Positions 1 through 26,717 of a DNA stretch of 26,717 nucleotides are shown here, piece by piece. The DNA lies in contig JACCYR010000126.1 in NCBI GenBank assembly GCA_013696385.1, positions 1 through 26,717 of the forward strand, given 5' to 3'. Both the position numbers and the translations under genes were made by a program. The notes beneath the pieces are model-generated. The model was not told the origin of the DNA. It saw only the letters and a list, made by a program, of their open reading frames with translations, and searched no databases. The DNA comes from Acidobacteriota bacterium. Its GTDB lineage: Bacteria > Acidobacteriota > Blastocatellia > Pyrinomonadales > Pyrinomonadaceae. The stretch's first letter is position 1. Every line of letters begins with the position of its first letter.

Positions 1-145
1 TTCGCATTGTCGTAGATTTTCCCGCGCCGTTTTCGCCCAAAATCGCAAATGTTTCGCCGCGCCGAACATTAAAACTAATATCGTCAACGGCGTGGAAGTC
101 GCCGAATTTCTTAAATACATTTTTTGCTTCAATAGCGAAATTCAT
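1..145 (-). CDS. ABC transporter ATP-binding protein, N-terminal part (runs off window start)
   Basis: Manual translation [48 protein letters not shown]; Walker [10 protein letters not shown] in typical ABC context. Not in ORF track. Confidence 0.92.
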
Positions 146-257
146 TGATTTTGAGTTTCTAAATCAGATTGTTCGACGGCAGCAGTGCCAATCAAATTTT
201 CCTTTAGTTTCTCGAAAAGTTGGAAAAGAATAAGTTTTTCGGTTTCGGTAAAAGTCA

Positions 258-287
258 ATCATAATTTTTCGGCAAATTAATTGTCAA
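258..287 (-). promoter_or_regulatory. sigma70-type promoter for the ABC ATPase gene
   Basis: Minus strand TTGACA (287-282), 18-nt spacer, TATGAT (263-258). Confidence 0.6.
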
Positions 288-333
288 TTTTTACAGAATT
301 TATATTTTTTTTGAAATGTATTAAAATTTCAAC

Positions 334-741
334 ATGGAAAAACAAGTAAAAGATTTTGAGAACAAAATTATATTATTAAAAGAAGCGCGCCTTCAGCTGT
401 TAAAGTTACATAAACTTCTGGTTGATATTGAAAGAGAAAATTATGAAAAAGGCAACGGTCAAATAACAAGCGGACAATTTCTGAACCTTTTGTTGAATGA
501 AAAGAACTTTGCCTGGCTGAGAAAATTTTCAACCTTGATTGTCGAGATTGATGAAATGCTGGATTTAAGCGACGGTTACACGGAAAGTATGATTGAAAAG
601 CAATTTTCTCAGATGCGAAATTTGCTTGATTTGAAAAATGCCGACCAAGACTTCAAAACAAAATATCAAAGGGTTTTGCAGAATAATTCCGAAGTTACGG
701 GAAAACATGGCGAGCTGAAAAATCTTTTAGCGAACAAATAA
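334..741 (+). CDS. hypothetical helical protein (135 aa)
   Basis: Clean ORF filling the gap, amphipathic helical composition, followed by a terminator hairpin; no motif recognised. Confidence 0.75.
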   Translation: MEKQVKDFENKIILLKEARLQLLKLHKLLVDIERENYEKGNGQITSGQFLNLLLNEKNFAWLRKFSTLIVEIDEMLDLSDGYTESMIEKQFSQMRNLLDLKNADQDFKTKYQRVLQNNSEVTGKHGELKNLLANK

Positions 742-770
742 AAAGGCGTGGACACCGACACGCCCTTTTA
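741..770. terminator. bidirectional intrinsic terminator between convergent genes
   Basis: AAAA-GGCGTG-(8 nt)-CACGCC-CTTTT: GC stem flanked by A and T tracts. Confidence 0.7.
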
Positions 771-789
771 CATCTATGATTTGAAAAAA

Positions 790-1440
790 TTATTTTCTAC
801 CACTTTTCTTCCAGTCATCCAAAAATGAGTTTAAGCCTTTGTCGGTCAAAGGATGTTGGATGAGCTGACTAAGCACTTTAAAGGGAACGGTCGCCACGTC
901 TGCGCCTGCCAGAGCGCAATCAACAATGTGTATCGGATGGCGAATGCTTGCTGCCAAAACTTCGGTTTCAAATCCGTAGTTTTCATAAATCTGGATAATA
1001 TCACGAATAAGCTGCATACCGTTTTCTGAAATATCGTCAAGCCGTCCGATAAACGGAGAAATATAACTCGCGCCTGCCTTTGCTGCAAGAAGTGCTTGGG
1101 AAGCCGAGAAACAGAGCGTTACATTAACCTTTGTGCCTTCATCGCGGAAAGTGCGGGTTGCTTTTAAACCATCCCAAGTTAGTGGACATTTGACAACAAC
1201 GTTAGGCGCGATTTTCGCTAATTCGCGTCCTTGTTTTAACATTCCTTTAGTGTCCAAAGCCGTAACTTCCGCCGAAACATCGCCTTTAATAATCTCGCAA
1301 ATCTCAGCAATTCGTTTATTAAAATCAACATCGCCTTCTTTTGCCACCAATGATGGATTAGTTGTTACTCCATCAATCAAACCAAGTTCGTTGGCTTCTT
1401 TAATTTCATCTAAATTTGCCGTATCAATAAAAAACTTCAC
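790..1440 (-). CDS. tal: transaldolase (small TalC/FSA-fold family)
   Basis: [20 protein letters not shown] (Schiff-base Lys). SAEVT (Glu) and YISPFIGR (Phe) are the transaldolase rather than FSA (Gln/Tyr) signature. GTG start with AGGAG SD. Confidence 0.92.
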
Positions 1441-1464
1441 TGTATTTCTCCTTTTAAATTTGTT

Positions 1465-1965
1465 TTATTTGTTTGGAACTATACTCAATAATAGATTGAT
1501 TGCCAGAATAACCAAACTCGTAATAGCAAAACTTTTGTTTTTTCCGTATTTCAACGCAATAATACTTGAAATAGCTCCACTAATCAATAAAAGTAACCAA
1601 ACAATAAAATGACTCGATGTTAGAAAACTAATTGTGTTGTTGTAAGTGCTATTGTTCAGATAAAGCCATTGCCAATAATTATGCGTTAGAGCCAACACAA
1701 TCGGCGCAATCTCAATAATTTTAAAACCTTGATGAGTTACTTTTTCTTTGATGTTGGTGAGCTTATTTGTATCTTTGGTTTGTAAAATTGTTTCATTTGA
1801 AGTTTTAAATTCAATCGGCGATTGGTTTGGAAAATTATTCAAAACTGCGGTCTTGGCAATTGTTGGATTATTTTTTGCCGATAAAATTAACCGCGTTCCG
1901 TCTTCGAGGCAAAATTCAAGCGTATCATCAGGATAATCAACATTGCATTTCGGACAGTGTTTCAT
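1465..1965 (-). CDS. zinc-ribbon-like N-terminal domain membrane protein
   Basis: MKHCPKCNVDYPDDTLEFCLEDGTRL, a low-complexity N/T/Q linker, then about 3 hydrophobic helices. ATG at 1965 overlaps the upstream TGA (TGATG). Confidence 0.75.
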   Translation of the reverse strand: MKHCPKCNVDYPDDTLEFCLEDGTRLILSAKNNPTIAKTAVLNNFPNQSPIEFKTSNETILQTKDTNKLTNIKEKVTHQGFKIIEIAPIVLALTHNYWQWLYLNNSTYNNTISFLTSSHFIVWLLLLISGAISSIIALKYGKNKSFAITSLVILAINLLLSIVPNK

Positions 1966-2741
1966 CAATTTAATTTTTTTACCGGATTTCTTAAAGTTCC
2001 GATCCCTTCAATTTCAACCTCAACTAAATCGCCGTCATTTAGTTTTGAAACTCCCGAAGGCGTTCCTGTGGCAATAATATCGCCGGCATTTAAAGTCATC
2101 TGATTTGAAATATATCTTATCAAAAATGGAACAGGGAAAACCATCTGCGAAGTTCGTCCGTCTTGTTTAATCACGCCGTTGACTTTGGTTATAACGCGAA
2201 TGTCCGCAACGTCCAATTCGGTTTCGATAAACGCGCCAATCGGACAAAAAGTATCAAATGATTTGGCGCGGGTGAACTGAATATCTTGGCGTTGTAAATC
2301 TCTTGCGGTAACATCATTTAAGCAAGTGTAACCAAAAATATATTCAAGCGGATTATTATCTTCGGATAAGTTTTTACAACTGCGTCCGATAACGACGGCA
2401 AGTTCGCCTTCATGTTCAACTTGGTTTGACTGTTCGGGAATAATAATCGCTTCGCCTTCGGTAATAATCGAAGATGGTGCTTTTAGAAAGAGAAGCGGTT
2501 CTTTCGGAACTTCGTTGCCGAGTTCGGCGGCGTGTTCGGCGTAATTGCGCCCGACGCAGACGATTTTTGAAGGCGAAGCGGGCGGAAGAAATTTTACGTT
2601 TTCAATCCTCGTGTGTTTGGTTAATTTGACCGCGCTGCTTGGCTGATTTATATCCTCTAAATCATCAAGCGGAAAAATCGAATCATTATTTACTGCTCCC
2701 CAATGTTTTTCGTTTTTATATTCAAAATGGCAAAGTTTCAT
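1965..2741 (-). CDS. fumarylacetoacetate hydrolase (FAH) family protein
   Basis: KIVCVGRNYAEH, FLKAPSS, EHEGELAVVIG, NDVTARD, RAKSFDTFCPIG, IATGTPSG. Start moved to ATG 2741 (MKLCHF), 5 nt after the upstream stop. Confidence 0.93.
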   Translation of the reverse strand: MKLCHFEYKNEKHWGAVNNDSIFPLDDLEDINQPSSAVKLTKHTRIENVKFLPPASPSKIVCVGRNYAEHAAELGNEVPKEPLLFLKAPSSIITEGEAIIIPEQSNQVEHEGELAVVIGRSCKNLSEDNNPLEYIFGYTCLNDVTARDLQRQDIQFTRAKSFDTFCPIGAFIETELDVADIRVITKVNGVIKQDGRTSQMVFPVPFLIRYISNQMTLNAGDIIATGTPSGVSKLNDGDLVEVEIEGIGTLRNPVKKLN

Positions 2742-2746
2742 AAATT

Positions 2747-3850
2747 TTACGGTGCTGTTTCGGACACGATTTCCGAAGGTTGGCTCGTATTTCCTGCGGT
2801 GTCGGTAGCGGTCAAATAAAAATAATAAGTTTTGCCAGATTCGACCTTCACGTCCTGAAAAGTGTTGGTCGTCAAAAGTTCTGGCATTAAGTTTTGCCAT
2901 TCGGACAACGGCAAATTTTTGTTCGTCGAACGATAAATCTGATAACCGGCGATGTCTTTTTCTGGATTGGTAGCGAAAAAGATTGATAAATTATTGGGTG
3001 CGGCAGCAATTGTAATTGCGCTCGGCGGACTCGGCGGGAAAATGTCTTTTGGCAAAATTTTGACGATGTTTGATTCCAGACTTTCGACAGGTTCGCCGTT
3101 ACTTCCCAACGAAACTGTCCGCGCAAAATAAAAATAATCTTTGCCGAATTCAAAGAATTTATCGACAAATTCCGTTTGAGTAATCGGCGTTTCATTCAAA
3201 AGTTTTGCCGTTTCTTTTTCCGAAATCGAGCGATAGATATTGTATCCAAGAATGTTTGCGGGTTTAGAGCCGTCAACATTTGTGTTAGGCGCATTCCAAT
3301 CCAAAATAATCGCGGGTTCGGTAATTTTTGCTGAAAGAAAAGTCGGAGCATCAGCAATTTTCGCCGTCGGTTCAATCAAAAGAAAATTTGAAAAAGCCGC
3401 TTTTTGTCCCGAAGCGTTGACGAAACGAATCGCATAACGAAGACGCACAGGTTGCCCCGCAAATTCGAGCGTATCTGTATAACTTGTTTTCTTTAGACCA
3501 AAATCGGCATCGGTTATCGGCAAAGTCGCAATCAAAGTGCTGCGAGAAGCAAACTCTTCTTCTGAAAGCGTTAGTGCTGAGTTCAGAGGTTCGGCTAATC
3601 GATAAATGTCGGCACGGTCAATGTTTAAGCTACTTCTATCGGGCGCGTTGCGAGCAGGCATTATCCACGTCAGATTAACTTTGTTGCCGCGCTGAAAGCC
3701 TGAAATCTCCACTCTTTGCGATACTCTTTCAATTGGCGGTAGCGGCGGCTTACGTTTTCCGCAACTTAAACAGATAAGCAAAGCAAACATTATAAACGCT
3801 AATGCTGCTTTTTTGTTTTCTATTTTGTTTAATTTGAAATGCTTAAGCAT
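2747..3850 (-). CDS. lipoprotein with fibronectin type III repeats
   Basis: Basic N-region, hydrophobic core, lipobox CLS-C then GKRKPPLPP; Fn3-like motifs (LTW, GYNIYRS, GYQIYRS, YYFYLTATD.AGN.S.PS). Confidence 0.8.
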   Translation of the reverse strand: MLKHFKLNKIENKKAALAFIMFALLICLSCGKRKPPLPPIERVSQRVEISGFQRGNKVNLTWIMPARNAPDRSSLNIDRADIYRLAEPLNSALTLSEEEFASRSTLIATLPITDADFGLKKTSYTDTLEFAGQPVRLRYAIRFVNASGQKAAFSNFLLIEPTAKIADAPTFLSAKITEPAIILDWNAPNTNVDGSKPANILGYNIYRSISEKETAKLLNETPITQTEFVDKFFEFGKDYFYFARTVSLGSNGEPVESLESNIVKILPKDIFPPSPPSAITIAAAPNNLSIFFATNPEKDIAGYQIYRSTNKNLPLSEWQNLMPELLTTNTFQDVKVESGKTYYFYLTATDTAGNTSQPSEIVSETAP

Positions 3851-3871
3851 TATGTTTAATAACTGTTTAAT

Positions 3872-5278
3872 TTACAAAACATATTGTCTGAGATTTTGGT
3901 CTTTTACAAGTTCCTCAAGTTTGTCTTTGACGTATTTGGAATCGAGAGTTTGGTTTTTGTTTTCAAGTTCACTGCCGAGAAAACTTATTTCTTCCAACAG
4001 TTTTTCTAAAAGCGTGTGAAGTCGCCGCGCTCCAATGTCTTCGGTAGTTTTATTGATATTAACGGTCATTTCGGCAAGCGTTGTAATGGCACCTTCGGTG
4101 AACTCAAGATTAATCTCTTCCGTTTTAAGCAGTGCTTGATATTGCTTAATAAGCGAATTCTTAGGCTGTATAAGTATGCGCTTAAAATCATCCAAAGTTA
4201 AGGACTCAAGTTCAACCCGAATTGGAAAACGCCCCTGCATTTCGGGAATTAAATCCGAAGGCTTAGAAACGTGAAACGCGCCCGCCGCAATAAACAAAAT
4301 GTGTTCGGTATTAACCATTCCGTAACGTGTGTTAACGGTTGTGCCTTCGACAATCGGGAGCAAATCTCGCTGAACACCTTCGCGGGAAACGTCCGGGCTT
4401 CCTGAATCGGATTCGCGCCCCGCAATTTTATCCATTTCGTCAAGAAAAATAATTCCCGAATTTTCGAGACTTTCAATTGCTTGGCGCGTTATCTGCTCCA
4501 TATCAATCAAATTTTCCTGTTCATCACGAAGCAGATAAGTTTTTGCTTCAGCGATTTTTATTTTGCGACGGACAGTTTTCGCCGGAAACAAATTTCCCAT
4601 CATATCGCGCAAATTTACGCCCATTTCTTCCATTCCCTGACCGCCAACAAAATCAATCATCGCGTTGGAACGGTCTTGCGTCTCAATTTCAATCAAACGG
4701 TTGTCGAGTTCGCCCCGGCGAAGCTGTTCACGGAGTTTTTCTCGTGTTCTGGTCGGTTGCGTTTTTTCTTCCAAATCTAACGAATTATTATCGTCGAAAC
4801 TATATATATTGGAAGACGGAAGCAAAATATCGAGAATTTTTTCTTCAACATTTTGTTCAGCACTTTCGAGAATCTCTTCATATGCGGCTTGTTTGGTCAT
4901 ATCAACCGCCACATCGGTCAATTCGCGTATCATACTTTCGACATCGCGCCCGACATAACCGACTTCGGTAAATTTCGAGGCTTCGATTTTAATAAATGGC
5001 GAATTTGCCAGCCGCGCCAGCCGCCGCGCAATTTCGGTTTTCCCAACTCCCGTCGAACCAATCATCAGAATGTTTTTCGGCAGAACATCCCGCGCAATTT
5101 CGGACGGCAGCTTTTGTCGGCGAATACGGTTGCGGAGCGCGACGGCAACTGCACGTTTGGCGTTTGCCTGTCCGACCACATATTTATCCAGTTCTGCGAC
5201 AATCTGACGCGGCGTTAAATCATCTAATTTTAGTTTTGGCACAGTTTTCTTTATCTCGCCACTCAAATAGATAGGCAT
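3872..5278 (-). CDS. hslU: ATP-dependent protease ATPase subunit HslU
   Basis: LTPRQIVAELDKYVVGQ, Walker A GSTGVGKT, pore loop GYVG, Walker B IFLDEMDK, GVQRDLLP, GARRLHT. Confidence 0.98.
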   Translation of the reverse strand: MPIYLSGEIKKTVPKLKLDDLTPRQIVAELDKYVVGQANAKRAVAVALRNRIRRQKLPSEIARDVLPKNILMIGSTGVGKTEIARRLARLANSPFIKIEASKFTEVGYVGRDVESMIRELTDVAVDMTKQAAYEEILESAEQNVEEKILDILLPSSNIYSFDDNNSLDLEEKTQPTRTREKLREQLRRGELDNRLIEIETQDRSNAMIDFVGGQGMEEMGVNLRDMMGNLFPAKTVRRKIKIAEAKTYLLRDEQENLIDMEQITRQAIESLENSGIIFLDEMDKIAGRESDSGSPDVSREGVQRDLLPIVEGTTVNTRYGMVNTEHILFIAAGAFHVSKPSDLIPEMQGRFPIRVELESLTLDDFKRILIQPKNSLIKQYQALLKTEEINLEFTEGAITTLAEMTVNINKTTEDIGARRLHTLLEKLLEEISFLGSELENKNQTLDSKYVKDKLEELVKDQNLRQYVL

Positions 5279-5300
5279 CTTTTTGTAAAAAAAATTTGTC

Positions 5301-5846
5301 TTAAATTTCTTCGATAATTATATCAGAGTTTGTATAAATGCAGATTTCACCTGCGATTTTTAACGATTCCTGCGCTATTTCTTTCGCGGAAAGTTCGGTG
5401 TGTTTCATCAACGCACGGGCGGCGGCAAGCGCAAACATGCTGCCTGAACCGACTGAAAGCATTCCTTCGTCAGAAGAAATGACATCGCCTTTGCCCGAAA
5501 TTAAAAACGCATCGGTTTTGTCAGCAACAATTAAGAGAGCTTCCAAATGGCGCAAGTATTTATCCGTTCGCCAATCTTTGCTCAACTCGATCGCGGCGCG
5601 TTCAAGTTGCCCTTGATATTGTTCGAGTTTTGCCTCAAATTTTGACAAAAGCGAAAAAGCATCGGCGGTTGCACCGGCGAAACCAACCAAAACATTATCA
5701 TTGTAAATCCGCCGCACTTTGCGGGCATTTCCTTTGATAATTGTTTCGCCGAGCGTAACCTGACCATCGCCAGCCATTGCAATTTGCTCATTACGGCGCA
5801 CTAATAAAACGGTTGTCGAGCGTATTTTTCCAAAATCTTGTTTCAT
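5301..5846 (-). CDS. hslV: ATP-dependent protease subunit HslV
   Basis: Short propeptide then catalytic TT(VL), [26 protein letters not shown]. Confidence 0.98.
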
Positions 5847-5856
5847 AAAAACTTTA

Positions 5857-5885
5857 ATGATAAATCTTTAAATTGAAATGCTCAA
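5857..5885 (-). promoter_or_regulatory. candidate sigma70 promoter immediately upstream of hslV
   Basis: Minus strand TTGAGC (5885-5880), 17-nt spacer, TATCAT (5862-5857); only 10 nt to the ATG and no SD. Confidence 0.45.
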
Positions 5886-5926
5886 ATTGACAGATGCCAA
5901 CAATTTGTTTGAACATTGTAAAGTTT

Positions 5927-6673
5927 ATGAAAAGAAGACCAAGAATCGGATTGACAATGCGGCTAGAAATCGAAACCCGACGTTTTTATCTCGGACGCGA
6001 TTATTGCGAGGCTTTGGAAGCGTTCGGGGCAATTCCGTTTCATATTTGTTTGATTCCCGATAAAAATTATATTGGCGAGGCATTGCAAAATTTAGACGGC
6101 ATTTTACTTCCCGGATGCAATTCCGATGTTGACCCGCTTCGCTACGGCGAAGAACCGCATCCAAAATTAGGAGGCGTTATTCCCGAAAAAGACGAAACCG
6201 ATTTGCTAGTTTTGGCGGAAGCCGAAAGATTAAAAATACCCATTTTGGCAATTTGTTTCGGTATGCAGATACTAAATGTTTTTCGCGGGGGAACACTTTT
6301 TCAAGACATCGAAAGTCAAGTTCCGAATTGTATAAAACATGAACAAGGTATTCCGCAGGGAAGGAATTCGCATAGCATTAAAATAGAAGTAGAAAGTTTT
6401 TTAGCGCGTCTGATAACGAAAGAAGATGGGGAAGGAAATGTTAGAATAAATTCTTCACACCATCAAGCAGTCAAAAAAGTAGGGAATAAGTTAAAAGCGA
6501 CGGCGTGGGCAAAAGATGGAGTGGTTGAGTGCATCGAAGATGCGCGGGAAGGTAGATTTAATTTCGGTGTTCAATGGCATCCTGAACTTTCTTGGAGGAC
6601 TGATAAACTTTCAAAGAAAATATTTGACATATTTATTGAATCCAGCGTGAAATATGCTAAAGGAAAACATTAA
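5927..6673 (+). CDS. peptidase C26 / gamma-glutamyl-gamma-aminobutyrate hydrolase (PuuD-like) family, class I glutamine amidotransferase fold
   Basis: RPRIGLT, LDGILLPG..DVDP..YGE, nucleophile elbow LAICFGMQ, NS.HHQAV, GVQWHPE. Start set at ATG 5927 (MKRRPRIG). Confidence 0.9.
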   Translation: MKRRPRIGLTMRLEIETRRFYLGRDYCEALEAFGAIPFHICLIPDKNYIGEALQNLDGILLPGCNSDVDPLRYGEEPHPKLGGVIPEKDETDLLVLAEAERLKIPILAICFGMQILNVFRGGTLFQDIESQVPNCIKHEQGIPQGRNSHSIKIEVESFLARLITKEDGEGNVRINSSHHQAVKKVGNKLKATAWAKDGVVECIEDAREGRFNFGVQWHPELSWRTDKLSKKIFDIFIESSVKYAKGKH

Positions 6674-6682
6674 GAATTAATT

Positions 6683-7870
6683 ATGGCAAGACCTCAACGT
6701 AAAGCAGTTAAACTAGGTTTAGAAAAAATTTTAGACGAACAAATAAATCTTCTAAAAGGTTTGCGTATTGGGCTGATTTGTAATCCGGCTTCGGTTAATC
6801 ATCAGTTTCAACACGCGGCTGATTTGTTTTACGCAAATCCAAACATAAATTTAATCACGCTCTTTGGACCACAACACGGAATTCGCGGCGATGTGCAGGA
6901 TAATATGATAGAGACATCTCATATCACTGACAGCCAGACCGAAATACCGATTTATTCTTTGTATAGTGAAACACGCCAGCCAACCGAAGAAATGCTCTTA
7001 GGTTTAGATGCTTTAGTATTTGATTTACAAGATGTTGGCTGTCGCGTTTATACTTTTATTTACACGATGGCTAATTGTATGCGAGCCTGTGGCAAATACG
7101 GAAAAAAGATGTTTGTGCTTGATCGTCCAAATCCGATAAACGGTTTAGATATTGAAGGGAATTTATTAGAATTAGGTCATGAATCATTTGTTGGCATGTA
7201 TCCAATTCCGATGCGGCATGGATTGACAGTCGGCGAACTTGCGAAATTATTCAACACTGATTTTGAACTTCATTGTGATCTAGAAATTATAGCTATGGAT
7301 GGTTGGAATAGGGAAGATTATTATGATGAGACAGATGCGCCTTGGGTAATGCCATCGCCGAATATGCCAACGATTGATACCGCAGTTGTTTTTCCTGCCA
7401 CCGTTTATTTTGAAGGAACACAAATTTCGGAAGGGCGCGGAACAACTCGACCTTTTGAGATTGTCGGGGCATCTTATATCAATGCTCAAGAGTATGCCGA
7501 TGCTCTGACATTACTTGAACTGTCAGGCGTTATCTTCCAACCAATAAGTGTTTTACCGACATTTCAAAAATTTGCAGGTGAAAATTGTGGTGGCGTTTTT
7601 TTACATATTACGGATAGGAAAGCATTTGAACCTGTGATAACAGGTTTGGCAATGATAAAAACTGTATTTAACTTGTATCCAAACTATTTCAAATGGAAAA
7701 ATCCGCCGTATGAATATGTTTATGACCGTAATCCATTTGACGTTATTGCGGGATCAACAAAAATTAGAGAGTTTATTGAGCAAGGAAAAACGATAAACGA
7801 AATAAAAATGTTTTGGCAGAAAGATGTCAAAGAATTTTATAGAACGAGAAAGGAATACTTGCTCTATTAA
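6683..7870 (+). CDS. namZ: DUF1343 exo-beta-N-acetylmuramidase NamZ family
   Basis: IGLICNPAS, LFGPQHGIRG, YSLY, FDLQDVGCRVYTFIYTM, VLDRPNP, P.RHGLTVGELA, WVMPSPNMPT, EGRGTTRPFE. Confidence 0.92.
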   Translation: MARPQRKAVKLGLEKILDEQINLLKGLRIGLICNPASVNHQFQHAADLFYANPNINLITLFGPQHGIRGDVQDNMIETSHITDSQTEIPIYSLYSETRQPTEEMLLGLDALVFDLQDVGCRVYTFIYTMANCMRACGKYGKKMFVLDRPNPINGLDIEGNLLELGHESFVGMYPIPMRHGLTVGELAKLFNTDFELHCDLEIIAMDGWNREDYYDETDAPWVMPSPNMPTIDTAVVFPATVYFEGTQISEGRGTTRPFEIVGASYINAQEYADALTLLELSGVIFQPISVLPTFQKFAGENCGGVFLHITDRKAFEPVITGLAMIKTVFNLYPNYFKWKNPPYEYVYDRNPFDVIAGSTKIREFIEQGKTINEIKMFWQKDVKEFYRTRKEYLLY

Positions 7871-7998
7871 AGTTAAAAAGCTTTAGGAAAACACAAACCT
7901 AATAAAAGTAATAATTTACTAAGGTAAATCTTGAATTTGATCGAATGGTCAGCATACCAACAGTTAAAGTTATTATTAAAGTAATCGAGGCATAAAAA

Positions 7999-8379
7999 AT
8001 GAATAATCCGTTTCTTATCGGAATAATTTCTTGGCTACTTCCGGGTGTCGGGCATCTGATACAAAGACGTTTGGCGCGCGGTCTAATTATTGGAGTCGTT
8101 ATTTGGACAATGTTTATTATCGCCATTATTAGCGGCGGCGCATATTATCCCGGATTTGATTTTAAAGACGGGGCGTTGCTTTATTTACTGAATATTTTTG
8201 CGCGATTTGGAAATGGTCTAGGTGCGTTTATCAGCTTTTTCTTGTCGGCAAGTCCACCGCCGAAGGTTGCATCTTGGGCAACTTTTGAATATGGCGGAAG
8301 ATTTTTAGAGATCGCGGGTTTGCTTAATTATTTAGCGGTACTTGATGCAGTTGACATTTATCTAGGGAGGAAAAAATGA
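7999..8379 (+). CDS. membrane protein (DUF6677-like)
   Basis: SWLLPGVGHL...RGL start and GLLNYLAVLDA end resemble DUF6677; about 3 TM helices; GAGG SD. Confidence 0.7.
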   Translation: MNNPFLIGIISWLLPGVGHLIQRRLARGLIIGVVIWTMFIIAIISGGAYYPGFDFKDGALLYLLNIFARFGNGLGAFISFFLSASPPPKVASWATFEYGGRFLEIAGLLNYLAVLDAVDIYLGRKK

Positions 8380-8546
8380 TTCACTTTCTATTTTTGGTCG
8401 GTTTTGCTTTTTTTGTGTCGGTTGCATTTGGCGTATTTGCGTCTGGAAGTGAAAGGGAAAAGGCAATTTACGGAGCAAAAGTTTTTGCACAATTTATTAT
8501 TATTAGTTTAGTTTTGGCGTGGATTTTTTATTTTATTCCTTGGTAA
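8376..8546 (+). CDS. small two-TM membrane protein (56 aa), not in ORF track
   Basis: Manual translation MIHFLFLVGFAFFVSVAFGVFASGSEREKAIYGAKVFAQFIIISLVLAWIFYFIPW; ATGA overlap with the upstream stop; ends 6 nt before recO. Confidence 0.8.
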   Translation: MIHFLFLVGFAFFVSVAFGVFASGSEREKAIYGAKVFAQFIIISLVLAWIFYFIPW

Positions 8547-8552
8547 TTGTAA

Positions 8553-9311
8553 ATGGGTTTAGTTGATACAGAGGGTTTGATTCTCAAAAGTTATAGTTTG
8601 GCGGAAGCCGACAAAATCGTTGTTTTGCTAACGCAAAATGAAGGGCTTGTGCGCGGCGTGGCGAAAGGCGCGAAACGCTTAAAAAGTAAATTTGGCGGCG
8701 GTTTAGAACCATTTTCGATTGTCCAGATTTCATATTTTCAAAAAGAAGAACGGGAACTTGTTTCCATCAGGCAAATAGATCTTCTCAAATCTTATTTCGA
8801 TAATGCCAGCCAGCCGCGATTTCTTCAAAAATTCTCATATTTAGTTGAGCTTTTAGTCGAATTTGCGCCGCCGCACGACCCGAACGAGAGACTTTATCGA
8901 ATGACAAAAGTTTGTCTGGAAACTGCCGCCGAAAATCCCGACAGCCTTGAAAGTATTGCTCTCTATTTTGAACTTTGGATTTTGAGGCTGGGCGGTTATC
9001 TGCCGAATTGGAACAACTGCAATAACTGCAAAAGGGAATTGGAGCAAAATGAAAATTCAGGTTTGCAGATAAATTTTCATCTTGTTTGCAACAATTGCCA
9101 AAAAAGCCGTAATAATTGGATAATTTCTCCTGAACAAAGACAAATTTTTATCACTGCACAAAAAGTTTCGCCGACAAAATTTGTTGAATTTACCAAGAAT
9201 TATCAGAAAGGTGTTAAAGAGGTTTCGATTATTTTACGGCGCATAATTTCAAATATACTTGGGAAAGAAACCGTCGGTGAAAAAATTCTAACGGCAAGTT
9301 CTAAATTGTAA
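8553..9311 (+). CDS. recO: DNA repair protein RecO (zinc-finger type)
   Basis: EADKIVVLLT..EGLVRGVAKGAKR.KSKFGG.LEPF OB-fold; CNNC...CNNC zinc finger. Confidence 0.96.
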   Translation: MGLVDTEGLILKSYSLAEADKIVVLLTQNEGLVRGVAKGAKRLKSKFGGGLEPFSIVQISYFQKEERELVSIRQIDLLKSYFDNASQPRFLQKFSYLVELLVEFAPPHDPNERLYRMTKVCLETAAENPDSLESIALYFELWILRLGGYLPNWNNCNNCKRELEQNENSGLQINFHLVCNNCQKSRNNWIISPEQRQIFITAQKVSPTKFVEFTKNYQKGVKEVSIILRRIISNILGKETVGEKILTASSKL

Positions 9312-11596
9312 TGAAGCGTTTTAGCCCTTTAATCTCAAGATATTTGGTGCAATCCATTTTGCCTTATTTCATTTTTTCGTGGCTGTTATTAAGCGTCATT
9401 CTTTTTGTTCAACAAGCCAGCCGTTTCTCCGATATTTTTTTTAGCGCGAATATTCCTAAAAACTTGGTTTGGCAACTGACACTCGCGCTTGTGCCGAATG
9501 TTATCGCCTTTACTTGTCCGATGGCGGTTTTGGTCGGAGTCATCATCGGGCTTTCAAAAATGCAGGGCGATAGCGAACTGATTGCAATCCGCGCCGTCGG
9601 AGTTGGGAACTTTCAGATTACTTTTCCAATTCTTGTTTTAGGCATTTTGCTTTCATTTTTTGCATTTTTTATCAACTTAAACGGCGTTCCTTTTGCCGCG
9701 CGGATTGTTCGCCAAATAGCTTTGCAAACCGCGCTTTATAAGCTCGAATCACCTATCGAACCCGGGGTTTTTAACACCGAAATAAATGGCTATACAATTT
9801 ATGTCAAAGACGGAAATTTTGAAAAGGGAACTTGGAAAAATATATTTATTTATAATGAAGATAAATCAAATGGTTTGGTGCGTCTGATAACGTCTAAAAG
9901 TGGTCGGATTGATACGAAAGAAGACAGGTCAGAATTGGTTTTAGAAAATGCGAATATCAATACATTTTCTACTGAAACAGAGGCGGAAAAATTTATTTCT
10001 GAAAATATTGGTCAGATTCGGATAGCGATAGAAACAAAACGTTCCAAAATAATTGAAAAACTTAGTAAAAGTGAAGAAGCACCCGAAGAGTTGGGCTTGA
10101 GAGAACTTGCCCAACTAGCAAAAACAAAAGAAGGGAAAGAAAAAACTGAGGCACAAATTCTTTGGCAGAGAAGAATAATTCTTTCAATCACGCCCTTAAT
10201 TTTTGCTTTGCTGGGAACGGCTTTGGTTTTAAGATTTAACCGCGGCGGCAAAGGTTTTGGTGTTTTTTTAGCACTTGTTAGTTTAGTTATATATTATCTG
10301 CTTGCGCTTTTGGGTGAACAACTTGCTAGAACCAATCAAATTAGTGTCTTAACCTCAGGTCTTCTTCCGGTATTAGCTAGCTTCTTTTTTATTTTCTGGT
10401 TTTTACTTTCAACCCGCTTTATATTGAAAAAAAATATTGGCAACATCGGGAAACAATTTAAGATAAATTTTCCGTCAAATCTAAAAGAAGGTTCAGCCCG
10501 AAATTATTATATTGATTTAACAACGGGCATTTTGGATTTAGATATTGTCTTAAATCTACTCAAGTATTTTTTTCTGACGTTTGGCTTCTTAACAGCAGTC
10601 TATATGATTTTTACGGCATTTGAACTCTGGAAATTTGCCGGAGAAATCAATAACGGAATCTCACTTTTAATCCGCTATCTTTTATTTTTGATACCTTTTA
10701 TCTATATTCAACTTGCGCCGTCTGCCCTGATGATAGCGACTTTGGCGACATTCGTTATCAAATCCAGACAAAACGAAATTGTTAGCTGGACCGCCGCCGG
10801 TCAAAGCGTCTATCGGCTTTTTCTCCCCTGTTTTGTTTTAATGATATTTTTAGGCGCGGTAAATTGGGGAATACAAGAATCGGTTGCGCCAAAAACAAAT
10901 GTGATTCAAGACGAATTACGCGCTCAGATTCGCGGTCGCGGAGTGTTGTTGAGCAAAACGGGGAAAAATTGGGTCGCTAATAACAAAAGAATTTATTCAT
11001 TTGAACTAGAAGGAAATAAAAGCGGAACGAATCAAATCGTAAAAAATCTAACAATTTATGAATTTTCTGATGACAACTCCAAACTTCAAACTATTTACCG
11101 AACACCGACAGCAATTTGGGAAAAAGATAAAATTAAATTATTGGACAATACGGAAAAAACTGTTTGGAGCGATGGCAAGACAGATATTAGACAAATTTCA
11201 GATGTTGAAATTAAAGAAAACTCAAACCTATTTAATTCATTAAATGATAAACCGAGCCATCTCACCACAAAAGAAACCAGGGAACAGATTAATAATACAA
11301 AATCAGAAACAGAGCAAAGAATTTACGAAGTAGCTTTGGAAAAAAAGACCACAACGCCTTTCCTGCCTCTCGTAATTACACTGTTTACAGCACCATTTGC
11401 TTTATCTTTAAGCCGAACGGGTAAAGTCAGAACGATTAGTTACGCGATTGCGATTTGGCTATTGTTTATGGGTATTACAACTATCTTTGAACAATTTGGA
11501 TTAAATGGTTTTCTGGCACCCGAAACAGCCGTTTGGAGTCCGCTTTTATTGTTCTCGATGTTGGGCATTTTTTTGTTATCAAAAGTTAAAACCTAA
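9311..11596 (+). CDS. lptFG: fused LPS export ABC permease LptF-LptG
   Basis: Two tandem YjgP/YjgQ units, each TM-TM-TM, beta-jellyroll, TM-TM-TM (RYL..., KMQGDSELIAIRAVG and KSRQNEIVSWTAAG); 761 aa; TAATG overlap with recO. Confidence 0.9.
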   Translation: MKRFSPLISRYLVQSILPYFIFSWLLLSVILFVQQASRFSDIFFSANIPKNLVWQLTLALVPNVIAFTCPMAVLVGVIIGLSKMQGDSELIAIRAVGVGNFQITFPILVLGILLSFFAFFINLNGVPFAARIVRQIALQTALYKLESPIEPGVFNTEINGYTIYVKDGNFEKGTWKNIFIYNEDKSNGLVRLITSKSGRIDTKEDRSELVLENANINTFSTETEAEKFISENIGQIRIAIETKRSKIIEKLSKSEEAPEELGLRELAQLAKTKEGKEKTEAQILWQRRIILSITPLIFALLGTALVLRFNRGGKGFGVFLALVSLVIYYLLALLGEQLARTNQISVLTSGLLPVLASFFFIFWFLLSTRFILKKNIGNIGKQFKINFPSNLKEGSARNYYIDLTTGILDLDIVLNLLKYFFLTFGFLTAVYMIFTAFELWKFAGEINNGISLLIRYLLFLIPFIYIQLAPSALMIATLATFVIKSRQNEIVSWTAAGQSVYRLFLPCFVLMIFLGAVNWGIQESVAPKTNVIQDELRAQIRGRGVLLSKTGKNWVANNKRIYSFELEGNKSGTNQIVKNLTIYEFSDDNSKLQTIYRTPTAIWEKDKIKLLDNTEKTVWSDGKTDIRQISDVEIKENSNLFNSLNDKPSHLTTKETREQINNTKSETEQRIYEVALEKKTTTPFLPLVITLFTAPFALSLSRTGKVRTISYAIAIWLLFMGITTIFEQFGLNGFLAPETAVWSPLLLFSMLGIFLLSKVKT

Positions 11597-11597
11597 A

Positions 11598-11636
11598 AAA
11601 TCTAAGCTAAACACTTCGCTTTTTTAGCTTAGATTT
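11598..11636. terminator. bidirectional terminator between lptFG and ahcY
   Basis: Perfect 14-bp inverted repeat AAATCTAAGCTAAA-(11 nt)-TTTAGCTTAGATTT between convergent stops. Confidence 0.7.
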
Positions 11637-11645
11637 AGAAATCCT

Positions 11646-12938
<1,293 letters not shown>

Positions 12939-12968
12939 TTATATTAAATCTAAATTAAATACAGAAAT

Positions 12969-13015
12969 GGCAAATGGTTAAGTGTAAATATTTTTAATTC
13001 ACAAAACCACTTGCC
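12969..13015 (-). terminator. stem-loop between metK and ahcY (weak terminator or stabiliser)
   Basis: Minus strand GGCAAGTGGTT/AACCATTTGCC 11-bp stem (one G-U) plus GTG/CAC; followed by ATTTCTGTATTT. Confidence 0.4.
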
Positions 13016-13031
13016 GTTGATAATTGAAAAA

Positions 13032-14195
13032 CTAGACATTGCCGTTGCTGGCAGTCAAAGCACCCAGCAAAGCATCAGCTTTATCGGTTTTTTCCCAAGT
13101 AAATTCATCGTTGGTGCGTCCGAAGTGTCCGAATTTAGCGGTCGCTCTGTAAATCGGACGGCGCAAATCGAGCGTTTCGATAATGTCTTTCGGAGTTAGT
13201 TTAAAATTTTCTTTGACAATTTCAGAAAGCCTATCTTCGTCAACTCTGCCCGTGCCGTGTGTGTCAACTCGAACGGAAACCGGTTCGGCGACACCAATGG
13301 CGTAAGCGAGTTGAACGGTGCATTTTTCAGCTAAACCGGAAGCAACGATATTTTTTGCGATATAACGCGCCATATATGCGGCAGAACGGTCAACCTTTGT
13401 CGGGTCTTTGCCGGAAAACGCGCCGCCGCCGTGCGGTGCGTAACCGCCATAAGTGTCAACAATAATTTTGCGTCCGGTCAGACCGGCATCACCCATCGGA
13501 CCGCCGATGACAAAACGTCCGGTCGGGTTGATGTGATATTTTGTATTCTCGTCCAAAAGCTCGCCGGAAACCGTTGTTTTGATAACCTTCTCTAAAATAT
13601 CAGCCCGCAGTTGTTCAGTGGTTACTTCTTCAGCGTGCTGGGTGGAAATAACGACGGCATCAACGCGGAAAGGTCTGCCGTCACGATATTCAACCGTTAC
13701 CTGAGATTTTCCGTCGGGTCGCAGATAGGGAAGTTCGCCGCTGCGCCGCGCTTCGGACAAACGGCGCGTTAAATTATGCGCCAGTTGAATCGGAAGCGGC
13801 ATCAACTCAGGAGTTTCGTTGCAGGCAAACCCGAACATTAAACCTTGGTCGCCCGCGCCGCCCGTGTCTACGCCTTGCGCGATGTCGGGCGATTGCGTGC
13901 CGACGGCATCAATGACGCTCAGAGTGTTGCAGTCGTAACCGAAACTGGCATTGTTATAGCCAATATCATCAATTGTGTCGCGGACTATTTTTTTATAATT
14001 AACGGTTGCATTGGTGGTAATTTCGCCGGCGATAACAGCAAGACCGGTTGTTACTAATGTTTCACAAGCGACTCTGCCGGTTGCGTCCTGCTCTAAAATA
14101 GCGTCAAGCACAGCATCAGAAATTTGGTCGGCGATTTTGTCGGGATGTCCTTCGGTGACAGATTCCGAAGTAAATAAAAAATTTGTGTTACTCAA
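13032..14195 (-). CDS. metK: S-adenosylmethionine synthetase
   Basis: [57 protein letters not shown]. Likely start TTG 14195 downstream of AAGGAG (track start 14219 would put the SD inside the ORF). Confidence 0.98.
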
Positions 14196-14282
14196 TTTGT
14201 TTGTAACTCCTTTATACAAATATATAAATATACAAATATAGAAATAAAAAATTAAATCTTTAGGAAAGATAGCAAAAGGGAA

Positions 14283-14311
14283 ATTTTATCGTTTAATTTA
14301 AGAAGTGTCAA
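14283..14311 (-). promoter_or_regulatory. near-consensus sigma70 promoter of metK(-ahcY)
   Basis: Minus strand TTGACA (14311-14306), 17-nt spacer, TAAAAT (14288-14283). Confidence 0.75.
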
Positions 14312-14320
14312 AAGCGGTTG

Positions 14321-14359
14321 GAAACTTATTAAGTTTCTTGTTGCTGAATTTTTCAGCAA
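14321..14359. promoter_or_regulatory. two adjacent perfect palindromes upstream of the metK -35
   Basis: GAAACTT-ATT-AAGTTTC (14321-14337) and TTGCTGAA-TTT-TTCAGCAA (14341-14359); no U-tract follows on the minus strand. Confidence 0.4.
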
Positions 14360-14420
14360 TGGGTAAGAAGAGAAGAAAAATAAAACATATTGGTTGCGTC
14401 CGATAATAAAGATTATGTTA

Positions 14421-15260
14421 TTAATCTGTTTGGTTATATGACAGATAAGCCAAATTCTTCTTAGTTAGCGAATAACATTCACAAGCCGATTGTTCTAATT
14501 TTTGTCGGTTAAGGATAAAAATTCGCCCGCGGATGTAATCAATAATTCCATTGTTCCGTAAATCCTGAGCAATGAGGGTTAAAGTCGGGCGATGAACTCC
14601 TAGAAAATAGGCGATTTGCTCTTGGGTTAAAATCAACCTGCTTTTTCTGTTGCGGTCGTCGAGCATTAACAGCCAGCTGCAAAAGCGTTCTTCTATTCGG
14701 TGATGGATATTACAGATGGCTCTTTGCGAAATATGGGCGACGTATAAATTTATATAGTCAAGCAATACCGCTTGCAGAAAACCACCGCGACCAAATTCAG
14801 GCTTAAAATTTTTAGCGTTAATCCGCAATGCGATGCCGGCTATCAAAGTTTGCGTCCAAAAAGTCTTTGGTTGAAAACTCAAAATTGTCGATAAACCGGC
14901 TATCCCTTCGTAGCCAATCATTGCTGTTTCGACAGTTCTTCCATCGGCTAAAATATTTAACTGAGAAAAGACGGCAGTTTCGGGAAAATACAAAAACTCG
15001 CTCGTCCCGTCCGGCTGATAAATATCTTCGCCGGAGTTGAAGGAAACCATTTGTAGATGCGGCAGAAGCCGCGCAAAATCAATACTAGGTAAGGCTAAAA
15101 GCAGAGTATTATTTGTCAGTCGTCCGATTGGAAAAGTTTCTCTGGAAACTTGATTCCAATGGCTCGCAAAGCCTTTACCGACAAAAGGCTGACTGACTTT
15201 TAACATTAAAGGCGCATTTCTTTTGATATATCCATTTTTAGTCTTGTAATTATTTATCAT
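14421..15260 (-). CDS. Crp/Fnr family transcriptional regulator (ACECY-tail subfamily)
   Basis: N.LLLALP..DF.RL.PHL, YFPE.AV.S, DG.TVE.A.IG.EG cNMP-fold; H..EERFCSWLL; HTH LTQEQIAYFLGVHRPTLT; C-terminal SACECY; GAGGA SD. Confidence 0.92.
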   Translation of the reverse strand: MINNYKTKNGYIKRNAPLMLKVSQPFVGKGFASHWNQVSRETFPIGRLTNNTLLLALPSIDFARLLPHLQMVSFNSGEDIYQPDGTSEFLYFPETAVFSQLNILADGRTVETAMIGYEGIAGLSTILSFQPKTFWTQTLIAGIALRINAKNFKPEFGRGGFLQAVLLDYINLYVAHISQRAICNIHHRIEERFCSWLLMLDDRNRKSRLILTQEQIAYFLGVHRPTLTLIAQDLRNNGIIDYIRGRIFILNRQKLEQSACECYSLTKKNLAYLSYNQTD

Positions 15261-15279
15261 CAGTTCCTCTTGTGTAGCG

Positions 15280-15312
15280 TTTGGAGTTCAAATTCTAAGT
15301 TTGAACTCCAAA
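15280..15312. repeat. REP-like palindrome, family A copy 1
   Basis: TTTGGAGTTCAAA-TTCTAAG-TTTGAACTCCAAA 13-bp perfect stem; related copy at 19535-19570. Confidence 0.7.
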
Positions 15313-15325
15313 TGCCTGCCCATAT

Positions 15326-15667
15326 TTAATAAACCTTCCTAATGTCGAGGATTATTAATTTCTCGCTACCGTCAAATTCTCGTTCGCTAATCTGTGTCAG
15401 CATAACTTTTACTTCCAACGGGCGTTCGTTAGATTGACAAGTAAAAGTAAATTTTTCCGCCGAATCCGAGCCTTTGGCAAAATAGCGGAAGCGGCGACGA
15501 AGCTCTTCGCCATTTCCAAACGGCGCGATTTCATCAAAAAAATTAAGCCCGATTAAATCCGGCGGCAAATTTACCGAAGAGTTGTTCGCGTCGATTTTGG
15601 AATACTTCACCGTTCCCATTAAATCGAGTTCAAACAACCCGAACACATTCGCTGAAGTATCTTTCAT
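15326..15667 (-). CDS. stand-alone PAS protein, photoactive-yellow-protein-like, lacking the chromophore Cys
   Basis: FGLFELDLMG...P..LIGLNFFDEIAPF...E....F...F..T......P..VKV aligns without gaps to remembered PYP F28-V107; AAGGAG SD; ATGA overlap with the receiver gene. Confidence 0.75.
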   Translation of the reverse strand: MKDTSANVFGLFELDLMGTVKYSKIDANNSSVNLPPDLIGLNFFDEIAPFGNGEELRRRFRYFAKGSDSAEKFTFTCQSNERPLEVKVMLTQISEREFDGSEKLIILDIRKVY

Positions 15668-16170
15668 AAAACTCCTTTAACAGACGTTTCGTGCGGCTTG
15701 TATTTTTTCCTCAGATATTTTTTAAGCCGTATTTCCAATTGACCGAAATCAATCGGCTTAATCATAAAATCATTGGCACCGGCGGCGAGGGCGGAAGCGT
15801 GAACTGACGGTTCGGAATAGCCGGTAATAAAAATAATCACTGGATCACCGGGTTCGGACAGTTGACGAATCCGCCTGGTGGTGGTGAGCGCGTCAATTTT
15901 TTGGAGTCTATCGCTTATTAATATCAAATCGGGACGATGAATTTCAGCCATTTGAATGGCATCCTCGTCATCCGATGCTTCAATAATGCGATAATTCCAA
16001 AGTTTCAATAAATATTTCATCATTAAGCGCGTATCTTCGTCGTTTTCGACAATCAGGATACGCGGGAAAAAATTTATCGTTCGGGCGAAAAGCGAATTAT
16101 CGTTTGTCACTGCATATACCTCGCTGAAAATATGGCTAGGTGAGGATTTGGAGATGTTTGTAAAATTCAT
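15664..16170 (-). CDS. single-domain atypical (pseudo) response regulator receiver
   Basis: ILIVEND...PDLILISD...IIFITG...GANDFMIKP CheY-like fold; S86 at the phosphoacceptor position; GAGAGG SD. Confidence 0.88.
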   Translation of the reverse strand: MNFTNISKSSPSHIFSEVYAVTNDNSLFARTINFFPRILIVENDEDTRLMMKYLLKLWNYRIIEASDDEDAIQMAEIHRPDLILISDRLQKIDALTTTRRIRQLSEPGDPVIIFITGYSEPSVHASALAAGANDFMIKPIDFGQLEIRLKKYLRKKYKPHETSVKGVL

Positions 16171-16244
16171 AAACTTTTACCTCTCACGCTTGTCAGAACC
16201 GCTAATGGAATTGGGACGGATTAAAATAAGTTTTAGAAATTATT

Positions 16245-16294
16245 AAAAAATAAAAAAATTAGAAGGTGAATTTCTGCAAAGAAACTCACCTTCT
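16245..16294 (-). terminator. intrinsic terminator ~75 nt upstream of the receiver gene start
   Basis: Minus strand AGAAGGTGAGTTTCT-TTGC-AGAAATTCACCTTCT (15 bp, one G-U that pairs only on the minus strand), then AATTTTTTTATTTTTT. Confidence 0.8.
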
Positions 16295-16394
16295 CCCCCC
16301 TTGTTCGTGCCGCTGTAGGTTTAACCAAACACGGCGGCAGCTTTCATGAGTTGCTGAAAAAACTTTCCTGTCCGGAAAGTGAAATTCACAACTC
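16245..16394 (-). ncRNA. candidate structured leader/attenuator (or sRNA) with three hairpins
   Basis: Hairpins at 16348-16394, 16308-16339 and 16261-16294 in an otherwise AT-rich intergenic region; no Rfam family recognised. Confidence 0.5.
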
Positions 16395-16444
16395 CAGTTT
16401 TTTGCATTAAATTGATTATCTGCTAGAAAATAATTCATGAACAT

Positions 16445-16487
16445 TAGGAAGATAGGTAAATCAGACAGGGAAAATCCCTACCTGATT
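16445..16487. promoter_or_regulatory. candidate NarL/RcsB-family operator
   Basis: Dyad AATCAG-AC-AGGGA-AAA-TCCCT-AC-CTGATT (16459-16487) plus TAGG half-sites at 16445 and 16453. Confidence 0.35.
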
Positions 16488-16704
16488 AAGCAAGTCCTCA
16501 GCATGAGGTAACATCAGAAAAGACCGCAGATGGCACGAATAAGATAGATTTTCACGGGTTTTATTTTGACTAAAATATCCACCCAATTTCTATTATCCGC
16601 GCTACTCTTTTGTTTTAGGCAAATTTCTTCCGCCGTCACTATTAACAAACTAAGAATCCAATTTTTATCGCCACCCGAAATTTAGTAAAATACCAGCAAA
16701 AATT

Positions 16705-18567
16705 ATGAGTGTTCTTAATTCAAACCACGAATTTGACCAGCACGACCTTTTTCACGTTATTGCGGACGAAACCAATCGTCTGCCGCGTTCTGTTCTTAGG
16801 CGGACGGCTTTTGAGCTGCTCGACGGCAAATGGCGGTTTGCCCTCGACGCCGATGACCGCGGAATCAGCGAACAGTGGTTTATTCAACACGATTTTGCAG
16901 AAACCGCAATGTTTCCCGGTTCAATCGAATCGCATCTTGTCGCTGCTAAAGATTCCAAAGCAGAATCGCCTCTATACACTGAAAGCGATGAAGTAGTCGC
17001 TTGGTATGAGCGCGATTTTAGCGTTCCTGAAGAGTGGAATCGGTCAAATAAAATAACGCAGCTAACATTTGGCGCGTGCGGTTACGAAACGCACGTCTGG
17101 CTCAACGGTGTTCTGCTCAAAACAATCGAAGGCGAAGAAGCGCATCTCGGCGAATACAGTTCGTTTTCATATGAATTGCCTGCCGATTTATTAAAGCCGG
17201 TCAATCGTTTGACGGTTCGCGTTGCCGATACAATAGATGCCGACATCCCGCGCGGCAAACAGGCTTCGCGCGTTTATAAACAAGGCGGCATTTGGTATCA
17301 GACGGTTTCGGGCGCAGTGCGGAGTGTTTGGATTGAACCGGTCGGACGCAATCGTCTGCGTTCGCGGCTTGGAGTTATCAGCAGTTTGCGCGACCATCTA
17401 GTCGAATTCGATTTTACGACCCGCACTCACGAAGCCAGTAAATATCTTCTGCGGCTGACCGTTACGCCGCACGGAAAAACCGAAACGGGCGAGCAAACCA
17501 CTCCGGTTACGGCGCAGTTTCATTTGACTTTGGAAACGGGCGAATACGTCCAGCGTGTTCCGCTTTTGCTGCCGAACGCTAAATTCTGGTCGCCCGACGC
17601 GCCGCATCTCTATCATTTGTGGGCTGAACTGGTCGCACCCGACGGCATTGTAACGGGCATCGAAACTCATTTCGGCTTACGCAAAATCAGCGCGCACGGA
17701 CAGCGCATTTACTTAAATAATGAAGCGATTTATCTGGATGGTATTCTGTATCAGCCAGGCATTTCGACGTTTGAGGAAATACGGCGGCATTTCCATGCCA
17801 TCAAACGACTCGGCTGCAATCTGGCGCGTGTTCACATTGCCGGAATCGACCCGCGCATTTATGATTTAGCCGATGAAATCGGGCTGATGTTGTGGGTTGA
17901 AATTCCTTCGCCGCATAGTTCAAACCAAATGAGCCGTGATAATCACTGGGCTGAATTGCAAAGAATGCTGGTTTTTATCGCTTCGCATCCGTCAATCGTG
18001 CTGCTTAGTTTATACAACGAAGATTGGGGCACGGAAGACATTTCAACCAACGTCGAAACACGAAAATATATTTCCAATACTTTCGATTATCTGCGGCTTT
18101 ACTATCCGCAATTGCTGGTCGTGGATAATGACGGCTGGAATCATGTTTCCCGCAACGGCAGACTTAGCTCGCATCTTTTGACGGCGCACGTATATACGCC
18201 ATCGCCGTCGGCTTGGGTTTCGACTCTCGACCGTCTGGTTGCCGGAGAAACACACGGCATAACGGCGCAGCCTTTGATTGTCGGTGACGAGTATTTTTAT
18301 CGCGGACAAACGCCGCTCGTCATCAGCGAATGGGGCGGTTTCGGTTTTACAAATTACGGCGGACCCGATGAAGTCGAAGGCAAATGCCGTCTGATTCAAC
18401 TATTCAAAGACGAGATGCGGCAACGCCCAATCGCCGGCGACATTTACACGCAGGCAACCAGCATCGAAGATGAAGTGAATGGAATTATTGACCCGACAAG
18501 CGGCGAACTGCTTGTTCCCGCAGGACTTCTCGGCTCATATTCCTACATTGAAATTAAGAAAGAATAA
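16705..18567 (+). CDS. glycoside hydrolase family 2 (beta-galactosidase/galactofuranosidase-like), no signal peptide
   Basis: LDGKWRF..D, WYERDF, L.FGA..Y...VWLNG, WSPDAPHLY, FGLRKI, GQRIYLNNE; putative catalytic Glu in YNEDWG and ISEWGG. Confidence 0.88.
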   Translation: MSVLNSNHEFDQHDLFHVIADETNRLPRSVLRRTAFELLDGKWRFALDADDRGISEQWFIQHDFAETAMFPGSIESHLVAAKDSKAESPLYTESDEVVAWYERDFSVPEEWNRSNKITQLTFGACGYETHVWLNGVLLKTIEGEEAHLGEYSSFSYELPADLLKPVNRLTVRVADTIDADIPRGKQASRVYKQGGIWYQTVSGAVRSVWIEPVGRNRLRSRLGVISSLRDHLVEFDFTTRTHEASKYLLRLTVTPHGKTETGEQTTPVTAQFHLTLETGEYVQRVPLLLPNAKFWSPDAPHLYHLWAELVAPDGIVTGIETHFGLRKISAHGQRIYLNNEAIYLDGILYQPGISTFEEIRRHFHAIKRLGCNLARVHIAGIDPRIYDLADEIGLMLWVEIPSPHSSNQMSRDNHWAELQRMLVFIASHPSIVLLSLYNEDWGTEDISTNVETRKYISNTFDYLRLYYPQLLVVDNDGWNHVSRNGRLSSHLLTAHVYTPSPSAWVSTLDRLVAGETHGITAQPLIVGDEYFYRGQTPLVISEWGGFGFTNYGGPDEVEGKCRLIQLFKDEMRQRPIAGDIYTQATSIEDEVNGIIDPTSGELLVPAGLLGSYSYIEIKKE

Positions 18568-18581
18568 GGTAAAATGAGAGT

Positions 18582-19520
18582 TTAAGTAAAATATGCGACC
18601 AATGCAGAAGCCCGCACGAAGTAAAGGCGATAAGATTTATACGCCCTTACGCGCGTGCGGGCTTCTGCATTTGGAATTCTCTTCAGTTTCCAATATTCGA
18701 GATGTTCGATAGAATCGCCGGGCGCGAGTTTTTTGAGCGGCGCGAGCGATTCGATTTCGATAAAATTGCCTGCCGTATAAAGTTCATTATTCGAGTTCAT
18801 ATCGGGATAAACCGCCGTTTCGATAAAATTAAATTGCTTGGTAAATTCCAAATCGCCAACCAGATATTTTGCCCGACCCTGTTTATTTAAAACGCCGACT
18901 TTTTGCGGTTCGGGTTTGTTTTCGTCAACTTTCAGGCGAATAAAATCCTTATCAAACTTCCAGCGCGAATCAGAAAAATCCGTGTATGACCAGACCGCCA
19001 AATTTCGCACCGGAAGCAGAGTTTCTCCGCCGTAAGGTGCAAACGGCTCGTTCGGAATCAACGCTTCGCCGCCGCCGCGCATAATCGTCAATGCCCACGC
19101 CGCGAGTTCGATTTCCTTGTCGCCGCAATTGGTGATTTTGTGATTTATCGAAACGCCGCTTCCCTTTTCGTCCAGAGTTACGATGATTTCCTTTTGCGTT
19201 TTTGTGATAATTTCAACCGGCTGAACAAGGCGAATCGAATTTCTACGCTCGTCAAATTCATATTCACACGGCGAATTATCGGGCGCGTAACTAATCGGCA
19301 TATTTTCTGGCGCAATCCACAATCGATGCCCGCCGTAAGGCTTAAATTCACCGAGCGCGGTTTCAACTTTCGCATCGAGATGCAAACCTAAAACATTCTC
19401 GCCGCCCGAAAACGCATAATGCAAAATTCGCGGTCCGACATCGGTTGCAGCAATAATTTCAATTTCGCCGTTAGTCAGGCGAAGGCAGTTCGGTAAGTTT
19501 ATGTAAGAGATTTTTTCCAT
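18582..19520 (-). CDS. uncharacterised protein, probable galactose-mutarotase-like beta-sandwich (DUF4380-like)
   Basis: GPRILHY, GGHRLWIAPE...Y.PDN.P, WALT.MRGGG, FIEIESLAP; last gene of the galT-galK run. Start set at ATG 19520 (MEKISY). Confidence 0.7.
   Translation of the reverse strand: MEKISYINLPNCLRLTNGEIEIIAATDVGPRILHYAFSGGENVLGLHLDAKVETALGEFKPYGGHRLWIAPENMPISYAPDNSPCEYEFDERRNSIRLVQPVEIITKTQKEIIVTLDEKGSGVSINHKITNCGDKEIELAAWALTIMRGGGEALIPNEPFAPYGGETLLPVRNLAVWSYTDFSDSRWKFDKDFIRLKVDENKPEPQKVGVLNKQGRAKYLVGDLEFTKQFNFIETAVYPDMNSNNELYTAGNFIEIESLAPLKKLAPGDSIEHLEYWKLKRIPNAEARTRVRAYKSYRLYFVRASALVAYFT
18601..18671. repeat. REPIN-like inverted repeat (family B) inside the 3' end of a CDS
   Basis: 18-bp perfect outer arms AATGCAGAAGCCCGCACG/CGTGCGGGCTTCTGCATT plus inner GTAAAGGCG/CGCCCTTAC; each arm begins GCAG and is itself a short imperfect palindrome. 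Confidence 0.75.
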
Positions 19521-19534
19521 CACAAAAATCAAAG

Positions 19535-19570
19535 TGTTTGGAGTTCCAACTAAAGTTGGAACTCCAAACA
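19535..19570. repeat. REP-like palindrome, family A copy 2
   Basis: TGTTTGGAGTTCCAAC-TAAA-GTTGGAACTCCAAACA perfect 16-bp stem between galK and the next gene. Confidence 0.75.
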
Positions 19571-19574
19571 AAGG

Positions 19575-20738
19575 TTAAAAAATAATTTCGCTCGCGCCGC
19601 CTGCCGGATTTGAAACATAGACATCGGTTGCAATCTGCGTTTGCCGAAAATATTTAATCGAAACTTTTTCGGTAAAATCTTCCAGCTTTTCGCGCCGCAC
19701 GAGATTGACGGTTGAACCGCCGAAACCGCCGCCGGTCATTCTCGCGCCGAGAACGCCCGCACATTCGGAGGCAATTTTCACCAGCAAATCGAGTTCCCGA
19801 CAACTGACTTCGTAGTCATCGCGCAAACTCATGTGCGAAAGCCACATCAACCGTCCGAATTCCTCAAAATCATTTTTTCTTAATGCTTCGGCGGCATCCA
19901 AGGTGCGTTTGTTTTCTGTAACGACGTGGCGGCAACGCTTTCTGATAATTTCCGGCAAATGATTTTTGTATTTTTCAAAATCCGCGACGCTGACATCGCG
20001 CAGGTGAGTAATGCCGGGCAGGAATTTCTGCAAAATCTCAACGCCTTGCTCGCATTCGGCGCGGCGAGTATTGTATTCAGAAGCAGCGAGTTCGTGTTTG
20101 ATGTTTGTGTTGCAAATGGCGATTGCCGCGTCATCGGTCGCAAACGGAACTTGTTCGGCTTGCAACTTGCGGCAATCAATCAAAAGCGCGTGTCCTTTTC
20201 TGCCCAGAGCCGAAACGAATTGGTCCATAATGCCGATTTTCGCGCCGACAAATTCGTGTTCAGCAGCTTGTCCGACAAGCGCAAGTTGAACTTTATCAAT
20301 GCTTTGGTTGGAAATTTCGGTCAATGCCAAACCGACGGAAATTTCCAGCGCGGCGGACGAAGAAAGTCCCGCGCCGGTCGGCACGTCTGAAGAAATCAGC
20401 AAATCCGCGCCGCGCAATTTCACGTTTCGACGTTCCAGAATCCGCGCCACGCCTTCGACAAAATCGAGCCACGAACCGCGAAATTTCTGCTCCGGCGCGT
20501 CTAAATTTATTTCACCTTCTTCGCCTAAATTGACGGAACAAACACGAATTTTCCGGTCTTCACGGACGGCGGCGGCAACAATTGTCGCGTATTCAATTGC
20601 CATCGGAAGAACAAAACCGTCGTTGTAATCGGTGTGTTCGCCAATCAGATTGACTCTGCCCGGAGCGCGGAAAAGTCGCGGCTCGCCTCCGAAACGCGAT
20701 TGATATTCGGTTTGTAAATTCAGGTAATTGATTGCCAT
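19575..20738 (-). CDS. galK: galactokinase
   Basis: RAPGRVNLIGEHTDYNDGFVLP, GHMP motif PTGAGLSSSAA, GIMDQ, GARMTGGGFGG. Confidence 0.98.
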   Translation of the reverse strand: MAINYLNLQTEYQSRFGGEPRLFRAPGRVNLIGEHTDYNDGFVLPMAIEYATIVAAAVREDRKIRVCSVNLGEEGEINLDAPEQKFRGSWLDFVEGVARILERRNVKLRGADLLISSDVPTGAGLSSSAALEISVGLALTEISNQSIDKVQLALVGQAAEHEFVGAKIGIMDQFVSALGRKGHALLIDCRKLQAEQVPFATDDAAIAICNTNIKHELAASEYNTRRAECEQGVEILQKFLPGITHLRDVSVADFEKYKNHLPEIIRKRCRHVVTENKRTLDAAEALRKNDFEEFGRLMWLSHMSLRDDYEVSCRELDLLVKIASECAGVLGARMTGGGFGGSTVNLVRREKLEDFTEKVSIKYFRQTQIATDVYVSNPAGGASEIIF

Positions 20739-20797
20739 TTTAATTTTAACCGCTTAAGAACGCAAGAATTTTCAACAGTATGAATTACGCACAGCCT

Positions 20798-21787
20798 TTA
20801 ATCATTTTTCCAAATTACCGGCTCAACGAGTCGGCGCAGTTCAAACGCTTTTTCTTCGGCGAGCGTGTCGTTGATAAACATTCCCGCGCCGGTTTCGCTG
20901 CCCGCCAAAAATTTCAGCTTTGTCGCGGAGCGCATCGGCGGATAAAATTCGATATGAAAATGATAATAATTATAATCGCCGCCGGACGGTTTTTGGTGCA
21001 AAACCATCATATACGGAAACGACACATCGAAAAGTTTGTCAAAAGCGACTAAAACCTGTTTCAAAATCGAAGCTAAATCAATCTGTTCAGCCGTCGAAAA
21101 CTGCGTCAAATCCGGCAAATGCCGTTTGGCGGCAATGTGCAGTTCATACGGATAACGCGCAAAAAACGGAATATAAGCCGCAAACGAATCATTTTCCGCG
21201 ACGATGCGCCGTCCGTCTCGGCGTTCTTCGGCAACAATATCACACAGCAGACAGCGATTATGTTTTTCCAGATAAAGCCGCGATTGTTCCAACTCTTTCT
21301 CAATCCGCGGCGGCACAAACGGATAAGCGTAAATCTGCCCGTGCGGGTGATGCAGAGTTACGCCGATTGCCTCGCCTTTATTTTCAAAAATAAAAACGTA
21401 TCTGACAAAATCGAGTTTTGAAAGTTCCCGAAAACGGTCTGTCCAAACCTGCACGAGTTTATAAATTTGCTCGACAGGTTCGGCGGCGAGCGTCGAATTA
21501 TGATTCGGCGTGTAGACGACGACTTCGCATTCGCCGAAACTTTTTTCAACCGGATAGAGTTCGGTTGATTCAATTGCCGGTTCGGGCGGATTCGGGCTGA
21601 GACTCGGAAATTTATTCTCGAAAACAACGATGTCATAGACGGGTTCGGGAACTTCGGTCGGAAAACCGCCGGGCGCGGTCGGACACAGCGGACAAAAATC
21701 CTTCGGCGGCAAAAACGTGCGGTCTTGGCGAGCGGTGGCGGTTGCCAGCCATTCGCCCAACAGCGGATTCCATCTTAATTCAGACAT
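20798..21787 (-). CDS. galT: galactose-1-phosphate uridylyltransferase
   Basis: ELRWNPLLGEW, CPLCP, VFENKFPSL, FENKG..IGVTLHHPHGQ (HPH nucleophile), HFHIEFYPP. Confidence 0.97.
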   Translation of the reverse strand: MSELRWNPLLGEWLATATARQDRTFLPPKDFCPLCPTAPGGFPTEVPEPVYDIVVFENKFPSLSPNPPEPAIESTELYPVEKSFGECEVVVYTPNHNSTLAAEPVEQIYKLVQVWTDRFRELSKLDFVRYVFIFENKGEAIGVTLHHPHGQIYAYPFVPPRIEKELEQSRLYLEKHNRCLLCDIVAEERRDGRRIVAENDSFAAYIPFFARYPYELHIAAKRHLPDLTQFSTAEQIDLASILKQVLVAFDKLFDVSFPYMMVLHQKPSGGDYNYYHFHIEFYPPMRSATKLKFLAGSETGAGMFINDTLAEEKAFELRRLVEPVIWKND

Positions 21788-21926
21788 TTTTCTCTGCCTC
21801 GTTTTTCACCGATTCGGTGGTTGATTTTTCGGTTTGGTCAAAAGTGTAATAAATAATATAACGCCGTCCGTCCGCCATCAATTCGCGGCGTTTATGCGTC
21901 TTACCGACGCTATCTGCTCGTTTCAT
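21780..21926 (-). CDS. small protein (48 aa) coupled to galT, not in ORF track
   Basis: Manual translation MKRADSVGKTHKRRELMADGRRYIIYYTFDQTEKSTTESVKN...; AGGAG SD 6 nt upstream; stop overlaps the galT start by 8 nt (ATGTCTGA). Confidence 0.75.
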   Translation of the reverse strand: MKRADSVGKTHKRRELMADGRRYIIYYTFDQTEKSTTESVKNEAEKNV

Positions 21927-21974
21927 TTTTTGCTCCTGCAATAGGATTATTCAGCATGCGTTTCAAATTTAACA

Positions 21975-21983
21975 ATTATAACA
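21975..21983 (-). promoter_or_regulatory. extended -10 promoter for the gal operon
   Basis: Minus strand TG-T-TATAAT with no good -35; about 50 nt upstream of the small ORF start. Confidence 0.5.
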
Positions 21984-22007
21984 AATCAATGTGTCATATT
22001 TAGGATG

Positions 22008-22655
22008 TTAATTATCCTCGAGCCAGCCTTGCAAAATAGCAAAGCGCACGATGTCTATGCGGCTGCCGATGTCGAGTTTCCGCATCGCGTTGGCTTTGTG
22101 GGCTTCGACGGTTTTGACGCTGATTTCAAGATTATAGGCAATTTCCTTGTTGCTGTAGCCCCAGGCAATCTGGCGCAGAACTTCCGATTCACGTTCGCTG
22201 AGAGTTAATTTTCCGGCAAGATTAATTTGCCGCGGGGCATAACCGCCGATGACTCTGCCCGTAACTGTCGGGTCGAGATAGTTGCCGCCTTTGGCAATGG
22301 CGCGGATGGCGCGGAGCATTTCGCTCGAAGGACTTTGCTTTAAAACATAACCGCTGGCTCCGGCGCGGAGCAGTTCTTGAAGATAACCGTCATCGGTGTG
22401 GCGTGTCAAGGTTAAAATTTTCATCTGCGGGCAAAGTTGTTTGAGTTTTCGGGTCGCCTTCAGACCGTTTAATTCCGGCATCGTAACATCCATCACGACG
22501 ACATCGGGCTGGAGTTCCTGCGCCATTTTAACCGCGGTGCGACCGTCGCCACATTCGCCGCACACTTCCATATCGGCTTGCGCGTTGATAATCAACCGCA
22601 AACCTTCGCGCACGGTTTCGTGGTCTTCGGCGATAAAAATGCGTAGGTTGTTCAT
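22008..22655 (-). CDS. NarL/LuxR-family DNA-binding response regulator
   Basis: IFIAEDH, PDVVVMD (Asp intact), LTLT, GYVLK; HTH LSERESEVL..IAWG.SNKEIA..L.IS.KTVE.HK.N.M.KL. ATG at 22655. Confidence 0.95.
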   Translation of the reverse strand: MNNLRIFIAEDHETVREGLRLIINAQADMEVCGECGDGRTAVKMAQELQPDVVVMDVTMPELNGLKATRKLKQLCPQMKILTLTRHTDDGYLQELLRAGASGYVLKQSPSSEMLRAIRAIAKGGNYLDPTVTGRVIGGYAPRQINLAGKLTLSERESEVLRQIAWGYSNKEIAYNLEISVKTVEAHKANAMRKLDIGSRIDIVRFAILQGWLEDN

Positions 22656-22681
22656 AAGTTTCAAGTTTCAAGTCTCAAGTC
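22656..22681. repeat. heptamer tandem repeat (AAGTYTC)x3.7
   Basis: AAGTTTC AAGTTTC AAGTCTC AAGTC directly upstream of the regulator ATG. Confidence 0.7.
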
Positions 22682-22706
22682 GGAAAACGCGCTTGACTTT
22701 GGACTT

Positions 22707-25700
22707 TTACCCGCCCGCAGTCTGCGCTCCCAGCGGGACGCGGACGAAAATCGTTGTTCCCTGATTGATTACCGATTCGATTTCGAGCGTTCCGCCGATG
22801 AGCGCGGCACGTTCGCGCATACCGATTAAGCCCAAGCCTTTTCCGTTCTTCAAAGTTGTCGCTTTTTTAATATCAAAGCCTTGCCCGTCGTCTTCGATAA
22901 TCAGCATAATTTCTTTGCCGCGACATTCGAGCAGCACGGACGCTTGGTTGGCGCGGGCGTATTTGCCGGTGTTGTTCAGGGCTTCCTGCACGATGCGGTA
23001 AAAATTCAGCTCGATTGCCATCTCCAATGCAATCGTTTCCAAACCGCTCGTATGAAATTCCGCCGGAATGTCGAAATGAATTGACCATTCCTTAATATAA
23101 TCATTTAACGCTGTCGTCAATCCCAAATCTTTGAGCGCGGCGGGGCGCAATTCCCAGGCAAGAAAATCGAGGTCGGAATCAACCTGTTCGGCAATTTTTT
23201 GGGTTCGCGTAATCTTTTCGCATAAATCCGCGTTATCCGCGCAATCTTTTTGAAGCATTTCAAGATTCAGGCGGAGCGCGGTCAATTGTTGTCCGAGATG
23301 GTCGTGCAACTCACGCGAAATGCGCTGGCGTTCGTCTTCCTGCGACGTAACGAGTTTTTTTAGAAGCGTCAAGCGTTGCTGCTCGATTTGTTGGCGCTCG
23401 GCGATTTCCGCTTGTAAGGTCGAATTGGCTGAAGCCAACTCGACCGTCCGCAATTGAACCTTTATTTCCAAACTTTCGTGCGCGAGGCGTAATGCTGCTT
23501 CGGCTTGGGTTTTTTCGGTCATATCGCGGGCGATTTTGACAAAGCCGAGCAGATTGCCGCCTTCATCCGCTAAAGCCCGCATTACGCCGGATGCGTAAAA
23601 GCGCGATTCGTCTTTGCGTATGTGAAAGCGTTCGTCTTCGGCAAATCCTTTTTCGCGGGCGGTCTTTGTTTCCTTTTCGGGAACATTGACGGCGCGGTCT
23701 TCGGGCATGAATAAAATTTCGTAATGTTCGCCGATGATTTCACTTTCAGTCCAGCCGAAAATACGCTCCGCGCCGGTGTTCCAAAATTCAATCAAACAAT
23801 TTTCAGCCGAGATGCCGATAATGGCGTAATCCTTCGCGCTTTCGATTAGAAGGCGCAGGCGTTCTTCGCTCTGACGCAGTTTTTCTTCCGATTGTTTTCT
23901 GATAGTTACGTCGCGCGTCGAACCGGCAACGAATTCAACCGTGCCGCCTTTGGCAAAAACGGGCGTGAGAATATATTCGTAAAAACCGTTTTCGCCAGCC
24001 AGATTTGTGAATGACGTTTCGTCTTTGACCATTTCTCCGGTGTCGAAAACGTGCTGAATTTGTTTTTGGAGAAGCACGGCTAAATCCGGTGGATAATTCA
24101 AATCGTGAAAGTTTTTCCCGACAATTTCTTCCGCCGTAATGCCTAATAAATCGAACAACGGCTGATTGGCAAAAACGAAACGCCCATCGCGGTCGAACAA
24201 GTAAGCAAAATCGCTGATTGCCGAAAGCGTCGTATCGAAAATGCGCGTTTGCCGTTCCAGCCGTTCGGCGATTTCCTCTAATTCCTTTCCGTGCCGCTTG
24301 CGCGTCGTAATATCCAAAAAGGTAGCGATAACGCCGTCAATTCGGTTGTCAGCCGTGCGATACGGCAAGATATTCGTCAGATAAACGCGCCCTTCGCTCG
24401 TCGTAACTTCGCGCTCGATTGATTGCAGACTGGCAAGCACCTTTTCGGCTTCGGCGTGTAAATCCGAATCCGAGAGTTTGGTCGTAATATCGGAAATCGG
24501 TCTGCCGATGTCCGCCGGACGCAGATTGTAAATGTCGAGGAGGCGCGGCGTAAATAATTTTATGCGAAGCGAACGGTCGAGAAACAGAGTGCCGATGTCG
24601 GTCGAAGCTATCAGATTGAGAAAATCATCGTTCGATTGGGAAAGTTCTTCGATTTTTATTTTCAATTCCTGATTGACCGTGTGGAGTTCTTCGTTGATTG
24701 ACTGAAATTCCTCTTTGCCGGTTTCGAGTTCTTCAGTCGCCGAACGCAGTTCTTCGTTCATCGCCTGCAATTCTTCGTTCGACGCTTTGAGTTCTTCGGT
24801 CTGCGTTTCGTATTGGTCAACCGTCGTGTGCAATTGCTCGTGCAGCTGCACGAGTTCGGCTTCGAGTTGTCGCGCCGGTTCGTCTAAACTAATCAGCCGC
24901 ACCGCCGTTCTCGCGTCGTTCGCCTCATTTGCTTCTTCAAACAACACGAGCAGAAAACCGCGCGGAACATCCGCGCCTTCGCGCAAAACCGGACGGACGA
25001 CGAGATTGATTTTTTGGATTTTTTCATCACCGATTTGAATTTCAAGCCCGCGTGTTTCGACACTTGCGGCGGTTTGCACCGCCTGATAAAGCGCGGTACG
25101 AAGTGCCAGCCGCAAATCGGGGTGAATAATTTTTAACAGATTATAAGACGGCTCGCCACCCGCCACCGCCAGATATTTTCCGGCGCGCGGTGTCAGATGC
25201 AGAATATCGTAGTTTTCGCTGACGATGATTGACGGCGGCGCGTATTTTTCAAGCAGTCGCTGGTGCAAATCGGTATACGCCATTCGTTCGAGCGCGTTCG
25301 CTTCTTCAATCCGCCGCATTTCAGCCGGGCGCGTCGGCTGTAAATCGGTGCGCGGCAGCATCAAATCGGAAATCGGCAGAGAGACACGGGCATTGACGTT
25401 GCGGCTTTGATAAATGTGATGTTCTTTGTCAGAGACGGCGAATAACTCAACGGCGACATCGGCGGATTCACTTGTTCCCAAAAACAAAAATCCGCCCGCA
25501 TTTAATGAAAAATGGAAAATTTCCATCGCGCGCTTTTGCGCCGCACGGTTAAGATAAATAAGTAGATTGCGGCACGAAACAAGGTCGAGATGCGAAAACG
25601 GCGGGTCTTTGATGACATTGTGAATGGCAAATAAAACACGCTCGCGCAAATCGCGCCGAACACGATAACCGTTCGGTTCGGCGACAAAAAAACGGCGCAG

Positions 25701-26717
25701 GCGTTCCGGGGATACGTCGGCGGTGTCGGTCGCCGTGTAAAAACCTTCGCGGGCAATGGCAATCGCGGATTCGTCAATATCGGTGGCGAAAATTTGTATG
25801 GCGGGCGCGTCTCTCAAATTCTCGGCGTATTCGACGGTGAGCATCGCCAGAGAATACGCTTCTTCGCCCGTCGCGCAGCCCGCAACCCAAACGCGCACAG
25901 TGTCGTTCGCCGTTTTATTCTCGAAAAGTCTGGCGATAATCCGTCGTTCCAGCTGGTTGAAAGTTTCCGAATCGCGGAAAAAATTCGTGACCGAAATCAG
26001 CAAATCACGCAGCAGTGCCGACGCTTCCGACGGCTGTTCGTGCAGCAGGCGCGAATAATCCTGTATACTTTTGAGTTCGTGAACATTGACGCGGCGTTCG
26101 ATGCGCCGGAGAACGGTGGCGCGTTTGTAATTTGAAAAATCGTGTCCGGTGCGGATTCTGAGTTGTGTAAAAATATCATGCAGGGCGCGTTCGTCGGTTT
26201 CTGGTCTTTCCCGCAATTCGGGCGAAATCGTAACTTTGCCGAGATTTTCCCGATAACCGATAATTCTCGCGGGCATCTCCGCCGCGGGCAAAACGAAATC
26301 AACCAATCCGGTTGCTAAAGAATTGCGCGGCATATCAGTATATTCGGCTTCGTTCGGGTCTTGGACAAAAACCACGCCGCCTTTTTCCTTAACGCGCTTC
26401 ATTCCCATCGAACCATCCGCGCCCGTGCCTGACAAAATAACGGCGGCGGCGCGTGATTCGTGCGATTCGGCGAGTGTGCGAAAGAAAATATCAATCGGCG
26501 CACGACGCTCTTCAATCCGCGTTACGTCCGACAAAGCCAGATGCCCGTCGTTCATTTTCAGACTTTTATTCGGCGGAATAACATAGACATGATTCGGCAC
26601 GACTTTAACCTTCTCTTCCTGCACCTGTGTAACCGGAATTGACGCGCTCTGCTGGAGAATTTCCGCCAAAAGACTGTCGTGTTCGGGCGACAGATGCAGA
26701 ATAACGACATATGCCAT
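22707..26717 (-). CDS. CheB-CheR-PAS-PAS-PAS-HisKA_3 histidine kinase (5' end beyond window)
   Basis: CheB (VVILH, PIDIFFRTLA, LSGTGADG), CheR (VWVAGCATGEEAYS, ATDID, CRNLLIY), EEL heptad coiled coil, PAS domains, H-box RELHDHLGQ, HATPase QEALNN/DDGQGF/GLGLIGMRERA. Confidence 0.95.
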   Translation of the reverse strand: MAYVVILHLSPEHDSLLAEILQQSASIPVTQVQEEKVKVVPNHVYVIPPNKSLKMNDGHLALSDVTRIEERRAPIDIFFRTLAESHESRAAAVILSGTGADGSMGMKRVKEKGGVVFVQDPNEAEYTDMPRNSLATGLVDFVLPAAEMPARIIGYRENLGKVTISPELRERPETDERALHDIFTQLRIRTGHDFSNYKRATVLRRIERRVNVHELKSIQDYSRLLHEQPSEASALLRDLLISVTNFFRDSETFNQLERRIIARLFENKTANDTVRVWVAGCATGEEAYSLAMLTVEYAENLRDAPAIQIFATDIDESAIAIAREGFYTATDTADVSPERLRRFFVAEPNGYRVRRDLRERVLFAIHNVIKDPPFSHLDLVSCRNLLIYLNRAAQKRAMEIFHFSLNAGGFLFLGTSESADVAVELFAVSDKEHHIYQSRNVNARVSLPISDLMLPRTDLQPTRPAEMRRIEEANALERMAYTDLHQRLLEKYAPPSIIVSENYDILHLTPRAGKYLAVAGGEPSYNLLKIIHPDLRLALRTALYQAVQTAASVETRGLEIQIGDEKIQKINLVVRPVLREGADVPRGFLLVLFEEANEANDARTAVRLISLDEPARQLEAELVQLHEQLHTTVDQYETQTEELKASNEELQAMNEELRSATEELETGKEEFQSINEELHTVNQELKIKIEELSQSNDDFLNLIASTDIGTLFLDRSLRIKLFTPRLLDIYNLRPADIGRPISDITTKLSDSDLHAEAEKVLASLQSIEREVTTSEGRVYLTNILPYRTADNRIDGVIATFLDITTRKRHGKELEEIAERLERQTRIFDTTLSAISDFAYLFDRDGRFVFANQPLFDLLGITAEEIVGKNFHDLNYPPDLAVLLQKQIQHVFDTGEMVKDETSFTNLAGENGFYEYILTPVFAKGGTVEFVAGSTRDVTIRKQSEEKLRQSEERLRLLIESAKDYAIIGISAENCLIEFWNTGAERIFGWTESEIIGEHYEILFMPEDRAVNVPEKETKTAREKGFAEDERFHIRKDESRFYASGVMRALADEGGNLLGFVKIARDMTEKTQAEAALRLAHESLEIKVQLRTVELASANSTLQAEIAERQQIEQQRLTLLKKLVTSQEDERQRISRELHDHLGQQLTALRLNLEMLQKDCADNADLCEKITRTQKIAEQVDSDLDFLAWELRPAALKDLGLTTALNDYIKEWSIHFDIPAEFHTSGLETIALEMAIELNFYRIVQEALNNTGKYARANQASVLLECRGKEIMLIIEDDGQGFDIKKATTLKNGKGLGLIGMRERAALIGGTLEIESVINQGTTIFVRVPLGAQTAGG

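What the first reader, a model, noticed from the sequence alone, without database searches (positions are those of the whole stretch)
14421..16487. Candidate undescribed signalling module: attenuated leader, pseudo-receiver, PYP-like PAS, Crp/Fnr
Seen: three co-oriented genes, each with its own SD, the first two ATGA-coupled, each a canonical sensor fold with its canonical chemistry removed (no phospho-Asp, no chromophore Cys, no cNMP Arg), behind a switchable leader and a candidate NarL-type operator. Inference: a protein-interaction relay controlling a Crp regulon, possibly switched on by the CheBR kinase/NarL pair 6 kb away. I know no description of this combination, but cannot confirm novelty.
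Basis: inference. Interest (0 to 1): 0.75.

Follow-up and report, generated by a model that had tools for sequence, protein, structure and literature searches.

The report
Kinase-driven REC–PAS–Crp signalling operon
Three small regulator genes behind a conserved DNA operator and a folded RNA leader form the output half of a five-gene signalling cassette shared by many soil Pyrinomonadaceae (Acidobacteriota); the parts are of familiar kinds, but this combination and its leader RNA do not seem to have been described.

Summary
On the minus strand lie a receiver (16170..15664), a PYP-like PAS protein (15667..15326, ATGA-coupled to the receiver) and a Crp/Fnr regulator (15260..14421). The receiver has Ser at the phospho-Asp site, the PAS has Phe for the chromophore Cys, and the Crp has no cNMP Arg.

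- In every relative with enough flank, the order CheBR-PAS kinase, NarL regulator, REC, PAS, Crp is contiguous. The gal/GH2 genes that separate them in this window are a local rearrangement.
- A 15-bp palindrome, TAGGGA-N3-TCCCTA, sits between NarL and the operon in 27 of 30 loci, and about once per genome.
- The leader is a three-hairpin RNA ending in a terminator. It has strong covariation and no Rfam match.
- REC and PAS occur as one fused protein in some metagenomes, so they work as one unit.
- The Asp-to-Ser receiver is derived. Other genera keep a canonical receiver.
- dN/dS is 0.06-0.49, so the genes are not decaying.

Best reading: a FixLJ-FixK-FixT-like cascade in which a split REC-PAS regulator modulates a dedicated Crp. 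The mechanism is inferred. I rate it a new variant of a known kind, of moderate interest.

The parts
22707..26717 (-). Sensor histidine kinase: CheB methylesterase, CheR methyltransferase, 3 PAS, HisKA_3, HATPase. Its N-terminus is cut by the window end. It is the upstream half of the cassette.
   Evidence: Pfam. Contiguous with NarL-REC-PAS-Crp in 7 of 7 relatives that have enough flank.
22008..22664 (-). NarL/FixJ-type response regulator (REC + GerE HTH), the presumed cognate partner of the HisKA_3 kinase
   Evidence: Pfam. It is 62-79% identical in relatives, where it lies directly upstream of the operator and operon.
16466..16480 (.). Operator: 15-bp palindrome TAGGGATTTTCCCTG (family consensus TAGGGA-N3-TCCCTA), centred about 65 bp upstream of the predicted transcription start
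   Evidence: Invariant block in 8 aligned relatives. Present between NarL and the operon in 27 of 30 loci from many genera. Zero to two distinct sites per genome in five genomes, with 0-1 hits for the control pattern.
16415..16443 (-). Predicted promoter: TGTTCA (16443..16438), 17-nt spacer, GATAAT (16420..16415). The weak -35 box suggests dependence on an activator.
   Evidence: Conserved blocks CTTCC..ATGTTCA and gATAaT in alignment A10. The transcription start was not measured (inference).
16250..16408 (-). Structured leader RNA. P1 16394-16385/16358-16348; P2 16339-16330/16317-16308; conserved unpaired GAACAAGGGG 16306-16297; P3 terminator hairpin 16294-16261; U-run 16260-16245.
   Evidence: MFE z = -4.7. 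A covariance model built from the window alone finds full-length matches upstream of the operon in 13 other loci. 92.7% of cells are paired and 32 of 35 pairs change on both sides, against 0 of 500 shuffles. No Rfam match.
15664..16170 (-). Single-domain receiver. In this lineage it is a pseudo-receiver (Ser86 for the phospho-Asp, Asn43 for the second acidic residue; Thr115 and Lys138 kept), with a variable N-terminal extension of about 35 aa.
   Evidence: dN/dS 0.23-0.49.
15326..15667 (-). PYP-like PAS protein without the chromophore Cys (Phe50). It lacks the PYP N-terminal cap and is translationally coupled to the receiver.
   Evidence: AlphaFold model pLDDT 81; best PDB match is PYP, TM 0.62-0.66. 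Fused to REC in P0103, P0105 and P0115. dN/dS 0.06-0.34.
14421..15260 (-). Crp/Fnr-family regulator. It has a disordered N-terminal extension of about 50 aa, no cNMP Arg, and invariant Cys183-x3-His187 and Cys260-x-Cys262.
   Evidence: dN/dS 0.12-0.33.

Best explanation
The triplet is the output operon of a five-gene signalling cassette that is conserved in Pyrinomonadaceae.

1. A cytoplasmic CheB-CheR-PAS-HisKA_3 kinase phosphorylates its NarL-type partner (inferred from domain types and adjacency).
2. NarL binds the TAGGGA-N3-TCCCTA palindrome at about -65 and activates a weak-(-35) promoter (inferred).
3. Transcription then has to pass a conserved three-hairpin leader that ends in an intrinsic terminator. 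This adds a second, so far unidentified, checkpoint.
4. The operon encodes a response regulator split into two polypeptides, a REC input and a PYP-like PAS output. The split is shown by the ATGA coupling and by natural fusions.
5. It also encodes a dedicated Crp-family transcription factor. I propose that the PAS module binds this Crp and tunes it, as a co-activator or anti-activator, in the way PipX acts on NtcA or Sxy on CRP.
6. Ancestrally the receiver was phosphorylatable. In the window's subclade the acceptor Asp became Ser, so here the REC-PAS unit is phospho-independent and control has moved to transcription and the leader.
7. The invariant Cys3-His set in the Crp may add a redox or metal input (speculative).

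The overall logic parallels FixL/FixJ, FixK (a Crp-type regulator) and FixT (a single-domain receiver).
For: - Synteny: kinase-NarL-REC-PAS-Crp is contiguous in L012-L015 and L018-L020. NarL-REC-PAS-Crp, or order variants of it, occurs in about 20 more loci from many genera. The PAS family is found in 142 of 401 family genomes and 38 of 60 genera.
- Operator: conserved in 27 of 30 loci, always between NarL and the first operon gene, including the order variants and the fusion locus. It is nearly unique in each genome.
- Leader: it stays with the 5' end of the operon whether REC or PAS is the first gene, and it shows covariation.
- REC and PAS as one unit: the ATGA overlap is kept in 7 of 8 loci. 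P0103, P0105 and P0115 are REC-PAS fusions, and one of them lies in the same kinase-NarL-[REC-PAS]-Crp context.
- PAS-Crp adjacency persists where REC is missing or has moved.
- The pseudo-receiver is derived: Asp in 15 orthologues, Ser in 7.
- Purifying selection on all three genes.
- The FixLJ/FixK/FixT precedent: PMC7078487.
Against: - No binding, phosphotransfer or expression data exist, and no RNA-seq run holds this locus.
- The palindrome could be bound by the Crp itself (autoregulation) rather than by NarL.
- Nothing shows that the PAS protein touches the Crp. It could act back on the kinase, as FixT does, or bind a small ligand.
- No conserved antiterminator was found, so the terminator may be constitutive or leaky, or the leader may be a separate small RNA.
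- In this window the kinase/NarL pair is 6 kb away.
- The Crp model is of modest confidence (pLDDT 65), and the closeness of the Cys and His residues in space could not be checked.
Confidence: 0.5

Rival explanations
1. FixT-type negative feedback. The receiver, with or without the PAS protein, acts back on the CheBR kinase by inhibiting autophosphorylation or draining phosphate. The Crp is then simply a NarL-induced downstream regulator that needs no partner.
For: Caulobacter FixT is a single-domain receiver. It is induced by the FixLJ-FixK cascade, inhibits FixL and was never seen to be phosphorylated (PMC7078487). A phospho-independent inhibitor would tolerate the Asp-to-Ser change seen here. 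The kinase is always adjacent.
Against: The most persistent adjacency is PAS-Crp, not REC-kinase, and REC is missing or displaced in several loci. The REC-PAS fusions point to PAS as the receiver's output. The 4-Cys motif of FixT is absent (alignment).
Confidence: 0.2
2. The PAS protein is an independent small-ligand or redox sensor. It shares the operon but signals to something else, and the three genes are co-transcribed regulators without direct contact.
For: Stand-alone paralogues of the PAS protein lie without an adjacent Crp or REC (L034, L043). The domain also occurs in an MCP-type protein and in a protein with 23 repeats. Tyr22, the counterpart of PYP Tyr42, is nearly invariant, which would fit a retained pocket.
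Against: Translational coupling and natural fusion with REC. Strict synteny with the Crp over many genera. No conserved Cys or His for a cofactor.
Confidence: 0.15
3. The 'leader' is not an attenuator. It is a separate NarL-dependent small RNA gene with its own terminator, and the operon is transcribed from an unrecognised promoter in the roughly 85 nt downstream.
For: It has a strong terminator, 15 bp plus a U-run. No conserved alternative pairing was found. The most conserved element is an unpaired GARCAAGGGG just before the terminator, which looks like a seed or protein-binding site.
Against: The distance from the terminator to the first start codon is held at about 85-96 nt. No promoter-like site was found on that strand between the terminator and REC, and that stretch is poorly conserved. 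The element always travels with the 5' end of the operon.
Confidence: 0.25
4. The three genes are decaying remnants of sensors, that is, pseudo-domains without function.
For: Loss of the phospho-Asp, of the chromophore Cys and of the cNMP Arg.
Against: The ORFs are intact and of conserved length in more than 30 genomes. dN/dS is 0.06-0.49, and 0.14-0.40 in the least saturated pairs. There are many invariant residues.
Confidence: 0.03

Closest known systems
FixL-FixJ / FixK / FixT cascade of alpha-proteobacteria (PMC7078487)
   Same: A PAS-containing histidine kinase works with a NarL/FixJ-class regulator. These induce a gene for a Crp/Fnr-type factor that does not bind cNMP, together with a single-domain receiver that acts without being phosphorylated.
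   Different: The kinase here carries CheB and CheR domains and a HisKA_3 core, and no haem-PAS was shown. The receiver is paired or fused with a PYP-like PAS domain. The Crp and the receiver are in one operon behind a structured terminator leader. The receiver lacks FixT's 4-Cys motif. The phylum is Acidobacteriota.
Photoactive yellow protein family (TIGR02373; Xing, Gumerov and Zhulin 2022, PMC9664959) and its 'PYP_like' branch
   Same: PYP is the best structural and sequence match. The FG..LD..G, Tyr42, GxNFF and AP motifs are kept. It is a small single-domain protein encoded next to signalling genes.
   Different: Cys69 is Phe, Glu46 is not conserved and the N-terminal cap is absent. The score is far below the family cut-off (38 against 143 bits). 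No TAL or pCL gene was seen in the window ORFs that I annotated. It is therefore not a photoreceptor of the PYP type. The paper mentions Cys69-less distant homologues only in passing.
Small-protein modulators of Crp-family factors: PipX-NtcA and Sxy/TfoX-CRP (from my own knowledge)
   Same: A small protein encoded separately from the Crp-family factor modulates it by direct contact.
   Different: The folds are unrelated (PipX is Tudor-like). No contact was shown here, and the modulator here would be under receiver control.
Palindromic operators of NarL/FixJ-family regulators, for example the BvgA heptads TTTCCTA and the RcsB box TAAGAAT-ATTCCTA (recalled from memory)
   Same: An A/T-centred inverted repeat with TAGGxA / TxCCTA half-sites, lying upstream of the -35 box.
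   Different: Binding was not tested. The total length is odd (15 bp), and the exact half-site differs.
Terminator-containing 5' leaders (riboswitches and attenuators) in Rfam
   Same: The promoter-proximal structured RNA ends in an intrinsic terminator upstream of the regulated operon.
   Different: No Rfam family matches. No conserved antiterminator or leader peptide was found, and no ligand is known.

Membership tests
Response regulator receiver (PF00072) | Domain profile match above the gathering score | tested here: met
   70.7 bits against a cut-off of 30.2
Response regulator receiver (PF00072) | Phospho-acceptor Asp at the end of strand 3 | tested here: not met
   Ser86 in the window and in 6 close relatives; Asp in 15 orthologues from other clades and genera
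Response regulator receiver (PF00072) | Acidic pair after strand 1, conserved Thr/Ser, and Lys-Pro | tested here: inconclusive
   Glu42-Asn43, so the second acidic residue is lost. Thr115 and Lys138-Pro139 are kept.
Photoactive yellow protein (TIGR02373; PMC9664959) | Equivalog score at or above the cut-off | tested here: not met
   38.3 bits against 143.05
Photoactive yellow protein (TIGR02373; PMC9664959) | Cys69 for the thioester to p-coumaric acid | tested here: not met
   Phe50 aligns to Cys69. The position is Phe or Leu in all 11 relatives.
Photoactive yellow protein (TIGR02373; PMC9664959) | Tyr42 and Glu46, which hydrogen-bond the chromophore | tested here: inconclusive
   Tyr22 aligns to Tyr42 in the HMM alignment and is nearly invariant. 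The Glu46 position is Asp26 here and is not conserved.
Photoactive yellow protein (TIGR02373; PMC9664959) | PAS fold closest to PYP | tested here: met
   Model pLDDT 81. The top 22 PDB matches are PYP, with TM 0.57-0.66.
Crp/Fnr transcription factors | C-terminal Crp-type winged HTH | tested here: met
   PF13545, 57.5 bits against a cut-off of 27. PDB matches are 1o5l, 3dv8, FixK2 and NtcA.
Crp/Fnr transcription factors | N-terminal beta-roll effector domain followed by a long dimerisation helix | tested here: inconclusive
   cNMP_binding scores 15.8 bits, below the cut-off of 27.5. The model shows strands at 70-148 and a helix at 161-186, at pLDDT of about 65.
Crp/Fnr transcription factors | cNMP-binding Arg-Ser/Thr (CRP subfamily) or N-terminal Cys cluster (FNR subfamily) | tested here: not met
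   Invariant Trp135-Thr136 stand at the Arg82-Ser83 position (alignment by eye). There is no Cys in the N-terminal 180 residues. Instead Cys183-x3-His187 and Cys260-x-Cys262 are invariant.
FixLJ-FixK-FixT-type cascade | PAS kinase and NarL/FixJ-class regulator adjacent to a Crp-type gene and a single-domain receiver | tested here: met
   Gene order in 7 relatives and in many genera
FixLJ-FixK-FixT-type cascade | The regulator activates the Crp gene, and the receiver inhibits the kinase | not testable with these tools
   Only a conserved operator between NarL and the operon is shown.
Intrinsic-terminator attenuator or riboswitch | GC-rich hairpin plus U-run between the promoter and the first gene | tested here: met
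   15-bp stem plus U-run, conserved with compensatory changes
Intrinsic-terminator attenuator or riboswitch | Mutually exclusive antiterminator pairing that is conserved among relatives | tested here: not met
   The best duplex between upstream sequence and the 5' arm of the terminator moves from place to place. Its z-score is above -2 in 10 of 14 sequences.
Intrinsic-terminator attenuator or riboswitch | Match to a described RNA family | tested here: not met
   No Rfam match at E up to 1 in 14000-17000

The most novel reading that the evidence does not exclude
The leader is a new class of cis-acting RNA switch, either a riboswitch or a protein-dependent antiterminator, with the invariant GARCAAGGGG as its core. 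It gates a phospho-independent REC-PAS partner-switching unit. That unit controls a Crp-family factor whose hinge is locked by a Cys3-His metal or redox site. The result would be a three-input decision device (kinase signal, RNA signal, redox) that has no described counterpart.
Probability: 0.15. Interest if true: 0.8.

Novelty: new variant of a known kind. Interest (0 to 1): 0.55.

Why it matters
Almost nothing is known experimentally about signalling in Acidobacteriota, which are among the most abundant soil bacteria. This cassette is widespread in one of their major families: the PAS gene is found in about a third of the sampled genomes and in 38 of 60 genera.

It offers four things that can be tested directly:
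- a nearly unique operator paired with a cognate NarL-type regulator;
- an unclassified structured RNA leader with strong covariation;
- a natural series running from a phosphorylatable receiver to a pseudo-receiver within one genus, and from split to fused REC-PAS, which shows how receivers become phospho-independent;
- a function for the Cys-less 'PYP-like' PAS proteins that the PYP literature has left unexplained.

It also gives CheB-CheR-fused kinases, whose role is unknown, a defined downstream target.

Tried and rejected
1. Alignment-based search for related loci failed because no stretch was conserved enough. I used the single protein instead.
2. A MAFFT alignment of the leader gave a poor consensus fold because the hairpin arms were misaligned. 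I replaced it with a covariance model built from the window sequence alone.
Family-wide searches therefore used the insensitive single-sequence model. The whole-genome screens missed copies known from the loci, so I make no claim about how far the leader extends.
4. The extra model hits in G254 and G008 (L055, L056) lie at convergent gene ends and are probably ordinary terminators.
5. The second copies of the palindrome in G008 and G009 lie in unrelated contexts, one of them a phage-tail-like region. No regulon was found.
7. The leader-peptide idea was rejected. The 52-aa ORF at 16444..16286 starts upstream of the predicted transcription start and is not conserved; it is 18 aa in L015 (sequence inspection).
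8. The RNA-seq search found only low-depth metagenome contigs of unknown kind, which were uninformative.
10. The hairpin is not NarL's terminator. It keeps its distance to the operon start and not to the NarL stop, it persists in the window where NarL is 6 kb away, and it precedes PAS where REC is absent.
Full report
**1. What is there**

On the minus strand the window carries three genes:
- a 168-aa receiver at 16170..15664;
- a 113-aa protein at 15667..15326, whose ATG overlaps the receiver's TGA as ATGA;
- a 279-aa Crp/Fnr regulator at 15260..14421.

The domain evidence is as follows.
- The receiver matches PF00072 (E 1.4e-19) and the third protein matches HTH_Crp_2 (E 1.4e-15). Its cNMP_binding score is only 15.8 bits, below the cut-off.
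- The middle protein has no Pfam domain. It matches the NCBIfam PYP equivalog weakly (38 bits against a cut-off of 143) and PYP chains in the PDB (E 5e-5).
- An AlphaFold model built on 79 homologues has pLDDT 81. Its best structural matches are PYP, at TM 0.62-0.66.

The organism is a Pyrinomonadaceae MAG (Acidobacteriota). The genome is 71% complete and the contig equals the window.

**2. The 'missing chemistry'**

Receiver. HMM alignments to PhoP and PleD put Ser86 where the phospho-Asp should be and Asn43 at the second acidic position. Thr115 and Lys138-Pro139 are kept. The neighbouring Asp87 is not a rescue, because close relatives have Ser-Gly, Ser-Leu or Ser-Ile there.

This state is derived. 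Of 22 distinct orthologues taken from the same gene position, 15 have a fully canonical site (LILMD..LPxLDG, Ser/Thr, Lys-Pro). These 15 include all orthologues recovered from loci of other genera. Seven orthologues, all in one subclade of the window's genus, have Ser.

PAS protein. PYP Cys69 aligns to Phe50, and the position is Phe or Leu in all relatives. The HMM alignment pairs Tyr22 with PYP Tyr42, and Tyr22 is nearly invariant. Glu46 is not conserved, and the N-terminal cap of PYP is absent.

Crp. It has neither the cNMP Arg nor an FNR-type N-terminal Cys cluster. Instead Cys183-x3-His187 and Cys260-x-Cys262 are invariant in 29 orthologues and paralogues.

**3.

- REC-PAS-Crp is syntenic in 9 genomes of the genus.
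- A profile search finds the PAS family in 142 of 401 sampled family genomes and in 38 of 60 genera. That tally includes two unpublished genomes, G149 and G072. No specific claim here rests on them.
- In some 20 further loci from many genera the order NarL-REC-PAS-Crp recurs. The variants are PAS-Crp-REC, REC missing, and a second Crp paralogue.
- Pairwise dN/dS (NG86) is 0.23-0.49 for REC, 0.06-0.34 for PAS and 0.12-0.33 for Crp.
- In the least saturated pairs (dS 0.3-0.8) the values are 0.31-0.40, 0.14-0.23 and 0.19-0.30. Most other pairs are saturated in dS, so these figures are rough, but none is near 1.

Both refutation criteria fail, so the module is real and maintained.

**4. The triplet is half of a larger cassette**

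In all seven relatives with enough flank the order is contiguous and co-oriented: CheB-CheR-PAS-HisKA_3 kinase, NarL-type regulator, REC, PAS, Crp.

In the window the same kinase (26717..22707) and NarL (22664..22008) are separated from REC by four genes: galT, galK, an unknown gene and a GH2 gene, at 16705-21787. In relative G009 the GH2 and unknown genes lie upstream of the kinase instead. The window therefore shows a local rearrangement.

Contigs from three metagenome runs bridge the operator and the start of GH2 (records 7, 14 and 22). This argues against a chimeric assembly, although one of those runs may be the source sample of the MAG.

**5. Operator and promoter**

Aligning the region upstream of the leader in eight relatives shows an invariant palindrome, TAGGGA-N3-TCCCTA, at window 16466-16480. 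It is followed by the conserved blocks CTTCC..ATGTTCA and gATAaT. I read these as TGTTCA-N17-GATAAT (16443..16415), a promoter with a weak -35 box. The palindrome would then be centred near -65 (inference).

- The palindrome, with at most 2 mismatches, lies between NarL and the first operon gene in 27 of 30 loci. This includes the order variants and the fusion locus.
- The exact core occurs at zero to two distinct sites per genome in five genomes, with 0-1 control hits. The second copies are in unrelated contexts.
- The half-sites resemble NarL/FixJ-family operators such as the BvgA heptads and the RcsB box (from memory).
- NarL is the best conserved protein of the cassette (62-79% identity, against 34-67% for the Crp). 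This fits an invariant operator.
- Binding by the Crp itself cannot be excluded.

**6. The leader**

From about 16408 to 16250 the transcript would fold into three hairpins, P1, P2 and P3. P3 is a 15-bp terminator stem at 16294..16261, followed by a U-run. The MFE z-score is -4.7, and -5.2 for the orthologue in L012. Single-sequence MFE folds of six orthologues give the same three hairpins despite different stem sequences.

A covariance model built from the window sequence alone found full-length matches upstream of the operon in 13 other non-redundant loci. Where REC is absent, the match lies upstream of PAS. On that alignment, which does not include the window:
- 92.7% of cells pair;
- 32 of 35 pairs show changes on both sides;
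- 0 of 500 shuffles reach the observed values;
- sliding the partners cuts the covariation score from 0.55 to at most 0.15.

The caveat is that the alignment was fitted to the model.

The most conserved unpaired element is GARCAAGGGG, directly before the terminator. Rfam has no match.

The hairpin keeps a distance of 85-96 nt to the first start codon. Together with its persistence in the window without NarL upstream, this rules out its being NarL's terminator.

The element is a real, unclassified leader containing a terminator. That it 'switches' remains unproven, and a separate small RNA is a live alternative.

**7. REC and PAS are one functional unit**

- The 4-nt ATGA overlap is kept in 7 of 8 loci.
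- In an exhaustive profile search (602 cluster representatives at E up to 1e-3, mostly about 115 aa), three hits are REC-PAS fusion proteins: P0103, P0105 and P0115.
- P0103 is encoded on two independent metagenome contigs in the context kinase, NarL, 430-nt spacer with the palindrome, REC-PAS, Crp.
- The fused receivers have Asp at the acceptor site, and one has Glu.

The PAS domain is thus the output domain of a response regulator that is usually split into two polypeptides.

**8. Mechanism proposed**

- Shown: the gene content, the order, the cis-elements, the fusions, the derived pseudo-receiver and purifying selection.
- Inferred: kinase to NarL~P, to the palindrome, to activation of the promoter, to read-through of the leader, to REC, PAS and Crp.
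- Inferred: the REC-PAS unit modulates the adjacent Crp by contact. PAS-Crp is the most persistent adjacency.
- Inferred: in the window's subclade the unit no longer depends on phosphorylation.

The logic parallels FixLJ, FixK and FixT. In that system FixT is a single-domain receiver that acts without being phosphorylated (PMC7078487). A FixT-like feedback on the kinase is the main rival. The Cys3-His set of the Crp suggests a redox or metal input but is untested.

**9. Novelty**

Each part belongs to a known superfamily.
- The PYP paper of Xing et al. (PMC9664959) notes a 'PYP_like' branch with Cys69 substitutions, and signalling neighbours for some PYPs. It does not describe this cassette.
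- Source annotations for the homologues are generic: 'hypothetical protein', 'Crp/Fnr family transcriptional regulator'.
- My two literature searches that bear on the cassette turned up no description of the five-gene cassette, its operator or its leader RNA. These were searches of a limited library, so they are not proof of absence.

I rate it a new variant of a known kind. The RNA leader is the most likely element to be truly new.

**10. Verdict**

Interest is moderate, at 0.55.

Noticed in passing
window 16705-21787: The GH2 gene, an unknown 329-aa gene, galK and galT lie between NarL and the REC operon only in this genome. In relative G009 the GH2 and unknown genes lie upstream of the kinase. 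This is a local rearrangement that split a cassette that is otherwise contiguous.
   Followed up: partly
window 14421-15260 (Crp residues 183, 187, 260, 262): The motifs Cys-x3-His at the end of the dimerisation helix and Cys-x-Cys near the C-terminus are invariant in 29 orthologues and paralogues. They could form a metal or redox site. Their closeness in space could not be checked.
   Followed up: partly
P0058 and P0061 (metagenome proteins): One protein of 4799 aa has 23 matched stretches of this PYP-like domain. Another, of 1174 aa, combines an MCP signalling domain with four of them. The domain is therefore also used in giant repeat proteins and in chemoreceptor-type proteins.
   Followed up: partly
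P0115: This REC-PAS fusion has Glu at the phospho-acceptor position (..LIVVESFLP..). That could be a natural phosphomimetic and a third state beside Asp and Ser.
   Followed up: no
L020, L042, L045, L046, L052 (downstream of the Crp): Several genera carry a second, paralogous Crp directly after the first, with the same Cys/His motifs. Others carry a further single-domain receiver after the Crp (L036, L039-L041, L048, L050, L051).
   Followed up: partly
L002, L003, L010: A short ORF lies next to the module. Its N-terminus resembles that of an ECF-sigma factor (..GEKSAVED / GDKTAVEDCI..). It lies after the Crp in L002 and L003, and in L010 it lies in the place of REC. This rests on inspection by eye; no family search was run on it.
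   Followed up: no
G008:C20:6218-6232 and G009:C17:71135-71149 (L066, L065): These are second exact copies of the TAGGGA-N3-TCCCT palindrome, in unrelated contexts: an intergenic stretch, and a region encoding phage-tail-like proteins. They are probably chance copies or secondary targets.
   Followed up: partly
window 16245-16306: The conserved G-run before the terminator can pair by G-U with the U-run after it, which lengthens the stem in the MFE folds of the window and of L012. It is unclear whether this affects termination.
   Followed up: no
window 16762-16821: One metagenome contig (run X1) lacks 58 nt inside the 5' part of the GH2 gene. This is strain-level indel variation.
   Followed up: no

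Follow-up and report, generated by a model that had tools for sequence, protein, structure and literature searches.

Background

What does a protein do that has the core of PYP and lacks the residues with which PYP holds and tunes its pigment? The question is raised by a small gene in a stretch of 26,717 nucleotides from an Acidobacteriota bacterium (GCA_013696385.1, JACCYR010000126.1), which was analysed at its full length and is here called the window. The source assembly comprises 2.26 Mb and is 71% complete. PYP, photoactive yellow protein, is a bacterial blue-light sensor that serves as the structural prototype for PAS domains and is much used in time-resolved structural biology.

Membership in the PYP family requires Cys69, which forms a thioester with p-coumaric acid (PMC9664959, PMC12826048). 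Because both surveys define the family by this residue, proteins such as the one described here are excluded from them. The evolutionary origin of PYP and its downstream partners are open questions according to both (PMC9664959, PMC12826048). Here we report that the product of the gene, P0001, belongs to a Cys-less sister clade of PYP that is of considerable size, has not been described before and carries a conserved receiver/Crp operon. Membership in a large clade and conservation of the operon were both absent from the initial annotation of the window.

The PYP-like gene

P0001 is a PYP-like, single PAS-domain protein of 113 aa without Cys69, recognised by its match to TIGR02373, by matches in the PDB and by a model with PAS fold. 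Its gene occupies positions 15326..15667 on the minus strand, with the ATG at 15667 and the stop codon at 15326-15328 as read from the sequence, and Cys77 is the sole cysteine of the product. A Shine-Dalgarno sequence, AAGGAG (15672..15677, minus strand), lies 4 nt before the ATG, within the last codons of a receiver gene whose TGA overlaps the ATG of P0001; the overlap reads ATGA at 15667-15664. The reading frame given in the initial annotation is thereby confirmed in its coordinates, and it is accompanied by a ribosome-binding sequence.

Kinship with PYP

Searched against NCBIfam, P0001 gave a single match, TIGR02373 (E 1.2e-9, 38.3 bits), in which its residues 8-93 align with profile positions 26-111. 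The curated cut-off of this model, 143 bits, was reached neither by P0001 nor by any of the 57 members of its family. These members are homologous clusters of 43-99% identity and 105-134 aa in length, collected by a word-indexed search. All of them match TIGR02373 (best E 2.6e-13), and weak matches to the Pfam models PAS_4 and PAS occur in nine (best E 6e-4) and six (best E 2.5e-3) of the 57, respectively. P0001 itself has no Pfam match at E<=10, PAS models included; the Cys-less clade reveals a gap in the coverage of the Pfam PAS models.

Comparison of P0001 with all PDB sequences by phmmer returned 33 PYP/Ppr sequences (best E 5e-5), and the only other row, a pilus assembly protein, was insignificant (E 0.47). 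The profile of the 57-member family found only PYP/Ppr in the PDB, 33 sequences with E from 1e-10 to 2e-7 and no other PAS domain with E <0.1. The alignment is ungapped and places 7-93 on 26-112, at an offset of 19. For profile-profile alignment by hhalign, eight PYP domains with Cys69, drawn from acidobacterial genomes and from a metagenomic MCP-PYP, served as the counterpart; this gave 99.3% probability and E 1.6e-20 over 87 ungapped columns. Among curated models and solved structures, the significant relatives of P0001 are PYPs only. As judged from these profiles, the resemblance of P0001 to PYP is real, specific and far above chance.

A gapless alignment to PYP at offset 19, with some 21 identities, had been claimed in the initial annotation. 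The profile-PDB search bears out the former, and 22% identity over 96 structurally aligned residues, equal to about 21, agrees with the latter. PAS_4 or PAS_9 models do not describe the family as well as PYP does and no gaps break the motifs, since every member matches TIGR02373, the Pfam PAS models mostly miss the family and the profile alignments are gapless. P0001 thus shares with PYP a PAS core that is gapless over about 87 residues, and it keeps the scaffold residues F28, G29, D34, G37, G59, N61, F62, F63, V66, A67, P68, F79, F92 and V105. Most PYPs, too, are stand-alone proteins of about 115-125 aa.

Structural model

An AlphaFold2 model of P0001, built on the 57-sequence alignment (pLDDT 81.7, pTM 0.76), contains five strands (10-14, 19-25, 70-78, 84-93 and 104-111) and helices at 43-47 and 53-65. 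It thus has the five-stranded antiparallel sheet with flanking helices that is expected of the PAS superfamily. The first eight residues are of low confidence. Residues 26-42 are predicted as coil without any helix, whereas PYP carries, in the equivalent region, the short helices bearing E46, T50 and R52.

The initial annotation had named TIGR02373 and a Foldseek comparison as checks of its assignment. The former gave the E-value of 1.2e-9 reported above, and the latter, run with the model against the PDB, placed PYP at all of ranks 1-32. In VIA-align, the top match was 1odv, a cap-less PYP deletion mutant lacking residues 1-25 (Z 10.7, model residues 9-112 on 28-125), and the Ppr PYP domain was second (Z 10.3), with ARNT PAS-B close behind (Z 10.2 and 10.0). 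There were 157 PDB representatives with Z>=5, and among the matches listed all are PAS domains. A search of AlphaFold DB clusters with P0001 returned only generic multidomain PAS proteins. Structure alone therefore says PAS, and the specific link to PYP comes from sequence. That P0001 is an ordinary PAS domain, similar to PYP by coincidence or merely by shared fold, is the least tenable of the explanations considered and was rejected: the PYP scores barely exceed those of ARNT PAS-B and the TIGR02373 score is far under the cut-off, but in sequence profiles PYP stands out by many orders of magnitude, most of the family escapes the Pfam PAS models, and 10 or 11 of the 15 published PYP scaffold residues are retained (PMC12826048).

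The chromophore site

Residues were mapped onto the family profile by means of P0059, an MCP-PYP protein with four true PYP domains. In this mapping Y42, E46, T50, R52, C69, F96 and Y98 of PYP correspond to positions 23, 27, 31, 33, 50, 77 and 79 of P0001. These positions carry Ser23 (Y42S), Ala27 (E46A), Ser31 (T50S), Asn33 (R52N), Phe50 (C69F), Cys77 (F96C) and a serine in place of Y98 (Y98S). The replacements of Y42, E46, R52 and C69 and the location of C77 at the F96 position are just those that had been read from the sequence initially. A single-sequence HMMER alignment introduces a compensating pair of one-residue gaps that puts Y22 on Y42. We rejected Y22 as the equivalent of Tyr42: the profile-sequence, profile-profile and true-PYP alignments are gapless and have S23 there. 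The assignment is further contradicted by a Tyr-Tyr pair at positions 41-42 in true PYPs (loci L029 and L035) and in some family members.

Because only 8 residues precede the equivalent of F28, P0001 has no N-terminal cap, which is what the initial annotation had stated. Four of the nine published PYP pocket residues (PMC12826048) are kept, namely the equivalents of F62, V66, A67 and P68, and the three chemically essential ones are all replaced. The simultaneous loss of Tyr42 and Glu46 was never found by surveys in a functional PYP (PMC9664959). With Cys69, Tyr42 and Glu46 all replaced, P0001 cannot function as a canonical photoreceptor. The earlier description of a non-photoactive protein with PYP-type fold is supported both by the replaced pigment residues and by the PYP-type PAS core seen in sequence and model.

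No gene for an aromatic ammonia-lyase or a p-coumaroyl-CoA ligase (pCL) was detected in the window, in agreement with the claim that neither TAL nor the ligase is encoded nearby. In the 71%-complete genome, the best match to TIGR02372, which was used to look for a PYP-type ligase, scores 59 bits against a cut-off of 335, and one aromatic lyase is present on another contig. Among pyp operons in general, the chromophore supply genes TAL and pCL are present in only 5% and 32%, respectively (PMC12826048).

P0001 thus differs from PYP by the absence of Cys69, Tyr42, Glu46, the Thr50/Arg52 pair and the N-terminal cap, by its 38 bits against the 143-bit cut-off of TIGR02373, by the lack of a detected TAL or pCL, and by its place in a separate clade with conserved residues of its own (E13, Y22, R59, D108 and R110). 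Since the pigment residues and the cap are absent and the clade is separate, neither binding of p-coumarate nor light sensing is expected of it.

One might still suppose that Cys77 makes P0001 a photoreceptor or a redox sensor, as a relocated thioester site, as a site for another chromophore or as a reactive thiol. Cys77 is the only cysteine and lines the former chromophore pocket, and in the wider family no other residue is as frequent here (Cys in 112 of 210 family domains, Phe in 31 and Tyr in 21). However, orthologues of 75-80% identity that have the same operon carry Tyr, Ser or Asp at position 77, the two residues that tune and protonate the chromophore, Tyr42 and Glu46, are missing, a double loss that surveys never found in a functional PYP (PMC9664959), and no pCL reaches the cut-off in the 71%-complete genome. 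We regard such a function as very improbable. The conservation of C77 among orthologues, which had been put forward as a check, is thus not observed. Cys77 as an alternative attachment site, one of the two possibilities raised initially, is not supported, because the residue varies in orthologues and no PYP-type p-coumaroyl-CoA ligase was found in the window or in the 71%-complete genome. As a conserved functional residue Cys77 was rejected, being Cys in only 112 of the 210 domains and replaced in close orthologues.

The Cys-less clade

In an exhaustive search, the family profile was compared with 1.84 billion cluster representatives (clusters at 50% identity). Family representatives numbered 520 at E<=1e-3 and 207 at E<=1e-10, and almost all have 105-135 aa. 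Members of the Cys-less clade come mostly from Acidobacteriota, as do the ESM Atlas neighbours of the family, and the named genomes with close members belong to Pyrinomonadaceae (Acidobacteriota). Among 400 sampled Acidobacteriota genomes, only the source genome and one other contain full-length matches to the family. A further 22 genomes of the sample gave matches, and the ten that were translated all encode Cys69 PYPs or PYP-kinase fusions.

Of 210 family domains, 149 have Phe at position 50 and 10 have Cys, the latter including the four true PYP domains of P0059. E13 is found in 195 domains (93%), Y22 in 180 (86%), G40 in 208 and F63 in 205, and in the ungapped rows of the family alignment position 110 is R or K in 98% and position 108 is D or H in 86%. 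The chromophore-loop scaffold (F43, F44, I47, A48 and P49) is kept in P0001 and conserved in the family. At the equivalents of E46, T50 and R52 no residue exceeds 27%, and this segment is the least conserved of all. By this alignment, the PYP positions that contact polar groups of the chromophore are unconserved in the Cys-less clade.

In a maximum-likelihood tree, one branch (SH-aLRT 98) parts 14 Cys69 PYP domains from 49 Cys-less members. Rooting with PAS domains of kinases was uninformative, because the outgroup branches are very long (3-8 substitutions per site); they attach inside the close family. The Cys-less clade can itself serve as an outgroup in studies of the gain or loss of the pigment site. 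Nothing resembling it appears in the PYP surveys, including the 'PYP_like' list (PMC9664959, PMC12826048), and a full-text literature search returned no description.

Published parallels in kind are the Cys69-substituted 'PYP_like' homologues (Xing et al. 2022, PMC9664959), such as the Y-E-W proteins of Magnetospirillum/Phaeospirillum and methylobacterial Ppr-PYP. They too are PYP homologues with another residue instead of Cys69, and they are suspected of a new function. In contrast to P0001, these homologues either retain Tyr42 and Glu46 or are domains within large kinases or cyclases, and their hosts are Proteobacteria and members of other phyla. A single-domain acidobacterial family in which Ser, Ala and Phe occupy positions 42, 46 and 69 is absent from the list, as is a receiver/Crp operon.

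Several observations concern true PYPs and distant family members. Cys69 PYPs of one acidobacterial family (f33; loci L026, L027, L028, L031, L032 and L034 in the Acidobacteriota genomes G172, G091, G103, G363, G052 and G262) are extended at the N-terminus by about 40 aa with a zinc-ribbon-like four-Cys pattern, CxWCG...HxIC..C, and their cap differs from the H. halophila type. Loci L029 and L035 (genomes G216 and G271) encode Acidobacteriota PYP-histidine kinase fusions of about 360 aa with Tyr-Tyr at 41-42, and one of the two comes from the same family as the source genome. Because such fusions occur in Acidobacteriota, one of them in the family of the source genome, true PYPs and the Cys-less clade coexist in this lineage. 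A distant family member, P0148 (locus L020 and its 51-kb JGI counterpart), has Tyr-Tyr at 22-23 and His at 108. It is surrounded by several Crp-type genes, extra receivers, a MEDS-REC protein and a KaiC-like ATPase, which form a dense signalling island.

The receiver gene

The gene that overlaps the start of P0001 (15664..16170, minus strand) codes for a single-domain receiver of 168 aa with an N-terminal extension of about 36 aa (Pfam Response_reg, E 1.4e-19). Alignment to the PhoP receiver 1mvo and to orthologues places Ser86 at the phospho-acceptor Asp; the acidic pair is replaced by Glu42/Asn43, and Thr116 and Lys138 are retained. The receiver of the window therefore has neither the acceptor Asp nor the acidic pair of a phosphorylatable receiver, and by these residues it is a pseudo-receiver in this lineage. 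Its close Pyrinomonadaceae relatives likewise have Ser at the acceptor position. The Asp is kept in the receivers of loci L004, L005, L020 and L023 and in the fusion proteins P0097 and P0105, and Glu stands there in the fusion P0110. Retention of the Asp in more distant relatives suggests, in an unrooted tree, that the pseudo-receiver state is the derived one.

A receiver gene lies upstream of the PYP-like gene, or is fused to it, in 14 of the 17 distinct loci, distant subgroups included. Overlaps of 4-11 nt between the two genes recur (L001, L005, L020, L023 and L036), and P0097, P0105 and P0110 are three representatives of natural receiver-PYP-like fusions. The receiver gene is absent at two acidobacterial loci (L012 and L025), and the distant locus L038 has neither a receiver nor a Crp-type partner. 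Translational coupling or fusion of the PYP-like protein with a receiver is thus conserved, and gene fusion makes the receiver a candidate direct partner. An AlphaFold model of P0105, based on a 4-sequence alignment, has two domains joined by a disordered linker at 142-163 (pTM 0.48). The idea that this linker serves as a surrogate N-terminal cap or makes a fixed REC-PAS contact finds no support in the shallow-alignment model.

The leader of about 530 nt upstream of the receiver gene contains two terminator-like hairpins with T-runs (16261-16294 and 16362-16380, minus strand). The number of hairpins does not exceed the expectation from shuffled sequences, and an Rfam search of the operon region gave nothing significant.

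Neighbouring genes

Downstream of P0001, at 14421..15260 on the minus strand, lies the gene of a Crp/Fnr-family regulator of 279 aa (HTH_Crp_2, E 1.4e-15), in which the Pfam cNMP_binding domain is matched only below the cut-off (E 0.013). A Crp-type gene directly follows the PYP-like gene in 13 of the 17 distinct loci. Two further signalling genes are found towards the far end of the window, both on the minus strand: a NarL/FixJ-type response regulator with receiver and GerE HTH domains (22008..22664; Response_reg E 4.7e-28, GerE E 3.9e-21), and a sensor kinase with Pfam domain order CheB-CheR-PAS(x3)-HisKA_3-HATPase (22707..26717), whose 5' end is cut by the window edge. No chemoreceptor or CheA/CheW gene stands beside this kinase in the window.

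In relatives, the NarL-type gene is directly upstream of the receiver, PYP-like and Crp genes, and a kinase of the same architecture heads the cluster in L001, L003, L005 and L012. The order there is CheB-CheR-PAS-HisKA_3 kinase, NarL/FixJ regulator, receiver, PYP-like gene and Crp/Fnr regulator, and all of these are present in the window. Adjacency of the PYP-like gene to a Crp/Fnr-type regulator and to a PAS-kinase/NarL-type pair is thus conserved. In the window, the NarL-type gene is parted from the receiver by a galactose-utilisation block (16705..21787), identified by Pfam, with a GH2 glycosidase on the plus strand and an unknown gene, GalK and GalT on the minus strand. Relatives have no such block there; as an insertion specific to this lineage, it divides the signalling cluster without being part of the module.

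Comparison with known regulatory systems

Among true Cys69 PYPs, Rec fusions and nearby Crp or GerE regulators occur as well (PMC12826048), which adds to the likeness between the two clades. The receiver and the PYP-like protein also recall the REC-PAS regulators (Galperin et al. 2018, PMC5847659), which combine a receiver and a PAS domain with no enzymatic or DNA-binding output. In the Cys-less clade the two domains are either fused, as in P0097, P0105 and P0110, or encoded by overlapping genes, and co-translation or fusion of receiver and PAS is seen both in the ATGA overlap of the window and in the count of 14 out of 17 loci. The differences are that the PAS domain here is of the PYP clade and usually a separate polypeptide, and that the receiver of the window lacks the acceptor Asp.

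In layout, the circuit encoded at the locus resembles FixL-FixJ-FixK-FixT, with a PAS kinase, a NarL/FixJ regulator, a Crp/Fnr regulator and a non-phosphorylated single-domain receiver; in that circuit, FixT is a receiver of this kind, which works by binding and inhibits its kinase (PMC7078487). Such gene content is present in the window and in L001, L003 and L005, as a matter of domain content only, and the comparison is one of how the circuits might work. No orthology is claimed. The kinase here has CheB, CheR and HisKA_3 domains, and the PYP-like protein has no counterpart in the Fix circuit.

Proposed function

What, then, would a PYP-like protein do without its pigment? With moderate confidence we propose that P0001 is a light-blind, chromophore-free and cap-less PAS core that acts as a non-photoactive protein-protein adaptor or output module of a two-component/Crp circuit. 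A role in protein interaction is favoured because the segment equivalent to E46, T50 and R52 is variable and predicted as coil, because polar conservation lies on the outer face of the sheet, and because the protein is coupled or fused to a receiver. When the gapless PYP alignment and the alternation along strands are used to orient the residues, the polar residues of highest conservation (E13, Y22, D/H108 and R/K110) map to the outer sheet face, with K/R87 alongside. This face is covered by the N-terminal cap in PYP, and it is the usual docking surface of PAS domains.

The receiver and the PYP-like PAS protein would be made in equal amounts and act together as a split REC-PAS protein, and the uncapped outer face with E13, Y22, D108 and R110 would be the docking surface for a partner. 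The most probable partner would be the receiver, followed by the Crp-type regulator encoded alongside, which seems to have a degenerate nucleotide pocket of its own (cNMP_binding E 0.013), or by the PAS domains of the kinase. The PAS kinase and the NarL/FixJ-type regulator may switch on the operon of the Crp-type regulator and of a non-phosphorylatable receiver that modulates the pathway. Because the receiver has lost its acceptor Asp in this lineage, the signal would here enter the trio by expression or binding and not by phosphotransfer. REC-PAS proteins without other outputs are a recognised class and are thought to act by dimerisation or partner binding (PMC5847659). The conserved candidate partners, that is the receiver, the Crp-type regulator and the PAS kinase, offer a tractable system for the partner surface of a PYP-type PAS domain. 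Should the protein be only a generic adaptor, several hundred 'hypothetical proteins' of Acidobacteriota would still gain a better annotation.

Some observations speak against an adaptor. The model of the P0105 fusion predicts no fixed REC-PAS contact, although it is drawn from four sequences; the receiver gene is missing from L012 and L025, and both partners are missing from L038; and most PAS domains are sensors. Moreover, retention of the F62, V66, A67 and P68 equivalents and good conservation of Phe50 fit a remodelled ligand site equally well. P0001 may thus still be a sensor, in which a remodelled pocket, lined by Phe12, Ser23, Phe43, Ile47, Ala48, Pro49, Phe50 and Cys77 as candidates, binds a small hydrophobic or aromatic molecule non-covalently and the receiver and Crp-type regulator relay the signal. 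The PAS fold is a classic ligand-binding module, the structural neighbours of the model include the ligand-binding ARNT/HIF PAS-B domains and the RpfR-BDSF complex, and the chromophore-loop scaffold is conserved. Raw counts at positions 50 and 77 suggest compensation in size, with 108 aromatic/small and 35 non-aromatic/large combinations against 29 and 19 mixed ones. When tested on phylogenetically independent pairs, however, this covariation lacks significance (5 supported pairs, median p 1). Family members vary at the polar positions through which PYP contacts its ligand (27, 31, 33, 78 and 81), and the segment with these positions is predicted as coil. Bulky Phe residues at 12 and 50 may simply fill the cavity, and the loci of relatives show no conserved gene nearby for the synthesis or transport of a candidate ligand. 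On balance, we consider a non-covalent ligand sensor, the other possibility raised initially, less probable than an adaptor and at the same time a serious rival to it.

A bolder reading of the whole clade may be drawn, which we regard as rather doubtful. The Cys-less proteins would then not be decayed PYPs; they would represent the non-photoactive stock that gave rise to the light sensor, or a parallel lineage of equal age, and together with their partners they would make up a three-protein module that signals purely by contacts on the uncapped PAS sheet. Each canonical chemistry would be lost or degenerate in this lineage: the phospho-Asp of the receiver and the chromophore site of PYP are gone, and the nucleotide domain of the Crp-type protein matches weakly.

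Elsewhere in the window, an open reading frame of 761 aa (9311-11596, plus strand) has two LptF_LptG matches, which suggests a fused LptF-LptG permease. A 762-aa form of it occurs in L005, and in L006 it is represented by two separate genes.

What the first reader, a model, noticed from the sequence alone, without database searches (positions are those of the whole stretch)
16245..16394. Structured leader with a terminator and a built-in antiterminator (riboswitch/attenuator-like)
Seen on the minus strand: hairpin 1 GAGTTG-TGAA..ACTTTCC-GGACA-GGAAAGT..TTCA-G-CAACTC, hairpin 2 TGCCGC..GCGGCA, then a 15-bp terminator plus U-tract, with no gene upstream to terminate. The 5' arm of hairpin 1 contains GAATTTCACTTTC (16387-16375), an 11/13 copy of the terminator 3' arm GAAATTCACCTTC, which can pair 12 of 13 positions with the terminator 5' arm. 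The two folds are mutually exclusive, the classic attenuator logic. No known aptamer was recognised, so it may be a new riboswitch, a protein-gated attenuator or an sRNA.
Basis: partly seen in the sequence, partly recalled or inferred. Interest (0 to 1): 0.7.

Follow-up and report, generated by a model that had tools for sequence, protein, structure and literature searches.

The report
Conserved acidobacterial small RNA before signalling operon

Summary
The two hairpins, the 15-bp terminator and the U tract are present on the minus strand at 16394-16245. They fold far better than shuffles (z -4.8). The same three helices recur, with covariation, in related genomes (90.7% paired, 27 of 33 pairs with double changes).

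No Rfam family matches. The element occurs only in Pyrinomonadaceae (Acidobacteriota): all 30 hits among about 185,000 species, and 26 of 401 family genomes.

It has its own promoter behind a palindromic operator, TAGGGAnnnnTCCCTA. In most relatives it sits between a NarL/GerE response-regulator gene and a receiver, PYP-like, Crp-like operon.

- It pairs no better than shuffled columns (62.3% against 62.9%).
- Forcing it costs about 23 kcal/mol.
- It is absent in relatives.

Hairpin sequences differ between two subtypes. Only an unpaired GAACAAGGGGG polypurine motif next to the terminator is invariant, which argues against a small-molecule aptamer.

Best reading (about 0.5): a small RNA driven by the NarL-type regulator, released at the terminator, with read-through feeding the operon. 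Main rival (about 0.3): a leader attenuator gated by a protein or the ribosome. This is a new member of a known kind, of moderate interest.

The parts
16466..16480 (-). Palindromic operator TAGGGATTTTCCCTG, centred about 65 nt upstream of the predicted transcription start. Presumed binding site of the NarL/GerE-type regulator.
   Evidence: Conserved as TAGGGAnnnnCCYT in every orthologous locus. Operator plus box occurs once per carrier genome in 15 of 34 genus genomes (three carriers have a second hit, one of them probably chance). The reversed-pattern control gives 1 hit.
16438..16451 (-). Conserved CTTCCTAATGTTCA box, including the -35-like hexamer TGTTCA (16443-16438).
   Evidence: TTCC lies 15-17 nt after the palindrome in all loci. 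The spacer to the -10 is 17 nt.
16415..16420 (-). -10 hexamer GATAAT. Many relatives have TGnGATAnT, an extended -10.
   Evidence: Read from the sequences printed. The promoter assignment is an inference; no transcript data exist.
16396..16408 (-). Predicted 5' end of the RNA, unpaired AAUGCAAAAAACU. AAUGCAAA is conserved in subtype 1.
   Evidence: Alignments A2 and A4. The transcription start is inferred from the -10 position.
16348..16394 (-). Hairpin P1. The outer stem is conserved by covariation; the inner part varies.
   Evidence: fold. Helix 1: 6 of 7 pairs have changes on both sides.
16308..16339 (-). Hairpin P2 (TGCCGC..GCGGCA).
   Evidence: fold. Helix 2: 91.3% paired, 8 of 13 pairs with double changes.
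16289..16306 (-). Invariant unpaired motif GAACAAGGGGGG, continuing as a polypurine, Shine-Dalgarno-like tract into the terminator 5' arm.
   Evidence: G[AG]NCA[AG]GGG is the only sequence block shared by both RNA subtypes. It occurs twice in 7 of 32 RNAs.
16261..16294 (-). Terminator hairpin: 15 bp, loop TTGC.
   Evidence: Helix 3: 94.8% paired, 13 of 13 pairs with double changes.
16245..16260 (-). U tract (AAUUUUUUUAUUUUUU).
   Evidence: A T run of 7 or more is seen in only 4 of 30 relatives and a run of 5 or more in 17 of 30.
16171..16244 (-). Spacer between the terminator and the receiver start codon. No conserved promoter was recognised.
   Evidence: Spacer alignment. No promoter-like site on the minus strand.
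14421..16170 (-). Downstream co-oriented operon: receiver-only protein (16170-15664), PYP-like PAS protein (15667-15326), Crp-like regulator (15260-14421).
   Evidence: Pfam. The same gene order follows the RNA in most of the 30 loci.
22008..26717 (-). Cognate two-component pair, 5.3 kb upstream on the same strand. The kinase is CheB-CheR-PAS-HisKA_3-HATPase (26717-22707, cut by the window end). The response regulator is Response_reg+GerE (22664-22008).
   Evidence: Pfam. The regulator is 68% identical to the NarL-type gene that directly precedes the operator in relatives.

Best explanation
The element is a small RNA gene of about 160 nt (roughly 16408-16250, minus strand). It belongs to an accessory signalling cassette of Pyrinomonadaceae. 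The cassette runs: hybrid HisKA_3 kinase, NarL/GerE response regulator, operator and promoter, RNA, receiver, PYP-like PAS protein, Crp-like regulator.

Inferred mechanism:
1. The phosphorylated NarL-type regulator binds the TAGGGAnnnnTCCCTA palindrome at about -65.
2. This activates a weak -35 / good -10 promoter.
3. Most transcripts stop at the strong intrinsic terminator. That releases an RNA with two structural hairpins, P1 and P2, and an exposed polypurine motif (GAACAAGGGGG...). The motif is the functional site for pairing with pyrimidine-rich RNA, or for a protein such as Hfq.
4. The fraction that reads through becomes the mRNA of the downstream receiver, PYP-like, Crp-like operon.

What is shown:
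- the structure and its covariation;
- the conserved operator and promoter;
- the synteny and the taxonomic range;
- the absence of a conserved antiterminator.

What is inferred:
- that the RNA is made as a discrete species;
- which regulator binds the operator;
- that the RNA acts in trans;
- that read-through occurs.
For: - Three helices are supported by covariation: 90.7% paired, 27 of 33 pairs with double changes, 0 of 500 shuffles as good, and slid controls at 38-53%.
- There is a dedicated conserved promoter with a palindromic operator. It is found essentially only here in each carrier genome.
- A NarL/GerE regulator gene ends 6-308 nt upstream of the operator in about 25 of 30 loci. Its ortholog and a HisKA_3 kinase lie in the window.
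- The conservation pattern is that of an sRNA. Hairpin sequences diverge completely between two subtypes. Only the unpaired motif and the terminator are kept. The motif is duplicated in 7 of 32 RNAs.
- One intact copy (L053, G002:C110) is followed by a convergent gene, so it has nothing downstream to regulate in cis.
- Extra copies sit beside unrelated genes: L125 and L091 with the same operator, and L059 without the palindrome.
- Hfq is encoded in 32 of 34 genomes of the genus.
- The window's terminator is canonical: 15 bp followed by runs of 7 and 6 U.
- No conserved alternative pairing competes with the terminator.
Against: - There are no transcript data.
- In almost all loci the RNA is co-oriented with the operon and only 60-290 nt from it. 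No conserved promoter was recognised in the spacer. That fits a cis-acting leader equally well.
- Long U tails, which E. coli-type Hfq binding needs, are found in only 4 of 30 relatives.
- A crude target scan in the 71%-complete genome found no enrichment of complementarity at translation starts.
- Hfq was not found in this incomplete MAG itself.
- The convergent-gene case rests on one 71%-complete MAG. That MAG also showed no NarL ortholog or operon.
Confidence: 0.5

Rival explanations
1. It is a cis-acting leader attenuator gated by a trans-acting factor. All operon transcription starts at the operator-controlled promoter, and the terminator stops it by default. A protein, Hfq or an initiating 30S subunit binds the Shine-Dalgarno-like polypurine tract (GAACAAGGGGG...). 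That tract abuts and runs into the terminator 5' arm, so binding blocks hairpin formation and allows read-through into the receiver, PYP-like, Crp-like genes.
For: - The arrangement is constant: co-oriented with the operon and close to it.
- Subtype-1 spacers have no conserved promoter.
- The invariant motif sits exactly at the 5' edge of the terminator.
- Many relatives have interrupted U tracts, which suggests leaky termination.
- When the receiver or PYP-like gene is missing, the RNA stays directly upstream of the next gene of the operon (L088, L074, L081).
- Extra copies precede other co-oriented genes (L125, L091, L059).
- Subtype 2 has a further covarying hairpin in the spacer, so that region is probably transcribed and structured.
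Against: - No antiterminator structure is conserved. Most known protein-gated attenuators have one.
- No RNA-binding protein is encoded in the cassette.
- CsrA is present in only 4 of 34 genomes, and no ANTAR protein was found (though the control was silent).
- A start codon in the 5' arm is missing in the window's closest relatives (L084, L085, L094), and no leader peptide is conserved.
- One intact copy faces a convergent gene.
Confidence: 0.3
2. It is a metabolite- or second-messenger-sensing riboswitch. P1, P2 and the linker form the aptamer and the terminator is the expression platform.
For: - The layout is structured hairpins, then a terminator, then signalling genes.
- The structure is conserved with covariation.
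- The RNA is not in Rfam, so it could be a new class.
Against: - The proposed switch helix is at chance level and 22.7 kcal/mol uphill.
- P1 and P2 sequences and loops are not conserved even within one bacterial family: two subtypes share no hairpin sequence. Riboswitch cores are normally near-invariant.
- The only invariant block is a short linear purine run.
- The range is narrow: 9 of 60 genera of one family.
- There is no multi-stem junction or conserved internal loop.
Confidence: 0.07
3. It has no dedicated regulatory function. The hairpins and terminator are simply the 3' end or insulator of the kinase and NarL-type regulator transcription unit. In this MAG the unit has been separated from them by a later insertion, and the conserved upstream sequence is an autoregulatory operator.
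For: - In relatives the NarL-type gene ends 6-308 nt upstream of the operator. In several there is no room for a separate terminator.
- In the window a gal/GH2 block lies between the regulator and the RNA.
Against: - A plain terminator does not need two further covarying hairpins, an invariant 10-nt motif, or a conserved -10 / extended -10 just upstream.
- Copies exist with no NarL gene nearby (L053, L091, L125).
- The element is kept intact in the window after being separated from narL.
Confidence: 0.08

Closest known systems
GacA-dependent RsmY/RsmZ (Csr/Rsm-type) small RNAs of gamma-proteobacteria
   Same: Both involve a NarL/FixJ-family response regulator and a palindromic upstream activating sequence about 65-70 nt before the start. 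The RNA has hairpins, exposed purine-rich GG(A) motifs and an intrinsic terminator. A few genomes carry paralogous copies with the same operator.
   Different: - CsrA/RsmA is encoded in only 4 of 34 genomes of the genus. It is missing from most complete carriers.
- There are only one or two motif copies, not many.
- The motif is CAAGGGGG rather than ANGGA in hairpin loops.
- There is no Rfam match.
- Here the RNA is always directly upstream of a co-oriented operon.
Regulator-adjacent Hfq-dependent sRNAs whose terminators are read through (for example SgrR/SgrS-setA; read-through of sRNA terminators is described in PMC4509938, seen in title and abstract only)
   Same: The sRNA gene lies next to the gene of its transcriptional activator. 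It has an intrinsic terminator with a U tail, a conserved unpaired functional motif, and a downstream gene that read-through can reach. Hfq is present in the lineage.
   Different: There is no sequence or structural homology. The phylum is different (Acidobacteriota). The conserved motif is purine-rich and Shine-Dalgarno-like rather than an anti-SD seed. Long U tails occur in only a minority of relatives. No targets have been identified.
Terminator/antiterminator leaders: transcriptional riboswitches such as c-di-GMP-I, and protein-gated attenuators such as ANTAR, BglG/RAT and PyrR
   Same: Hairpins are followed by an intrinsic terminator in the leader of a co-oriented operon of signalling genes.
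   Different: - There is no conserved antiterminator.
- There is no conserved aptamer core.
- There are no Rfam hits.
- No ANTAR protein was detected (control silent).
- The cassette encodes no RNA-binding protein.
STAB-SD type 5' stabilisers (Shine-Dalgarno-like sequence in a leader that binds 30S without initiating translation; recalled from established knowledge of Bacillus thuringiensis cryIIIA, not tested here)
   Same: A conserved strong SD-like purine run (AAGGGGG; AAGGAGG in subtype 2) has no conserved ORF behind it and lies in an untranslated leader.
   Different: Here the run lies directly before a terminator hairpin and about 110 nt from the predicted 5' end. Nothing is known about mRNA decay in this lineage.

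Membership tests
Transcriptional riboswitch | Mutually exclusive terminator and antiterminator pairings conserved among homologues | tested here: not met
The best alternative partner lies at different positions in relatives and is not significant. The truncated-alignment consensus leaves the 5' arm unpaired, and forcing the helix costs 22.7 kcal/mol.
Transcriptional riboswitch | Aptamer core with near-invariant nucleotides in junctions and loops | tested here: not met
   Two subtypes within one bacterial family share no hairpin sequence. Only the linear G[AG]NCA[AG]GGG block is invariant.
Transcriptional riboswitch | Match to a described class | tested here: not met
   No Rfam 15 hit at gathering score in the window. 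Nothing relevant up to E = 10 in the intergenic region. No hit in 18 relatives' loci.
Transcriptional riboswitch | Direct ligand binding | not testable with these tools
   This needs in-line probing or binding assays.
Intrinsic (Rho-independent) terminator | G+C-containing stem-loop directly followed by a U run | tested here: met
   15-bp stem at 16294-16261, loop of 4, then AAUUUUUUUAUUUUUU. The hairpin is conserved, with 13 of 13 pairs covarying.
Hfq-type trans-acting sRNA | Own promoter and discrete transcript | tested here: inconclusive
   A conserved operator, a -35-like box and a -10 / extended -10 lie at fixed spacing. No expression data are available.
Hfq-type trans-acting sRNA | Terminator with a U tail of 7 or more | tested here: inconclusive
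   Met in the window (7 U then 6 U). A T run of 7 or more is found in only 4 of 30 relatives, and a run of 5 or more in 17 of 30.
Hfq-type trans-acting sRNA | Hfq encoded by the organism | tested here: inconclusive
   PF17209 is over the cut-off in 32 of 34 genus genomes. It was not found in the window's own 71%-complete MAG.
Hfq-type trans-acting sRNA | Conserved unpaired seed with conserved complementary targets | tested here: inconclusive
   Conserved unpaired motifs exist. The target scan in the own genome showed no enrichment at translation starts. No conserved site was found within the cassette.
Csr/Rsm protein-sequestering sRNA | CsrA/RsmA partner protein present | tested here: not met
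   PF02599 is present in 4 of 34 genus genomes. It is absent from seven carriers that are at least 92% complete (G022, G008, G030, G025, G021, G009, G015). The control genomes gave hits as expected.
Csr/Rsm protein-sequestering sRNA | Many GGA motifs in loops or single strands | tested here: not met
   There are one or two CA[AG]GGG motifs per RNA. GGA in the P2 loop occurs only in some members.
ANTAR-regulated leader | ANTAR-domain protein and paired hexaloop hairpins overlapping the terminator | tested here: inconclusive
   PF03861 was found in 0 of 34 genomes, but it also rang in none of the control genomes, so sensitivity is unproven. The P1 loop has 5 nt, and no dual-hexaloop motif is visible in the sequence.
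Leader-peptide (ribosome-mediated) attenuator | Conserved short ORF whose translation controls the fold | tested here: not met
   The 52-aa ORF at 16444-16286 starts upstream of the -10. I did not see a counterpart of it in the relatives' sequences. A GUG or AUG in the terminator 5' arm occurs in about two thirds of members but not in the closest relatives L084, L085 and L094. The resulting peptides are not conserved.

The most novel reading that the evidence does not exclude
The RNA could be a new kind of regulatory leader or decoy built around a Shine-Dalgarno mimic.
- The invariant polypurine tract (AAGGGGG..AAGGAGG..GGUGA) resembles an extended SD.
- The pyrimidine-rich 3' arm of the terminator resembles the 3' end of 16S rRNA.

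Binding of a 30S subunit, or of an unknown purine-tract-binding protein, to the nascent RNA would then decide between two outcomes. One is termination, which releases an sRNA. The other is read-through into a cassette of degenerate sensor proteins (pseudo-receiver, Cys-less PYP-like PAS, Crp-like). That would tie the output of a two-component system to the cell's translational state.
Probability: 0.12. Interest if true: 0.75.

Novelty: new member of a known kind. Interest (0 to 1): 0.45.

Why it matters
My two literature searches found no described regulatory RNA for this lineage. This element is a well-supported candidate RNA family with four useful properties:
- a clear promoter;
- a likely cognate regulator;
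- covarying structure;
- a sharply defined invariant motif.

It sits at the centre of a mobile-looking signalling cassette, present in 14 of 33 other species of the genus and patchily across nine genera. That makes it a tractable entry point for studying RNA-based regulation and two-component outputs in abundant but poorly studied soil bacteria.

It is also a caution. A convincing-looking terminator/antiterminator pair in a single sequence can arise from composition alone, here a U-rich strand facing a purine-rich strand.

Tried and rejected
Rejected. It is not conserved and is at chance level.
- **Known RNA families.** No Rfam hit at gathering score or at E up to 10, in the window or in relatives.
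- **Csr/Rsm-like sponge.** The NarL-type regulator, the palindrome and the GGA-like motifs suggested it. Rejected because CsrA is missing from most carriers.
- **ANTAR leader.** No ANTAR domain was found, but the control was silent, so this is only weak evidence.
- **Leader peptide or small protein.**
  - The 52-aa ORF starts before the -10.
  - Start codons in the terminator arm are not kept in the closest relatives.
  - The resulting peptides are not conserved.
- **Crp-type DNA site in the terminator (GTGA..TCAC).** Rejected because the spacing between half-sites varies from 8 to 16 nt between relatives (read).
- **Pairing of the invariant motif with a site in the neighbouring mRNAs.** No site recurs at a consistent position.
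- **Genome-wide target scan.** I used crude ORF calls in the 71%-complete MAG. Translation-start regions pair no better than intragenic controls (mean -10.3 against -12.0 kcal/mol). The result is uninformative.
- **MAFFT-only alignment.** The 12 leaders gave a poor consensus structure. I replaced it with a covariance-model alignment.
- **Automated stem and U-tract parsing.** Unreliable, because A-tract/U-tract pairs were merged into the stem. I replaced it with simple counts.
- **Literature.** Two full-text searches found nothing on regulatory RNAs of Pyrinomonadaceae or Blastocatellia.

Full report
**Observation**

- P1 is at 16394-16348.
- P2 is at 16339-16308.
- An unpaired GAACAAGGGGGG is at 16306-16295.
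- The 15-bp terminator hairpin is at 16294-16261.
- The tail AAUUUUUUUAUUUUUU is at 16260-16245.

The 161-nt strand folds at -55.5 kcal/mol. Shuffles average -35.8, z is -4.8, and 0 of 200 shuffles fold as well.

The surroundings are as follows.
- Upstream lies a divergent GH2 gene (16705-18567, +).
- Downstream, co-oriented, lie a receiver-only protein (16170-15664), a 113-aa protein (15667-15326), a Crp-like regulator (15260-14421), MetK and AhcY.

No Rfam 15 family matches the window at gathering score. Nothing meaningful appears in the intergenic region up to E = 10.

**Relatives**

The window lies in a 71%-complete MAG. Orthologues of the receiver in 11 other species of the genus all carry the same upstream architecture:
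1. a TAGGGAnnnnTCCCTA palindrome;
2. a CTTCC(Y)RAT box 15-17 nt later;
3. a -10 (GATAAT, CATACT, or TGnGATAnT);
4. two hairpins;
5. G[AG]NCA[AG]GGG;
6. a hairpin with a U-rich tail;
7. 60-290 nt of spacer before the gene.

I built a covariance model from five sequences. It found one strong copy per genome (E of 1e-8 or better) in 10 of 34 genus genomes; weaker matches brought the tally to 15.

On a 14-sequence model-guided alignment that excluded the genomes flagged unpublished, the three helices are 90.7% paired. Twenty-seven of 33 pairs show changes on both sides, and 0 of 500 column shuffles do as well. Sliding the 3' partners drops pairing to 38-53%. This alignment was fitted to the model, so the figures lean towards it. 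The terminator helix also covaried in the plain MAFFT alignment.

**Range**

I scanned one genome for each of about 185,000 species with an exact pattern joining operator, box and motif. It gave 30 hits. Every hit is a Pyrinomonadaceae, Blastocatellia or Acidobacteriota MAG.

Within the family, a version of the pattern with a looser box hits 26 of 401 genomes in 9 of 60 genera. That includes 14 of 33 other species in the window's genus. The reversed-pattern control gives 0 hits.

The operator-plus-box part alone occurs once in each carrier genome. Three genomes have a second hit, one of them probably chance. The control gives 1 hit in 34 genomes.

**Context**

About 22 of 30 loci share this gene order:
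1. NarL/GerE-type response regulator, whose stop codon lies 6-308 nt before the palindrome;
2. the RNA;
3. receiver;
4. PYP-like protein;
5. Crp-like regulator, often followed by a second Crp-like gene.

In the window the orthologous regulator is at 22664-22008(-). It is 68% identical to the relatives' gene and has Response_reg and GerE domains. A CheB-CheR-PAS-HisKA_3-HATPase kinase precedes it. A galT, galK and GH2 block (16705-21787) separates the pair from the RNA.

Variants exist.
- The RNA lies directly before the PYP-like gene in L088.
- The RNA lies directly before the Crp-like gene in L074 and L081.
- One intact copy is followed by a convergent gene (L053).
- Extra copies with the same operator sit beside unrelated genes (L091 = L124, and L125).
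- A copy without the palindrome exists (L059).

Two RNA subtypes share no hairpin sequence. Across both, only the purine motif and the terminator are kept. The motif runs on as a polypurine tract (median 9.5 nt, up to 20) into the terminator's 5' arm. That arm often reads GG(R)UGAG. The motif occurs twice in 7 of 32 RNAs.

**The proposed switch**

The 11/13 repeat and the 12/13 pairing are real in this one sequence, but four tests go against them.
- The duplex (-13.5 kcal/mol) is matched by 11% of shuffles.
- In 13 relatives the best upstream partner of the terminator 5' arm lies elsewhere. It beats shuffles only weakly in two of them (p 0.017 and 0.057, uncorrected).
- Mapped onto the alignment, the helix is 62.3% paired against 62.9% expected, with no covariation above the controls. 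The background of about 62% comes from a U-rich strand facing a purine-rich one.
- Forcing it gives -32.8 against -55.5 kcal/mol. A consensus fold of the alignment cut before the 3' arm keeps P1 and P2 and leaves the 5' arm free.

There is also no conserved aptamer core. Together these make a small-molecule riboswitch unlikely.

**What it most likely is**

The conservation pattern is the usual signature of a regulator-dependent small RNA: a dedicated regulated promoter, a variable body, a short invariant unpaired motif and a terminator. Further support:
- rare paralogous copies carry the same operator;
- one copy has no downstream gene to regulate;
- the activator gene lies next door;
- Hfq is encoded in 32 of 34 genomes of the genus.

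A Csr/Rsm-type sponge was attractive but is rejected. CsrA is present in only 4 of 34 genomes.

The constant, close, co-oriented position before the operon points the other way, towards a leader. So do the lack of a recognisable promoter in the spacer and the frequently interrupted U tracts. At the least they mean that the operon is probably fed by read-through.

I therefore favour a dual arrangement at about 0.5. The NarL-type regulator drives an RNA that mostly terminates as an sRNA of about 160 nt and partly reads through as the operon mRNA.

The main rival, at about 0.3, is a factor-gated attenuator in which the SD-like purine tract at the foot of the terminator is the binding site. These data cannot separate the two; transcript mapping would.

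**Limits**
- No expression data exist.
- Most genomes are MAGs.
- Relatives are not independent samples.
- The promoter, the transcription start and the regulator-operator pairing are inferences from conservation.
- Genomes G016 and G033 are flagged as unpublished in the genome tool. The observation that the RNA lies directly upstream of a Crp-like gene in L054/L081 rests on G016. One subtype-1 variant (L023/L093) rests on G033. Both were left out of model R1 and alignment A4.
- The ANTAR search had a silent control.
- The target scan used crude ORF calls on an incomplete genome.

Noticed in passing
window 16705-21787: In this MAG a galactose-utilisation block separates the NarL-type regulator (22664-22008) from the operator and RNA. 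The block holds GH2 on the + strand, and a DUF4380-like gene, galK and galT on the - strand. In relatives the regulator's stop codon lies 6-308 nt from the operator, so this looks like a 5.3-kb insertion into the cassette.
   Followed up: partly
L078, L095, L071, L080 (spacer between terminator and receiver gene): Subtype-2 RNAs have a further covarying hairpin after the terminator (CTACTCA..TGAGTAG / TTGCTC..GAGCA). Its loop, GACGAAUUAAAUCCCCC, is complementary to the invariant GGGGGA of the motif. In L078 and L095 an AUCACCCUCC, like the 16S 3' end, follows the U tract. This may be a long-range pairing in read-through transcripts.
   Followed up: partly
L125 (G008:C20), L124/L091 (G025:C355), L059 (G002:C78): Second copies of the RNA occur in three genomes, away from the cassette. 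L125 and L091 have the same operator. L125 precedes a 74-aa ORF. L091 lies 450 nt before ferritin-like-looking secreted proteins. L059 lacks the palindrome.
   Followed up: partly
window 15326-15667 (-), protein P0001: The 113-aa protein has no Pfam hit. By eye it resembles photoactive yellow protein (FG.F.LD..G.V.YS ... IG.NFFDE.APF), with Phe where the chromophore Cys would be. It is conserved in most cassettes. The resemblance is recalled from memory and was not tested.
   Followed up: no
window 15664-16170 (-): The receiver reads IVENDED and PDLILISD, so the usual acidic-pocket and phospho-acceptor Asp positions look substituted in this species. Relatives vary at the first of these sites (for example LILVAEEDDD in G017).
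   Followed up: no
L020, L021, L024, L025 (between the NarL-type gene and the operator): Long imperfect hairpins built from short simple repeats (for example GGATGAGGGATGAGGGATGAAGG ... CCTTCATCCTTCATCCC) follow the regulator gene in several relatives. They may be its own terminators or insulators.
   Followed up: no
window 16362-16380 (-): The inner stem of P1 (ACTTTCC-GGACA-GGAAAGT) is followed by TTTTTT, and the scan flags it as a second terminator-like site. It may be a pause site or an Hfq-type hairpin-plus-U module.
   Followed up: no
terminator 5' arms across L067-L096: About two thirds of the terminator 5' arms contain GG(R)UGAG after the polypurine run. The arm therefore resembles an extended Shine-Dalgarno sequence (AAGGAGGUGA), and the 3' arm resembles the 3' end of 16S rRNA. 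The closest relatives of the window have GGC(A/G)(A/G)G instead.
   Followed up: partly
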